IMG/VR virus record: IMGVR_UViG_3300034121_001409
Span: 11,195-75,194 of that record
Reading direction: 5' to 3' (one strand)
DNA: 64,000 nt
Source of the DNA: a virus
Of the stretch, positions 1 through 64,000 are shown one piece after another. How positions within the stretch are numbered: position 1 is the first letter of the stretch; the number at the start of each line of letters is the position of its first letter. The translations under genes and the position numbers were made by a program. The notes beneath the pieces are model-generated. The model ran no database searches and was not told where the DNA came from. It saw only the letters and a program-made list of their open reading frames with translations.

Positions 1-1429
1 TAGCACTTGCAACTGGAGATGTCGTACCTATACCAACACTTCCTAATGCTGCCGTTGTACTTCCTTTTATAGTAAGAATTTCCGAAGGAGTAAAATTACC
101 AAATCCACCCGCTTGACCTGTATTTCCACAAAAATCCATTTGACCGTTTGCCGTTTTTATTACGTTTGAGTATGTTAACTCACCTCTGTAAGAACCGCTT
201 ATATAATCGCCATTGAATACAATTGCATTAGTAGTTGATGAGGGCTTGGCAAAGGTCAAGTAATTACTTCCTGTGCTTGTAACTACACAGACTGGCGATG
301 TGCTTGTACTAATCATTATATGTTGTGACGTTCCGGCTGAATATTGTAAGAATCCAGTTAAAGAACCTATCCATTGTGTATTAGATAAAAAGTTAACAAA
401 AGAGCCCGATACCAACTGAATATTACCAGCCGTTATGTTAAGCGCATTATTAGTTGTCGCACCACTTGCCGTTAATTGTAATGCTATATTGGTGCTTGTT
501 GTTCCTGTGTGTGTGTTGCTGAATATACCGGCTCTTGTTGTTTGTGCTGACGTTGCATTGGCACCGCTTAAAGCTACATTAAAAAGAGTTTGAGTATTTG
601 ATGCCGCTGCTGTAGAAGTAGAACTTATTTTGAATCCTATTCCGGAGGAAATACTGTTCCACTGCCAATCAACAGCATTTGCTGCTGAATTTATTGTTGC
701 TGCTGTTGTTGCTGCTGTTATTGCATCTAATGTTGCACCACCCGATATAGTCCAGCTTCTATTGTCGCTTAAATCATAAGTTGTTCCATTAATAGTAAGT
801 GTTCTTGCATTTGTTACCGGTGTATATCCCAATGCAGTTGTAATTTGAGTGCTATTTATAGATGTCAGATAACCACTATCATTTGTCCATTGGCTTATGT
901 TTCCTGTTTTATTTGTAAAAGCCGTAGAGCTTGTTGCTGTTGCATATCCGGCTAATGCATGGTTTCCCCAACCATAGGCTGTATTCCAATTAGTTGAGTT
1001 ATCTGTTATAGAAGCAGCCCAAGCTGTGCCTGTACTTATTGGTATTCCTGCACTTGGATAAACCACTGTACCCCCTGAAATAGATGGTATTATATTCCAA
1101 CCGTCTTCTGAATAAGACAAACTATCTCCTGATTCTAAAGTGGCTTTTATTAGTATAACTTCTGTACCAAGTCCATTTATTTTAACAGTAATCTCAGAAG
1201 CTACTGTGTCTTGATTATAAATTGAAATAGCAACAATATCTCTTGAGGATTGGTCTGTAGGTGCTAATAAGGCTACCACAGGAGTTGTGTTGTTTGTATG
1301 CCCTATAGTGGTGATATTTTTTTTATCTGCGTTATTGGTGTAAGTAACAGAATAACTAATTTGGTGTGTTGTCACAACCCCTGATAGAACCAACTCTAAT
1401 CTTGATAATATGTTAGTTAAAGCTATCAC
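1..1429 (-). CDS. Tail fibre / receptor-binding protein (truncated by window edge; not in ORF track)
   Basis: Manually translated from GTG at 1429 (MIALTNILSRLELV...) and open to position 2. T/S/A/N-rich, with fibre-type motifs NWNTAYGWGNHA, WTNDSGYLT, ALGYTPV and GSVGIGTTSP. Confidence 0.75.
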   Translation of the reverse strand, partial: MIALTNILSRLELVLSGVVTTHQISYSVTYTNNADKKNITTIGHTNNTTPVVALLAPTDQSSRDIVAISIYNQDTVASEITVKINGLGTEVILIKATLESGDSLSYSEDGWNIIPSISGGTVVYPSAGIPISTGTAWAASITDNSTNWNTAYGWGNHALAGYATATSSTAFTNKTGNISQWTNDSGYLTSINSTQITTALGYTPVTNARTLTINGTTYDLSDNRSWTISGGATLDAITAATTAATINSAANAVDWQWNSISSGIGFKISSTSTAAASNTQTLFNVALSGANATSAQTTRAGIFSNTHTGTTSTNIALQLTASGATTNNALNITAGNIQLVSGSFVNFLSNTQWIGSLTGFLQYSAGTSQHIMISTSTSPVCVVTSTGSNYLTFAKPSSTTNAIVFNGDYISGSYRGELTYSNVIKTANGQMDFCGNTGQAGGFGNFTPSEILTIKGSTTAALGSVGIGTTSPVASA

Positions 1430-1431
1430 TA

Positions 1432-2019
1432 TTAGTCCATTTGTTTTTCATCTTGTGTTTTTCCTAAAAACTTTTCTACGTTTCCATCTTTGTTAAAGTT
1501 CTGCATTCTCATCATCCACCATAAAGGAGGAAACTTCTTATCGCTAACATAGAAAATGTTATTAAATGCAGAAAGAGTAGGATATGTCATTATAAGTAAC
1601 TTCCAAGTGAGAACAAAATAGTTTCTTGCATCAGGTGAGTTTATAAACTCCTGTGGACTTGAAAACGCTTGGAATATCTGAACAGCAACGTAACTTACTC
1701 CAAGTTTAGTAGCTAAACCTATAATCAAAAGAAGCATATTAAACCTACTTAGTTTGAATGACTTTAATACTCCCATAAACGCATCTGTTAAGCATAAGAA
1801 AATAACAGTTTGAAAAAAGTATTTTTCAGGTATAAGAAAATCTCTTACAAAATCAGTTATGTATATTAACGGACTTAGCATTATAGTAAACATAATAGAG
1901 TATAGTACTTTTACTTTAAATGATTTTATACCTATCGCATAGATAAGGTTCTCTATAAATCCATCTATAAATTCTTTTACCATTGTATGGCTTTTTATTT
2001 GGCTACTTAATGAGTTCAT
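1432..2019 (-). CDS. Multi-pass membrane protein, putative holin
   Basis: About 4 hydrophobic segments, D-x-x-x-G-V-x-K-S motif, charged C-terminus; lies next to tail genes. Confidence 0.5.
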   Translation of the reverse strand: MNSLSSQIKSHTMVKEFIDGFIENLIYAIGIKSFKVKVLYSIMFTIMLSPLIYITDFVRDFLIPEKYFFQTVIFLCLTDAFMGVLKSFKLSRFNMLLLIIGLATKLGVSYVAVQIFQAFSSPQEFINSPDARNYFVLTWKLLIMTYPTLSAFNNIFYVSDKKFPPLWWMMRMQNFNKDGNVEKFLGKTQDEKQMD

Positions 2020-2198
2020 ACTCCTGCTTTAATCGCATTCTTTTCAATACCTGCAACTTTGACTATTTGCATTGTCTTGATGAATTTAAGATTGTCATTT
2101 GGCAAAGCATCAACATCTGCTTTTACTTTAGCATCAATAGCTTTGATTTGATTAATTTGTTCTTCTGTAAAAACATTTATCTGAAGTAAGTTACTCAT
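2016..2198 (-). CDS. Hypothetical protein
   Basis: 60 aa, ATGA overlap with the next gene, A-rich leader. Confidence 0.6.
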   Translation of the reverse strand: MSNLLQINVFTEEQINQIKAIDAKVKADVDALPNDNLKFIKTMQIVKVAGIEKNAIKAGV

Positions 2199-2327
2199 AG
2201 TTGTATGTTTTAATTAAATGTTTTAATTAAATAATTCCTTTATTGCTTAAAATTGAGAGTACGGTTGCTAATATTACTATAACAGCAAACCACGAAACCC
2301 AAAACGCTATTCTTTTCTTTGATATGC

Positions 2328-2729
2328 TCATATTCTATATTTTTTAGATGTGTAAAATAGATGAAAAGATACAGTCCTTACAAAATAGACAGACAGTAAT
2401 TGAAAGCTATAATATGGTGTTACTTTGCCGGAAATAAAACCTACAAAAAAGCCTGACAGTATAAGACAGATTGTAAGCACTAATTGATACTTATGCCATC
2501 CATCTGTTTGTGCTACAAATAAGTTTCTCATTAGCCATACCTTTATTTTGCCTGTATATTTATTTTTGTTTTGACTACTTAAATGCTTATGCCAATATTC
2601 GTATGGTGTTTTATTCAGTTTGGATTCTTCTGATAAATCACATATCATTTTTGCATACCCTGAAAAATAGGCTGCAATGTGAGCGACTAAGCTAAAAACG
2701 ACTGATAATATAATTAATATTTTATCCAT
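2328..2729 (-). CDS. Hypothetical membrane protein (TDGWH motif)
   Basis: Three hydrophobic segments; co-oriented with neighbours. Confidence 0.6.
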   Translation of the reverse strand: MDKILIILSVVFSLVAHIAAYFSGYAKMICDLSEESKLNKTPYEYWHKHLSSQNKNKYTGKIKVWLMRNLFVAQTDGWHKYQLVLTICLILSGFFVGFISGKVTPYYSFQLLSVYFVRTVSFHLFYTSKKYRI

Positions 2730-2735
2730 TATTTA

Positions 2736-4799
2736 TTAAATAGGAAATTTTTTAATTAATGCTTTAATATTAACAGAACCTGTTGTTAAGTCTTGCGGAT
2801 TTACTTCACTACCTCCTACATCAAAGTTTATAAACATTTCTAAATCATTAAACCCATTTGTGATATCATAGGTATCTGCAAAACTTGCAACTGTTACTGT
2901 TTTGCCGACTGTACCTAAATAAAGATTGCTACTTACTGTAGCCGACATAACTCCTGCAGAACCATATATAGTATCGAAAACCTCAGTAACATTCTGATAA
3001 ATTTTATCGACGTAGTAGCCGCTTGGAATCCCTTTTAATTCTACTTGAACCAGACTTGTGGCAGCCGCAACGTTAATGTCGTTATAAGTAACTGTACCTA
3101 ACTCAAAAATGATTTCATCTTTAGGTTCAGTTATAAGTATTACCATATCATCAATACCACCAAATTCACTGGGAAATTGAACCTTTCTAAAAGTTAACGT
3201 TGAACCTTTTTCAATTATAGTTGGAACGGCTGTAAGTTCTGATACTACTCCATTAAAAGTAACATTTGTAACTTGACATAAACAATGAATAGTTATATCT
3301 GCACCAAGTAAATGTTTTTCCTTAATAATATTAAAAGTAATATTATCAACAGGTGATTGAATACCTTCACCAGCAGAACCTATAGCATTCCAACCATTTT
3401 TAACTTCAACTGTATCATTATCTTCTATAACGGTAAAACTTCCAAGTCCTTGTAAGCTATTAGTGAAATTTACATATTGGTCTGTATAACCTGTAATTGT
3501 TTCATTTACATCCACACTCCCAAAAATACCATCTTCACTTGCATTATATAGAACAACATCATTTAATTCATCTTTAAAAACATAGAAAGTTCTTATTTCA
3601 GCAAAAGTACTTGAACCACTTTCTCTTTGTGTATTTGGCTGTATAAAGTAGCTTTGGTAATGAGTTTGATAAACACCTCCATCAACAAAGTAAAATCTTA
3701 TTTTAGGAATGTGAGTTTCAAAATCAAATACATATTCAGGAATATCTTCAGGTATTTTAACTTTAAAAGTGGGATATAGTTCTCTGTCTACATAGAATAT
3801 TAAAAGTTTATCTAAATCATCTGCAACAATAGTGTAGTTTTCTTCAATATCTAAATCTGCACTTGTGATAAATTTCTGATTGAAAAATAGCTCATCATCA
3901 GAAGGAATCATGTTATTACCACCTGTATTAAAAAGTTCCCAAACTGCTGCTCCCTCTGTTGCGTCGGTACAAATGTAAGTTGTGTTATCATCCAAACTCC
4001 ATAAGCTACCAACGCTATACCCTTTTGTATCATCATCGTTTACGGTAGGTGTAGTGGTGAAATTATAAAGCGATTGTCTTATTGTATTACCATTACTGCC
4101 CATTACATACAACCGCCCAGCTTCCCATTTTAATTCGTAACCAACAGCACATATTTGAGCAATACCATTAGTACCGCCTAATCCTGCATCAATCGTTCCT
4201 TTTTTTAGCATGGAACTATTATCTAATATAATAGCATCGCCATCGGATAAGTTTATATTTTCACCATCTGTTGTATTGCCATTAACAAGAGTTTCTGCTA
4301 ATGTTTGTGACCCACCACTGCCACCACCTGATTCCGCAGGAATATTCTCTATAGCATCCTTTATTTGAGCTTCATTTTCCGATACTAAATAATAATTAAA
4401 GTTTGATGCGTTTTGTGTTTTTGACTCACTGTAAGTGGTTATAAGTGACTTAGAGCCTCTGCTCTCTATTTTGACTATTGTAAAAGGATTTAAGTATGTT
4501 AATCTTACTTCAGATGTTTTCTCGTTTAGTGCCTCTGTATTTACTGCTAAAAGAGTTCCTAAAACATCTCCTGCTCCGCTTCCACTTGGGGTTATTATCT
4601 CTAAATTTGTCACGTCTGAGTAACGAATAACGCCACCTTTGCTCTTATTTATACCTTTGGTGTTAATATAAAAAATTAAAACCCCTGATTTAGTTATAGA
4701 GCTTTCTATTAGGTACTCAGGTATAAATACAGTTTTAGGTGCTGAAAGCTGCTTAGAGCCTTCTATTCTGAAATCAAATTTATAAAATCTTAAGCCCAT
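2736..4799 (-). CDS. Virion structural / tail-fibre-like protein
   Basis: Acidic and beta-rich; GGGSGGSQTLAETL linker; PTVNDD...GYSVGSLW...YICTDATEGAAVW fibre-type motif. Confidence 0.55.
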   Translation of the reverse strand: MGLRFYKFDFRIEGSKQLSAPKTVFIPEYLIESSITKSGVLIFYINTKGINKSKGGVIRYSDVTNLEIITPSGSGAGDVLGTLLAVNTEALNEKTSEVRLTYLNPFTIVKIESRGSKSLITTYSESKTQNASNFNYYLVSENEAQIKDAIENIPAESGGGSGGSQTLAETLVNGNTTDGENINLSDGDAIILDNSSMLKKGTIDAGLGGTNGIAQICAVGYELKWEAGRLYVMGSNGNTIRQSLYNFTTTPTVNDDDTKGYSVGSLWSLDDNTTYICTDATEGAAVWELFNTGGNNMIPSDDELFFNQKFITSADLDIEENYTIVADDLDKLLIFYVDRELYPTFKVKIPEDIPEYVFDFETHIPKIRFYFVDGGVYQTHYQSYFIQPNTQRESGSSTFAEIRTFYVFKDELNDVVLYNASEDGIFGSVDVNETITGYTDQYVNFTNSLQGLGSFTVIEDNDTVEVKNGWNAIGSAGEGIQSPVDNITFNIIKEKHLLGADITIHCLCQVTNVTFNGVVSELTAVPTIIEKGSTLTFRKVQFPSEFGGIDDMVILITEPKDEIIFELGTVTYNDINVAAATSLVQVELKGIPSGYYVDKIYQNVTEVFDTIYGSAGVMSATVSSNLYLGTVGKTVTVASFADTYDITNGFNDLEMFINFDVGGSEVNPQDLTTGSVNIKALIKKFPI

Positions 4800-4809
4800 G
4801 TTTTTTTTT

Positions 4810-4817
4810 CAAAATTA
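4810..4817 (-). promoter_or_regulatory. Bacteroidota sigma-A -7 box (TAATTTTG)
   Basis: Matches TAnnTTTG, 10 nt upstream of ATG 4799 in a short intergenic gap. Confidence 0.6.
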
Positions 4818-4854
4818 AAACTTTATTGTATACAAAACAATAACCTGTATTATT

Positions 4855-5496
4855 TTACCTTATAGCACCAAAAAGAAACTTGGCGTTTTTCAACCTTCCG
4901 GCTGTTACAACACTGCTTCCGGCTCCTTCTAAAAGCTCTCCTACGTTGTCTTTAGCGTAACAAACCTTCAGTCTTCCTGCTCTGTGCTTCTTGTTGATGT
5001 CAATATCAATATGCTCAACCGGAGATATATTGTACAGGTCTATCATCTTAATCAGGCTGCTTTTTCTTATAGCGTAGCATACCGTAGACCACACGCATTC
5101 TTTTTCTTGCAGAAGATGATTAACGCTGCTTATTATCTTATGGTTTTTTGATGAAGCAAACGCTACCGGAAACACCATATCATACTGCTCCGGTGCAGAA
5201 GCCAACATCTCTTCTATTTTTTCTTTTGCATCCGAGTTTGCCTTCATATCATCCTCCATGAATACACACCAATCTGAATCATCACTCATGCTGTTCTGCC
5301 ACATAAGCATATGGCTTACCCAACAACCCAACAACCCAAGCCTGTGTGATTTGTTTGTATTCCGGAGTTCTGTTTTATTGTTATTGAGACCATAAAAAAC
5401 CTTTGGCTCTATACCGGCTTTATTCAATGTTACCAAAGTCCGTTGGAGCCTGTCCGGTGTTTCTTTCAGTGTGAGTATTGTATAAGATATTTTCAT
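4855..5496 (-). CDS. Glycosyltransferase family 25 (LPS-type)
   Basis: GCWVSHMLMW, FMEDD, STVCYAI and EHIDI motifs typical of GT25. Confidence 0.8.
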   Translation of the reverse strand: MKISYTILTLKETPDRLQRTLVTLNKAGIEPKVFYGLNNNKTELRNTNKSHRLGLLGCWVSHMLMWQNSMSDDSDWCVFMEDDMKANSDAKEKIEEMLASAPEQYDMVFPVAFASSKNHKIISSVNHLLQEKECVWSTVCYAIRKSSLIKMIDLYNISPVEHIDIDINKKHRAGRLKVCYAKDNVGELLEGAGSSVVTAGRLKNAKFLFGAIR

Positions 5497-8400
5497 TAGT
5501 TCTTTATTCCAAATTCTTTACCAATATGCTTTATGATTTTATTACGAACCCTATCAACCTCTGCCTGTTTTTGCTCTAAAGTTTTCTTGGAGTTTTTATT
5601 GATGTCAGAAATTCCGGCTCCGTATTTTTTTGTCATTGACTCCCATACCATGTTTGATAATGCGTATTGCAAGTTTGGCTCAGAAGGCACTGATTTGCCA
5701 TACTTCTTTTCATACATACTGATAACTTCTTTACGGATACCCTCATCCTTTAAAACTTTCTTAGCTACATCAGTTGATTTTCTCCAAATAGCCTCACTGT
5801 TAAGATATAAATTATTAGCCTGTACATAATCCCAATTCTTTTTGGCATCTTCACTCATGTTTACAAATCCGGCTATCATACGCAGGTTGTATAAACCACC
5901 CAATCCTAAGTCTTCTTCTTTGTACATCTGATTACCAAGAACATCAACCTTTGGTGGTCTGCTTCCAAGTTTAGCCATTACACTGTTATTCAAAACAAAG
6001 TTTTGGAATCCTGATAAATACTCAGAAGAACGTCTTTTTGTTTCCTGAGAGTTATCAAATAAGTTGCCTATATATTTATAGTAATTACTATTTGTTGGCA
6101 GAACCTGTGCCGGAGTCATCATCAGAGCAATAACTGCTTCTCTCTTTTTGTAATCATCGTTAGAGTTCAACGCATCCATAACCCTTTGGTATCCCACCAT
6201 GTATCTTTGCTCTGCCATCCAATCTAAAGTTCCGGTCATCGCTGCACCGAATCCAACTTTGATTTTATCCTTAGATAATGCTTCAACTAATTCATTGTAC
6301 TCATCGCTCTGTGTTGCATCTTTTCCTTTCTGTGCCTTTAGTTGCTGTTTTCTTGCAACCTTATTTGCTATATGACCAACAATAAACAAGTTAATACCAA
6401 CAGGCATATCTCGGTAATTAAATGAATGGTACTCTCCATCATCATCTTTATAAACAATAGATGTTGGATGATATGCGTCTCCTAAATTATCAGCAAGTTT
6501 TTTATCATACCCACCCCAAATTTTAAATTTGTCATTATTGAACACAATACCCTTATCTTCATCGTCATCGTCATCATTTCCTTTAAACATCATACCCATC
6601 AATGTAGCGGTTAATGCCCATCCAATAGCTTGTCTTGCGAACCTATTGAAATGTTCATCGGAATCATAAACATACTCATCGCCCTGCGCTTTTTTAATCA
6701 TCCCTTGTGCTGCAAAATCCATACCCTGAAACCCTAATCCTAAAATTGGATTATAATCTATCGCCATGCCTAATCCATGAGCAGGTATAGTTATTATAGG
6801 CATAACTGTCATTCCTAAAAATTGACCTGCACTATAGAAAAATATCTGCGCTCTCTCAGATGTTGTTAATGTCGGCTTCTTAAGTATTTCATCTATTTGA
6901 GCTTGACCAAAGTTTTTTAATTTACTTGAAGCAGAAATCATAATGTATGACAACAATCTATTGCTTCTGTGTAACAACATCGTCTCTGCTCTAAATGCAG
7001 CCAATCTACCCACATCTCCCAACTCCTCATACATTATCTCAGCCTTTCTTTTATTCTTGGTTAAATCACCTACAGTGACTCCGGTTGCTGCTAACGCTGC
7101 CATCTCTGCATCGAATCTATCTTGAACTCTTTTCTTAAACTCCGTTGTATTGCCAATCATCTCATCCAACTTATCCTTAAAGTCTACATCACTATGGTGA
7201 ACACCTTGTTCTTTTAATGTTTTTAATGCAACCCTGTACACCTGATTGTGTGCAATCTTATCAGAGAAGAATCCATCCATAGCACCGAGTGAACGAGATG
7301 TTATTGTGTGACCCAACATGATATACTTCAATAAATTTCCAAGACCACCAAAATCCTTTTCAAATAAATGAGAATACAATCCTTTCTGCTGTCTGTATAG
7401 TTTTGAATTTGTAGGCTCTGAAGATTTGATACTTTCCCATACAGTTTTTAATCTCTTGAAGAACCCATCTGACTCAATAGGATTTCCTTTCAATGATTCT
7501 TTTATATTTATTCTTCCTTTTGCTGCATCCTGAAATCCCTGAAGCGTTATGCCTTCTAATGATGTTGCTGTAGCAGCAATGATATTTCTAAGCATAGTAG
7601 AAACACTTCCGAGAATATGCGTATAAAACATCTCCTGTATAGTTGCAAAGAATGCCAAAGATTTTACGCCTTTATTTTTAGTAAGCAATGTGTTAAACTG
7701 AGCCATTAAAACCTGTTTAACAGCACCCTGTGGTGTTGCCACTATAGCTTTAGCAAGATTCTGCAACTGAGTCATCAGTTGGCTGTTCATATGCGGTATA
7801 CCCATTGCATCAAACACAGCAGAATACTTGGCTTTATTCTCCGGTGATAAATTACCAAACTTGAGAACATTATTTACCATTGCTTCTATTGGCGTAGTAG
7901 CTGCTGTAGGAATAATGCCGAGAATCTTCTCCTGTATCTTGCGCTCCTGATTTTTAAACACCTGCTCCGCTTTCTTTTCAACTCTTCTTTTTATATCCTT
8001 GAACAATGCATCCGATATGGCTTTCGCTTCTGAATGAGTGAGACCTGTCTCTTTTATTATTCGCTGAACAAAATCAATAGCCTCTTTATTTACATCGCCA
8101 AAGTGAGATACTGCCAACTCTTTAATCTTCTCCTGTAATGCCTTTGGATTAGCTGCAAATCTTTCTCTCACAATACGTGATGCTTCACTATCTCTGAATG
8201 GTTTTCCTTTTGCAGAAGCTATGTATTCTTTCAGGTCTCTTTTCTTCTCATACTTTTCAGAGTCAGATAATGAACCATCATTATCAATCTGCTGCTCAAC
8301 TACTGTGTATGCGTAATCCCACATACTGTCAGCCAAGTTATTGTTTCTTATTCTCCAAGCGATATCCTGTAGTAAGTTCTTACCATTAGGTTTTCTTGCC

Positions 8401-11400
8401 TTCTTGTTCTCTGATTTGTATTTGTCTATCAGAGCCTGAACCAACTTCTCCTCATTGGATTTTGCTTTTGGTGCAGAAGGATTCTCATGGTTTATAATTG
8501 CTTCAGCTAATCTGTCTTTTGGTGTAGCATCTTTCTTCGCCTCCGGCTCACTAAATTCTTTCGCCACAGTAGCTTCTACTTTAGCTTTGCCTCTGTCAGA
8601 TAAATTTTGATACCAATCTGCTTCTCTCATTTTTTCCAATGCAGCAGCAAGACCATCTGCTATCTTTCCTGATATCTCTATTGCCTTAGCTCCTGCCTCT
8701 ACAATATCATCCCAAGATATTATTGCATTCTGAACAATATAGAACTGAATCTCATTTCCATTCTCATCAAATAACTTTGGTGGTTTTTTGCTTTTAAATT
8801 TCTTCCTGAATTTATCAGCCGTCTTCTTGGCTTCCTTCTCGTATGACTTCTTCTCCTTCTCTTTTTTGTCTGCCTTCTGAGAAGCCTCAGAATTGGCTTT
8901 TTTTGACGTTTTATTTATAGCCGATGAAACATTGCTGTTCTTATCGTTAAACGCATCCTGAGCAGCCGCAGTAGCCTCGTTATTAATTTCTGACACAACC
9001 TCATCAAAGTTCTGCTCTGTAGTCTTGCCATTCTTCTCTGTGGAAGCCATTCTACTCTCCTGCTCTCTTGATACCTTATCAGTTAATCCTGTTAAAATAC
9101 CTGCCATTGGGTCGGTAGTTGCAGCAGCCATCTCAGTTCCTGATATTGTTAATCTTCCACTGTAAGCAGCCAACACTTTGTCTCTTAATTTACTGTTGCC
9201 TAAATTGTTTGCTAAAATCTGAAGCTTGTTTAATATTTTAATAGTCAGAAAACCTACAGGCTTCGCTCTCTCATCTCCTAACCTTGCAACCTCTTGTGCC
9301 ACATTACTTATATTGTCAAGTAAATCATTTACTGCTGCATATAAATCACCACCATTCTGAGCCATAGCTTCATTCACTATATCATTAGCCATCTTGTCTC
9401 CTTCCTCATGACTTACTACATCATTGAATACTTCTAAATCAGAAAACTCTGCAACATTAGCTCTTCTTGTGGTTCTACTTTGTGCTGTATCATTCGTTAC
9501 CGGAATTGTACTCCATCCAATAATATCGTACTTATCCTTTTCATTAACCGGAGGTGGTACATCTTCAAACATAGAGTCAATCTGCTCTTGAGAAAGACCT
9601 GCTTTTGATAGAGTATTCCTGATTGATTTCTCATCTATACCTTTATCCAACTGCAAGTCAACCCATATTTTAAATTTAGGGTCAACTCCTTGTGCAGAAA
9701 ACTCAACCTGCCTCATTTTTTTAAACGGAATACTATTAAGTTTTGCTGCTATTTTTTCAGGCAATCCTTTCTTTAAAATTTCCACTTCTTCTTTAGTTGG
9801 AATCTCACTATATATACGGATTCTTTCTGCTATCTCGTATGCCTCATCAAATTTAGATTTGGATGATTTAAAGTTTGATATCTCTTCTGCAACAGAAGCT
9901 AATTTTTCTGCATTAAGAATTGCATCTTTCTCAGGATGTGGAATATTTTTAGTAGTAGCAGGTTTGCTTTTAACAGGAGCCATTTCAGGTTTCAAAGGAA
10001 CGAGCGCATCTGCTCTTAATGCAGGAAGCTCAATCTTCTCTCCGGCTCTGCTATAATTCCATTCACCGATAGCCATCTCGTATCCATCCTTCTGTGCCAA
10101 ACGAGCCATCTCCTTCTTTACCTTCTCATATCTAAACGGAGTGTACTCATCAACCTTCTTCTCTGCTCGTTGCTTATATCCATTAGGGTCTGTGTCCATT
10201 GGATACACCTTATCTTTTGGAACAACTACTTCGTATTTTTCACCTCCAACCATTTTTTCTCCATCGGTAGGTTTTGTATAGTAAGAAGCTACACCATACT
10301 GCAACCCCTTCTCATCTCTTGATGTTCTTGTTGAATTGAATTTTCTACTATCAATACCTTTCTGAATTGATTTCTCACTTGCATTGGATACATGGTAGAA
10401 CACATAACTTTTCCCATCTGCTGTTTGTGTAAGATGTGGTTCATAGTATGAATCCTTAATTAAGTTTCCTTGAGCCTGAAACTCTATCTCCTTAATACCC
10501 TTGCCCATTGGTGCTACAACGGACTGCTTTGCAGACTCACTAAACTCCAAAGGCTTTTCGCCCTTTAATGTTTTTTTAGCGTTTAAAACCTCATACTTTT
10601 CTATGTACTTTTGCTTTATATCACTTGTCATTAAATCATAAGCATTAATCTTCTTATCCGGAACGCCAACAACTTCTCCAAGTACGTCATAAGTGTATGT
10701 GCTATGCTTAGATTTACCACCAATGCCTGTGCTTTTTAAGACTATCATTATATCATTTAACCGGAAGTCGTTATCAGATAAAAACCCATCTCTAAGATTA
10801 TTAATATCTAATCCAAACCCCATCTGCCTTAGTAAATCAGCCTCCGGTGTAGTAAGTTTAGATTTTTCTATTAAGTGCAGAAGTATTAATTTTCTTTTTG
10901 AGTTATCAGTTATAAATTCTCTAAAAGTGGTTGTGTTTTCAAAAATAAACTTTATATGACCCTTTGTGTATGACGAGTGTTTCTTAGGTTTACCATCTTT
11001 ATCTAAATCTTTCTTAGGGTCTTTTGCTTCTACATCTTTATTAAAATCAAGCCATGCATTTTTTAATTTATCAAAAGTAGATTTTCCTTTCAACTTTATT
11101 ACTTCTTCATTTACTCCACCCTTGCCTGATTTGATAGTTAGCTCTTTTTTATTCCCTACTAATGCGTCTAATCTGTCATTAAACAACTCAGCGACTTGTT
11201 TATTAAACAATTTACTATCAGATGGGCTTCCACTTATGATGAAAATATAATCCGAACCTTCTAATAACTTATTTAATTCCTTTAATTCAAGCCCTGATGC
11301 CCATATAATTCCATTTTCTCTATTCTCAGGGTCTAATGCAAAACTTAATCCGGCATCTAAATAATGCTCACCATTCTTCACTTCATCGAAATACATTCCT

Positions 11401-14400
11401 CTTCCAAGTTGGTCTCCTACCCAAAAGAATACTTTCTGTTTATTTTCAGAAATTTCCTTTAACAAGGATTCAATATCTATGATATCTTCAGGTTTTACAA
11501 AAGACAACTTATGACCCTCTTTTTTCACAACAACAGGAGTTGCTTTTTTTTCTTCCGAAGGAACCATAATATCAACAGGTGGAATTAAATTAAATTCTAC
11601 ATCCTGATTAAATAAATCTTCAGGAGACTCAGCCATCATATCAATCCTATTACTCTCAGGGTCAAACGTTGTATTCGTTCCGTCTGCAAGTTTTATTTGG
11701 TTTGGCTCAAATACAACAAAGATATTACTTGATGGTGTTCTTAATACAGCAGAAGGGTCTAATGGGTCAATAAAATTATTAAACTGAATACCTTTGTTAT
11801 CTTGCTTTCCTTCTTCAATCAAATCATCTACATAAGTATCGTTATCTAAATATGATTGTCCATCCATTTCTACAATGGTAGGGTTTCTTTCATTTAAGAA
11901 CATCGGCAATATTTTATTACCGTATGTTTTTGCAACCTTTGGATTTGTTGTGAAATAAAAACCTTGATACCCGAATACTCTATTTTTAAACTCTGTAAAG
12001 TTTTCATTCGTTCCATGATACACAACCAACGGTTCACCGTTTTCATCTACAACCTTACTTGCTTCTTTTGAAGTAATATTAGTAGTTGAAAGTTCCATGT
12101 ATTTATATCCATTGTCATCTTCTGTAACTTTAAATCCAAATTTTGAAAAAAATACATCAGAGCCATTTCCTGTTTGTAGTCTTACTGTTGGTATATTAGA
12201 TTCTTTTGCATCGTTAATTATTTTATTAATCAACTTTTTTCCATCACCCTTCTTCTTTGATTCAATATATCCTATTGACCAACTTTTATTATTCTTAGTT
12301 ACATCTGCATAGCTATCTCCTAATGTGTATAAATCTTCTGTCCTGTCATTTAATTTCTCGCTTTCTATTTTTATGTCTTTAAATGCAGATACCGATTCCC
12401 AATCACCAAACCAATTTTTAAACGCTTCTGTGCGTACAATACGCCACTGTGTTTCATCCAAGTTTGATTTCTTCCCATTAGGCGCAAGAAGGTTCCCTTC
12501 TTTATCTCTTACCAACTCAATACCTTTTGCCTGAAGATTCGCTTCCTGCATCACATTATCCACCTTGCTCTCCGGCATAAACTCACCCTTTCTTGCACTA
12601 CCAAGAGTAGCAGAAACTAAATCAGCCATATTTAGCTTCATAATCTGCTCAGGTGTTAAACCCTTCAGTGATATACCAAACTTGTCAGCTATCCATCGTA
12701 TTGCAGAAACTAAGGACTCTTTTAATTTCGCATAGAAATCAGGATTCAATTGCTCACTTCCGGCTCTTCCAACCATTGTTGTAATAGCCTCATCCATCAT
12801 CCTTTTATCGCTATACCCTTTGTAAGCAGGATTGTTTTTTACTTCATCCAAGAAGCCACCTTCTTTTGCTAATTGCTCTAATCTTTCTACAGCAGCCTTT
12901 GCCTGTGCATCGCCTTCCTGAGCCGCCATCTTCATCATATCAAGGAATGGATGGAAATGCTCATGTACTAAGCTCTCAGCGTTTAAAGTCTCTGAGTTGA
13001 TATAAATACTACCATCAGGGAAAACAGCTCCGTAAATGACTCCTTTTGGGGTTTGTATGTTTTTCGGATTACCAAACTCCTTCATCTTCTTATCGAAGGT
13101 CTCTCGGTCTGTAAATACCTTTCTTCCTTTGAATGCTTTGAAGCTACTCATAACTTCAACTAACCGATAGAACACATCTCTTGGTAAGATTTTAGAATTA
13201 GGTTTTTTACCTTCTAATGTTTCAGGTTTTTTTATTCCAACAAAATCCAACAGGTCATCTAACAGTGCATCTACTGTAGATTCTTTCTTTGGCTCCGGCT
13301 TAGGTTCCGGCTTTTTCTCAACCTTCATTGGCTCAGAAGGAATCAATGAAGCCTGTGGCTCTATTTGTTCTGATTTTAATTTGGCAGACTCCACAGCACC
13401 GTCATAATCCTCTGTATACTCCCCTTGATATTTATCATACTTCTCAAACGTACCTGTTCTTTTTTCTATATCTTCCCTGCTTCCACCATCCCAATACATA
13501 ACAACAACATCCGGCTTGTCTTTTAATATTGAATTTTCCCAACCTTCTTCTGCCATGCTTTCATCAAACTTAATTCTTGCTATTGGCTTAAATCCAAATT
13601 TAGCATAATAGGGTGGAAGGTATGTGTCGTAAGCATCTGTGTATCTCGCTCCAAGTTTTATAGCCATATTCAACAAAGGAGCCAATGTGTTCTGACCTTT
13701 AGGAATACTACTATGAGCAAATCCGCTTCCGCAATTTCCATCTGCTTCAACCATTATACCACTAAGACCATCTTTTGATACCAATAAATGCCCACCTTTT
13801 GCAATAATGTCTGCATATTCTTTTACTGACTTAACATACACCTGTATTCCATCTTCACCTCTGCTTTCTTTTGCAGAACTTATTGCTTCATGAAATGCTT
13901 CAGCATCATCAATCTCATACATTTCCTTGCCATCTAAAACAAATTTATTTACAGGCTTTACTTCTTTGCCGTTTATAGTAACAACATCTCCGTAACTATT
14001 ATCCATCGCCCAATCCGGAAGGAATCCTATTTTCTGCTCTGCAAATGGTCTTTTACTTGGCTCAAGATAACCTTCGTCACCCTTCTTTTTTATAGAGCCA
14101 TCTTTATTGCGCATATGATTGCCAAAGTTAACCCAAGAGTTCTGACCTCTTGTTGTTATAGTAAGGGCTTTCTGTGCCAATGGAGTGAACATACTCATAT
14201 GCACCCTCCATGCATTCTCCTCTCCAATTGCACCAAACGCATTACCATATTCTGCATGACCAAATAAATCATGTACAGCTCTTATGAGTTCTACATTTGT
14301 CATTGGATTGCCATTGATATCTTTATATCCGCTATCCTGTAGACCTATATTGCCTTCATCAAATTCCCTCGTTGTTCCAAATGATTCAGAAGATGGGTCA

Positions 14401-17400
14401 ACCAATATTCTTTTATTGTTTTTAACATCCTCAATCATTTTCTTGCTATCACCATTATACCCCTCTCCTTCTTTTGCTAATTGGAATGAATAACCTGCTT
14501 TAATTAGTTCCTCTGCCTGTTTTTTTATTTCAGTTATTAACTCAGAAAACGCTTGTATAACCAATGGGTTATTAGGGTCATGTTTTGCTTCTTCATAAGC
14601 GTCAGCTATTCTTTTTGCGTCTTCTTCAGATACAGACAATATTAATCTCGGAGGATTATTTTTTATGTTGTTTAATTTCTTATACGCTCTACCTATTTTT
14701 GATATTATAGAATTTACACCTCTTAGTATTTTATTTGGCTTTAAATTCTTTTTATCGTTTTCACTCTCGTCTTCTTTTTTATTTTTTTCTGAAGCCTTAT
14801 ATTTATCAAGCATCTGCTTGTCCTGCATTTGAAAATACTTCGGGTCAAACTCACCATACCCATCATCTGTTCCTCTTTTCGTATCATACAATACTCCAAC
14901 ACCATCTACCATCTGTGGTACAGATTGTTGTTTTGTATCAGCAAGAAACTTCTCCATCTCAACATCCGTAAGTGGTCTTGATAACTCAATTGACAACGTA
15001 GGCTCTGCTCCTTCATAATCAGCCATCACTTCTGTAGAAGAGATAACCTTCACATCTTTTGGCAGCTTTGATAATATCTCTTCGTGAGACATTTTCTTCT
15101 GAGTTCTACCTTCCAATAAACCCACATTGATATGTGTTCCTTTTGGAGCCTTATCCACTTTTACCTCAACACCTTTAGATGATTTTTTATTTACATCGGC
15201 AGTGGCTCCTTCTGCCCCAACTTGTCCAACTCCATCAGTATCTTTTGGTACTGCTTTTTCAGCTCCTTGTTCTTTGGATTTGTCAGCAACCTCTGATACA
15301 GGCTTATCAGTTTTTGTCTCAGTTCCTCTTGCATCTTTTTTCTCTTTTCGTTTTACCCTTTCGCTTTTTTGTCTTGGAATTTTTTCATCAGTTGCAACTG
15401 TTTCTTCTTTGGCAACTTCTTGAAGTTCTCCATCTTGTAAATCTTTTCTTGCTCCTTCATCTTCGTTGATGAACTGCTCGAACTCGTTTCTTGTGTCTTC
15501 ATTTTCAAACTTTTTTAATTGTATCTGATAAGCCAAATCTTCGGCTGTATTTCCTCTGAATGTTCTTTTCTGCCCTTCCGGTGTATCAAGTGTTACTGAA
15601 ACTATTTCTCCATTCTCATCGTAGTTTATTGCAGCAGAAGGGTCACTGTAGTTTTCAGCAGTGTACTCTTTCCCTCTTACTACAAAATTACCGGATTCAT
15701 TTACAGTCACAACAGGCTCAATTGTTTCTATTCCATAAACACTCAACTCTTCAGCTCCAACTTCATCTATATTTCCAACCTCTCTTTCTAATCCGCTTTT
15801 TTCTACAAACACAACCGTCTGACCATCTACTATCAATCTTCCTTCTTTCCCATCTAAACGTGCAGGTTTTTCAATTGCTTCATTTATTGTAACGTCAGGC
15901 ACTTTCTCTTCAACAACAGGCTCCTCTGTTGGTTTTATTTCCGGCTCTTTATTTTTTACTTCTACCTGCTGAACGGATGGTTGTGCTATCTTATCAAGCT
16001 CGTTTTTAAATACACGCAAAACATCGCCTGTTTTATCATCTTTAATAATATACTCATCTCCGTCTTCTTCAAGAACACTGTAGCTGTTTCCTTTATAATC
16101 AACTTGAGTTCCAACCTTATTATCGTTTAATTTTTCTTGTTCATACAAAACAGTCTCTTCCGCTACAGGAACTCCCATTGATAAATCAGATAAAGTTTTG
16201 TTTATTTCTGTAAGCCTTGAGTTGTATTTTTCTTTTAACTCAGGTGCTTTTGACACCTTAGCTTCTATCGCTCCTTTTTCTTTAAGCAAACCTGCTAATA
16301 TAGGATGTAGTTTCTTTGGCACATCTGACTTCAGAGCTTTAAATTTTTCTTGAACTTTTTTCATTTGCTCTATCTCTGAATCATGTGTTTCTTCAGATAT
16401 TATTCCAAGATTTTTCTTTTTTTCTAACCCCAACATCCATTCTAATGGGTTTTGTAATATCCCAAGTGTGGCGTTATTTGATTCTGAAGAACGCATTGTT
16501 TCTATGGCAGAAGGAAGAAAAACTGAACCTAATGTTATAATGGTACTCGCCAAGTTTTCTTTAGACAAAACATCCGTCTGTTCTAAATCTTCTCCATCTT
16601 TTGTTTTTGACTCCCCATAGGCATTAATTATATTCTGCAATATTGGCTCTGCAACATTTTCCTCTAATACTTCAGGGATTGCATTTGACGCTGTGTTTAT
16701 TATTAGTTTTTTTGCTGCAAGATTTACTGATGTTTTATCTAATGCAGTAAAAGATTGTAGTGTTTTTTTTGAGAAACTTGTTATGTTTTTAAACATTTCT
16801 GCTTCCATAGGGTTGGCAAGACTTATTAACGCCACCCCTGCGCTTGATATGGCTGCATATACTGCTGCATCATTCTTTGTGAAACCTTTATCAATTGCAT
16901 CATCCATTAATTCATTTTGCAATTGAGTCATAATAGCAAGTGATGTAAGTAACTTTTCGTTGTTTGCTAACTTTGTCAATTTAGATGCTTTTGTAATAGC
17001 ACCCAACCCTTTAAATGGTGCAGCTATAAGACCACCTTCTCCTATCATCACAAGCATATCTCCTACAACATTAGCTGTTTGATTAAACACCATTTCTCCG
17101 GACAACCATTGTGTCTTTTTACTATACTCATCTTTTGCTGATGAATACTTCTTCGAAATAAAATCATACGCTATAGGATTATTAACAACATAATCATCTT
17201 TATCTCTTAAAGATATAGGATTGCCTTCTGAGTCTAAATAAAGTTTATACCCATCAATCTCTGTATAGCTTTGAGCCATTGACCTCTGCATATTGGTAGG
17301 TGTATTATTCATAGCCTGAACCGCATCAACCCATTGGTCTGTGTTATTTGCCAATCTATCTGTCCAATTGTAATCCTGACTTCCGGCTAATCCACTCACA

Positions 17401-18767
17401 AATCTCGGCACTGACATTACATCATTCAAAAAACCCAATCCTACATGAGTAGAAATATTTTTAAACTTATTAAATTCATCACCAAATTTATACCACGTAT
17501 CATTTTTAGCTGTTTCATCTATTTCTATTTGCCTTTTTGCAGCAGCAGCTAACTCCTCTTTTACTTCTTTATACTTAGGGTCATTTATCAAGTTTGTTGA
17601 TTGGGTAAAATTATCGTTTAATGCACCGTAAGCAATTTGAAGATTTGCTATGTCAGCATCATCAGAAGGAATATTTTCTAAATTTACCTCCCAATCTTTT
17701 CCATATTTTTGAACTACATTATCAAGAGACTCTTTGTATTTTTGTTTTAGTATATCTTGCTTTAAACCAAATCCACTCTGCTTCATTTTATACTCAGAAG
17801 TTGCACTGTTATTTGCTGATTTAAGTTGGTAATCATACTGAACCATTCGGTCTTTTTCTCTTTCTGATGCATAATACAATTCATCAGGGGAAGAAATAGC
17901 AATCTCATCTAAACTAACATAATTATGGAATGGAATATACGCAGTTGTTTTGTCAGGAACTGAAAACCTTTCTGTGATTGAAGCGTCTGTATAAATAGCC
18001 TCTTCTTTTCTCAACTCATCCTGAGCTATAGCATTATCAGTCAATGATTTTAATACAGCAGGATTTTTACTTTGCGTCTGCTTAAATTGAGCTGCTGCAT
18101 CATTTATCTTAAAAGGATTTTTTTTAGCTTTCTCTACTTCTTTTTTTACATCTTGCTGTTGTATAATAAATTGAGATGGAGATTGAGTATATGTATTATC
18201 AGTTGTAACTTTCTCTTTTTGGAAATCTAATATTTCTGCATAATTTTGATTTGACACATCACTCAATTCACTAACCTTGTCATAAGATAAATCCTTACCT
18301 GTTAGGGTTTGCAATGCTACTGTTTTTTTATCTTTAACCGGAGGCAATACTTGCTGCTCTGTATATGGAGACGGTGTTCCTGTTCCAAGTATTTTCTTTG
18401 CCTTAGCTATCGTTTCTGCGTTTTGTTTTTTTACTGTGATATCTAAACCAAAATAAGGAACACCTTGTATTTTATTCCCTTCCGGTTTTAATGGAGATAC
18501 TAATGGAGATTTGGATTGGGAAATATCGTTTGTAACAACGCTTTGCTTTTGCGTAGAATTGCCTGAAGGCTGCTGAGTATTGTCTTTTTTTTTTACAGGT
18601 TCAATATTTGTATCAAAATCAGTAACATCAATATATTTTTTAGATTCTTCTTTTATTGCATCACGATAAGATTTATCTTTTACATTTGCTGAAAACTCAT
18701 CAAACGAACCAAGAGATAACTTATCTTGCATTTCATCATACACCGCCTGTAAATATTCATTCGCCAT
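5496..18767 (-). CDS. Giant (4423 aa) polyvalent protein, probably virion-packaged and injected; zincin peptidase, two GNAT-like, two ART-like and other modules
   Basis: HEHFH zincin motif (12951-12965); FKNWFGDWE...SKVVDENGEPLVVYHGT...GFYFT..A.TYG (ART-PolyVal type); GNAT motif A (KKKGDGKKLI...FFSKFGF); helical N- and C-terminal regions; follows the cargo/tail genes. Confidence 0.8.
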   Translation of the reverse strand: MANEYLQAVYDEMQDKLSLGSFDEFSANVKDKSYRDAIKEESKKYIDVTDFDTNIEPVKKKDNTQQPSGNSTQKQSVVTNDISQSKSPLVSPLKPEGNKIQGVPYFGLDITVKKQNAETIAKAKKILGTGTPSPYTEQQVLPPVKDKKTVALQTLTGKDLSYDKVSELSDVSNQNYAEILDFQKEKVTTDNTYTQSPSQFIIQQQDVKKEVEKAKKNPFKINDAAAQFKQTQSKNPAVLKSLTDNAIAQDELRKEEAIYTDASITERFSVPDKTTAYIPFHNYVSLDEIAISSPDELYYASEREKDRMVQYDYQLKSANNSATSEYKMKQSGFGLKQDILKQKYKESLDNVVQKYGKDWEVNLENIPSDDADIANLQIAYGALNDNFTQSTNLINDPKYKEVKEELAAAAKRQIEIDETAKNDTWYKFGDEFNKFKNISTHVGLGFLNDVMSVPRFVSGLAGSQDYNWTDRLANNTDQWVDAVQAMNNTPTNMQRSMAQSYTEIDGYKLYLDSEGNPISLRDKDDYVVNNPIAYDFISKKYSSAKDEYSKKTQWLSGEMVFNQTANVVGDMLVMIGEGGLIAAPFKGLGAITKASKLTKLANNEKLLTSLAIMTQLQNELMDDAIDKGFTKNDAAVYAAISSAGVALISLANPMEAEMFKNITSFSKKTLQSFTALDKTSVNLAAKKLIINTASNAIPEVLEENVAEPILQNIINAYGESKTKDGEDLEQTDVLSKENLASTIITLGSVFLPSAIETMRSSESNNATLGILQNPLEWMLGLEKKKNLGIISEETHDSEIEQMKKVQEKFKALKSDVPKKLHPILAGLLKEKGAIEAKVSKAPELKEKYNSRLTEINKTLSDLSMGVPVAEETVLYEQEKLNDNKVGTQVDYKGNSYSVLEEDGDEYIIKDDKTGDVLRVFKNELDKIAQPSVQQVEVKNKEPEIKPTEEPVVEEKVPDVTINEAIEKPARLDGKEGRLIVDGQTVVFVEKSGLEREVGNIDEVGAEELSVYGIETIEPVVTVNESGNFVVRGKEYTAENYSDPSAAINYDENGEIVSVTLDTPEGQKRTFRGNTAEDLAYQIQLKKFENEDTRNEFEQFINEDEGARKDLQDGELQEVAKEETVATDEKIPRQKSERVKRKEKKDARGTETKTDKPVSEVADKSKEQGAEKAVPKDTDGVGQVGAEGATADVNKKSSKGVEVKVDKAPKGTHINVGLLEGRTQKKMSHEEILSKLPKDVKVISSTEVMADYEGAEPTLSIELSRPLTDVEMEKFLADTKQQSVPQMVDGVGVLYDTKRGTDDGYGEFDPKYFQMQDKQMLDKYKASEKNKKEDESENDKKNLKPNKILRGVNSIISKIGRAYKKLNNIKNNPPRLILSVSEEDAKRIADAYEEAKHDPNNPLVIQAFSELITEIKKQAEELIKAGYSFQLAKEGEGYNGDSKKMIEDVKNNKRILVDPSSESFGTTREFDEGNIGLQDSGYKDINGNPMTNVELIRAVHDLFGHAEYGNAFGAIGEENAWRVHMSMFTPLAQKALTITTRGQNSWVNFGNHMRNKDGSIKKKGDEGYLEPSKRPFAEQKIGFLPDWAMDNSYGDVVTINGKEVKPVNKFVLDGKEMYEIDDAEAFHEAISSAKESRGEDGIQVYVKSVKEYADIIAKGGHLLVSKDGLSGIMVEADGNCGSGFAHSSIPKGQNTLAPLLNMAIKLGARYTDAYDTYLPPYYAKFGFKPIARIKFDESMAEEGWENSILKDKPDVVVMYWDGGSREDIEKRTGTFEKYDKYQGEYTEDYDGAVESAKLKSEQIEPQASLIPSEPMKVEKKPEPKPEPKKESTVDALLDDLLDFVGIKKPETLEGKKPNSKILPRDVFYRLVEVMSSFKAFKGRKVFTDRETFDKKMKEFGNPKNIQTPKGVIYGAVFPDGSIYINSETLNAESLVHEHFHPFLDMMKMAAQEGDAQAKAAVERLEQLAKEGGFLDEVKNNPAYKGYSDKRMMDEAITTMVGRAGSEQLNPDFYAKLKESLVSAIRWIADKFGISLKGLTPEQIMKLNMADLVSATLGSARKGEFMPESKVDNVMQEANLQAKGIELVRDKEGNLLAPNGKKSNLDETQWRIVRTEAFKNWFGDWESVSAFKDIKIESEKLNDRTEDLYTLGDSYADVTKNNKSWSIGYIESKKKGDGKKLINKIINDAKESNIPTVRLQTGNGSDVFFSKFGFKVTEDDNGYKYMELSTTNITSKEASKVVDENGEPLVVYHGTNENFTEFKNRVFGYQGFYFTTNPKVAKTYGNKILPMFLNERNPTIVEMDGQSYLDNDTYVDDLIEEGKQDNKGIQFNNFIDPLDPSAVLRTPSSNIFVVFEPNQIKLADGTNTTFDPESNRIDMMAESPEDLFNQDVEFNLIPPVDIMVPSEEKKATPVVVKKEGHKLSFVKPEDIIDIESLLKEISENKQKVFFWVGDQLGRGMYFDEVKNGEHYLDAGLSFALDPENRENGIIWASGLELKELNKLLEGSDYIFIISGSPSDSKLFNKQVAELFNDRLDALVGNKKELTIKSGKGGVNEEVIKLKGKSTFDKLKNAWLDFNKDVEAKDPKKDLDKDGKPKKHSSYTKGHIKFIFENTTTFREFITDNSKRKLILLHLIEKSKLTTPEADLLRQMGFGLDINNLRDGFLSDNDFRLNDIMIVLKSTGIGGKSKHSTYTYDVLGEVVGVPDKKINAYDLMTSDIKQKYIEKYEVLNAKKTLKGEKPLEFSESAKQSVVAPMGKGIKEIEFQAQGNLIKDSYYEPHLTQTADGKSYVFYHVSNASEKSIQKGIDSRKFNSTRTSRDEKGLQYGVASYYTKPTDGEKMVGGEKYEVVVPKDKVYPMDTDPNGYKQRAEKKVDEYTPFRYEKVKKEMARLAQKDGYEMAIGEWNYSRAGEKIELPALRADALVPLKPEMAPVKSKPATTKNIPHPEKDAILNAEKLASVAEEISNFKSSKSKFDEAYEIAERIRIYSEIPTKEEVEILKKGLPEKIAAKLNSIPFKKMRQVEFSAQGVDPKFKIWVDLQLDKGIDEKSIRNTLSKAGLSQEQIDSMFEDVPPPVNEKDKYDIIGWSTIPVTNDTAQSRTTRRANVAEFSDLEVFNDVVSHEEGDKMANDIVNEAMAQNGGDLYAAVNDLLDNISNVAQEVARLGDERAKPVGFLTIKILNKLQILANNLGNSKLRDKVLAAYSGRLTISGTEMAAATTDPMAGILTGLTDKVSREQESRMASTEKNGKTTEQNFDEVVSEINNEATAAAQDAFNDKNSNVSSAINKTSKKANSEASQKADKKEKEKKSYEKEAKKTADKFRKKFKSKKPPKLFDENGNEIQFYIVQNAIISWDDIVEAGAKAIEISGKIADGLAAALEKMREADWYQNLSDRGKAKVEATVAKEFSEPEAKKDATPKDRLAEAIINHENPSAPKAKSNEEKLVQALIDKYKSENKKARKPNGKNLLQDIAWRIRNNNLADSMWDYAYTVVEQQIDNDGSLSDSEKYEKKRDLKEYIASAKGKPFRDSEASRIVRERFAANPKALQEKIKELAVSHFGDVNKEAIDFVQRIIKETGLTHSEAKAISDALFKDIKRRVEKKAEQVFKNQERKIQEKILGIIPTAATTPIEAMVNNVLKFGNLSPENKAKYSAVFDAMGIPHMNSQLMTQLQNLAKAIVATPQGAVKQVLMAQFNTLLTKNKGVKSLAFFATIQEMFYTHILGSVSTMLRNIIAATATSLEGITLQGFQDAAKGRINIKESLKGNPIESDGFFKRLKTVWESIKSSEPTNSKLYRQQKGLYSHLFEKDFGGLGNLLKYIMLGHTITSRSLGAMDGFFSDKIAHNQVYRVALKTLKEQGVHHSDVDFKDKLDEMIGNTTEFKKRVQDRFDAEMAALAATGVTVGDLTKNKRKAEIMYEELGDVGRLAAFRAETMLLHRSNRLLSYIMISASSKLKNFGQAQIDEILKKPTLTTSERAQIFFYSAGQFLGMTVMPIITIPAHGLGMAIDYNPILGLGFQGMDFAAQGMIKKAQGDEYVYDSDEHFNRFARQAIGWALTATLMGMMFKGNDDDDDEDKGIVFNNDKFKIWGGYDKKLADNLGDAYHPTSIVYKDDDGEYHSFNYRDMPVGINLFIVGHIANKVARKQQLKAQKGKDATQSDEYNELVEALSKDKIKVGFGAAMTGTLDWMAEQRYMVGYQRVMDALNSNDDYKKREAVIALMMTPAQVLPTNSNYYKYIGNLFDNSQETKRRSSEYLSGFQNFVLNNSVMAKLGSRPPKVDVLGNQMYKEEDLGLGGLYNLRMIAGFVNMSEDAKKNWDYVQANNLYLNSEAIWRKSTDVAKKVLKDEGIRKEVISMYEKKYGKSVPSEPNLQYALSNMVWESMTKKYGAGISDINKNSKKTLEQKQAEVDRVRNKIIKHIGKEFGIKN

Positions 18768-20191
18768 TATTCAAATTTTTTAGTTACTGGATTCCATTTT
18801 TTCTGTTTCTTCACTACAGACGAGGAAGAACTTCCACTTGAGCTGCTTTGTGTTCCTAAGCTCTTATCGCTTCCCCAAAGTGTTTCATTTTTATTTGCAT
18901 TAAACCCTTCCTCAAATGCATTACCCAATACACCTTCTGATACACCTTTAATATATTCGGCTGTATTTGCCCCTTTTCTTACTATTATACTTTTTGAACC
19001 ATTAGGAAGCTCAGCGTTAAAATCAATCTTTAAATACTCGATATTAGGGTCAGGCATATTTCCTGTGTTAGCATCCCTTAGATTATCAATTTCACTTCCT
19101 TTTACTGTCGCTACTTTTGTTGGTTGGGTATACTCAGGTTTCCCTGTTTGAGAATCATAGCTTACAACAAAAGGCATATTTGATAATCTTTCTATAGCTG
19201 ATGCATCTCCATTAACTAAAGCTGCAACCCACTCTGTTTTGTTTTTCTGAACCTTTTCTGTTTTACCAAAATTAGAACGCTCTTTTCTGCCTTCCTCTTG
19301 CTTGTAACCTAAAGCTATTTTTTCTTTTCTCGCTGCTATAGCCTCTGCTAATTTAGCATCATTCTGAGCAAATGCCTTCGCTTTAGCGGCATCGTAATAT
19401 GTGTTTTTTATTTGGTCTGACAAACTCTGTAAATAAACCTCTCTCGCTGCTTCAGGGTCATCGGTTGCATCAAACTCAGCTATATTTAAACTTAATCTTT
19501 TCTTACCATTATCAATAATAGACTGAGCATATTCATCTGCAACTTCATTCATCTTGTCCAAGTCCTCAATCTTCTCAGGATAATATAATGTTGGAAGAGT
19601 TTTATTAAAATTGGTAACAATAGTTTCCTTTTTGAACTGCTCCGGCAATACTTCTCTTAGTTGTGTCTCCGGCATACCGCCTACAAACTTTTCAATATCC
19701 GCAGGGAAATCTTTAGCTCCGGCAAAATACTCATCCATTTTTCTTTGACTTTCTTTTGTGTACTTTTGTTTATCTGCTTCTTTTTGATTAACCCAAGCCT
19801 CTGCATAAGAGCCAAATTTTTTACTTAAATCCGCTTGTCTTGCTAAATCGTATTGCTCTTTCTGCCACTCAGCTACTCTTGGGTCTCTTACATTGTTCAA
19901 GTCTACACCATCTGCTAATAAATCAATACCCTTATCGTGTAACTCCTGAACCTTTCCTTGAAAATACTTGGTATGTCCTAAGTGATAATCTACAGGTAAA
20001 TCCTGTAACGCTTTTACTTGGTCTGCTTTCTTTTTTTGTGCGGCTGCCTTTTCTTCTTTTTTATCAGCAGAAATTTTATTTAACGCTCTCTCAAAATATG
20101 CAGGTGCATCTCCTTTATCTAAAAGAAATGCCTCTCCTTCTCCTCTTGCAAATGGCGAACCTAAGTATGTTAAATTTCTTGACTGTGACAT
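18767..20191 (-). CDS. Putative internal virion (ejection/cargo) protein
   Basis: Helical, charged; between the tail muzzle gene and the giant protein; TAATG coupling. Confidence 0.5.
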   Translation of the reverse strand: MSQSRNLTYLGSPFARGEGEAFLLDKGDAPAYFERALNKISADKKEEKAAAQKKKADQVKALQDLPVDYHLGHTKYFQGKVQELHDKGIDLLADGVDLNNVRDPRVAEWQKEQYDLARQADLSKKFGSYAEAWVNQKEADKQKYTKESQRKMDEYFAGAKDFPADIEKFVGGMPETQLREVLPEQFKKETIVTNFNKTLPTLYYPEKIEDLDKMNEVADEYAQSIIDNGKKRLSLNIAEFDATDDPEAAREVYLQSLSDQIKNTYYDAAKAKAFAQNDAKLAEAIAARKEKIALGYKQEEGRKERSNFGKTEKVQKNKTEWVAALVNGDASAIERLSNMPFVVSYDSQTGKPEYTQPTKVATVKGSEIDNLRDANTGNMPDPNIEYLKIDFNAELPNGSKSIIVRKGANTAEYIKGVSEGVLGNAFEEGFNANKNETLWGSDKSLGTQSSSSGSSSSSVVKKQKKWNPVTKKFE

Positions 20192-20196
20192 CTTTA

Positions 20197-20946
20197 TTAA
20201 TTGAATAATTTAGGCTGAAATAAACCAAGTCCTAATTTTTGTGAGTTTGACATAAAAGAACCAAAATTAACCTTGCTGCTTGGTGAGCTGCTACTAAAAA
20301 GACTTTTGCTTCCCTGAAGGGCATTATTTAAACCACTACCTCCACCTCCGGTTGCTGCCGGAGCTGCTGCTTCTCCTCCCTTCCCAAACATACCACTACC
20401 CATCATAGATGCACCCATGCTTCCCATAGTATTTAATCCGGTATTAATATTCTGCTCTCCTGCTGCAATCTTTGACATCGCAGATTTTCTGTCTTCTTGG
20501 TAAGGTATATTTTGATTGTAATCAAATTCCTTATCTGTATAATCAGCCATCGTATTTAATGCATTTAACCTCTGTGCCTCTGAAGCTAATCTTTGTTGTG
20601 CAGCCTGAATGCCGATTCCTGCCATTGCATTATTCTCGTTAATCTGAGCTTTGTAAATATCATTACTGCTTCCAAAATCTTTAGCTGCATTTAATGCAGA
20701 AGCTGTTGATTGACCAACAGACTCCTCCATCTGTCTCTGCCCTGCTAATTCAGGGTTAGCAGCACGTAAAGCTGTCATTCTGTTTAATTGGTCAATCTCT
20801 TCAGGTCTTTGATAATTAGGGCGTACAAGACCTTTCATCTCCTTACGACCTTCCTTAGCCTGTTTAGCTCCTTTAACCATTTGGGCAATAGAACTTGCTA
20901 ATCCCATTGCCGCACCTATTCCTCCTGATATTGGGTCTGCTCCCAT
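20197..20946 (-). CDS. Putative DNA ejection (pilot/cargo) protein
   Basis: G/A/M-rich N-terminus (MGADPISGGIGAAMGLASSIA) followed by coiled coil, typical of podoviral ejection proteins. Confidence 0.6.
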   Translation of the reverse strand: MGADPISGGIGAAMGLASSIAQMVKGAKQAKEGRKEMKGLVRPNYQRPEEIDQLNRMTALRAANPELAGQRQMEESVGQSTASALNAAKDFGSSNDIYKAQINENNAMAGIGIQAAQQRLASEAQRLNALNTMADYTDKEFDYNQNIPYQEDRKSAMSKIAAGEQNINTGLNTMGSMGASMMGSGMFGKGGEAAAPAATGGGGSGLNNALQGSKSLFSSSSPSSKVNFGSFMSNSQKLGLGLFQPKLFN

Positions 20947-20952
20947 GATAAT

Positions 20953-23900
20953 TTATTTAGTTGTTTGAGAATCGGTTAATTCAACGTTTATTGAATACAA
21001 TATTACTTCTTTTTGTTCAAAATTCCTAAGCCTTATTAACATTGTATTTCCTTTAAGGATTTCACCTCTCAGTAAGGCTGTAGTTTCTCTTTGCTGAACG
21101 TCTGCAATATCACTAAAGTTCCGGTCATTCATATTACGCAGAAAGTCTGCTCTCCAATCCCCTTCTTCCTGTACAAAATGAGCTGCATTTAATTGGCTGT
21201 ACTGTAATATACTGCCCTCCTGACCGGATACAACAATACCCTTATCAGGTGCAATAAACAGTGCATTACCAATTTCTCTTATATGCATAAAATCTTTCTT
21301 GCTTGTTGGTGAAATATTAACCACTGCATCTATACCACAAGGATTTAATGCGCCATAGAAAGACCCTCTATTTGGATTCTTATCATGCACCCATAAAGCT
21401 CCATCCCTGAACGAAACAAAAGAGCGATGAACAGGAGACATGGTGTCCGGAATGTATGAATAAAAAGTCATCCATCTATTTTTTCTCATCTCACCCCTGA
21501 AGGTGTTATTAAATGATATTGTCTCAGTAAGAGCAGGTATGGTTACTATCATTTCATCATTGGCTCTATCATAAGAAGCTATAACTCTTTTATCGGCAGA
21601 AGAAGCCAATTGTTTTGCTACAGAAGACCAATATGTATTTGCATCGTAATCAGAAATATCAAAAATTCCTGAGTATTGGTATCTCCAATAAACTCCTTTC
21701 GAAACATCCCAAGCATACAGCTCTCCGTTTTCAATAACTACTGATTCCGGATTCTGTGTTCCCCTGTCTTCTTTTATTGGCAATGCAAGATTCGCTATCC
21801 GGCTGCTCTTCATTAATGTGCTTCCGCTTCCATCCACCTCATAAGTCTGTGTTGCATTAATATAAATTGGAACTGTTTTAAATTTACATACTGCTAATAA
21901 AACATTGGCTGTATAACCTAAGAACATTACATACCCAAATGTTTTATCTATCTCTGTTCCGTTTGCATCTTTTACATAATCAGAAGACATAAATCTATTC
22001 AGCTCATTAATATTAGTCTGAGCAATATACCTACCGGAGAATCTTGTTCTGTTGTAAACAGCTTGTTTATAATCTTTATCTTCCACATCAAATCTCCCGA
22101 TAGACTGAACCCTACTGTCTGCATTATTCTCATGCATATACTCAGATTCATAAATACCACTCAATGTCTCTTTGGTATCTATTGGTGGAGGCTCCGGTGG
22201 TGTGCTTTCATCGTACACAACTATTGGCATCTTTCTGTTCACAAAATAACTATCACCAAACTTTAATACACCCTTAGCAGGTTGTGAGTCCGTCTGTGTT
22301 TGACCATTATATCCTGCGCCATGTTTACCATTCACAATTGGATAACACTCTGTAATCTCATAAAAGATATCCTGTGTTGACTCACTCTTCGGATTCCACG
22401 CTTCTATGGTTACGCCCTTCTGTAGTTTAGGCAATGTAGAGTCATTTTTTATGACAAGATATGTGGAGTCAAACAATGTATCAGTTCTGTCATTTTCTAC
22501 ACGAACATCATAATATTTATCAAACCACACTCCTTTTTCATCTTTCATTAACGTTACCCTGTCTTCTTTCTGAAACTCCCATGTTAACACACTTGAGCTG
22601 TTATCTTTTCCGTAATCAACCAAAGATTGAAGTGAAATATAAATCTCTGTTGCATCTCCTCCTTCAAATGAAGTCTCTTGTATTGCAGCACCTCCTGTTC
22701 CGAATGATTTTATATAACGAGCTTCATTAATTATAAACTGCTGATATTTGTTGTATATAGGATTTTTAATTCTTACAATCTGATACATAACCGCCATTGG
22801 TGGTGGTAGGTGATTTATCTCCCAAGAAACAACAGGAAGACCTTTATTCCCATTATCCTCAGTCCAAAATGGGATATAAGTTTTTAACGAATCGGAGGTT
22901 TGCACTTTTGTGCTTTTTGCATAATCCTCATAATATTTTATTCCAAGATGAACATTGTTTCTGTGCTTCCATATAGCTCCCTTTGGAGTATTTATTATTC
23001 CTTCAAAAACCCTATTAATCACAAATGGATTCTCTGCATTGTATTTGCCAACACCTTCTCCGAATTGGTTTATTATATAAACTGTAAGGTTTGAAAAAAA
23101 CTTCGGGCAACAATCATCTTTAGAGATAAGCATCACTATATCACCCCTGTATAGACTTGAATCTATAGTATAAACCATCAATCTAAAAACACCAAACCTA
23201 TCTGTGTATGCAATTCTTCCACACCTACTGCTAACCACACCTATTCCGGTTAGTGGGTCTCCATTTTGGTCAACAATTGTGCCTTGTATAAATGTTCTTC
23301 TAAAATCTGATACAGATGGAGTGCGGTTGTACACTATGAAATCATCTATACTTCCTGATGATAATTCTGCTGTAATTACTGAAGACAATGAGCCTGAATA
23401 TAGCGCACCTAAGTTTCCTTTATAAAAAGCCTCATCAGACCATTTAATTGATTTTCCACCTGTAGTTACTCTGAATTTTGCATCGAGAGCATTAGCTAAA
23501 CCTACATCCCCAATTGAATAGAAATAAAATCCATTATGGTCTGCCTTATTGTTTGGTGAACTAACTAAACTTTTGGCTCCAATAACTCCACTATCATTAA
23601 AATTCCTAACAACTACATCTGCACACTCAATAGATTGACCTGATTTTAAATCTTCAATATCCCCATTGTGTGATGTCACTGCATCTATCACATATAATGC
23701 TGCCCCAAAATCATTTCCAATGGCATTCGTAGTGAAATCCATTATCTCTAAAAAATCAGGAACCTCTATCACACCATTCACTGCTGTTCCGGTATTTATT
23801 TGAACTTCGGTTATATCTTGCTCTGCCATTCTGTTCAAGTAAGAAGACGTTCGTTGCCAAGCTATACCATTATTTATATTGTAGATTGAACCGTACCTGT

Positions 23901-25743
23901 CATCCGGTGCTATCAAATGGCTTCCAACACGAAGCATAAAAGTTTTACCCTTTGGTACATTCTTTATTTCAAATGTACTGTATACTTTTTTATCGTTAGC
24001 TGCATCAAGCCATTGTTGGTGAGAGTCTTTATCGTTTATTTTATAGACATTTGTCTCAGAACCGGCTATTGTATCCATAGCGGCTTGTTGTATAGAAATA
24101 TCATAATATTCTGTACCAGCTAAATAAACAGTAAAACCACCCATCGGGATAACCTGTTTATGTGCCTTACAAGAATCTTTATCATACCTGTTTCCTATAT
24201 CCCTATTGCAAGAGCCAAAATAAAACTCCTCTCCATTGTCAGACCACACAGGCTGATAGTTAAATTTTGTACTATCACCTGAAACTTGGATTCTTTGTTT
24301 ATGAAAATTTCTGATTCTTATCTTTCCTTTGATTGTAACCGTCTCTTTTATGCACTCAACTATAGGTTCATAGCTCACATTAACCTTAGCATCCACACAG
24401 TCGATATTATTATAATTCTCTAAGCAGGTTGCTGTGTAATTCCTGTCATCGACTACGGTTTCACATAATGCTTTTATTGGAACATAATTATGTGGTCTGT
24501 ATGCATCATCGTCATCTATAACAGGATAAGAACCGTCATTTTTAAACACAAATTTCTGAGCAGGAAACGTAAGGTCACAAACCTCTATCTTCTCTATGCT
24601 TTTAAATTTACCTGAATTACCCTCCCTGAACAGTATTTCAACGTATTTGATATCAGACAGGTATTTCTCTGTCTGTAAAATTGAGTCGCTAAAATCTATC
24701 TCTATGGCGTTTGAAGAAAAGATATTCTGACCACATTTTTGTGGTTGTGCCACTACAGCAGAAAACGGACTTGTTGTTGTCTTCTGTGAATCCCAATAAA
24801 TATACCGAACAGAAAATTGAAAATACTTACCCTGTATGTAATTAAACTCAAAATCCGGTGCTGCTTTTAATACTGCATTAGGAGCGTATAAAGGTGGTCT
24901 CTTCTCAAGGTTTATTGCAAATTCATCCCAATTCTTGTGATACCTGTTTGCCGGTAAATTAAAAAATGTTTCACCATTCGTTGCTGTAATTTCTATCCAC
25001 TTATCTCCTTCTTCGTAGAACTCTATTTCTAATTTACAACCACCACAATCATCTGCCTTTAAATAACTCGCCAATACTGCATTGTTATTTATTGCATTTT
25101 CTAATCTGAGATATAAATTTTGTTTATCGTTTATTTTCCTGTCTAAATCAAGCGGCAGCAATGTTTGTGTTGTCACCTGTACTCCATTATTATAAACCTT
25201 AACCGTATAATAAGTTCCTGCTTTATTAAAATCAGCAGAAGAAGCTATGATATTAAACGACACTTTTTTATTAAACAGGTACGCTCTTTTTTTATCAATA
25301 TACCTGAGTGGATTTCCCACTATCGTATCACCACTTTCTTTTCCATCTGTCCACTGAAGTATAACACCGTCAATTAATGACGGATGTGTTATCATCCAAT
25401 CCTTGTTGAATTTAAAATCCCCAACCAATAACTCTACGATATCATTCTGCTCTGAACGATATGTCAATATCCGGTGTTTACCCAAACTGTTCCAAACAAA
25501 AAAATCTACACTCTTATTTACTTTATCTTCGATTCTTCCTATCGTGATATTATCACCCTGTGGAAGCTGATAAGGAACTAAAACATTTCCCATTACATTA
25601 ACAGCACCACCCCAATTCCCATTAGTAGTTCTTGTGTTGCGCATATTCAATGCATACCGGTAATCACCTTCCGGTATATCATTCAAATGGGTATCAAAAT
25701 TGACACCCCCTGAGAAAATTATATTTTGATTTACTCTTGGCAT
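20953..25743 (-). CDS. Tail stabilization / muzzle protein (P22 gp10/crAss muzzle-like) with internal Ig-like insertions
   Basis: N-terminal FSGGVNFD...YRYALNMR, YFQFSVRYIYWD and C-terminal WMTFYSYIPD...FRDGALWVH motifs; synteny. Confidence 0.7.
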   Translation of the reverse strand: MPRVNQNIIFSGGVNFDTHLNDIPEGDYRYALNMRNTRTTNGNWGGAVNVMGNVLVPYQLPQGDNITIGRIEDKVNKSVDFFVWNSLGKHRILTYRSEQNDIVELLVGDFKFNKDWMITHPSLIDGVILQWTDGKESGDTIVGNPLRYIDKKRAYLFNKKVSFNIIASSADFNKAGTYYTVKVYNNGVQVTTQTLLPLDLDRKINDKQNLYLRLENAINNNAVLASYLKADDCGGCKLEIEFYEEGDKWIEITATNGETFFNLPANRYHKNWDEFAINLEKRPPLYAPNAVLKAAPDFEFNYIQGKYFQFSVRYIYWDSQKTTTSPFSAVVAQPQKCGQNIFSSNAIEIDFSDSILQTEKYLSDIKYVEILFREGNSGKFKSIEKIEVCDLTFPAQKFVFKNDGSYPVIDDDDAYRPHNYVPIKALCETVVDDRNYTATCLENYNNIDCVDAKVNVSYEPIVECIKETVTIKGKIRIRNFHKQRIQVSGDSTKFNYQPVWSDNGEEFYFGSCNRDIGNRYDKDSCKAHKQVIPMGGFTVYLAGTEYYDISIQQAAMDTIAGSETNVYKINDKDSHQQWLDAANDKKVYSTFEIKNVPKGKTFMLRVGSHLIAPDDRYGSIYNINNGIAWQRTSSYLNRMAEQDITEVQINTGTAVNGVIEVPDFLEIMDFTTNAIGNDFGAALYVIDAVTSHNGDIEDLKSGQSIECADVVVRNFNDSGVIGAKSLVSSPNNKADHNGFYFYSIGDVGLANALDAKFRVTTGGKSIKWSDEAFYKGNLGALYSGSLSSVITAELSSGSIDDFIVYNRTPSVSDFRRTFIQGTIVDQNGDPLTGIGVVSSRCGRIAYTDRFGVFRLMVYTIDSSLYRGDIVMLISKDDCCPKFFSNLTVYIINQFGEGVGKYNAENPFVINRVFEGIINTPKGAIWKHRNNVHLGIKYYEDYAKSTKVQTSDSLKTYIPFWTEDNGNKGLPVVSWEINHLPPPMAVMYQIVRIKNPIYNKYQQFIINEARYIKSFGTGGAAIQETSFEGGDATEIYISLQSLVDYGKDNSSSVLTWEFQKEDRVTLMKDEKGVWFDKYYDVRVENDRTDTLFDSTYLVIKNDSTLPKLQKGVTIEAWNPKSESTQDIFYEITECYPIVNGKHGAGYNGQTQTDSQPAKGVLKFGDSYFVNRKMPIVVYDESTPPEPPPIDTKETLSGIYESEYMHENNADSRVQSIGRFDVEDKDYKQAVYNRTRFSGRYIAQTNINELNRFMSSDYVKDANGTEIDKTFGYVMFLGYTANVLLAVCKFKTVPIYINATQTYEVDGSGSTLMKSSRIANLALPIKEDRGTQNPESVVIENGELYAWDVSKGVYWRYQYSGIFDISDYDANTYWSSVAKQLASSADKRVIASYDRANDEMIVTIPALTETISFNNTFRGEMRKNRWMTFYSYIPDTMSPVHRSFVSFRDGALWVHDKNPNRGSFYGALNPCGIDAVVNISPTSKKDFMHIREIGNALFIAPDKGIVVSGQEGSILQYSQLNAAHFVQEEGDWRADFLRNMNDRNFSDIADVQQRETTALLRGEILKGNTMLIRLRNFEQKEVILYSINVELTDSQTTK

Positions 25744-25744
25744 A

Positions 25745-26521
25745 TTACCTCTTAATTCCTAAATGCTTGTATCCTGATATTGCAGCCTCCCATTCTTCCG
25801 GTGTCATTTTATTATACAGCCGGACTAAAGCCTGTTCTTCTGATTCTGATTTCGATGTGTTCCACTGTTTCAATCTTGCATCACCAAACTTTGCCTGTAC
25901 TGCATAATCCAACATCTCCCAGCACTCAAGCGGAACAACGATGCCTCCATTAATTTTCTGCATAGAAGATTTGTATGTCAATACAATCTCGCTATCCGGT
26001 TCAATGTTTGATTTTGGGTCAAACACTATCCTATCTTTATCATACTCAAACTTAAACCATCCTACTCTTGTTTGGTATGGTCTTGATGTGTAATTCGTGT
26101 ACTCTAACGGTTGCTGATTGTTTCCATAATAATTAGGGAAGCTACAGAACGAACAGGAAGAATATCCGGTAGAAGGATTGCCAAAGTCCACAGAATGCTC
26201 TGTAGGTGCTTCAGGAGGGCAAGAACAGGCTGCATCGGCACTTGGTGTACATAATTCATCATTGTAATAAAAAGCCGCTATATGACCATTTATACACACT
26301 CCGACCTTTATTGGTTTCACGCAATCATTCGGAAGCATTGCTGTATAGTTATTAGACACCCTTAAATTTGTAGAACGGTAATAAGGGCTGTCATGGAAAA
26401 TATTAAATCTCTCCAATTTTTTGACAACAACTTTCATCACATCAACATATCTTTTATGTTGGTGGTCACCTATAGATTCACAAAGGTCATTAACGGTTAT
26501 ATCTAAAGCCCTGTATCTCAT
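25745..26521 (-). CDS. Tail ring/adaptor-like structural protein
   Basis: LPNDCV motif; size and position between capsid genes and muzzle. Confidence 0.55.
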   Translation of the reverse strand: MRYRALDITVNDLCESIGDHQHKRYVDVMKVVVKKLERFNIFHDSPYYRSTNLRVSNNYTAMLPNDCVKPIKVGVCINGHIAAFYYNDELCTPSADAACSCPPEAPTEHSVDFGNPSTGYSSCSFCSFPNYYGNNQQPLEYTNYTSRPYQTRVGWFKFEYDKDRIVFDPKSNIEPDSEIVLTYKSSMQKINGGIVVPLECWEMLDYAVQAKFGDARLKQWNTSKSESEEQALVRLYNKMTPEEWEAAISGYKHLGIKR

Positions 26522-27153
26522 TGTTGATTTTTATCTTTACTAAAATCTACTAATTTATCGTCTGTTTTTAAATCCTGCCCTGCAAACCAATTGTATGTAT
26601 TGGCAATAACCTTCTCTTCAAAACCTAAAGGAACCGGAACTTCATCTTCATCACTCAGGTCTGTAAATGATGATATCATCATAACCAAAACAGAAGTTAC
26701 AACAGGAGATAAATTTTTAAAATAAGCCTTGTATCCTTCTATCCAATAAAATGTTGTTCTTCCAATAATATCATCATACCCACGTAATTTCATTCTATTG
26801 TTTGTGTAGTAAAACTCCACATCATCACCCTGCATTGGAAGTATTCCATTAACTCCCATACTCTCTAATAAACTTATAGGCTTAGCCGGAAAATCAATGT
26901 ACTTTAAATTTCTGTTTACATTTCTCTTTACTTCCACATCTTCATACGTTGATATGAATTGGTCAGGAAGTAGTGATGAAATATTCAACATATCTTTTAC
27001 AGAAAGGTTGGTGAAATAATTCTCCCTGATGGTTGTATTAATAGCAGCTGGAAGGTAAGCTCTTATGTCTACCCTTTTGACATCACGCTCCAATCCCAAG
27101 CGACCTGCGAGGATTTTCTGATATACCAATTCTACTATTACACCTACTTTCAT
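26518..27153 (-). CDS. Tail ring/adaptor-like structural protein
   Basis: Synteny; C-terminal PVPLGFE motif. Confidence 0.5.
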   Translation of the reverse strand: MKVGVIVELVYQKILAGRLGLERDVKRVDIRAYLPAAINTTIRENYFTNLSVKDMLNISSLLPDQFISTYEDVEVKRNVNRNLKYIDFPAKPISLLESMGVNGILPMQGDDVEFYYTNNRMKLRGYDDIIGRTTFYWIEGYKAYFKNLSPVVTSVLVMMISSFTDLSDEDEVPVPLGFEEKVIANTYNWFAGQDLKTDDKLVDFSKDKNQQ

Positions 27154-27830
27154 TATTTGCTAATTTGCATTTTTTGCATTGCGAAATTCAACAACTCACT
27201 ATCTCTTATACTCACACCTTTGTGAAATAAAACAAGGTCAATAATATCTGTTGTTTCTTGCTCGTTCCACATTAAATCTACTGAAGATGGGTCATAAACT
27301 TCTACTTGATTATTAAAATCTATAGTTGTTTTATATTCACCGTAAGTCGGGTTAATCAGATATTTAAAAAGAACGCTTCCTGTTAAGGTATTAGGTCTGA
27401 TTCTTATTCTGTCAGACAACTGAGTCCAATATAATAATCCATTCTCTAATGACGGCTTTCTGATAGCAGAAACCATAGTATCCCTCTCCTCATTTGTTTG
27501 CAGTTTATCCATTAATATTTCAGCAGATATAGGTTCCTTGCACTCGGGTGATGATTTGGTGTACTTATACACCATCTCTAATGGATGTCTGTACTTTAAT
27601 GGATACTGAATAAACCCATCAAATATAGGAAGCTCAACCTCTCTGACGAATGGATTTAATGCATCAGAAATCTTTTGAGTCTCCTCAAATTTTTTATACA
27701 GAAATTCCATGAACATATTTTCACTGTCCTTTAAATCTCCGTTAAAATCCTCTGTGGTAGAATATCCGGCTTGATTCTTTCTTGACAGGGTTTTATTAAC
27801 CCTATCGTGTATGTATTTTACTAATACCAT
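27153..27830 (-). CDS. Tail tubular/ring protein
   Basis: KNQAGY..T.DFN N-terminus and YPLKY motif; synteny. Confidence 0.55.
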   Translation of the reverse strand: MVLVKYIHDRVNKTLSRKNQAGYSTTEDFNGDLKDSENMFMEFLYKKFEETQKISDALNPFVREVELPIFDGFIQYPLKYRHPLEMVYKYTKSSPECKEPISAEILMDKLQTNEERDTMVSAIRKPSLENGLLYWTQLSDRIRIRPNTLTGSVLFKYLINPTYGEYKTTIDFNNQVEVYDPSSVDLMWNEQETTDIIDLVLFHKGVSIRDSELLNFAMQKMQISK

Positions 27831-30442
27831 TATATCTCATCAATTGTGAATGTAGTGGCTAATCCTGTTTGTGAACCCGAAGCTGCGTTAATTGGTCTTG
27901 GTATATTACCTGTTATATTTGCAAGGTGTATATTTCCAAGAGCATCTTCAAATGATATCGTAAATGTTATTGTTCTAACCGGTGTCGGGTTTGAATCATC
28001 TAATGCATCTATCATACTACCAGCAACAACACCGCCTAACAACTGATTATAATACAACACTTCCTCAAATCGTGCAGGTGAATAATTCACAAACAACATT
28101 CTGTTAGCAGGTGCTGCATCTTCTACATATATACTAACTGATACAATTCTTGGGTCTACAATATCTGCACCATAAGTCTCAAGATGTAACATCCAAAACA
28201 ACTTAGTTCCGTCTGCTATATCCATAAAATCCCATGTGGTTCCTGCGAAATCTGCATCAAGAACAACCGGAGTACAACAAGCGTCAACTCTGTCTGTTAA
28301 GTTTGAAATCAATGTATTTTGTGTTGTGTTCTGTGACAACAAATAAGCAACATTGTTTGCCAACTCAGTAAGACCTAAAGCATTGAACTCACAAACCTTA
28401 TCTAACAACCACTGTACAACATCAGACTCTACAGGGTCAGGAGGTAAATCATCTGCGGCACAAGAGGTATCAATGCCTCCCATGAATCCTTCATTTGCAT
28501 TTGTATCCAATCTAAGGTTAGTGTCAGGTTCATATACCTCAATAGCACAAGCCTCTCCTGTAGATGTTTCAGAATAAACCCACATTACAACTCTTATTGT
28601 AAACTCTACTCCTGTATACTCATAAGGAATAGTAACAACAGTAGGTGGTGTTGGTGAGTTTTCTCCGGCAACAGGAGACATTGACAGCAAAGTGTTTCCA
28701 TCAGCGTCAAGGATAGATATATAATAAGAAACAGATGTTGGTACATTTGTTCCATAATTGGTTTGATTTGCAAGTGAAATAACCGGATTGTTTTCATCGT
28801 TTATGTAACCTGACATTGTGTACAATGCATTAACAATACCACAAGCCACAGGAGTTATTGGATTTACAATAATAGTTACTGTTGCTGTGGATGTCTGACC
28901 ATAAGCATCTTCTAATGTATACTCTATAATTTCTGTACCATTCCAACCCTCGTTTGGTGTGTAAGTTAAAATACCACCGGCTTCCACATTAGCATTTCCA
29001 TTTGTCGGTGCGCCTGTTATTGTTACAGTTGTAGCCGAAGGCTGTACATCATTTTGGAAAATATCGTAAATTAATTGTGTATCCTGATTTATAGAAGAGT
29101 AATCATTTCTCGCTAATGGTGGAGGTGGTACTTCACAGGCATTGTTTATCAACTCCTGTATAACATCTTTTGCAGTTACTATACCTGAACCAAGACCCAA
29201 GCAACTTAAATCTAAACCTTCGAATGCTTCGTTTAATATTTCGTCTGCATTAGCTGCTAATACATAGGTTGTAATATTAGGGGAAGAAGTTACCGCAGTA
29301 ACTGTAATTGTTCCATCGTTGTTTGCCACCCTAACATCACGAAGCGCATTTAATAAATCTAAGAAATTTTGTGATAAAGATACAGTATATGTTGTATTAT
29401 CTCCATCTACCGCAGGAGTTACAACAATAGGATAAGAACCTGATATTGCTACATTATTTCCGGTAGGTGCTATTGCTTCTATCAACACAGGACTATCTGT
29501 GCTTCCACATCCACAATCACAATCCAACATATCCTTTAGTACGTTATAATGTTTCACAACATTAGTTTTATTGCCACAAGAACGTGCAACTTCCATAGAT
29601 ATATACTCAGTTTGAATAAGCTCTATCCGGTCAAGTAAATCTATATTATTTGACAATCCACCTTGTCTGCTTCCTTGTTTTTTAATTTGGTCGAACTCCT
29701 TTGTAATGCATTTATATAAAGAACATAAATTCACATCACAAGTAGCTTCAGCAGTTGTATATACATACACATATTCAACTATAGTAAAATTCATATCGCC
29801 TTCTATCACCGGATGTTCCACCACAGCAGATAATGTAGCCTCCCAAACTCCTGTCCATAATGCATCAGAGATTATAGCTGAAGATAATACTGTTTTATAA
29901 TTTGATGCTGCGGTTCCATTGCTATATCTTGAACCCAATGGAGGTCTTAATGTTATTTCTCTGTCTAAAACACTTCCACTTGCATATTTTGTTGTATCTT
30001 TTGCTACAGCTAATGCAGAATCACAATTGATTTCTAATTTTAAAGAACCTTCGGTTTTGCAATCACAATTACTATCACAAACTAATACAGAAACTTCTAT
30101 ACTTTCATAAATTATACCTGTGTCATCATTTTTTACATGGTACGATATTTTATATATACCGTTAAGTATTGCTCCCAAGCTATCCAATGGGATATTTAAT
30201 TCATCAAACTCCAATGATGTACTTTGAACAATATCAGGAGTACCAAAATTTCCCTGATGCAAAACAACACCTGTAGGTGATTTCACAATAAAATAACCCG
30301 ACATATCTGCTAATGTATATCCGGTATAATCTACTTCATCTTTTAGTGTAATTGTTCTAAAATTCGTGTTAGGTGTACCATCTACATTTTTGTGTGCAAG
30401 GTCAAAGACACCACTGAATTTTATATTATTATTAGTGAGCAT
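27830..30442 (-). CDS. Virion structural protein with cadherin/Big_9-like Ig domain and Cys-rich segments
   Basis: PLARND...QND...PTNG...LTYTPNEGWNGTE...YTLED...STATVTI at ~28860-29130; DCDCGC motif. Confidence 0.65.
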   Translation of the reverse strand: MLTNNNIKFSGVFDLAHKNVDGTPNTNFRTITLKDEVDYTGYTLADMSGYFIVKSPTGVVLHQGNFGTPDIVQSTSLEFDELNIPLDSLGAILNGIYKISYHVKNDDTGIIYESIEVSVLVCDSNCDCKTEGSLKLEINCDSALAVAKDTTKYASGSVLDREITLRPPLGSRYSNGTAASNYKTVLSSAIISDALWTGVWEATLSAVVEHPVIEGDMNFTIVEYVYVYTTAEATCDVNLCSLYKCITKEFDQIKKQGSRQGGLSNNIDLLDRIELIQTEYISMEVARSCGNKTNVVKHYNVLKDMLDCDCGCGSTDSPVLIEAIAPTGNNVAISGSYPIVVTPAVDGDNTTYTVSLSQNFLDLLNALRDVRVANNDGTITVTAVTSSPNITTYVLAANADEILNEAFEGLDLSCLGLGSGIVTAKDVIQELINNACEVPPPPLARNDYSSINQDTQLIYDIFQNDVQPSATTVTITGAPTNGNANVEAGGILTYTPNEGWNGTEIIEYTLEDAYGQTSTATVTIIVNPITPVACGIVNALYTMSGYINDENNPVISLANQTNYGTNVPTSVSYYISILDADGNTLLSMSPVAGENSPTPPTVVTIPYEYTGVEFTIRVVMWVYSETSTGEACAIEVYEPDTNLRLDTNANEGFMGGIDTSCAADDLPPDPVESDVVQWLLDKVCEFNALGLTELANNVAYLLSQNTTQNTLISNLTDRVDACCTPVVLDADFAGTTWDFMDIADGTKLFWMLHLETYGADIVDPRIVSVSIYVEDAAPANRMLFVNYSPARFEEVLYYNQLLGGVVAGSMIDALDDSNPTPVRTITFTISFEDALGNIHLANITGNIPRPINAASGSQTGLATTFTIDEI

Positions 30443-30458
30443 TTTTTGTAATTTGAAA

Positions 30459-30466
30459 CAAAGTTA
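30459..30466 (-). promoter_or_regulatory. Bacteroidota -7 box (TAACTTTG)
   Basis: Exact TAnnTTTG just downstream of a terminator and upstream of ATG 30442. Confidence 0.65.
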
Positions 30467-30498
30467 AATAAAAAGAGCCTATAATAAAATAGGCTCTT
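30467..30498 (-). terminator. Intrinsic terminator
   Basis: AAGAGCCTAT/ATAGGCTCTT 10-bp stem followed by a U-rich tract on the minus strand. Confidence 0.75.
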
Positions 30499-30522
30499 GC
30501 AATTATACTACTAACTGTTTAT

Positions 30523-31704
30523 TTATAGTTTGCTCAATATCTCCGGATTTGATTCGATTGCTTCTTTTGCAAGTGCAACCCAATCTTCTTTTGTCGCTTC
30601 AACAAGGTCTCCTCCGTTGTCTTTGGATATTTTCTTACCATCTTTATACAACTCCACAATACCTCTCATTGGGTTAAAACGGATAGATTTGTTGTTTATA
30701 AACTCTTCCACTTTCGCTTCGATTCCAACAGGTGTCAATGGCGTATTCGCTTCTTCCTTACCCTCTTCTTGCGGCTCTAATGTTTGTTTCTTTTTAGCAG
30801 AAACCTGTCCGGCAGTAATCGAGTTCTTGTTGTTATATTCGTTCTTTAAGAAATCATACGTTGATGGGCTTGATTTTAATGCAGAAGTTAACGCTGCTAA
30901 ATCATCCTGACCTCTTCCGATATCAGCTACAGGGTCTCCCTTCTTGTCACCAAAGTTTATTCTCCACTCCCTTCTGCCTGAGAACTCCTTTACCTCTACC
31001 AATTTGGCTTCAACAAATTTCTGTGAATCTGCTTTTACATTTACATCTGAAGAGCTAAACTCAGCTACGAATTTATCTACATCCTCACGCACCCTTTTAG
31101 CCACCTCTGAGCGAACAATAGACTCGCTTAATACAAACGCCTGTTTTCTTCCTTTAGATTGCAAATAAGCCTGTAATTTCTCCAATGGTGCTTCTCTTAA
31201 TACATGGGTCTCCCATTTATTAATCTTCAACATTGAATCCATATCTGAGTTTGCTATATTCTGTGGATTGAATAATTTATATCTTGGCGATGTTGTTTTA
31301 TACAAAGAGTCTGCACAATCCGGATACATCAATAAATATGCAGCTAAATCAAGTTTGTTTTTTGGAACCAACTTGTTGCTTTTAATGAAAATTAATTCTT
31401 TGTTTTTTACAGGGCTGATATCCTGCTCCTGAAACCCACCACGATTAAATGATTTAATTTGAGTACAATAAGCATATGTTATTGTTGACTCCGGTGTGTT
31501 TACAGTAAACTTTGTTTCTAAAATCGTCTTATTTCTAAAGACTACCTTTTTTTGGAAGTGGTCTTTTTGACCATTCATTTTAAAGTCAAACCCACTACTG
31601 TGATGTTTGCTTATTGGGAAACCTAATGCTTTCTCGATTATGTCTTTTACTTCCGTTCCGGAAACTTCTTCCCAATTTCCAATACCTACTTTCTTAACTA
31701 ACAT
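30523..31704 (-). CDS. Capsid-module protein downstream of MCP (positional analogue of crAss gene 75)
   Basis: Synteny only. Confidence 0.45.
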   Translation of the reverse strand: MLVKKVGIGNWEEVSGTEVKDIIEKALGFPISKHHSSGFDFKMNGQKDHFQKKVVFRNKTILETKFTVNTPESTITYAYCTQIKSFNRGGFQEQDISPVKNKELIFIKSNKLVPKNKLDLAAYLLMYPDCADSLYKTTSPRYKLFNPQNIANSDMDSMLKINKWETHVLREAPLEKLQAYLQSKGRKQAFVLSESIVRSEVAKRVREDVDKFVAEFSSSDVNVKADSQKFVEAKLVEVKEFSGRREWRINFGDKKGDPVADIGRGQDDLAALTSALKSSPSTYDFLKNEYNNKNSITAGQVSAKKKQTLEPQEEGKEEANTPLTPVGIEAKVEEFINNKSIRFNPMRGIVELYKDGKKISKDNGGDLVEATKEDWVALAKEAIESNPEILSKL

Positions 31705-31724
31705 GATTTTTAATTTATTTTCTT

Positions 31725-31765
31725 AAAAAATAAAAAGGCAGGGTAACACTTGCTACCCTGCTTTT
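31725..31765 (-). terminator. Intrinsic terminator after major capsid gene
   Basis: GCAGGGTA/TACCCTGC stem with a T-rich tail on the minus strand. Confidence 0.75.
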
Positions 31766-31778
31766 GTTTATTATTATA

Positions 31779-33389
31779 CTATACTGAAGAACTTGAAGTT
31801 TCAATAGCCGGATGTCCGAGAACGAACAAGTTGGCTGATGCAGCCCATCCTCCGAACTCACCTCTGAAGTGGATTCGTGATACGTCAAAGTCATCAGTTG
31901 GTTTTTTAACCAGCTGCTCTCCGGCACTACCTGTAGAGAAGATTTCCACCTCTCTTGTGTAAGAGCCTTTCTTAGCGTACACATATCCCCAATATGGCAT
32001 CTCTGCTCCGTTGTATTCTGCTCCGAATTGCTCATTCATAGAGGCTGTAGTAGCCTGATTCTTGAACGTTCCGATTGGCATCAACAGGTACATATTTCTG
32101 TATGTATAAGAAGCACCGCCTAACATTTCAGGGTCATCGAAAGAAGTCACATATTTAAAGTGATACTTTCTTGGAGATGGCATCAATGATACTGATTGGA
32201 AACCTACAGCAACAGCTAATGCATTAGACTCATCCGGTGTTAAATTACCGTAGAGTTCGCCTGATACATATTTGTTTTCAGAATCAGTTCCTACATAATC
32301 TTTCAACACTTCTCTCAGTTCCTGACCGAATGGCGCACCATATGTCCACGCATAGTTGTATGGAGCATTTTCTGCATCCAACAGGTCATTGGTTTGGTCA
32401 AAATCTGACATTCCAAATGCACCTACAGTGTATGGGTTAGTGTTACCGTTCTGAGCAACAAATGGATACAATCCCTGAGTTGTACGAACCGCAATGCCTT
32501 CTAAATCCGGCTCTACTACAGAAGCATCGTTTTCGAAGTAGTTATCATTCAGAGTACCGAATGCAATCGCACCATCTCTTGACAGCTTCAATCTGCGTTC
32601 TGCTTCTTCTGCGCCTAACACTTCATAAGATACCATTTTTTGTCCATCGAACTCAAATGGGAACTCCTGAATCTGATATGCACGAACATAAGAAGAACCT
32701 GTCTTGCTGTCATCATCTTTAATGATTTGTAATTGATTCTTGTAGGTAGCCCATCTTGAGTTGATACCTCGTCTTTGCTTACTTCCTTCAGCATTGGCAT
32801 TTGAGATAACAGCTATAGTGTTTCCGGCTCCCTGTCCGACTCCACCTAACAAACTTATTAAATCCACACTTGCATCATTTGGCACACAAGTAATTTCCAA
32901 TGTTCCCATTGGAGCCTGTGAGATACCTGTTACCCAAGCATTCACGAATGTTGTGTGATTAATTTGGAAGTGTAAAATATCCTTTGTACGAGCATAAGAT
33001 GATTTGATACCATTGCTTCCTGTATAAACAGTAGATGGGTCTAATTGGAAAGTGATAGCTGCGCCATCTCCACCTGCACCTGCGTATCCATCTTCTGATA
33101 CAACCAATGCCTGTACGGTACGGTCTTTTTCAAAGTGACCATACTCACCATTTTCTCCGGCTACTACCGGAATTTGAAAACCTAAATATTTGATTAAGTC
33201 AGCGAAGAAGAACTTATCTGTTCTTGGATGACGATTTACCGCATTTGGTAAATATACAGGTTTGAACATTTCTCTGTCGAAAGAAGAAATTAGCTGTGTG
33301 TTCCACACACCTGCGGATATTGCCGAAGGTTTTAAGTTAATTGGGGCTACTACCGGAGTGTCACCAATTTTGTATACGCTTACTGCCAT
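31779..33389 (-). CDS. Major capsid protein
   Basis: terL-portal-scaffold-MCP order; EGS...YKNQLQIIK...TGS and TTQGLYPFV motifs; followed by a strong terminator. Confidence 0.8.
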   Translation of the reverse strand: MAVSVYKIGDTPVVAPINLKPSAISAGVWNTQLISSFDREMFKPVYLPNAVNRHPRTDKFFFADLIKYLGFQIPVVAGENGEYGHFEKDRTVQALVVSEDGYAGAGGDGAAITFQLDPSTVYTGSNGIKSSYARTKDILHFQINHTTFVNAWVTGISQAPMGTLEITCVPNDASVDLISLLGGVGQGAGNTIAVISNANAEGSKQRRGINSRWATYKNQLQIIKDDDSKTGSSYVRAYQIQEFPFEFDGQKMVSYEVLGAEEAERRLKLSRDGAIAFGTLNDNYFENDASVVEPDLEGIAVRTTQGLYPFVAQNGNTNPYTVGAFGMSDFDQTNDLLDAENAPYNYAWTYGAPFGQELREVLKDYVGTDSENKYVSGELYGNLTPDESNALAVAVGFQSVSLMPSPRKYHFKYVTSFDDPEMLGGASYTYRNMYLLMPIGTFKNQATTASMNEQFGAEYNGAEMPYWGYVYAKKGSYTREVEIFSTGSAGEQLVKKPTDDFDVSRIHFRGEFGGWAASANLFVLGHPAIETSSSSV

Positions 33390-33420
33390 GTTGTTTGTTT
33401 TTTATGTTGTTTTTAATTTT

Positions 33421-34443
33421 TTAACGATAAAAAGATAAATTTTCCTTCTTTTGTTCTCCTTCATCGTTTCCTTTTAGTTTCCCATCACCTTCTATTTCTT
33501 CAATTTCGCCTTTTAATGCTTTGGATTTTACATCAACCACAATCGAAGAAATAATATTGTCAAAATTTCTTGTTATGTAGTCATTTTTCAACAAATCTAC
33601 AATCTTGTCAATATTTTCCTTACTTGAAGTTATTCTGTTTTGTACAGCGTAAGCCTCAGCATTTTCTATCATTGATTTGATTTCCTGTTCCGGTACAGGA
33701 TGCACATAAGTATATTTAAAGTCTTTTTGCTCTGCCTTGATTTCAATTGTTTTCAGCTTATCTACAGTCATTGAAAGCTCTCTGTTTCCAACCCAATTCT
33801 TTTGTAGTTCTTGGATTTGTGCCTGAGCTTTTTCCTGCTTAGATTCGTTGGTTTCAACTCCATCAAAAATACCCTTCTTTTTTTCTGCCAAAAACTCTCT
33901 CGATTTTTTAGCTTCTTTCTCGATTTTTATTTCAAGAAGTGCGTATTCTCTTTTTGCTTTATTAAGCTCATCAGTGTCAGATAAATCGTAACCTTTCTGT
34001 TCGGCAAAAAATTCCATACTTGGAAAATCATTGTCAACTAAAAGTTGTGCTTTAGATAATGGTAACCCATCCTCTATAGCAACTCTTTTTACGATTGCCT
34101 CCCTGTCTGAAACCTCATCAACATTTGTCATAGATAAATCAACAAATAACTTTATGGTATCTTGCGATGCTCCATTGGCTACAAGCTGATTCATTTCTTT
34201 AGTGAATGAATTAGCATACGCTTTGTCGGGTGCAATAAAACCTTCATATTCCTTTAGCTTGTCTGCCGGAACATAACGTTCATCGAAATTTGCAAAGAAC
34301 TCTGTTGTTTCCTCAGCCGTCTTGAATCTTCCACCTGTCGTGCTTTCAATTAACTGAGGTATATCTAATGGCGGTTTTGGTTCCTCTGAGCCTCCACCAC
34401 TTCCTGTTTCATCATTATAATGAATACCTAAATTTCGTTTCAT
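33421..34443 (-). CDS. Putative capsid scaffolding protein
   Basis: Acidic, coiled-coil; between portal and MCP. Confidence 0.55.
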   Translation of the reverse strand: MKRNLGIHYNDETGSGGGSEEPKPPLDIPQLIESTTGGRFKTAEETTEFFANFDERYVPADKLKEYEGFIAPDKAYANSFTKEMNQLVANGASQDTIKLFVDLSMTNVDEVSDREAIVKRVAIEDGLPLSKAQLLVDNDFPSMEFFAEQKGYDLSDTDELNKAKREYALLEIKIEKEAKKSREFLAEKKKGIFDGVETNESKQEKAQAQIQELQKNWVGNRELSMTVDKLKTIEIKAEQKDFKYTYVHPVPEQEIKSMIENAEAYAVQNRITSSKENIDKIVDLLKNDYITRNFDNIISSIVVDVKSKALKGEIEEIEGDGKLKGNDEGEQKKENLSFYR

Positions 34444-34530
34444 TGTCTTAAATTTTTATCTTAAAAAATACTATGGTGCAAAATAAGTTCGTTTTTTTAT
34501 ATAAAACAATAGGGTCAGTATTTTTTTTTA

Positions 34531-36933
34531 CTAAGCCTGTTGTTGCGGTTGCTCCATAGCTGTGTTTAAATATTTCATCAACTCATCCATACTCGGTTTT
34601 ATACCTTGAGATATAAGTCCTACCTGCTGACGGAGTGCTTCGTTTTCTAATACTCCATCTTCTAAATCTGCCTCTATAGCCTTAAGGTTTGCATCGTATA
34701 CGAATTGATTGTGAGCCAAACTCATATCCATAGCAGCCTTTGTAACAATAGTTTTTCGTGCCTCTTCCTGTGCAAGTTGAGCAGACATTCTTTGTTGCTC
34801 ACCGTTAGCCTGTATATCTTGCTGTTTTCTCTCTTGGTCTTTTACTTCCTGCTCTTTAACAGATTTTCCCAACATCAATTGAGCCAATGGAATATTACCT
34901 GCCATGATAACTCTATATAGTCCTATGTAAACATCTTCAGTAATTCCACCATAACCAAACTTAGCTCTTTGTTGAGTCAGACCAATTAACTGCTGTAATA
35001 AGAATTGTTTTTCTTGGTAATTAGAAGAAAGGGTAACCTTCAGGTTGAACTTTATACCTGCAATATCTTCTGTGAGTTTTATTATCTCGATATCGTCTTC
35101 ATGCAGTGGGTGGTATTCAATATCAATCTCACCATCCTTGCATATTTGTTGCCATCTCAACATAGATGAAGTATAAGCAGCCTCTGATAACTCTCGCATT
35201 GCAGCGTATTCCGGCTGTATTGAATTGTTTGCTGCTTCTAATTTCGCCTCCCCTTGAACCTTTAGCATTCTTTCTGAATCTGTACTACCATTGGCAACAT
35301 CATTCATTCCGGTATTGATACTTATATTATTTCTATGTTCATTTATTCCGTCAGAAAATATTTTAAACTGCTCAAATGCATTTGATTGTATAGGGGCAAC
35401 AAGGGAGTGTATGTTTGCTATTGGGTTACCATGAGAATCGACAGTATCCAAACTCATGATACCTTTCTCTAATAGCATATTCATTAAATCTGTAGGAGTT
35501 TTTATCTCTCCATCAAGTTCTGTGTTTTCAAGTGCTGATTTATTAAATATCATAGCAGGTGGAGCCGGTATAGCGGCTATAGCATTTCTTCTTTTGTAGG
35601 TCAAAATATTTATCATATCAATATCCGGAACCATTCTTTCTACCTTAGATGTAACTCCTGTTGTTGCTACATGATAAGATAATATTCCTTTTTTATATCC
35701 GGTCTTGCCTTGTCTTGGTGTGTTGTCATTTTTATCACAACCAAAAGCAAAATCAGTTCCTATAATCCATTTGCACTCATACTGATACTGCACTCTTTTT
35801 TCTATCAACTTAGCACCTCTTGCTTCTTCGCTTTTATCAAGTTTGTAGTCGTATGGTTTTTCGCTGAAATCAAGAGTTCCGTATTTCTCAATATTTTTTT
35901 CTCTGAATTTTCTAACGTCTGAGCTTAACCAACATCCATCCAACACCCAAACTTTTATATGGTCATAAGGATAATACCCATTCTCATTATAACATTGTGT
36001 GTGCTGAACACTTGCGAATGCATTATTGAATCCGTATTCCTTAGCAATCATCATTAAGTGCTTCTCCTGTAGTTTACTTTCATTTCTTATTTCCGCTATA
36101 GTCATCTGTCTGATTTCTGCCGCCATTGTTATATCTCTGAAATCAAGATATTTTGAACATGGCAGAAGCAGCATATCAGGGTCTACATACCTCAATATCG
36201 GAGTGTTTATAGAATGGTCAATATAATCCTTTACAGCAACTATACCGATATCAAAAAGGTCTGCAAATAACATATACTTTAACATCCTCCATTTGGATTC
36301 AGTATTGGTTACATTTAATGCTTTCTGAAGTTTAATTTCTTCTTGGAGTTTTAAGCCTCCTGTCTTCACAAACAAATCAACATCCTGCTCAGATTCAAAT
36401 TGTTGCTCCGGTTGTTTAAAATCAACACCTAATGAGCCGATGAAATTTTTAAATGTTTGATTCTGCCATATTTTTAACGCAGCTATTTCTTTTTTTCTTT
36501 TATATTGCGATGCAGGGTCTACAGCTCTTACTGCAACATCATAATCCATCTTGTCGTATATTCCCAATATTTGGTCTCTTAGGTTAACATGACCTCTGTC
36601 TTGTTCCCAAGATATATTCATGTACGATTTTTTTCTTTGGTTACCCTTGCTGTCTTTTCCAAGTAACTGCTCTTTATATTTATCGGTGTTGGTTTGTCCT
36701 TTTGCATAAGAGCGCAAAGTTGAATACTTTGAGTTACCTCCGTTTATAATTCCATTGAGTAATCCTCCGGTGTGAAGCATACCGTTTGCTCCTAAAGTAA
36801 AAAGGTGCTTCATTACTGAAACATAGTACGACATCTCTTCCTTTTTCTTAGGGTCGATGTCGTGGTGCGGCATACGGTTGGATATTATATTATCCTGACC
36901 TTTATGTGTTTCGACTAATTTATTTAGATTCAT
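34531..36933 (-). CDS. Portal protein
   Basis: 800 aa after terL; LRSYAKGQ...KYK, YMNISW, LRYVDP and TGMND motifs. Confidence 0.85.
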   Translation of the reverse strand: MNLNKLVETHKGQDNIISNRMPHHDIDPKKKEEMSYYVSVMKHLFTLGANGMLHTGGLLNGIINGGNSKYSTLRSYAKGQTNTDKYKEQLLGKDSKGNQRKKSYMNISWEQDRGHVNLRDQILGIYDKMDYDVAVRAVDPASQYKRKKEIAALKIWQNQTFKNFIGSLGVDFKQPEQQFESEQDVDLFVKTGGLKLQEEIKLQKALNVTNTESKWRMLKYMLFADLFDIGIVAVKDYIDHSINTPILRYVDPDMLLLPCSKYLDFRDITMAAEIRQMTIAEIRNESKLQEKHLMMIAKEYGFNNAFASVQHTQCYNENGYYPYDHIKVWVLDGCWLSSDVRKFREKNIEKYGTLDFSEKPYDYKLDKSEEARGAKLIEKRVQYQYECKWIIGTDFAFGCDKNDNTPRQGKTGYKKGILSYHVATTGVTSKVERMVPDIDMINILTYKRRNAIAAIPAPPAMIFNKSALENTELDGEIKTPTDLMNMLLEKGIMSLDTVDSHGNPIANIHSLVAPIQSNAFEQFKIFSDGINEHRNNISINTGMNDVANGSTDSERMLKVQGEAKLEAANNSIQPEYAAMRELSEAAYTSSMLRWQQICKDGEIDIEYHPLHEDDIEIIKLTEDIAGIKFNLKVTLSSNYQEKQFLLQQLIGLTQQRAKFGYGGITEDVYIGLYRVIMAGNIPLAQLMLGKSVKEQEVKDQERKQQDIQANGEQQRMSAQLAQEEARKTIVTKAAMDMSLAHNQFVYDANLKAIEADLEDGVLENEALRQQVGLISQGIKPSMDELMKYLNTAMEQPQQQA

Positions 36934-36937
36934 GTAG

Positions 36938-36945
36938 CAAAATTA
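36938..36945 (-). promoter_or_regulatory. -7 box (TAATTTTG) 4 nt upstream of the portal ATG
   Basis: Exact TAnnTTTG in the terL-portal gap. Confidence 0.55.
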
Positions 36946-36962
36946 CACTTCCTTTTCTTTAA

Positions 36963-39122
36963 TTACAATATAGTATTCTCTTCAAAATACTGCCTGTTTC
37001 TATCCTTCCTCAATTCATCTCTCTTCTTGTTGCGCTGCTTTTCAGCTTCAACCAAATGCATACTTAATGAATTTCCGTATAATGCATAAGCACAGGCTGA
37101 GAACAAGTCATAGTCAGTCATCTTATCATAAGTAACAGAAAGGCATTCATCAAGAAACTCATTATGAAACTCGTAATCACACGATGAGAGTATATGCTCC
37201 TGCACAACCATAAACAATGCATCCTTTGTTAAATCATTCGTTACATCACCTGAGTTATCTTTTAACTTCTGCTTCTTTTCGTCATACTTATGCATTAAGT
37301 ATCCAACATATTTTCTCTTCTTAAATCCATCCTGTATGTGTGGATGGTTCATCTCAGGAAACATTTGACATCCGTAAAAAACACACATCTTTATCATGTC
37401 ATCAATGTACTCCTCTTTTGAAGGTGGTCTAAAATTATAGGTGCAAACAAATCTTTTTGTTTTATACCTAAACCACATATCATTCTTCTGCTTATCTGTC
37501 AACCCTTCAGGCATATCTGAAAGCGGAGACTCCATTACCGGATTGAATCTCATAAACACTGCTCCACCACCATTAGAACCCTCTCCTTCGGTAACATCAA
37601 AATTAAATGTGTCACCTCCTGCCACAAACAGATGACCGTTTGCAGGAACCTTAATACCACCTCTTATGGTACTCTTGTTTCTTAAACTTTCGCTTGGTAA
37701 ATATGAAACCCTGAATCTTCCTTTTGGGTTGTCAATAAATTCAACCTCTGTATTTTTTTCTCCGTTTTTCCATACAAAATCTCCAACCCTGATATAATCA
37801 TTTCCATTAAAGAAAAACATTGACCTCTTGTAAAGTTTGTCTTTATCGAATGGACACTTGGCTGCATTGATAGTAAAACACTCTCTTGTTGTGTATGGAA
37901 ATTTTCTTATGTTCTCGTAATAAGAGCCGGAGCCTTCTTTAAGTGAGCTTCTTTCAATATCTAATTTCTCTTTTGATTCTCTGAGTTTACTCATTCCAAA
38001 ATCATCAATCATCTCTCCGTCATACGCAGGGAAAAATATTCTCCATAATCCGGTTTCTGTTCTATTTAATGCATTTCTTTTATGGTAATCTGAACCATCC
38101 CATATTGCCTTAAATGGCTTGAATCCTTCTCTTCCAACTTCCTCAACCGTTGTGGTGTGATGAGAGAATCCTGTCTTCTGACCAAACGGATTAAACATGG
38201 CAGGTTTTACAACATCCCATCTCTGCATAGCATTTACAGTTTCAAGTTTACCTTCCTCATCTGATATATAATATCCGAGATATGTTGAGTCATATGCAGA
38301 AGCCTTAGCTGACCTGAAATCACAGAAGCTACCTAAATCAATCTGTTCAATTTGCTCACCTTCTCCGGTTGTAAATTTTAACTCAGAAGCCGGAGCTGAT
38401 AATAAATGGCTATGTATTGGTTGAAAAAAGAACGGCATACCTTTCCAACCAAGAACAACCTTATCGAAAAGGTCACTCGCATCTTTATCATTTTTTGATT
38501 GTATTCCGCAATGCCTGTTTATCATTCTCGTCATTTCTTCATACAAGCTCATTGCTGCTCTTACGGATTTACCTGTCTTACGTCTCGTCATTTCAACGAT
38601 TCCTATGCAATCCTTATCATTAACTGCTTCTGTAAGAAAATGGAAAAAACGCCTGTCTCTGTCCATATACACAATCTCAGATTCTGTAACTGACCAATAG
38701 TTCATCCAATAGTACATCTTTCCGGTGATGTATGTACGAACACCATTATTGAAGAACCAAACACCATATAACCTTCTTCTCCACTCCTCAAGTATAAACC
38801 TCCAAATATCATCGTACTTGTCTTTGCTTTTACGAAGCTCCTTGTGCATCTCATCAGCAAATATCTTCCGGTCTGCTTTCATTCTTGTTCGACCATTATG
38901 CTCATCTACTTCCTTGCTTATTCTTTTCATTAAAGCAGTAAGACGTTCAGGGTATTTTACACGATAAAATTTCTGTAAATGCTGTGGCATTCCATAATTT
39001 AAAATATCCCTGTCATTAGGGATATCAGGGCATGGAAACACAATTTCTTTTAAGTCATCGTCTAAATCATTGACTATAACAACCTGTTCCTGCGGCTTAT
39101 ATTTGTGGTCAAGAATTATCAA
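36963..39122 (-). CDS. terL: Terminase large subunit
   Basis: YITGKMY, Walker A (TRRKTGKS), Walker B (YISDEEGK), nuclease GGD...GSNGG, YNFRP, PEMN and DYD motifs. Confidence 0.9.
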   Translation of the reverse strand: MIILDHKYKPQEQVVIVNDLDDDLKEIVFPCPDIPNDRDILNYGMPQHLQKFYRVKYPERLTALMKRISKEVDEHNGRTRMKADRKIFADEMHKELRKSKDKYDDIWRFILEEWRRRLYGVWFFNNGVRTYITGKMYYWMNYWSVTESEIVYMDRDRRFFHFLTEAVNDKDCIGIVEMTRRKTGKSVRAAMSLYEEMTRMINRHCGIQSKNDKDASDLFDKVVLGWKGMPFFFQPIHSHLLSAPASELKFTTGEGEQIEQIDLGSFCDFRSAKASAYDSTYLGYYISDEEGKLETVNAMQRWDVVKPAMFNPFGQKTGFSHHTTTVEEVGREGFKPFKAIWDGSDYHKRNALNRTETGLWRIFFPAYDGEMIDDFGMSKLRESKEKLDIERSSLKEGSGSYYENIRKFPYTTRECFTINAAKCPFDKDKLYKRSMFFFNGNDYIRVGDFVWKNGEKNTEVEFIDNPKGRFRVSYLPSESLRNKSTIRGGIKVPANGHLFVAGGDTFNFDVTEGEGSNGGGAVFMRFNPVMESPLSDMPEGLTDKQKNDMWFRYKTKRFVCTYNFRPPSKEEYIDDMIKMCVFYGCQMFPEMNHPHIQDGFKKRKYVGYLMHKYDEKKQKLKDNSGDVTNDLTKDALFMVVQEHILSSCDYEFHNEFLDECLSVTYDKMTDYDLFSACAYALYGNSLSMHLVEAEKQRNKKRDELRKDRNRQYFEENTIL

Positions 39123-39745
39123 GGCTTAGGTATTTTTATTTTCTTACGGACAACAAGCTCTGTGAAGCCTTCAACCCTTGCATGAGAAAGGAAATCATCA
39201 TCCGCTTCCGATTCTAAGTTTTTATCTGACATAAATATCTGACGCTTCATCTCAGATATCCTCTTCAACATATCATGTAATTGCTTCTGTGTTTTTTCGG
39301 TTACAGCAACAGCTTCAACAACATCCTCATTTTCTGAGTCCTGCTGCATCTTAAACAACATCCTGTCATAAGATATTGATGAAACCATAAGAAGCGAATA
39401 CTCCTGACTTTGCTGAAGTGTGCAAAATCTTATAGCCATCCTGTTGGCAGAAGAATTTTTACCGTCAATTATACTAATAACATCATCGTTAAAATCCTTG
39501 CTATTTTTAGACAGCAGTATCTCCATCGCTTTAACCTTTCTGTCTTTTATGTTCTCGAAATCTTTCACCATAACAGATTGCTTATGGTAAACCATCTCCA
39601 TGTAATTAAAGAATAAATCTTCATTCACCGGAAGAGGCTCTTGGAACTCTTTGTACAGGTTTAATGTATTCCAAAGTTTTCGAACACCTTTAGGGTTCCC
39701 ATGTGGGTTCCAAAATAAATTTTCAAAATCTTCTTTGTTGTACAT
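39119..39745 (-). CDS. Hypothetical helical protein, possible terminase small subunit
   Basis: Overlaps the terL start (ATGA); coiled-coil C-terminal half. Confidence 0.4.
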   Translation of the reverse strand: MYNKEDFENLFWNPHGNPKGVRKLWNTLNLYKEFQEPLPVNEDLFFNYMEMVYHKQSVMVKDFENIKDRKVKAMEILLSKNSKDFNDDVISIIDGKNSSANRMAIRFCTLQQSQEYSLLMVSSISYDRMLFKMQQDSENEDVVEAVAVTEKTQKQLHDMLKRISEMKRQIFMSDKNLESEADDDFLSHARVEGFTELVVRKKIKIPKP

Positions 39746-39746
39746 C

Positions 39747-40004
39747 TTACTCTACTAAATAAACATCAGATTGACGAAGAACTTTATGCACCTCGCCTTT
39801 ATATTTAAAATCAAAACCTACAGAGCTTTGGTAATATACGATATCACCTTCCTTAAGCTCCATAGGTTCATTTGGTTTACCTTTCCCTGTTGACACAACA
39901 GTTCCCCTGCTTGGCTTTTCTTTCGCAGATTCAGGCAATATAAGCCCTGTATTGTTTTCTTCCGGTATTGGAAGAACAAGTACCTTATCAAATAGTAATG
40001 TCAT
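39747..40004 (-). CDS. groES: Co-chaperonin GroES
   Basis: DKVLV.P...TGLILPESAKEKP..GTVVSTG.G...LKEGD.V...LRQSDV is the Cpn10 signature. Confidence 0.93.
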   Translation of the reverse strand: MTLLFDKVLVLPIPEENNTGLILPESAKEKPSRGTVVSTGKGKPNEPMELKEGDIVYYQSSVGFDFKYKGEVHKVLRQSDVYLVE

Positions 40005-40008
40005 TGTA

Positions 40009-41610
40009 TTAGTTTATTGATTCTAAATCTTCAGAAATAACGCACTCAGTAGTCAGGTATAAACATCCAACAGAAGCTGCATTCTCCAATGCAACCCTGA
40101 TAACTTTTATTGGGTCTATAATACCAACCTTCAACAAGTCGGAGTATTTCTTGTTTTTAATATCGTATCCTTCTCCCTCTAACAACATAGACACATCGTG
40201 CTTTGATGGGTCTACGCCTCCATTTTTTAAAATCTGATTATACGGTTCATTTATTGAATCCAATACAACATTGTATCCCAATGAAAAACCAAAAGAAAGG
40301 TGTTCGAATTTCTTACTTCTTAATTTTGCAGAAATCTTCGTAAGCGTAGCTCCACCTCCGGCAACAAAACCTTCATCAATAGCAGAACGAACTGCACATA
40401 AGGCATCGTCAACCCTGTCTCTTTTTTCTACAACTTCTGTTTCTGTAAATCCACCGATTTTAATAACAGCTATTCCATTTTTAATTTTCGCCAATCTTCT
40501 CTTTGCAAAATCTCTTTCGAAGTCTGTTATACCATCAGAGGATATCATATCCTTTAATTCTGATATTCGAAGATTGATTGCTTCGAAATCACCACCACCT
40601 TTAGCTATAATTGTTCTGTGTTTATCCACTGTGATTTTTTCTGCTTTACCAAAATGAACAAGGGATGCATCCTTCAGTAAGATACCTGCATCATCACTGA
40701 TTATTGTTGCCCCTGTCACAGTTGCAATATCATCCAAAAACAAATTTCTTTCTTCTCCAAAAGAAGGAGCCTTTATTACACAAACACCTTTTGGTATACC
40801 GCCTTGTTTTAGGTTCATTAAAAGAAACGACATCGCCTCTCCTATAACATCTTCTGCTATAATTAAAAGCGGCTTGTTTACCTTGACGGCATCCTGCACT
40901 AACTTCAGGATATCCTGAGTATAAACTATAGTTTTATTTACAATAACAACCACCGGATTATCCATCTCTGCACTCATCTTGCTTTTATTGGTTACAAAAC
41001 CAACATTAATATAACCCCTGTCTATAAGCAATCCGTCTACCGTCAGTAAACTGTTCTCATTACTATTGCTGTTCTCAGCAGTAACTATTCCATCTATACC
41101 AACTTTTTCATAGGCATCATAAATAAGGCTTCCAATAACAGAATCATTGTTTGCAGATATCGCTGCAATATCATTTATTACCGAGAAGTTTTCGTCTGTA
41201 ATATTCACAGACCTTGATTTAAGTTCACCTACCACATCTCTTACAGCAGTTTCAATTCCATCTTTTATTTCTAATGGAGCATCTTCTGCTTCTAATGCTT
41301 CGTCAATTTTACCAACTATGGATTGAAATAAAACTGTAGCTGTAGTGGTTCCATCTCCGGCTACCTCTACTGTTTTCTGAGCTACATCCTTAACCATGAG
41401 CGCACCCATGTTTTCAGCAGGGTCTTTAAGCATAATGCTTTTTACCACTGTTACGCCATCTTTTGTGTTGTGCGGTATGGCTCCATATTTTGTGATTGCT
41501 ACATTTCTTCCTTTTGCACCAAGTGTTAACTTTACAGCATTTGCAATCTTGTCTATTCCGGCTCTTAATTGTTTTCGGGCTTCTGCACCGAATGTTAAAT
41601 TCTTAATCAT
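40009..41610 (-). CDS. groEL: Chaperonin GroEL
   Basis: TLGAKGRNV, TKDGVTV, AGDGTTTATV, KAPSFGE, EKRDRVDDAL and GIIDP.KV motifs; no GGM tail. Confidence 0.96.
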   Translation of the reverse strand: MIKNLTFGAEARKQLRAGIDKIANAVKLTLGAKGRNVAITKYGAIPHNTKDGVTVVKSIMLKDPAENMGALMVKDVAQKTVEVAGDGTTTATVLFQSIVGKIDEALEAEDAPLEIKDGIETAVRDVVGELKSRSVNITDENFSVINDIAAISANNDSVIGSLIYDAYEKVGIDGIVTAENSNSNENSLLTVDGLLIDRGYINVGFVTNKSKMSAEMDNPVVVIVNKTIVYTQDILKLVQDAVKVNKPLLIIAEDVIGEAMSFLLMNLKQGGIPKGVCVIKAPSFGEERNLFLDDIATVTGATIISDDAGILLKDASLVHFGKAEKITVDKHRTIIAKGGGDFEAINLRISELKDMISSDGITDFERDFAKRRLAKIKNGIAVIKIGGFTETEVVEKRDRVDDALCAVRSAIDEGFVAGGGATLTKISAKLRSKKFEHLSFGFSLGYNVVLDSINEPYNQILKNGGVDPSKHDVSMLLEGEGYDIKNKKYSDLLKVGIIDPIKVIRVALENAASVGCLYLTTECVISEDLESIN

Positions 41611-41624
41611 TGTACTATTTTTAA

Positions 41625-42617
41625 TTAGATGATAAAATTAATGTCTTTTTTTTGAATTAAGTGTATATTTTTAAGTTTTTCGTTTTTTATTAGTATATCG
41701 TTCCCAATCTTCATTCGCTTTGTGTGTTGAAAATTTACAACATCACCGACTTTAGCCTCAGCATTTTCCTCGTCAAAGTCATAGGTTATATACGACTTGT
41801 TTGGTGTTGATATAAAAACCAATGTTCCTAAACCCCATCTCTTGTCTCCCTTCTCATTAAGGTTAAAAATATTCACACTTGTCTCTGTCTCTACAGTTGT
41901 TGGTATATTTTCTATATCGACACCACAGTATCCGTTTATAAAAACAATATCCTCTCCTCTCTCAAAAGCGTAACATAAGTCATACCTGATTAGGTAATAC
42001 TTTTTAGATGTGCTTTCGTCTTCAATTATTAAACCAAGAACTTCTGCATTCTCTATTGACAAATAATGGAAATGAACGATGTCATCTTTTTTAACAAGAA
42101 CCCCATCAGGATTATCCCACTTTATTGTCATGTTTGTCATCTTGGCTATAGTGCTATCTGCATACAACTCTCTCTGAGATATCTCTTTTCCAAAAAACAT
42201 AAGATTGTCCGGTGCTGCAATCACCTTTCCATAGGTCGATGCAAACCTTTCCTTTTGAAATGATTTATCAATAATAAAATTCGTATTACTCTCTGCCGTT
42301 CCTTCCAACTTCTCAACCAAAACATAATTGTATGGAATCTTATATTCTCCATCAACTATCAAACAAACAACCTCTGATTGGTTTATCACTTCGTGTGTTG
42401 AATCATTATACTCTATATCAATTCCTGAGTACCTGTCATAAACAACAACATCACCAACAGAGCAGCAGTCAAATTCACTTTTACTTTCTGACACAGCAAC
42501 AACCAAACCCCTGCTTGTTATTCTTTTAAAATAATGATGCATTTTTAAGGTTAACCTTTCTAATTCAGGGTCGTGCTTAAATGGCTTGATTATTATATTT
42601 CCTTTTGTTGGTTTCAT
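41625..42617 (-). CDS. Tandem three-domain GroES-like protein
   Basis: Three successive Cpn10-like units of about 90-130 aa (GLVVAV...VGDVVVY; GKVIAAP...KKDDIVHF; GTLVFI...KVGDVVNF). Confidence 0.65.
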   Translation of the reverse strand: MKPTKGNIIIKPFKHDPELERLTLKMHHYFKRITSRGLVVAVSESKSEFDCCSVGDVVVYDRYSGIDIEYNDSTHEVINQSEVVCLIVDGEYKIPYNYVLVEKLEGTAESNTNFIIDKSFQKERFASTYGKVIAAPDNLMFFGKEISQRELYADSTIAKMTNMTIKWDNPDGVLVKKDDIVHFHYLSIENAEVLGLIIEDESTSKKYYLIRYDLCYAFERGEDIVFINGYCGVDIENIPTTVETETSVNIFNLNEKGDKRWGLGTLVFISTPNKSYITYDFDEENAEAKVGDVVNFQHTKRMKIGNDILIKNEKLKNIHLIQKKDINFII

Positions 42618-43252
42618 AATTCAGATTGGTTGAAAGTCGAGCCGGAGCTAAACTTTTCTTTTGTTGGTTTTTCTTTTGTAGAAGTCAACTTGTTATAAAA
42701 ATGTTCCTTAAACTTATCATACGTAAGGTTTTTTGTTTTTAATGATGAATGATACTCTTTTACCTCTGATAATGATTTATCTATTTTGTATGATGAATAC
42801 TGTAATTTTAATCCATCCATTATCTCATCCCATTTTAACTGCAAAGAAAATTTTTCAATTTTTTCTTTATATTTATTATTAGATAAGTCTTTTATTAAAT
42901 CAGTATTTAATTGTGTGCGTTTTACCGTTGACGGTTTTACCGTTGACGGCTTTTCAGTAAACGGTGATTCGAAAAACGTATATTCATTCTCAGAAAACTT
43001 TCCGGATTCCCCTCTCACTTTTGCTATAGAGCAATATCCTTTTTCAATCAATTCTTTTATTGTGTTTTTAACAGCATCTCTTCCTTCTGTGGTGATAGCC
43101 AATAATCCATTTACAGATAATTGCCATCCAACAGGAAAGGATAATACTAATGTAAATAACCCTTTTGCTCTTAAAGATAAGTTTGGGTCTTTTAAATAAA
43201 CATTCGAAACTACTGTGTAATTTGTTTCCCTTTTGACTCTTATTATTTCCAT
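42614..43252 (-). CDS. Phage replication initiator (winged-helix, O/DnaD-N-like)
   Basis: NYTVVSN..LKDPNLSLRAKGL...W......L...EG.DAV...KEL...GY motif; internal direct repeats. Confidence 0.7.
   Translation of the reverse strand: MEIIRVKRETNYTVVSNVYLKDPNLSLRAKGLFTLVLSFPVGWQLSVNGLLAITTEGRDAVKNTIKELIEKGYCSIAKVRGESGKFSENEYTFFESPFTEKPSTVKPSTVKRTQLNTDLIKDLSNNKYKEKIEKFSLQLKWDEIMDGLKLQYSSYKIDKSLSEVKEYHSSLKTKNLTYDKFKEHFYNKLTSTKEKPTKEKFSSGSTFNQSEL
42919..42965. repeat. Iteron-like 15-bp tandem repeats inside the initiator gene
   Basis: GTTTTACCGTTGACG twice (42919-42948) plus a degenerate third copy, next to an AT-rich tract (~42840-42910). Confidence 0.6.
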
Positions 43253-43364
43253 ATTTTATTTTAAAACAATACCGCCCAAGACTACTCGGATATTACAGGT
43301 ATCCTCATTGAAAAGGGCGATAGATTTTTTATATTTTTTAGTATCCTGTAAATACATAACTCTG

Positions 43365-43372
43365 CAAATATA
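43365..43372 (-). promoter_or_regulatory. -7 box (TATATTTG) for the rep-groES3-groEL-groES operon
   Basis: Exact TAnnTTTG about 110 nt upstream of ATG 43252. Confidence 0.6.
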
Positions 43373-43389
43373 CACTTTATTTTCAAAAA

Positions 43390-43635
43390 TCAATGCTCCG
43401 GCAAAACTCTTACCTTTGCACCGACAGCCTGAGCCACTCTCACAAGGGTATCCATATTCGGGTTACTATGCATATTAAACAGCAAACTTAAGGAGACTTC
43501 AGATATCCCTGTCATCTTATTCAGCTTTCTCTGATTAATTTTTTTTGCCTTCATTATGGTCTTTATGTCGCTCAAAATCACAAACTTATCATCCTGAGTG
43601 TCGGGTTTTTTAATTTTATTTATAAATTTTTCCAT
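43390..43635 (-). CDS. XRE-family HTH transcriptional regulator
   Basis: KKINQRKLNKMTGISEVSLS...NPNMDTLVRVAQAVG. Confidence 0.85.
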   Translation of the reverse strand: MEKFINKIKKPDTQDDKFVILSDIKTIMKAKKINQRKLNKMTGISEVSLSLLFNMHSNPNMDTLVRVAQAVGAKVRVLPEH

Positions 43636-43665
43636 TTTTTTTATACTACTAATTAAAATTCTGTT

Positions 43666-43673
43666 TACATTTG
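43666..43673 (+). promoter_or_regulatory. -7 box (TACATTTG) for the recombinase-replication operon
   Basis: Exact TAnnTTTG in the divergent XRE/integrase gap. Confidence 0.6.
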
Positions 43674-43705
43674 CAAACGTAATACTTATCCTTTAATAAA
43701 ACAAT

Positions 43706-44668
43706 ATGCATACTGAAATTATTCCTGAATCAAAAACTACAGCAAAGGTTATCTATCTTGACGCTGTTCCAAAGAGAAGACAATACCTATTAGAAAAAGC
43801 TACAACATTCTGTGAATGGAAGCAGGTTAAGTCTACCACAAGAGCAAACTACATTTCAATTATCACAGGATTTTTATCGAGAACAACTGAGCCGCTTAAT
43901 TGGCTTATGGTTCAGGATTACCTAAATATTCTTAGTGAAGAAAAATCCAAATCTACAGCTTGGATACAATCCAATGTGATAAAATCTTTTTTAGAATATT
44001 TGGAAGTTCAGTGTGATATTCAAAACGATGGTTGGAGAAAGGTTAACATAAAGAAATTTAATTACACCGGAGGCAACAAGGAATTTATAGAAGACAAATA
44101 CTTTAAGGAGGTGTACAAGATGTTTGACTTTTCTAATATGTCTGATATTCGTGATTATACTGTCTTGAAAGTTTTGCAATCAACAGGCATGAGATTATCT
44201 GAGCCTTACAACATCCGGATTAAAGATATAAAAAAAATACACGACAGCAATGCGAATCCTGTGTATGTTGTTGACTCCATTCAGAAGGGTGGTCATCGCA
44301 TGGTTGTGAAACTTCAGGCAGGAACTTTGGATGCGATAAAATTTTATCTGTCACTCAGAGGAACTTATGATAAGGATGATTATTTATTTATAGAGCATAA
44401 GTTTAAATTTAGAAAACTATACAGACCATTAAACTCATCTGTCTTCTATAAAAAAATAACACAGATGTTTAAGGATGCCGGATGCGAGAATTTTACCACT
44501 CATGCTATCCGTTATACAGCCGCTATAAAAACACTTGAAATAACCGGAGACGAAGCGATGGCTTCCCGAAAGCTGAATCATATATCCCCTAAGACTATTC
44601 AGTATTACACAAAAGGGTATCGTGAGAATATAAATGCAATCAATGACATTAACATCGAAATAAATTAG
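43706..44668 (+). CDS. Tyrosine recombinase (Xer/integrase family)
   Basis: Complete catalytic set: TGMRLSE (R), QKGG (K), HAIRY (HxxR), LNH (H), TIQYY (Y). Confidence 0.9.
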   Translation: MHTEIIPESKTTAKVIYLDAVPKRRQYLLEKATTFCEWKQVKSTTRANYISIITGFLSRTTEPLNWLMVQDYLNILSEEKSKSTAWIQSNVIKSFLEYLEVQCDIQNDGWRKVNIKKFNYTGGNKEFIEDKYFKEVYKMFDFSNMSDIRDYTVLKVLQSTGMRLSEPYNIRIKDIKKIHDSNANPVYVVDSIQKGGHRMVVKLQAGTLDAIKFYLSLRGTYDKDDYLFIEHKFKFRKLYRPLNSSVFYKKITQMFKDAGCENFTTHAIRYTAAIKTLEITGDEAMASRKLNHISPKTIQYYTKGYRENINAINDINIEIN

Positions 44669-44669
44669 T

Positions 44670-46073
44670 ATGGCAAACAATCAATTCTTAGAACACTCCA
44701 TATTGGGTACTATGCTCAATAACACATCTGCAATGATTATAGGATTGCAGAAAATTAATACACATGAAATTTTCAGCGATGATGTTTCTCAGTTGTGCTA
44801 CAAAAATATACAGGAGATGTTTTTATCTCAGGTGGAGGTAGACGCATTCTCGTTCAAGGAATACCTTACTAAGAAGAAAATGTTTTCGAGAGTAGGTGAC
44901 GTTACTTACAAATCAATTTTTGCGCATAACCTTACGATGCCTAATTTCGAACAGAAGCTGCGCTCTCTGAGAGATAATTACATCTACAGGGTTCAGGTAC
45001 AGACAGCGAATGATATCTTATCAAAAGCAGCTACAGGTTCTATTCCTCCGGCAGAACTTGCGTTGGAAGCTATCTCTGCTATTGAGGCTACTTTATCAGC
45101 AGATAAATCAGACAGCACACAAGCTATAGGGTCTCTTTTGTTTCAACTGAATAAGCAAATGAAGAATCCTTCTGCAAAGAAAAATTATGTAACAACAGGC
45201 TATTCTGAGCTTGACGAGTTTGTGAAGTTTCAGGAAGGAGACTTGGTTGTTCTTGCTGCCCGACCATCTATGGGAAAAACAGCATTGCTTCTTGAGATAG
45301 CGAGAAGGCAGTCATTTTTAAACAACATTCCGGTAGCCATATTTTCATTAGAGATGGATGCAATGAGATACACTAAGCGTATAGCTGCTCGTTCTTTAAA
45401 GGTTAACTCTTCTGTTTTCGATGAAGATTTTAAAGACAAAACCATTGAGAATGAATACAACTCATTAGTAACTAAATTTGCAAACTCTCCATTCTACATA
45501 GAGGATGACCCTTCTATTACTGTAAATGCTTTATTTGCAAAAATCATAGTTCTTGCTGTATCAAAAAAAATCAGAACATTTGCTATTGACCACATGGGTC
45601 TTGTTAAGTTATTGTTTGATAAGAACAAAAACAAAACCGATGCTATTGGAGAGCTTACAAGTGGATTAAAAATGTTGGCAAGGAAACTTAGGGTCACTAT
45701 AGTGGTTCTGAGCCAATTAAACCGAGCAGTAGAACAAAGACCTGTGCCAAGACCTATGCTTTCAGACCTTCGTGACTCCGGCTCTATTGAACAGGATGCG
45801 GATATTGTTATGTTTTTATACCGTACCGATTACTATCCTCAGACAAAATTTGAAGCTAAATCTACAGAGAAGCAGTTTGAGCATTTTAATGGCAAGTATG
45901 CGCTTCGTCATTATACAGAACATGGAGAGCTTCGTGTGGTTGATGTTTCAGGAACCTGTGAGGTTATTGTTGCCAAAAACCGAGATGGCAAAACAGGTAA
46001 ATTATATTTTGATTTCAAGAAGACCTTTGGTGGTTTTTATTACAACGAATCTATTTCATCACTTTTAAAATAA
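44670..46073 (+). CDS. dnaB: Replicative helicase DnaB
   Basis: AARPSMGKT, FSLEM, LSQLNR, DLRDSGSIEQDAD and KNRDG motifs. Confidence 0.95.
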   Translation: MANNQFLEHSILGTMLNNTSAMIIGLQKINTHEIFSDDVSQLCYKNIQEMFLSQVEVDAFSFKEYLTKKKMFSRVGDVTYKSIFAHNLTMPNFEQKLRSLRDNYIYRVQVQTANDILSKAATGSIPPAELALEAISAIEATLSADKSDSTQAIGSLLFQLNKQMKNPSAKKNYVTTGYSELDEFVKFQEGDLVVLAARPSMGKTALLLEIARRQSFLNNIPVAIFSLEMDAMRYTKRIAARSLKVNSSVFDEDFKDKTIENEYNSLVTKFANSPFYIEDDPSITVNALFAKIIVLAVSKKIRTFAIDHMGLVKLLFDKNKNKTDAIGELTSGLKMLARKLRVTIVVLSQLNRAVEQRPVPRPMLSDLRDSGSIEQDADIVMFLYRTDYYPQTKFEAKSTEKQFEHFNGKYALRHYTEHGELRVVDVSGTCEVIVAKNRDGKTGKLYFDFKKTFGGFYYNESISSLLK

Positions 46074-46078
46074 CAACA

Positions 46079-47245
46079 ATGAATTTCGAAAAGGAAGTTT
46101 ACAACAAGGAGCGTGGTGTGTTCGTAGAACGCATTCCGGAGCATTCAGATGCTTGGCACGACAGAAGGATAAAAGGAATCGGTGCATCAGACATCGGTAG
46201 AATTTTAGGTCTTAATGATTACGAAGGCGGTAGCTGTATAGAAATCTTCCAAGAGAAGATTGGATTACGCCCTGCTTTCAGAGAGGGCAACAAGTTTACA
46301 TTTTGGGGTCACAAACAGGAGCAGCTTATTGCGGATGCTTGGAAGTTTTACGATGGCACAGAAGATGGTTACATTAAAAATGAAGCGGAAGATAAAAAAC
46401 AACGTGATTGCAGAAATGTGTCAGGATTCTTCTCCAATGCCAAGTATCCACATTTGTTCACAAATCTTGACCGGATGATAAACAAGGGTGGCTTCAGGCT
46501 TGATGACGGTAGTATCCTTTCTGACAATGCTATATTGGAAGTAAAGACAGCTTCATTTAATGTTGCAAAAAAATGGGAGGGCGGTATAGACCCTGCTTAC
46601 GTTATGCAGGTGCAGCAGCAGATGATGATAATGGGTCTTGAATATGCGGAGATTGCTTTATTGGAATTAGACCGCAGAAACTTAAAGGTTTTCCCTATGG
46701 CTTTATCTCCAAACTTGGTAAATCAGATTGAAGAGGAGTCTTATACCTTTTGGTACAAGATGGTTGAACCTGCTAAGGCATTGGCGCAGGAATATTTATT
46801 GGAAAACGAAAGAGGTAATTTTGATAAGACTCAGAAAATTATGGCAGAGATTCAAAAACTTGAGCCTTCTGCTGACGCATCTGAGAGATACAAAGATTTC
46901 ATGAACGAAAGATGGTTATCTGAACCTAATATCCTAAAGGCTTCACCGGAGATTATTCAAAATATTATTGAGCTTAAATACTTCAAAGAAGTTGAAGCGG
47001 CAATAAAACCTGAATCGACACTTCGTGAGAACAGGATACGTGAGTTTTTTGGTGATGCAGTTTCTGAGTTATCAGGTAGAACACCGGATACCTTAGATTG
47101 CGAAGAGTATGGCAAGGTAACTTGGAAGACTCAGGGTGCAGAAGGCAAAACTAAAGTTCTGCGTACACAGGGTTTTAAAGCGGATGTTTCCGAGCTTGTA
47201 GAATCTGTAAAAAATACAGTAATCGCTAAATCACCACAGGTATGA
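46079..47245 (+). CDS. YqaJ/lambda-exonuclease family nuclease
   Basis: W...R..GIGASD, GH..E, NLDR, LEVKT and YVMQVQQQM motifs. Confidence 0.88.
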   Translation: MNFEKEVYNKERGVFVERIPEHSDAWHDRRIKGIGASDIGRILGLNDYEGGSCIEIFQEKIGLRPAFREGNKFTFWGHKQEQLIADAWKFYDGTEDGYIKNEAEDKKQRDCRNVSGFFSNAKYPHLFTNLDRMINKGGFRLDDGSILSDNAILEVKTASFNVAKKWEGGIDPAYVMQVQQQMMIMGLEYAEIALLELDRRNLKVFPMALSPNLVNQIEEESYTFWYKMVEPAKALAQEYLLENERGNFDKTQKIMAEIQKLEPSADASERYKDFMNERWLSEPNILKASPEIIQNIIELKYFKEVEAAIKPESTLRENRIREFFGDAVSELSGRTPDTLDCEEYGKVTWKTQGAEGKTKVLRTQGFKADVSELVESVKNTVIAKSPQV

Positions 47246-47949
47246 AAGGAGTGATATATCTTGATATAGAGACTGCTCCAAAGGTTCAGTTCTATGCAGA
47301 TGCAGACGATTACACAAAGGAATATTTTGAGAAGAAATTTTCAGAGTCTAATCTTACAGAAAAAATGACGGTTGCTGAGTTTTACGAAAAGAAGGTTTCA
47401 TTGTACGCTGAATTTTCAAAGATTGTATGCTTGGTTCTTGCCACACATATAGCAGACAATACTTTTAAATTTAAGGTGCTGTATTCAGACAAAGACAATG
47501 CAGTTTTTTCTGAGACAACTTTACTTACAGCTTTCGCTGAGATTCTGAAAAAATCATCCGGTGTTCTTTGCGGTCACAACATTAAAGGTTTTGACATACC
47601 GTTCCTATGTAAAAGATTTTTAGCAAATGGTCTTGAAGTACCTTCTGCATTAAATCCATACGGAAAGAAGCAGTGGGATATAAACCACATTGACACAATG
47701 GAGGCAGCTAAATTTGGCAATTTTCAGGGTGCAACAACTTTGGATAACCTATGTCATCTTCTTGGTATAAAATCTCCAAAGGGTGATATGGATGGCTCTA
47801 TGGTTTCACAGGTGTATCACAACTCCGGTGAGGATGGATTAAACAAGATAGCCAATTACTGTGTAAAAGATGTGGAGGCTGCTGTATTGGTTGCAGACAG
47901 GCTTGTTGGAGGAAATAAATTAAATAACAAAATTAAAATCACATTCTAA
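47242..47949 (+). CDS. Stand-alone PolB-type 3'-5' exonuclease (DEDDy)
   Basis: LDIET, GHNIKGFDIPF and YCVKDV motifs. Confidence 0.85.
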   Translation: MKGVIYLDIETAPKVQFYADADDYTKEYFEKKFSESNLTEKMTVAEFYEKKVSLYAEFSKIVCLVLATHIADNTFKFKVLYSDKDNAVFSETTLLTAFAEILKKSSGVLCGHNIKGFDIPFLCKRFLANGLEVPSALNPYGKKQWDINHIDTMEAAKFGNFQGATTLDNLCHLLGIKSPKGDMDGSMVSQVYHNSGEDGLNKIANYCVKDVEAAVLVADRLVGGNKLNNKIKITF

Positions 47950-48494
47950 TGGAACAGGAAAAAAAATATATCGGAATTGATGTAGGGAAAAACGGTTCAA
48001 TTGTTGTTATAAATGCTGACAACTCAATAAATTGTTTTCCAATACCATTGATAGGAAAAACAAAACCAACGATTGATTTACATAGCATGAGGGAGCTATT
48101 TAAGAGTTTTAGTTATTATAAATCGCATATTGTGATAGAAGATGTTCACGCTCTATTTGGCAGTGCTGCATCCGCTACTTTCTCCTTTGGTTTCGTTGCC
48201 GGAGTTATAGAAACTTTCTGTGTGGCAAATAGTTTGTCATACACAAAAGTAGCTCCTAAGAAATGGCAGGAAGAAATGTTCGCAGGTGTGCCTGTGCAGT
48301 ACAAGCCATTAAAGAAGAGTGACAAGCCGAACTATAAACCTAAGTTAATGAAGGATACAAAAGCTATGGCTCTTATGGCGGTAAAAAGATTGTTCCCTAA
48401 TCAGAAATTAACCTTTGGTGAACGAGCAACAGTTCCTCACGATGGATTGGTGGATGCATTACTTATGGCAGAATACTCACGAAGAAATTATTAA
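47949..48494 (+). CDS. RuvC-like Holliday junction resolvase
   Basis: IGIDVG, IE.V, FSFG, P.KWQ and HDGLVDALL motifs. Confidence 0.85.
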   Translation: MEQEKKYIGIDVGKNGSIVVINADNSINCFPIPLIGKTKPTIDLHSMRELFKSFSYYKSHIVIEDVHALFGSAASATFSFGFVAGVIETFCVANSLSYTKVAPKKWQEEMFAGVPVQYKPLKKSDKPNYKPKLMKDTKAMALMAVKRLFPNQKLTFGERATVPHDGLVDALLMAEYSRRNY

Positions 48495-48510
48495 CAAGTA
48501 AAATACGAAA

Positions 48511-48759
48511 ATGGAAAACGAAGAAAAAGAAAAAAGACATCAGGACTTTGCTCAGGGTGTAAGGGTTAAAACGATAAAAGGAAAGCATGGGGATTTCCAA
48601 CTACTGAAGATTGATGTAGAAGATTTTACTGCATGGGCAGAGAAGAATAAAAACGAGTTTGGGAATGTCAGCATAGCTCTGTACAAAAGGAGGGTTGTTG
48701 ATGAATATCTGAACTCACACAATCCGGTTAAATTCATTGAAAAAACAATAACACCATAA
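48511..48759 (+). CDS. Small hypothetical protein (possible ssDNA-binding family)
   Basis: Within the replication operon; resembles 51092..51325. Confidence 0.5.
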   Translation: MENEEKEKRHQDFAQGVRVKTIKGKHGDFQLLKIDVEDFTAWAEKNKNEFGNVSIALYKRRVVDEYLNSHNPVKFIEKTITP

Positions 48760-48761
48760 TT

Positions 48762-50471
48762 ATGCGAATATCTAAGGATACAATACAGAGTGCTTCTCAG
48801 GTTAACATCTACGATGCCCTGAGTCCTGTTCTTCCATTGAAGAAGATGGGTAATTTATATAAATGCAGATGTCCTTTCCATAATGAGAAATCAGCATCCT
48901 TTACCGTTAATCCGGAGCGCAACATTTACAAATGCTTCGGATGCGGAAAGGGAGGCGATGCCATCACATTCTTTATGGAACATGAGGGGTTTACCTTTCC
49001 TGAGTCCGTAAAGTATGTGTGTGAGCAGAACAAGATTCCTTTCGTAACAGACACCGATGGCGATGAGCAAGATGCTGTACAACAGAGAACATCAAAGATT
49101 CTTGAAATAAACAGGGTAACCTTAGATTTCTTTAAATCTTTAATGAAGGGCAGCAAGTCTTACACTCAAGCAACAGGCAGGGGTTATTCGGATGAAACCA
49201 TAACCAAGTGGGAGCTTGGTCACAGCTCTGCTCTGTTTACAAAACTTTACAAACATTTACAGGGCTTAAACTACAGCGATAGCGATATCTTTCTCTCCGG
49301 TGTAGTAAAACAGAAGGAAGATGGTGGTGCTTATGATGCATTCAGAGACAGGTGGATATTTCCGATACACAACGTATTCGGTAAGATTATTGGCTTTAGC
49401 GGCAGAAGGCTTCTTGAGACAACAAATCCAAAATACATCAACAGCTCAGAGACCGCAGTGTTCAAAAAATCAAATGAACTATTCGGGTTGTTCTTTGCCA
49501 AGAAGAGCATTATAGAGCATGACAACGCTATATTGGTAGAAGGAGCCACAGATGTTATTTCTATGCACCAAGCAGGTATATGCAACACCGTTGCAACTTT
49601 AGGTACAGCATTTTCTGCGTCTCATGCTAAAATCATCAAGCGGTACACAGACAATGTTACCTCTCTTTTCGATGGAGACCAAGCCGGATTGAAGGCTACC
49701 TTTAAATCATGCGAGGAGCTACTGAAGGAAGGTCTTATGGTTTACATCTGTCCACTTCCGGAAGGTAAAGACCCTGACCAATGTATCAGGGAAATGGGTG
49801 ATGCAGAATTTAAGGATTACATTTCTGCCAACAGAAAGGAGTTTATAGAATACAGAACTTCACTTTTAAGTGAATCTGTAAACGAGAAAGCAAAGGTGGC
49901 AAAGGAATTGTACCGGATGATAAACCTGCATCCTGACCGGATAGTGCGCAACGTTCTGCTTTCTGATTACAACAAGAAGTTCGGCTTTAAATTGGAATCC
50001 TACACAGCTACTAAAACTCAGGAGGAGTCAGAATCTCTTCCTATGGAATTTCACATCCTCAGAGTGATGCTGCTTTATGGTCAGGAGTATGACGTTCATT
50101 CTTATTTTAAACACACAGAGCAGAGAAATTATGTGTACTATTTTAAGAACATGGACTACCTTAAGTTATTCACCTTTATGATGGATAATCAGAATCTCAG
50201 TATAACAGAAATTCTGCACAATGAAGACCAAGAGATAGCAGATACAGCCTCCGGAATCCTGAACACAAAATTTGATGTATCAGACAATCCGGTGTACGAT
50301 ATAATGAGCTGTTTTTTTGAAGCAGACAGACAGGTAATAGAAAAACTTGAGCAGGAGCTTTGGGAAAAAGGTTTAAATAAAAACTTTAAAAGCACCATGT
50401 CCTTAATTGCTCTGCATAAGGAAGATATTCAAAATAATATTATGAACAATATAAATAAAGCAACATCATGA
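48762..50471 (+). CDS. dnaG: DNA primase DnaG
   Basis: CPFH...C..C zinc finger, KYINSSET, VEGATDV, FDGDQAG and KDPD motifs. Confidence 0.95.
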   Translation: MRISKDTIQSASQVNIYDALSPVLPLKKMGNLYKCRCPFHNEKSASFTVNPERNIYKCFGCGKGGDAITFFMEHEGFTFPESVKYVCEQNKIPFVTDTDGDEQDAVQQRTSKILEINRVTLDFFKSLMKGSKSYTQATGRGYSDETITKWELGHSSALFTKLYKHLQGLNYSDSDIFLSGVVKQKEDGGAYDAFRDRWIFPIHNVFGKIIGFSGRRLLETTNPKYINSSETAVFKKSNELFGLFFAKKSIIEHDNAILVEGATDVISMHQAGICNTVATLGTAFSASHAKIIKRYTDNVTSLFDGDQAGLKATFKSCEELLKEGLMVYICPLPEGKDPDQCIREMGDAEFKDYISANRKEFIEYRTSLLSESVNEKAKVAKELYRMINLHPDRIVRNVLLSDYNKKFGFKLESYTATKTQEESESLPMEFHILRVMLLYGQEYDVHSYFKHTEQRNYVYYFKNMDYLKLFTFMMDNQNLSITEILHNEDQEIADTASGILNTKFDVSDNPVYDIMSCFFEADRQVIEKLEQELWEKGLNKNFKSTMSLIALHKEDIQNNIMNNINKATS

Positions 50472-50851
50472 CACCAAAACAATTATCAGTATTCGGAGAT
50501 GAGCAGGAATTTATTCCTGAAAACTTAAAACCGTACCCTCCTACATTCTACAACACCATCCATCTCGAAGGAGAAGAAAAGGAAAAGGTGGAGGCGAAAT
50601 TCAGCAAACAGGAATTGGAAATAATTTCTGTATTCAAAAGGGTTAAAACAATCCTAACGCCATTCGATGTGCAAAAGCACTATGAAGAGAATAATCCGGC
50701 TGTGCCAATCACAAGCATCCGAAGAGCCATGACTAATCTTACTGAAAAAGGCATACTTGAGAAGATGCCAAAAGAGCATGGGATGAAAGACGGCTTGTAC
50801 GGAAAGCCAAACCATTATTGGAAACTTATTGTAAACAACCAAATCAAATGA
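50468..50851 (+). CDS. Winged-helix-like hypothetical protein
   Basis: LTPFDV...PITSIRRAMTNL...G.YGKP motif pattern. Confidence 0.5.
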   Translation: MTPKQLSVFGDEQEFIPENLKPYPPTFYNTIHLEGEEKEKVEAKFSKQELEIISVFKRVKTILTPFDVQKHYEENNPAVPITSIRRAMTNLTEKGILEKMPKEHGMKDGLYGKPNHYWKLIVNNQIK

Positions 50852-51090
50852 CTAATCAACACATCTTTATGGGCGTACTGATTTTTATAACAGTATTCCT
50901 GACTCTCGGATTCATCGAGAAAACGGTATTCGGCATAATAGCCGAGTACATGAACCGGACAGAAATCAACGGCAGCAGATTGATTTTTAAGAAGGTAGAA
51001 CAGCACGAAAAAGGTCGTTTATACCTGACCTTTTTAGTACCTTTGCTGTGGACAATAATTTATTTTTATCACCAATATCTAAATCGCTAA
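50848..51090 (+). CDS. Small membrane protein (start probably MTNQH rather than 50818)
   Basis: Two hydrophobic segments; ATGA overlap with the upstream gene. Confidence 0.55.
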   Translation: MTNQHIFMGVLIFITVFLTLGFIEKTVFGIIAEYMNRTEINGSRLIFKKVEQHEKGRLYLTFLVPLLWTIIYFYHQYLNR

Positions 51091-51091
51091 A

Positions 51092-51325
51092 ATGGCAGAA
51101 GACAACAATCTCGTACAAGGATTATATATCCGAGAGAAACAAACCAAGTACAGCCCAATCATGAACGTGGGTGTATCCAAACAGTTTATTGAATACTACA
51201 ATGAACACAAGGATGAAAACGGTAACCTCAACATTGACTTCAAGAAGATGAAAGAGGCAAAAGCAACCGGCATCACGCACTATGCCGAGAAGAATACATG
51301 GAAGAAGGAAGAAAATCCACTGTAA
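51092..51325 (+). CDS. Small hypothetical protein (possible ssDNA-binding family)
   Basis: Resembles 48511..48759. Confidence 0.55.
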   Translation: MAEDNNLVQGLYIREKQTKYSPIMNVGVSKQFIEYYNEHKDENGNLNIDFKKMKEAKATGITHYAEKNTWKKEENPL

Positions 51326-51371
51326 TCGTTATCTTTGACCCAACAGAGAGTGTTGGGCATTCTTAAAATGG

Positions 51372-51401
51372 GAAAGGCTGTCTATTAAACGACAGCCTTT
51401 C
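51372..51401. terminator. Probable bidirectional terminator hairpin
   Basis: GAAAGGCTGTC/GACAGCCTTTC 11-bp stem where two genes converge. Confidence 0.7.
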
Positions 51402-52029
51402 TTAATTTCCACTTTGCCGGATAAACTGTAGCTCCCTCCGGATGAGTCTTAAACTCTCTGCCACTAAAAACAAGGGGTTGTTCTGATTCAAGACCTCTAT
51501 CCTTGAAGAACCCAAGATACTCACCTGCTGCTGTAGGCTGACCTGTTCTCCATCGGTTAGTATAATTGCTGTATACGGCTCCAAACACAGCCGCTATTGA
51601 ATTTTTTGGTTTAAAAGTTCCTGTCTGAAGGGTAAGATATCCAAGCAGCTCCTGATAGGTTAAATCGTGCATCCCCAAACCACACGCAAATACCCCTGCC
51701 ATCAGTGGCGCAACCCCATCGAGCATATTATCTACAAACACAATATTCTTCCCAAGAAGGTACTGAGATTCTGCCGCCTCTAACCCCTGAAGGATAGCCT
51801 CCTTATTCACCCGATTAACATCTGTAGCATTCAGCACATTGAGGGCGCAATAATCCTGACGCATCGCAATATTGTACTCTGTATCTCCCCAAGCCGGACA
51901 GCAATTCTTATAGCCTACCGCCTCCTTATGGAACGGAACCTTAGCGCAATAAACCACAAATTTACCGGAACCCAGCACTCCAACATCTCTTGGTAGTGAT
52001 ACATAAATCTTATCTGCTATCTTTATCAT
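51385..52029 (-). CDS. Dual-specificity-phosphatase-like protein lacking the catalytic CX5R motif (start probably MIKIADK at 52029)
   Basis: IADKIYVS...CAKVPFHKEAVGY...LNVLNA...GKNIVFVDNMLDGVAP parallels a DSP family pattern; promoter box at 52033-52040. Confidence 0.5.
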   Translation of the reverse strand: MIKIADKIYVSLPRDVGVLGSGKFVVYCAKVPFHKEAVGYKNCCPAWGDTEYNIAMRQDYCALNVLNATDVNRVNKEAILQGLEAAESQYLLGKNIVFVDNMLDGVAPLMAGVFACGLGMHDLTYQELLGYLTLQTGTFKPKNSIAAVFGAVYSNYTNRWRTGQPTAAGEYLGFFKDRGLESEQPLVFSGREFKTHPEGATVYPAKWKLRKAVV

Positions 52030-52054
52030 ACACAAATATAGAAACTTCTGCCCC

Positions 52055-52125
52055 AAAAAAAACACCCGAACTGTAAAGCTCAGGTGTAAGACAAAAGTGA
52101 ACAAGTCAAAGGTATCGCAAATATA
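52055..52125 (-). ncRNA. Candidate stand-alone small RNA (~60 nt) with its own promoter and terminator
   Basis: TATATTTG at 52118-52125, no ATG-initiated ORF in the predicted transcript, 10-bp stem (two G-U pairs on the minus strand) followed by a U tract. Confidence 0.5.
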
Positions 52126-52153
52126 TGTCCGTTTTTTTTAACAAACAACACCC

Positions 52154-52669
52154 CTAATACTTTATCTTAACCCTCCCATGCATATCAATAACCATTCCGA
52201 ACTTCTGCACCTCTCTATCCATCACCTCCGGAAGATTCCTAAACATCTCTCTTAAATTCACCCCAATACTCCTCTCAGAGATATCCAACACCGCAGACAT
52301 ATAACAAGCCATAACTAATCTGCCTTCTGCACTGATAATATACCTGTCTCCAATCTCCGCAAATCCCTTCTTGTACACATGAGTATGAACCAGCAATCCT
52401 CTCCCCACCAAAGGCATCACAAATGACAACTTAAACTTGTCAGCCGGACTCCCTCCAATAAACGCCATGATATCATCACTCCCTATAACCCTGTCATACA
52501 CAAAGGCTCCCAACAGAACCTGTATACACCTCCAATTTAACCCCAATAAAGCTCCCAATGCCGTCATGGCAGCCAATGAAGTCATAGCATACATCCCTGT
52601 AGCTCTTTCCTTCCCTGCATCAAAAGGTATTCCCTGTACTTCAAACTCTGAATCTTCCATATTATCCAT
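52154..52669 (-). CDS. Hypothetical protein
   Basis: 171-aa ORF with a TAACTTTG promoter box at 52678-52685. Confidence 0.6.
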   Translation of the reverse strand: MDNMEDSEFEVQGIPFDAGKERATGMYAMTSLAAMTALGALLGLNWRCIQVLLGAFVYDRVIGSDDIMAFIGGSPADKFKLSFVMPLVGRGLLVHTHVYKKGFAEIGDRYIISAEGRLVMACYMSAVLDISERSIGVNLREMFRNLPEVMDREVQKFGMVIDMHGRVKIKY

Positions 52670-52689
52670 TTTTATGACAAAGTTAAATA

Positions 52690-53717
52690 AAACCTCGACA
52701 TTCTTTAATTCGGGTATAGTTTTTTTAATGATGAAAATAACCCTGATTCTACTAATTTATCCTTTATCTTAATGGTAAATTCGTAGAATCAGACCACAAA
52801 ACACCAAACTAATACCAAAATACCGGATTCTAATAACACAAGCTCCATATAAGCCAAATAAGCCACTTTCTCACCCCTCAAGGTGTAAACACCCCACTCT
52901 ATACCTGTTCTTAAACCTCAGCTATTCAAATGAAGCCCTGAGACCTATACATGAACTTCCGGATAATGTACAAAAACACATACCATGTACCACACCCACA
53001 CACAACCTTTATGGGTCGGTGTCGTAGGTAACCCCCGAAAAATCAGGGGGTGGGGGGTAAATGGGGAAACGGCTTTTTTCAATGGGGTGGGTATGTTCAC
53101 CTTAATATTTACAAATTAATGCATTCACACAGGCACAAAGTAGATAGCAGATTGTAGTTGATAAAGCATCCTGACAAAGTATTCTTGCAACAGTATTGCA
53201 AAATGCAACTCAATCACATTATGCAACTGAGTTGCGAGTAACCTCTCTCAAAAACTATATCATTTAGTTTGAGCTAACAGGTATTAATTAACAGGGAAAG
53301 TATATCTGTTGTATCCTGCCTTCACAGGCTGTGTTTTACGCTTCGCTTCTCTCTTGTTGTCTCTTGTGTATTGTCTATGGTATTTCCTGTATTATAAGGC
53401 AGAAGGAAAAATAGCTCATAGCCTGTAAATAAAGGCATCTCAGCCACTTTTAGACACATAACGTAAGACAGGCGCACTTTATCCTCTTCCTGTGCTTATT
53501 CCGTCTCTATAGCTACAGTATAACTATAAGGCAGAAGGAGACTAAACTCATCTACCTATAATTAGGTATTTTTAAAAAATGTTGTATTGATTATCAGTGT
53601 GTTGTAATATTTAACAAAATTATTTTCAGTAAGCATATACTACCTATTAGTTAATTATATAACTTTGCAATGTAATCAATCGGCAGTTAGCCATCACATT
53701 AACAAAATTAACATATT
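52690..53717. other. Large non-coding control region (candidate genome terminus / packaging site / divergent early promoter region)
   Basis: No credible ORF of 60 aa or more; transcription diverges here; contains a stem-loop, a G-tract cluster and direct repeats. Confidence 0.5.
53660..53667 (+). promoter_or_regulatory. -7 box (TAACTTTG) of the early-type gene cluster
   Basis: Exact TAnnTTTG 50 nt upstream of ATG 53718 in AT-rich DNA. Confidence 0.7.
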
Positions 53718-54008
53718 ATGAAAACTACCAAAATCAAATTTACTAAGAACGCTGAAGGTGACTATGTAAACAACATGAACAGCCTTCGCATATGGCATTC
53801 ATGCACTACAGCAGATTATGGCTTATCAAGGTGGTCTGTTACTAACGCTGAAGGCACAGTTAATTATCCTCTATCACCTGACGCTCCGCATTGGACACAG
53901 GGAAGTTTAGCTGACTGCAAGAAATTTGTTGCTGAGTATATCACATTGGAGAAGGCAGAGATGTTACAACTATTATTGACAGATAAATCAATTTCAATCA
54001 TTAAATAA
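53718..54008 (+). CDS. Hypothetical protein (early cluster)
   Basis: First ORF after the promoter. Confidence 0.65.
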   Translation: MKTTKIKFTKNAEGDYVNNMNSLRIWHSCTTADYGLSRWSVTNAEGTVNYPLSPDAPHWTQGSLADCKKFVAEYITLEKAEMLQLLLTDKSISIIK

Positions 54009-54019
54009 ATTTAACAAAC

Positions 54020-54622
54020 ATGAAAAAAGTACAATTAACACCGGAAGCAATTATGGAAATTGCAAAACAGAATCCTGAAGGCTTCACAGTAACTATGACA
54101 GGAAACAGTTACACTGTAGGTATCGCTGTGGCTACAAGTTTGACGCAGGAAGCCTTCGGGATGGAAGGTATCCAAAAAGTAATTGACGTTATAAACAACA
54201 GTGGAGATGCCTTCAATGCTATCGGAGGTTGGTATAACGCAGAAGACGGACAGTATTACTTTGACGCTGTGATAGTGTATGACTATGCGCATATGTTTGA
54301 AGCATACTACATGGCTATAGGTGAGAAGCAGAAGGCAATTTATGATATCGGGAAAGGTATTGAGATATCACTGAAATACCCTAAATCAGAGGCAGATGCA
54401 CAGCCTGAGACAGATGAGAAAAGTAAAGTTATAAATTCTGACGGCTTCTTATTCTTAGATGTTACAGAGAAAGCAAAAGAAGTTTTTCAGTCAGACTGTT
54501 TTCAATTGTATGAGATTTATGATGATGGAACAGAAGGGATGATTGACAGCCATGAGAGGCTTAATGAGACATTGGAAGGAGGAGGCACAGTAGCCATTGA
54601 GGTAGGATGGATACCTGCCTAA
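54020..54622 (+). CDS. Hypothetical protein (NPEGFT...GGWYN...YYFD...QKAIYD)
   Basis: Operon-like spacing; motif-rich N-terminal domain. Confidence 0.7.
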   Translation: MKKVQLTPEAIMEIAKQNPEGFTVTMTGNSYTVGIAVATSLTQEAFGMEGIQKVIDVINNSGDAFNAIGGWYNAEDGQYYFDAVIVYDYAHMFEAYYMAIGEKQKAIYDIGKGIEISLKYPKSEADAQPETDEKSKVINSDGFLFLDVTEKAKEVFQSDCFQLYEIYDDGTEGMIDSHERLNETLEGGGTVAIEVGWIPA

Positions 54623-54687
54623 AAACACTTTCCCTGTTCGCTTATGGCGTAGTATCAAACACAGGCAGGGAAGCTAAAAGTAACAAC

Positions 54688-54891
54688 ATGGAAAAAGGAA
54701 GTTTAAAGATTGAACTGATTGAAAGACAGTTAACGAAAGAGAGCTACATGATTTATATCAATGGTAGTTTCTGTTTCTCTTGCATAGATAGCAGAGGTAT
54801 AACCTTTATATCTGAGAAGGATGCATTCACTAAGGAGCAGACAGAAGAGATACAGAAAAAGTATAATGAAATTATTAACAAACAAAATTAA
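54688..54891 (+). CDS. Hypothetical protein (start probably MEKGS)
   Basis: A-rich leader before ATG 54688; the upstream extension is a stem-loop region. Confidence 0.55.
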   Translation: MEKGSLKIELIERQLTKESYMIYINGSFCFSCIDSRGITFISEKDAFTKEQTEEIQKKYNEIINKQN

Positions 54892-54902
54892 ATTTAATAC
54901 CT

Positions 54903-55622
54903 ATGGGAACTTCAAATTTTGCAAGAGGCAATGCCTCAAAAACCTTCGCTGTCCTGATGAATGAGGAAGTGAATTACAAGCAGTGTGACTTCTGTCTTCA
55001 CCGTCATCATGAGTATGACCATAACTTGGCAGAACTGACTACCTGTGAGAATGAATGTGAGAATCCAACATTCACTGAGGACACAGAATACAGACGTGCT
55101 GAGGATTGGGATAGAGATGATTTATTGTCTAACCTGAGAGAACAGGCAGAAGAAAAAGTAAAAGGCACAGCCTACAAATATGACGAAGAATCAGGCAGTG
55201 ATAATGACAGAAATTACTGTGCCTCTTATATCTTCTCCTTCAGAACTTCAAAAGTGTTTGGAGACATTGAAGTAGAAATTAGAGTGATGGCAAAACTTGT
55301 CGGAGCATACTACGAAGGAGCGAGTTTAGATTATGATACAGCTATCTATAACGGAAGTGAATGGTGCGATATTGAAGATGGTCATTATACAGTCACAGAG
55401 GAAGATATCCTTGACGATTTATTTGAGATAGGCTACTTTAGCTATACCTCAGAGATGAACAAAGGAATGCGCCTGATACAGTGTAAGAATGCAGAGAAGT
55501 GGGCAGTGGCAGAGGTATCCAAACTTCAGGTATTAACTGAGGAAGTATTCACTCAGGTATCCATGCCATTGAATGTAGTGGCAACATTTTCTAACGGAGA
55601 AACAATTTATTCAAAAGCATAA
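54903..55622 (+). CDS. Acidic hypothetical protein
   Basis: 239 aa; GAYYEGASLD and FSNGETIY motifs. Confidence 0.7.
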   Translation: MGTSNFARGNASKTFAVLMNEEVNYKQCDFCLHRHHEYDHNLAELTTCENECENPTFTEDTEYRRAEDWDRDDLLSNLREQAEEKVKGTAYKYDEESGSDNDRNYCASYIFSFRTSKVFGDIEVEIRVMAKLVGAYYEGASLDYDTAIYNGSEWCDIEDGHYTVTEEDILDDLFEIGYFSYTSEMNKGMRLIQCKNAEKWAVAEVSKLQVLTEEVFTQVSMPLNVVATFSNGETIYSKA

Positions 55623-55632
55623 AATTAATATC

Positions 55633-55818
55633 ATGAGCAATACAAAATTATCACCTAAGAAAGTAAACGGAAAATTCTGTTTAATCCAATTCGGAGAGAC
55701 AACAGTCAGAAGAAAATTAAAAGTTGTTGGAGCATTCGTAGAATGGAAATGGGGATGGGATTATCTTAAGAAAGTAACAACAAACGAGGCAGGGAAATTA
55801 ACACTAAAACACTGGTAA
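55633..55818 (+). CDS. Hypothetical protein
   Basis: Operon spacing. Confidence 0.55.
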   Translation: MSNTKLSPKKVNGKFCLIQFGETTVRRKLKVVGAFVEWKWGWDYLKKVTTNEAGKLTLKHW

Positions 55819-55840
55819 CAACTAAAATAAGAAAGTAATT

Positions 55841-56068
55841 ATGAAAGCAATTAAATTAACACTGATATTAGCCACGATATTTTACTGTGGTGTTATCACT
55901 CAACAACAGGAGAAAGAAGAAAGAATACAGGCAGTGTGTTCCTTTGTGAATGGGCATTCAGGATATGCCTCTGACGCAGAAATTTCTGACGCTGTGTACC
56001 TCGCTTCCCTGAAGTTTAATCTGACAGAAGGTGAGATAGAAAGTATTCTGAGAATGTACAATATTTAA
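55841..56068 (+). CDS. Hypothetical protein with N-terminal signal/TM segment
   Basis: MKAIKLTLILATIFYC N-terminus. Confidence 0.55.
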   Translation: MKAIKLTLILATIFYCGVITQQQEKEERIQAVCSFVNGHSGYASDAEISDAVYLASLKFNLTEGEIESILRMYNI

Positions 56069-56092
56069 TCACTAAACTTAAAAAATATTATT

Positions 56093-56614
56093 ATGGATGT
56101 AATGTTAAACTATTGGGTAGACGGCAAAAGATACGTAGCAGGTATTGAGAGTATTGGAAGAACTTATCCAATACAAAGGATGAGGCTCACCTACAATGTA
56201 GGCAAAGGAGAGCAGGTGCGCTACCTCTTGGTATTCTTCTCGGCAGAAGGAGAGCAATGCTACTACAGCAAAAAAGAGATATCTAAAACTGCTCAAGAAG
56301 TGCTGAATAAATGCTTCTCATTCTACAGATGGAAGAAGGTAGATAAGTTCAATGATATCTATCCGTTTCAGTTTGCTCCTGAACTAAAACATTGGCATGG
56401 AGGAATACCTAAAGTAAGTAAAGGAAAGAATGTATTCAACATTGACTACAGTGTGTTTGATGACGCAGAAGTATTGGCAGTGTGGTTAACTAAAGTAAAA
56501 ATCAAAGTGCTGAAGACAGGCAGAGAATGTATTATCAGTAAAAGAAATATCCTGCATTCGAATCCTTTGGAAGAAGGACACAGAATCAGAGCAGATAGAA
56601 ATTATTTTGAATAA
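56093..56614 (+). CDS. Hypothetical protein
   Basis: Operon spacing. Confidence 0.65.
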   Translation: MDVMLNYWVDGKRYVAGIESIGRTYPIQRMRLTYNVGKGEQVRYLLVFFSAEGEQCYYSKKEISKTAQEVLNKCFSFYRWKKVDKFNDIYPFQFAPELKHWHGGIPKVSKGKNVFNIDYSVFDDAEVLAVWLTKVKIKVLKTGRECIISKRNILHSNPLEEGHRIRADRNYFE

Positions 56615-56632
56615 CTTTTAAATTAAACAAAA

Positions 56633-56869
56633 ATGGATGTATCAATTTTAGTAGTAGCACAGGCAGGAAGAGAACGGAATGCCTCTCAGTTCGAGGCAGA
56701 TGAATTAGTATTCGAGGCAAGAACACAACTTAACAAAGTAGAAGTGGTAGTGGAAGCATGGAATCCGAAGCATAAGACATTCAGGATATACCTGAACGGA
56801 GAACGGCAGACAGCTATTGTAAACTTCACAAAAGCAATCGGAGAAGCAATACTCCTGCTGACAAAGTAA
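56633..56869 (+). CDS. Hypothetical protein
   Basis: Operon spacing. Confidence 0.6.
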   Translation: MDVSILVVAQAGRERNASQFEADELVFEARTQLNKVEVVVEAWNPKHKTFRIYLNGERQTAIVNFTKAIGEAILLLTK

Positions 56870-56911
56870 AAAAGTAAATTCAAATTTTTAATTCTTTAAA
56901 TAAAAACAAAC

Positions 56912-57835
56912 ATGAACAACACAACAACAACAGCTACGGCTACAGAAACAACAGTAAACGAAAAAGTATTCGAGTTACTGCAATCAACAGGCACAAATTG
57001 GACAGTATCCAAAGAGCCTCTTATCACTACAGGAGGTATTGAAACTGAATCCTTCGGGCTTATTCGCTCCGACAACAGCAAGTGGCTCGGTACAGTAGGA
57101 AAGCAGTATGTGGCTTTTCAGAATTTCGAATTGGCAGAAACTCTTGTAAAAGCGTCTGAGGATGTAGGTATTCTAATGCAGAAAGGAGGAACATTCGGAG
57201 GAGGTAAAAAAGTGTACTATCAGGCAGAATTACCTCAGCAGGTTATCGGTGCTTCATCAGTGAAGAGATACATCACAGGCACGAACAGCCATGATGGAAC
57301 ACAGTCAATCGGCTTCGGCTCTTCCAACACGAACATTGTCTGTCAGAATACCTACCACATGGCGTATAAAGAGATTAATCGCTTCCGTCATACTACAACA
57401 GCCTCTGACAGAATAACGGCTGCAATAGGCGATTTAAGAATGGCTATTGGCTTGGATGAGAAGTTAATGGAGAACTTCAAAAGAATGGCTGATACACCAA
57501 TTTCTCAGGGAATCTTCGGTAACCTGATGAAAAGAGTATTCGATGTGGATTTGGATATCAAAGAATCTGAACTGAAGACACAGAAAAAGAATAAACTTAT
57601 CTCACTGAACGAAGCAATCGAGCAGGATGTGGCTATTCATGGAGGAAACCTGTGGGCATTATTCAATGGTATCACTCGCTACACAAATCACTATGTGAAG
57701 CATAAAACAGAAGAAGACAAAACAAGTTACCTGATGAACGGAGCTGGATACGAAACAAATCTTGCTACCTTTGAAGAGATTATGGCATGGATTGATGAAC
57801 ACTCAGCAAAAGTGTTTGCTGTATCAAACAACTAA
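56912..57835 (+). CDS. DUF932 family phage/plasmid protein
   Basis: W.V.K.PL, RSD...LG.V...Y...QN, NSHDGT, IVCQNT, RHT and LWALFNGITRY motifs. Confidence 0.85.
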   Translation: MNNTTTTATATETTVNEKVFELLQSTGTNWTVSKEPLITTGGIETESFGLIRSDNSKWLGTVGKQYVAFQNFELAETLVKASEDVGILMQKGGTFGGGKKVYYQAELPQQVIGASSVKRYITGTNSHDGTQSIGFGSSNTNIVCQNTYHMAYKEINRFRHTTTASDRITAAIGDLRMAIGLDEKLMENFKRMADTPISQGIFGNLMKRVFDVDLDIKESELKTQKKNKLISLNEAIEQDVAIHGGNLWALFNGITRYTNHYVKHKTEEDKTSYLMNGAGYETNLATFEEIMAWIDEHSAKVFAVSNN

Positions 57836-57897
57836 AACAAAGTGGGGTGCGCATACCATAACGCACATATTTTTTAACCATTAAAAAAGGAGGTCAG

Positions 57898-58080
57898 ATG
57901 ATGTCTTTTAAAAAGCCCTCAAATTGGGGTATTCAATCAGGAAGCACTGTAGGCAAGTTAGCTACAGGTGCAGGTTTCAAACAAACTTCAGGTGTTATTT
58001 CTGACACCAAAACTAAGGAGTTTATCGCTCAACAGAATGCAAATCTGAAGAGAATGACTGAAATGAGACAGAAAGGTTAA
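57898..58080 (+). CDS. Hypothetical protein
   Basis: AGGAGG upstream; the stop codon is part of the hammerhead stem I. Confidence 0.55.
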   Translation: MMSFKKPSNWGIQSGSTVGKLATGAGFKQTSGVISDTKTKEFIAQQNANLKRMTEMRQKG

Positions 58081-58124
58081 CCGATGAAGTCTTAATGACA
58101 GAAACGCTGTGAAGCGTCTTAACC
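58075..58124 (+). ncRNA. Type I hammerhead ribozyme (variant core)
   Basis: GGUUAA-CCGAUGA-A-GUC(UUAAU)GAC-A-GAA-ACGCU(GUGA)AGCGU-C-UUAACC; predicted cleavage after C58118. Confidence 0.72.
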
Positions 58125-58136
58125 AAAATAAAAAAC

Positions 58137-58271
58137 ATGAGAAAGATAATATTTATTTTAGGCAGGGCTGTTGAGTATTCAGACTACAATAACGGCACAT
58201 ACTACTACGATGGTATGGAATTTATGATGGCTTATCAGGTACATGAGTACATCAAAAGTAAAATGGCATAA
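58137..58271 (+). CDS. Small hypothetical protein (44 aa, below track cut-off)
   Basis: MRKIIFILGRAVEYSDY...KSKMA; A-rich leader. Confidence 0.5.
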   Translation: MRKIIFILGRAVEYSDYNNGTYYYDGMEFMMAYQVHEYIKSKMA

Positions 58272-58297
58272 ATTATTAATCATTAAAAACATCAACC

Positions 58298-58459
58298 ATG
58301 AACAATAACAAATTATTTATAGTGGTGTTCCGTTCTACAGAAGGACAGTTCACTATCAATCAACATCTTAATATTATCATGGCAATGGATGATTATGAGA
58401 GATACAAACACATCAAAGGAGTAACATTATTACAGTACGATTTAATCTATATAGTATGA
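58298..58459 (+). CDS. Small hypothetical protein (53 aa, below track cut-off)
   Basis: MNNNKLFIVVFRS...; ATGA overlap with the gene at 58456. Confidence 0.55.
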   Translation: MNNNKLFIVVFRSTEGQFTINQHLNIIMAMDDYERYKHIKGVTLLQYDLIYIV

Positions 58460-58968
58460 AGCAAATAATAGAATATAACGAAGCAAAGATTATAGAATCC
58501 GGCAACAATACAGCAATAGAACTTCTGCCTGTCATCAAGAAAGCGATTGAAAGATTTAACACAGGCTCCTGCACTCTCACAGAGCAGATTATGGAGGATT
58601 ATGATTTATCTATGTTGGTATCCACTTTTGATTTACATATCAAATTTGTGCCTATAACGGCAGAATTAGCAGTGGTGTACAAGGATATAGCAAAAGGCTT
58701 CAGCCATATAGTTATACTACCAAGCACAGGTAAGGTTTATACCTTCAATGACGAGGCGAATTACACCGAGCAGAACATTTGTGAGTTAGTGTTCACTTCT
58801 GAATTAAGAAGTAAGTACATAAGAAACGGAGTATACATTCCTGTATGGATAAGAAGAGCATCAAAGGAGTACAAAAGAAGAATGAGGATATCAGGATACA
58901 GACCATTGCTTTATAAGCAGTCTCCGGTATGGCTTCAGAAAGAAATAGCAATATTATTAAACAACTAA
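58456..58968 (+). CDS. Hypothetical protein
   Basis: Operon spacing. Confidence 0.6.
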   Translation: MKQIIEYNEAKIIESGNNTAIELLPVIKKAIERFNTGSCTLTEQIMEDYDLSMLVSTFDLHIKFVPITAELAVVYKDIAKGFSHIVILPSTGKVYTFNDEANYTEQNICELVFTSELRSKYIRNGVYIPVWIRRASKEYKRRMRISGYRPLLYKQSPVWLQKEIAILLNN

Positions 58969-58980
58969 AAAACAAAAACA

Positions 58981-59199
58981 ATGGCAGTTAAACACATTCA
59001 AATCAGCAAATCAACAAAGGTATTCCATGCGAATTGTTCCTTAGTTGTAAAAGTGAATTACCGGACAGGTAAATTCAAAATCAAGAAATTGGAATCAGCA
59101 GACAATGCTACACCGGATGACATTAAAGAAGCGTACAATTTTGCGTCTCAGTATGCAACACAGGATTTAAGCGGAAGCATAACTTCTGCAACAGTATAA
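58981..59199 (+). CDS. Hypothetical protein
   Basis: Operon spacing. Confidence 0.6.
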   Translation: MAVKHIQISKSTKVFHANCSLVVKVNYRTGKFKIKKLESADNATPDDIKEAYNFASQYATQDLSGSITSATV

Positions 59200-59204
59200 A
59201 GAAC

Positions 59205-59378
59205 CGCCTATTAACGCACTCTGACGTTTTAGAGTGAGAGTAAATCGAAGGGTATTCTGCGTAGTCCAAGTAGGATGAGTTAAAAATGGATGGTGGTTGC
59301 CTGAATGGTATCAGGTCATAAAATCCTTAAAGAATATCAAAAACTGACAGCATGGAAAGACAGCCCTCTTTGGAGGAT
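59205..59378 (+). ncRNA. Candidate structured non-coding RNA
   Basis: Nested stems CACTCT/AGAGTG, GGTATTCT/AGAATATC, AGGAT/ATCCT, CCTGA/TCAGG and CCTC/GAGG in a 200-nt intergenic gap. Confidence 0.45.
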
Positions 59379-59402
59379 TATTAAAAAAGTAAATTATAAA
59401 TT

Positions 59403-60275
59403 ATGAAAACAATGTTCAACTTATGGCTTACCGGAAGCATCATCCTTATGATTGTAACTCTTATCGCATTCACCCTTCTGATTATCTCAACATGGGGAGG
59501 AAAGAAGAAAAGAAAGATGACAACATTTGAAGAAAAAATCCGGAGCCAATATAACTTAGGAAAAATGTACAGGGAGATGGCAGAGCAGAACAAGAAGCCT
59601 GTATTTGAATTTGAAGAATTAAATCACAATTTAAAAAGTAATCACATGGAAAACACAACAAAAGTAACACAGGAAATGGCAGACAGAGTTTTTGCCTCAA
59701 GTTTAGGTCAGCAATTATTATCTGTATTCTCAACCTCAGACGGCAGATTCTTTGTGCGTCATTCAGAAGCATACAAACACGCATACGGAGAATTGGATGA
59801 AAACACTCAGCCACTTGAAGATAAAAGAATTATAGAATGGTTCGAATCTGAAGAGCCGGAGAGCAAGATACCTGCAACTCGTTATGATATACTCAGGTAT
59901 AAAGTAATTGATGAGTATCCAAATAGTCCTATAAAAAAAGAGGAAGTTCTGCAACAAATAAATGAACCGGATTCTTTCAATAACCATATTTTTAAATCAA
60001 ACAAAAGTGATATACTTGTAACATTTCCGGAAAATTATCCACATCTTTTCAGGTTAATGGAATGGCATGAAGAAAGAATAACCTTGCCTCAGTTCATTAA
60101 GAGAGTTGATAATGGCAACACTAAAAAAGTAATTGAAGTGGAGCATTGGGAAAACTCTGTTGATTTATTCTACACACCGAAAGGAGCATCTTTTGAAGTA
60201 GCTATTGATACATCCATGTTTCCAGCAACAGAAGAAGAGTACAAGAACTTTATTGCATCACAGGATAAATTTTAA
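59403..60275 (+). CDS. Hypothetical protein with N-terminal TM segment (possibly composite)
   Basis: 290-aa ORF. Confidence 0.6.
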   Translation: MKTMFNLWLTGSIILMIVTLIAFTLLIISTWGGKKKRKMTTFEEKIRSQYNLGKMYREMAEQNKKPVFEFEELNHNLKSNHMENTTKVTQEMADRVFASSLGQQLLSVFSTSDGRFFVRHSEAYKHAYGELDENTQPLEDKRIIEWFESEEPESKIPATRYDILRYKVIDEYPNSPIKKEEVLQQINEPDSFNNHIFKSNKSDILVTFPENYPHLFRLMEWHEERITLPQFIKRVDNGNTKKVIEVEHWENSVDLFYTPKGASFEVAIDTSMFPATEEEYKNFIASQDKF

Positions 60276-60368
60276 TTCCATGAGCAAGATGATGGGATTC
60301 TACAAGAACCCATTCCTCCTGTTCGAAAAGAAGGGAGTATTCCCGATTGATACAACTAAATAACAACA

Positions 60369-60644
60369 ATGGAAGACGATAAAATCATACACACAGACAG
60401 GCTGAAGCCTACACAATACCTGCATTACTATTCGCCTACCGTAATAAGCCCTTCGTTTATTGCGATATTAGCAAACAAACTCAATCAGCATCCAAACAGC
60501 ACAGCTCTAATAATGTGTGGTGAGAGTATTCATGCAGAAATAGTGGTAAACAAATTTCTTGTATATGGTTTATACCTTAATGCAAGAATCAAAACCTATC
60601 AGGATGAATCCGGCTCTTGGGTAGTATACTGCTACAATGGATAA
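60369..60644 (+). CDS. Hypothetical protein
   Basis: A-rich leader. Confidence 0.55.
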   Translation: MEDDKIIHTDRLKPTQYLHYYSPTVISPSFIAILANKLNQHPNSTALIMCGESIHAEIVVNKFLVYGLYLNARIKTYQDESGSWVVYCYNG

Positions 60645-60671
60645 TTTTATTAAAGATAAAAAATAAACAAA

Positions 60672-60986
60672 ATGCAAAGACAAAAATCATTCGTATTCGA
60701 CCCACTTCATACTCAGAATAAAATCAAGGATGGAGGAAGAACAATAACTGTCAAGACGGTTGTTGAACCAAAGATAAGAGTATACCACTCAGGTAAGATA
60801 TTTGAGTGCGATATTATACTTCCGGATTTTCCTATGTATGGAGCCATGAGAGACAACTATAAAGATATTATCAGATACGCCAAGAAGCAGAAGCACGTAT
60901 TGGAACCAAAGCATGGTATAATTAATATCACATTAGAAGTAAGTGAAGTTCTTACTATGGTTGGAAGCATTTTTAATCAAGGATAA
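60672..60986 (+). CDS. Hypothetical protein
   Basis: Last plus-strand gene; 3' overlap with a convergent gene. Confidence 0.55.
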   Translation: MQRQKSFVFDPLHTQNKIKDGGRTITVKTVVEPKIRVYHSGKIFECDIILPDFPMYGAMRDNYKDIIRYAKKQKHVLEPKHGIINITLEVSEVLTMVGSIFNQG

Positions 60987-61284
60987 ACAGCCGGACACAA
61001 TTGATGACATTGTGTATCCTATCGTTCTTATCTACAACTCCATTAATGAAATACCAAACTTCTGCCTTCTTGCCAAGATGACTCTTGGTGAGAAGGTTTA
61101 TTTTATCTCTCGTTAACTGCATCCTGACGATGTTATTCTTAGCGTCTCCGAGACCATCTAAAGCGATATTAAACTCCCTGACATCATAACCTGCTCTTAC
61201 TTGGAAGACATCACCCACCTGACAGATGACTCCGGTTTCTATTTTACCTTTGAATGTTAACTTGGCTTCTGAAATTGCGGTCAT
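60973..61284 (-). CDS. DUF3127-like (OB-fold, putative ssDNA-binding) protein
   Basis: REF.I...QL..DK..LL...G....V.Y.ING...HN.INC.R pattern. Confidence 0.55.
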   Translation of the reverse strand: MTAISEAKLTFKGKIETGVICQVGDVFQVRAGYDVREFNIALDGLGDAKNNIVRMQLTRDKINLLTKSHLGKKAEVWYFINGVVDKNDRIHNVINCVRLFILD

Positions 61285-61288
61285 GTTC

Positions 61289-61534
61289 TTAATCTTTAAT
61301 TTTGTATCTCTTCACTCGGATATACCGATGTGTGACAAAGTTACTATTTAAAAATCGAACTTTCCACCTCTCCCCTACATAGGTAAGCCCCTTTTGTCCT
61401 GTAAAGTATCCGAAGTGTTTATCAAACTTAATCAGCTCAACCTCTCCCTCCGGCTGCAGACACTCCTGCCAATCAAGAAAGACAGTCATGACTACATTTG
61501 GTATGAGTTTATATTTTACTCCTCTTTTACCCAT
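61289..61534 (-). CDS. Hypothetical protein
   Basis: Overlapping operon. Confidence 0.6.
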   Translation of the reverse strand: MGKRGVKYKLIPNVVMTVFLDWQECLQPEGEVELIKFDKHFGYFTGQKGLTYVGERWKVRFLNSNFVTHRYIRVKRYKIKD

Positions 61535-61844
61535 TGGATTGTAGATGTTTCATTTCCTTTTGAAGTGAGTTGTTCCATTTCCTTAAAGCATTCTTTTCAT
61601 TTATGGCATAAACATACGCCATATAAGCCTCTAATTTAATCTTTTTCTTGGAGACAGGCAAACCATCAATCAAATGTATTTCTGCCTCCACAGGAGCCTC
61701 CCTGATAGAATTATCACGTATATCAATTGCGTACACTTTCTCACCTTTATGCAGAAGTTTACTGAATAGAACCTGAGTCTGTTTTTTTGCCTGAGTCAGC
61801 CTTAATTCTTCTTGGCTCTGTGATTCTTTACTTAGCTCTTTCAT
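61527..61844 (-). CDS. Hypothetical protein
   Basis: Overlapping operon. Confidence 0.6.
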   Translation of the reverse strand: MKELSKESQSQEELRLTQAKKQTQVLFSKLLHKGEKVYAIDIRDNSIREAPVEAEIHLIDGLPVSKKKIKLEAYMAYVYAINEKNALRKWNNSLQKEMKHLQSNG

Positions 61845-62187
61845 GTGCCTGTTTTAATGATACCTGTAAATCTAATAATGTTTGGTAAATAATATTCAGA
61901 TACGCCACATCCATATCCCTCTGATAAAAGAATCGCTGCTTACCCTTATCTCTTCTGACCTTTCTCCATACAGGATTCATTGTCCATATCCTTACATCCG
62001 GATTGATTCTCATCACCCTTCTGTGTTTTATCATGGTATCCAAAGTCTTCTGAGTTAATATCCTGACAGGTCTATTATCATGCGACATTAATTTATAAGC
62101 CACCTTGTCTGTGTGTAATCTTTTGTGCAGGATTATCCTTCCTCCGGAACGGATATAATCACTTGCCTGTTTCCATACTTGTGCCAT
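61828..62187 (-). CDS. Hypothetical basic protein
   Basis: Overlapping operon. Confidence 0.6.
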   Translation of the reverse strand: MAQVWKQASDYIRSGGRIILHKRLHTDKVAYKLMSHDNRPVRILTQKTLDTMIKHRRVMRINPDVRIWTMNPVWRKVRRDKGKQRFFYQRDMDVAYLNIIYQTLLDLQVSLKQAHERAK

Positions 62188-62190
62188 TAG

Positions 62191-62667
62191 TTATTTTTTA
62201 TAGTAATTTGATTTTAATTTCTCTTCCAATTCGAATACCCACTTCCACTCCGGCAGGTCTTTCAACGCTTGTCTTTTAAACTCCCAATTGTAATGCTCAG
62301 TGGTTGTCTTAAGTACAATATTTTCCTTCAGCCCTCTGAATCTTGGATACGCTCCCTTAGTCAGTATATGAGAAAACTGATGATAGAAAAAAGGATTATT
62401 CTTGTCCACAATAAGAGGCTTACCGGATACCTGTGATATATGGCTTCTCTCTTCCCATATCAGGTCAAATAATACCTTCTCTCCTTTAGCTTTATATGGA
62501 GGTGTTTTAATTCTATTTATTCCACTATTAGGAGTAGAAGATAAAATTCCACTTGCTTTCTGTGCGCAAGATTTACAGCAGCCACAGGAGAAAATATACT
62601 GCTCAATACCACAACCGAATCCGGTGTACTTTCCTCTGCCGGAGCATATCTTTTTTTTTCTTTCCAT
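62191..62667 (-). CDS. HNH/NinG-like nuclease with N-terminal Cys cluster
   Basis: SHILTKGAYPRFR...ENIVL...EH. Confidence 0.55.
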   Translation of the reverse strand: MERKKKICSGRGKYTGFGCGIEQYIFSCGCCKSCAQKASGILSSTPNSGINRIKTPPYKAKGEKVLFDLIWEERSHISQVSGKPLIVDKNNPFFYHQFSHILTKGAYPRFRGLKENIVLKTTTEHYNWEFKRQALKDLPEWKWVFELEEKLKSNYYKK

Positions 62668-62762
62668 AACTAATTATTACAGCAAGACTAATGCTGTGGT
62701 TAATATTCGCTTTCCGGATTCACTGTCCTGCTGTAATAAGACAGTTACCAGTAATAGTTTGC

Positions 62763-63128
62763 CTACGCACGGTTTAACTCAATAAATTCATAATCGGTCA
62801 AATCAGCATCTGCATCTAAACCCCTTATATCATACCCTTTTGGATTTTTTAAGTTGACAGTTACTCCAACATCTCCGAATCTCGAAACCATCCATACTCT
62901 TACTCTTGTTCCTGCTTTACAAATGTGTTTAGTTGTATTTTCTTCGACAGGGTGCGTGCCGTTCCAAACATTCATTTCTAAATCTTTGGTGGTTTTTGCG
63001 TAAATCTCAAACGAATACCAATCTTTCAAATGTTTCTGTTCATCACGCCATTTTTGAACACATTTCAAATCCCACAACTTAAAAAATGCTGGGTTTTCTT
63101 CTCTTGTAATTTGTTTTTCTTCTTCCAT
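62763..63128 (-). CDS. Cassette-borne hypothetical protein
   Basis: 121 aa; MVSRFGDVGVT motif. Confidence 0.7.
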   Translation of the reverse strand: MEEEKQITREENPAFFKLWDLKCVQKWRDEQKHLKDWYSFEIYAKTTKDLEMNVWNGTHPVEENTTKHICKAGTRVRVWMVSRFGDVGVTVNLKNPKGYDIRGLDADADLTDYEFIELNRA

Positions 63129-63234
63129 TTATATTTCTTTTTTAAAATTCCTACGCTAAACTACTACTGGTAACACAGTATTTGCGCCATTAAAACGAGC
63201 ACAAATACTCGTCCGTTATAAGTCAGTTTGTGAA

Positions 63235-63474
63235 TTATAAGCATCTTTTACATTTTCTGCATCTCATTCCGCCAGTCCGTAAACAATAGTATATTTTTTC
63301 ATGTTCACAAACCGAACTTATAACATCAGATTTATTCAATTTATTAATTTCAGTCCGCTGCAAAATTTCCATACCTTTCTTTGCTAATAAGTAAGGTTTA
63401 GTAGTTCGTGCCAACTGTACATTATTCATCTGATAATCCATTATTTCTTCAAATATTTTCTTTATTTCTTCCAT
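63235..63474 (-). CDS. Cassette-borne hypothetical protein with C-terminal Zn-ribbon-like CxH...CxxC
   Basis: VCEHEK...CRKC. Confidence 0.6.
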   Translation of the reverse strand: MEEIKKIFEEIMDYQMNNVQLARTTKPYLLAKKGMEILQRTEINKLNKSDVISSVCEHEKIYYCLRTGGMRCRKCKRCL

Positions 63475-63512
63475 GATATATAAATTAATAAACTAAATAA
63501 ATCTGTTAATCG

Positions 63513-63740
63513 TTATGCGAAAGGTGGTTTAGGGAACTCTTTCCAACAAATTACATTTGGATAGCAACTCCATCTAAATTGAAGAAATTTACCACTTGAG
63601 TAACTACCCTCTGCCATTCCTTGTTCTGTCCATATTAAAATGCTTCGACTGTCATTTGGTGGGTTATCTGAACTAAACCACCCATCGCATAACAGCACAT
63701 TGGCGTTATTGCTTTGTTCTTCGTTTGATACTTTTGTCAT
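63513..63740 (-). CDS. Cassette-borne DUF551-like protein
   Basis: W.S....P...IL.W...V.CWKEFPKPP pattern. Confidence 0.6.
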   Translation of the reverse strand: MTKVSNEEQSNNANVLLCDGWFSSDNPPNDSRSILIWTEQGMAEGSYSSGKFLQFRWSCYPNVICWKEFPKPPFA

Positions 63741-63800
63741 ATTATTAAATTTTGTTGTTTCTAATTAAATTCTGTGGCAACAACGCCAATCTGCAAAACG

Positions 63801-63983
63801 TTAGCGGTCATTGCTTTTTAACCACTCTTTAAAGCACCAAGCATCTTCATTATTAGTAATATTTCTATATTGTTTCCACTTATCATCAAGCAACGAACCG
63901 CTAACAGCACCTATGCGTAATTTTTTAACCTCGCTTAGTACTATATCCAAAGCCTCTATCAGTTTTTTAGGTTCGTGAATCAT
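63801..63983 (-). CDS. Cassette-borne hypothetical protein
   Basis: 60 aa; the stop codon is supplied by the GTTA box. Confidence 0.55.
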   Translation of the reverse strand: MIHEPKKLIEALDIVLSEVKKLRIGAVSGSLLDDKWKQYRNITNNEDAWCFKEWLKSNDR

Positions 63984-64000
63984 ATCTTCTCTTTTACCTA

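Follow-up and report, generated by a model that had tools for sequence, protein, structure and literature searches.

The array at the end of the viral DNA analysed here most probably consists of integron-like cassettes without an integrase of their own, of a type common to Bacteroidota chromosomes and phages, in which the phage genes start within their own attC-like sites. The window, that is, the whole 64,000-nt stretch under study, corresponds to the final 64 kb of a viral record of 75,194 bp. The reading is built on the observed anatomy of the array, the covariation of the site stems, strand bias, the boundaries of the units, the opposite orientation of the genes in bacteria and the adjacency of a recombinase in bacteria and in some phages.

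A terminal repeat of 41 bp, with window 63960–64000 identical to record bases 1–41, indicates that the record is circular, and the other record end (L003) was read as the continuation past window position 64000. The gene content is that of a phage and includes GroEL, terminase, large virion proteins, DnaB and primase. The nearest terminases belong to phages of Flavobacterium, Cellulophaga and Tenacibaculum, all with less than 30% identity. With this affinity of the terminase, and with the supposed promoter motif recognized as part of the site, a crAss-like phage with a promoter motif for a virion RNA polymerase was dropped as a candidate. Sequencing runs that contain the window stretch are mainly lake-water metagenomes, and blastn of window 61000–64000 gave no match among cultured phage genomes. 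Outside the window, the phage genome carries a tRNA gene on the minus strand (L003 6686–6758, 67.5 bits).

The cassette array spans window 62667–64000 and runs on across the end of the circular record (Table 1). On the plus strand, TAAC...GTTA sites with the layout TAAC-AGCAC-arm-loop-arm-CTGCAAANC-GTTA alternate with bodies that have complementary ends. For cassette 1, the body ends GTTACCAGTAATAG and CTACTACTGGTAAC are complementary in 13 of 14 positions, and those of cassette 4, GTTAGCGGTCATTGC and GCAACGAACCGCTAAC, are complementary with one indel. Five sites are found inside 1.4 kb, and the nearest 18 kb are free of recombinase genes. Consecutive inverted repeats tile the final 1.3 kb, which contain four of the ten top-ranking inverted repeats in the whole window. 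Folding as DNA is more favourable for the minus than for the plus strand in site D (−18.4 vs −13.3 kcal/mol), site F (−14.0 vs −10.9 kcal/mol), mini-site C (−8.1 vs −5.7 kcal/mol) and site A (−10.4 vs −9.6 kcal/mol). The rank of the inverted repeats, this fold bias and the coding counts over viral cassettes given below argue against a chance origin of the hairpins. The consensus spacers are absent from sites A and C, and for the weak arms of site H the MFE fold picks another pairing. The motif ATCTGCAAANCGTTA occurs in the genome in exactly three exact copies and one variant, all within the array, and the TTA of each copy is the stop codon of a minus-strand gene. Mapping of DNA reads from three runs left 63516–63683 uncovered, which is too thin to count as evidence, and a single skip of 83 nt (63810 to 63894) has just 20 letters on one flank and is not usable either.

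Past the record end the array decays (L003 141–925). There, three tightly coupled small ORFs are placed between a good GTTA box and the half-site ATCTGCAAATCGTTA (911–925), which is adjoined by a ParB-like gene (L003 923..1777). The similarity of another contig, L210, to this stretch is confined to the first 176 nt.

Table 1. Features of the cassette array and the tyrosine recombinase of the window (window positions; L003 denotes the continuation past position 64000).
Feature	Position	Strand	Remarks
Tyrosine recombinase, Xer-like	43706..44668	+	only tyrosine recombinase of the phage; next to DnaB at the genome strand-switch point; unrelated to the array type; may serve integration or dimer resolution
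158-aa Cys-rich gene	62191..62667	-	array edge; ATG 62665-67 overlaps TAAC 62667-70 (GTTATG on minus strand)
TAAC boxes	62667-70, 63171-74, 63321-24, 63690-93, 63902-05	+	
GTTA boxes	62744-47, 63215-18, 63512-15, 63800-03	+	
Site A	62667..62747	+	short diverged attC-like site, 81 nt; arms 62674-88 / 62725-39
Cassette 1	62745..63215	+	TTA...G on top strand; body 62744-63174 + mini-site C
ORF121	62763..63128	-	cargo of cassette 1; ATG inside body
Mini-site C	63171-63218	+	48 nt; part of cassette 1
Cassette 2	63216..63512	+	body 63215-63324 (ends complementary, one indel) + site D
ORF79	63235..63474	-	ATG in site D loop; ...KSDV/ISSV... across arm and box
Site D	63321-63515	+	195 nt; 24-nt arms 63327-50 / 63482-505; 131-nt loop
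Cassette 3	63513..63800	+	body 63512-63693 (21-nt complementary ends, 90%) + site F
ORF75	63513..63740	-	ATG in site F loop; ...ANVLLCDG... across arm and box
Site F	63690-63803	+	114 nt; arms 63695-712 / 63777-794; 64-nt loop
Cassette 4	63801..64000	+	continues to L003:140; body 63800-63905 + site H
ORF83, 83 aa	63801..64000	-	start L003:93 across the record end (likelier reading); ...RIGAV/SGSL...
Site H	63902 to L003:143	+	201 nt, weak arms; rest beyond window end is L003:1-143

All four genes of the array lie on the minus strand and are thus inverted compared to those of integron cassettes. An initial annotation had described three of them as starting on the hairpin side of a TAAC box and reading through one arm and the GTTA box, and this was found as described for ORF79, ORF75 and ORF83. 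The same is true for the GTT of the box, which ORF79 and ORF83 read in frame and ORF75 in a shifted frame, and for the stop codons of ORF75 and ORF83, each provided by the TAA of the next outer box (the TTA of GTTA 63512-15 and of GTTA 63800-03, respectively). The ORF75 leader of 17 residues, MTKVSNEEQSNNANVLL, is encoded by the site, and the first Met of the body comes no earlier than residue 42; like that of ORF83, this body has no start codon of its own. In ORF79 about 50 codons are site-encoded and the C-terminal body is Cys-rich. The third gene had been assigned to a truncated fifth site with 60 aa. The start inside site H stands, with 50 codons located in the site, but a start at L003:93, giving 83 aa, is likelier than the in-window reading 63801..63983. 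With their long loops of 131 nt and about 180 nt, sites D and H each supply about 50 residues and hence the greater part of the protein, so that an entire N-terminal domain can be accommodated in the 'variable loop'. In relatives of these two sites the arms stay and the loop content changes. Searches of Pfam and PHROGs gave no match for the small ORFs of the array, and the cargo proteins matched only viral 'hypothetical' clusters in the ESM Atlas.

As judged from the open frames, translation would start at the ATGs in the loops. A contig from a freshwater metatranscriptome is identical to the ORF75 body (63511–63661) and shows a different sequence beyond the GTTA box at 63511. Coming from an RNA library, it is a weak hint of ORF75 expression and may be DNA carry-over.

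At the edge of the array, the overlap of TAAC at 62667 with the ATG of the 158-aa gene was confirmed. The label 'HNH-like' given to this gene in the initial annotation is weakly supported, with no match of the protein in Pfam or PHROGs and with HNH in 11–12% of the members of two ESM Atlas clusters. Since its two ends are not complementary, the gene is not a standard cassette. Homologues with 33–36% identity were seen in two other array-bearing contigs (L223 and L156), and the protein may therefore be an array-associated nuclease.

The sites belong to a family of about 126 nt (modal length 126 nt), which was found in at least 120 contigs of viral origin and in at least 120 genomes of Bacteroidota with the two-part pattern TAACAGCAC-N85-115-CTGCAAANCGTTA; loci were gathered by this exact pattern, so divergent site families are under-sampled, and some of the 'bacterial' matches may be prophages or mis-binned viral contigs. 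The pattern comprises 21 bases. Specificity was reached only with both parts, as a scan with a single 14-base motif gave mainly single chance matches. The bacterial matches include isolates of Pedobacter, Flavobacterium, Hymenobacter, Kaistella and Hufsiella.

When 30 diverse sites were aligned, 19 consensus pairs emerged, and compensatory changes were seen in 15 of these; one G·U pair, in the reading of the minus-type strand, is kept in 28 of the 30 sequences. The resulting architecture, TAAC / GCA-TGC / 16-bp covarying stem / GTTA, has an asymmetric internal loop (5x1). For the canonical extrahelical G and T of attC no counterpart was assignable in these sites, and an Rfam search of the sites (E<1) returned chance matches only and no matching family. 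For 106 of 126 sites among the matches listed, the 14-mer 3' of GTTA is complementary in at least 11 of 14 positions to a downstream segment that ends in TAAC; in the upstream search used as control the mode was 8–9/14. The sole mismatch is usually a G·T at position 11. Due to the symmetric pairing logic, the complementarity of the ends is blind to which strand is the 'top' one. The top strand was assigned from linkage in other contigs and from the bacterial arrays.

That the sites double as coding sequence, as proposed initially for this array, could be extended to other viral cassettes. Of the 95 distinct viral cassettes among the matches listed, 78 can be read without a stop from the box across 80% or more of the body. 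In 70 of these 78 the same frame has an ATG within the site, with a median leader of 18 codons, and in 34 of the 78 the stop codon is the outer-box TAA. Two reading frames are used for the conserved GTGCTGTTA in these cassettes (42 and 27 cases in the matches listed); this sequence is therefore conserved as DNA, not as peptide. Upstream of the ATG, the loops of the sites are rich in A/T.

The bacterial sites differ in their orientation to the genes. An ATG-initiated ORF crosses GTTA in 117 of 122 distinct viral sites compared to 49 of 123 bacterial ones. Bodies open only on the minus-type strand occurred 63 times in viral and twice in bacterial arrays, whereas those open only on the top strand were found in none of the viral and 40 of the bacterial cases (all of these counts among the matches listed). 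In Pedobacter glucosidilyticus, the genes and TAACAGCAC...CTGCAAANCGTTA share one strand and follow each other as gene, site, gene; locus L284 displays this order on the top strand. Since the same sites sit downstream of co-oriented genes in Bacteroidota chromosomes, the phage genes are the inverted ones. One site family (L030, L033, L080, L158) codes for the initial half of a signal peptide of the lipoprotein type (MKTK...AFAYVLL), which is completed by the body 3' of the GTTA joint (VAVIFCGC).

To define the unit of movement, 108 parsed units were compared pairwise, and the following counts refer to the matches listed. Wherever two units have the same body (22 pairs), their 5' sites are also the same or similar. 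Site and body alone are shared, with unrelated flanks, in eight pairs. No pair shares only the body and the downstream site, and none shares only the upstream body and the site with a differing body. In the informative pairs similarity stops exactly after TAAC on both sides, and identical units abut unrelated sites with TAAC as the only common letters at the joint. Comparison with the collected viral loci by blastn showed cassette 2 in L203 (89% identity, HSP limits 63214–63515) and cassette 3 in L119/L123 (85.5% identity, HSP limits 63511–63804), both between unlike flanks; site H alone recurs in L035 with 96.6% identity. Contigs of three other lake metagenomes leave the window at boxes, namely at 63171, 63219, 63688/63690, 63791/63797 and 63807. 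The recurrence of a gene with its own site as an exact unit without similarity of the flanks supports one of two alternatives raised in the initial annotation, crossover at the plus-strand GTT with whole genes moving in antisense orientation, which is also favoured by the inversion relative to the bacterial arrays. On the basis of these sequence comparisons, the data favour a movement of whole cassettes with their own site, for which the crossover would take place somewhere within the outer TAAC/GTTA box.

A candidate for the enzyme is found next to bacterial arrays. In three bacterial genomes the array is immediately preceded by the best integron-integrase-like gene of the genome, which points in the same direction; in one of them, Pedobacter glucosidilyticus, this is a 481-aa tyrosine recombinase (L360:7046–8491). 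The Pedobacter enzyme reaches 191 bits with TIGR02249 (cut-off 265) in two pieces that skip model positions 181–241, and its best model is XerA-like (208 vs a cut-off of 220). By these profile scores the array-adjacent enzyme is Xer/XerA-like and without the segment where the IntI-specific insert lies. Homologues with 36–65% identity occur at 13 bacterial and 10 viral loci among the matches listed. The bacterial ones are all upstream of the site and co-oriented with the top strand in all but one site comparison; at the viral loci they are all on the opposite strand and on the same side of the array.

In this phage, no recombinase of the array type was found. The recombinase of the window (Table 1), 19 kb away from the array, shows just 24% identity to the array-adjacent type over the catalytic domain, and the array of the window is therefore regarded as integrase-less. 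The protein scores 23 bits with TIGR02249 and has no homologue among the other collected loci. In several loci (L174, L185, L182/L184, L197, L198/L225 and others) a loose motif TACCnGCTAnnCGC... follows the last TAAC of the array, on the side of the recombinase gene where one is present. This motif could be an attI-like platform site.

From these features the following course can be proposed for the integron-like array. On the top strand, a cassette would consist of TTA-body-TAAC-AGCAC-arm-loop-arm-CTGCAAANC-G, and the single-stranded bottom strand would fold each site into a hairpin. The crossover in the outer box would then be the work of an Xer-like tyrosine recombinase that the host or another phage provides in trans, by the presumed chemistry between G and TTA on the top and between TAA and C on the bottom strand. 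Unlike in bacteria, the phage cargo gene would be carried on the bottom strand, which places the cassette's own site at the 5' end of the gene. The loop would contribute the A/T-rich leader region, the ATG and the first 17–50 codons. From there, translation would pass through one arm and the inner box, continue in the body and in many cases terminate on the TAA of the following outer box. With the start supplied by the site and the stop by the box, each gene would carry its own translation signals whatever its neighbours.

The other alternative of the initial annotation was a crossover at the minus-strand GTT that combines leaders and C-terminal domains into chimeric proteins. The swaps of heads and bodies that it predicts do exist. 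Separate searches with heads and tails revealed changes of partner at the junctions between VL and LC, DV and IS, and AV and SG, and homologues of ORF75, ORF79 and ORF83 are thus not always full-length. The ORF75 leader recurs with 100% identity in five contigs (L018, L091, L202, L207 and L211), each time with a different body, and in a large protein collection the ORF75 body is combined with at least four other leaders and the leader with at least three other body types. For ORF79, one protein has the same head with another tail (P0013) and two have other heads with the same tail (P0014 and P0015); the piece shared among these relatives, KLNKSDV, is the arm of the site. In L035 the same 50 site-encoded residues as in ORF83 are followed by SSSTDY and a stop. 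Over all sites, 47 pairs with 93–98% identity are joined to unrelated bodies, with the break exactly between GTGCT and GTTA. These swaps, and the ORF75 and ORF83 bodies without their own start codon, would be expected if a recombinase regularly crossed at the inner box, between G and TTA of the minus strand, and had the shuffling of heads and start-less bodies as its main function. Nevertheless, we consider such a programmed generator of chimeras improbable. No pair retains upstream cassette and site with a new body, compared to the eight that share only site and body, so regular crossover at the minus-strand GTT finds no support in the pairs, and each recent identical unit has head and body together. 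In chromosomal integrons such as those with the Vibrio repeats, similar sites on unrelated genes are the rule, with no inner crossover. The short leaders are low-complexity peptides rich in N, E and K and show no hint of an independent function, and homologous recombination within near-identical sites would leave the same pattern. Heads and bodies may be re-assorted at cassette formation, or by homologous exchange within similar sites. A tentative extension, to which we give a limited chance, is a shuffler on two levels, in which whole cassettes move and site-encoded heads are in addition re-attached to start-less bodies at GTTA, either by the recombinase or by the way cassettes are made. Export signals and whole N-terminal domains of about 50 residues, the latter seen in sites D and H, would then be among the heads, and the recombination site would act as an exchangeable first exon from which new phage proteins are built.

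A different explanation would do without any site-specific recombinase. The hairpins could serve primarily as expression modules, in the sense of promoter, translation-initiation or RNA-stability elements comparable to the promoter stem-loops of T4-type phages, with shuffling as a by-product of homologous recombination among these repeated modules. The phage sites always face as the genes do and carry the start codon, their loops are A/T-rich upstream of it, the wobbles are of the G·U type on the mRNA-sense strand, and this phage is without an array-type recombinase, all of which fits such modules. In bacterial arrays, however, the same sites are found in opposite orientation, downstream of the genes and beside a tyrosine recombinase. 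The TAAC that identical units have in common at the joint is too little for homologous exchange, the body-specific complementary ends of 14–21 nt have no role in an expression module, and the host-type promoter consensus TTTG-N17-23-TAnnTTTG does not occur in the array. Taken together, this explanation appears very improbable to us, and we retain the integron-like array with genes starting in their own sites.

Integrons are the textbook system of gene capture, and their sites are regarded as non-coding and located at the 3' end of the cassette. The array described here would add a widespread relative in Bacteroidota and their phages that works with a different, Xer-like recombinase. The phage version would reverse the design, as the site heads the gene and codes for the start and the N-terminus, and every cassette would then be expressible wherever it is inserted. 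Such a system could explain the trade of small accessory genes among these phages. The cargo probably consists of host-takeover or anti-defence genes, and the site together with the GTTA joint provides a defined DNA module to find and test them. The reading also bears on the question of how integron cassettes are born.

According to literature, clusters of attC sites without integrase (CALINs) are found in virulent phages (Qi et al. 2023, PMC9892861), almost no complete integrons were detected in Bacteroidetes with IntegronFinder 2.0 (PMC9024848), and fused cassettes are on record (PMC4670013). The literature searched contained no description of the present site family or of genes starting inside attC sites.

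Some other systems share single features with the array. Similar to IS200/IS605 elements, strand-specific DNA hairpins are present and the units are flanked on both sides by the same tetranucleotide. In contrast to them, there is no Y1 transposase, and the arrays alternate stems of site and body beside a tyrosine recombinase. Promoter-early stem-loops (PeSLs) reportedly flank small ORFs in the hyperplastic regions of T4-type phages, as described by Arbiol et al. in 2010, and are thought to work via homologous recombination. They resemble the present sites as repeated hairpin modules between small phage genes, with expression signals and modular shuffling of genes, but are not known to be common to host chromosomes or to have a recombinase partner or cassette-specific complementary ends. 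In attI1 of class 1 integrons, ORF-11 and ORF-17/18 are short translation aids upstream of the first cassette. Here too, a recombination site with a start codon and a short ORF aids or starts the adjoining cassette gene. The ORFs of attI serve the first cassette only, and cassette fusions are rare accidents; in the phage arrays each cassette's own attC-like site holds the start, in frame in about 90% of the matches listed.

The closest correspondence is with the integrons themselves. As in attC, the site is an imperfect palindrome with outer (R) and inner (L) stems, an unpaired spacer and a variable loop, so that the R''-L''-loop-L'-R' architecture is found with a conserved structure and a covarying sequence. 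One strand folds better than the other, and in the present sites the G·T wobbles are at fixed positions. The cassette ends are complementary across the body, each cassette consists of a body and its own site, and the unit limits fall in the GTT/AAC box, the exact crossover nucleotide aside. The arrays are composed of small orphan genes with near-alike sites on unrelated genes, the repeats of about 120 nt correspond to those of sedentary chromosomal integrons, and a tyrosine recombinase lies beside the arrays in chromosomes. Different from integrons, the complementary cassette ends extend over 14–21 nt with a fixed G·T wobble instead of 7 nt. The recombinase is Xer/XerA-like by its profile matches and appears to lack the additional domain specific for IntI, and the phage genes, instead of being promoterless top-strand ORFs that precede their attC and are read from Pc, are all inverted, start in and read through their own site. 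The system is thus integron-like and departs from integrons in two of their defining properties, the IntI-type integrase and the orientation of the genes.
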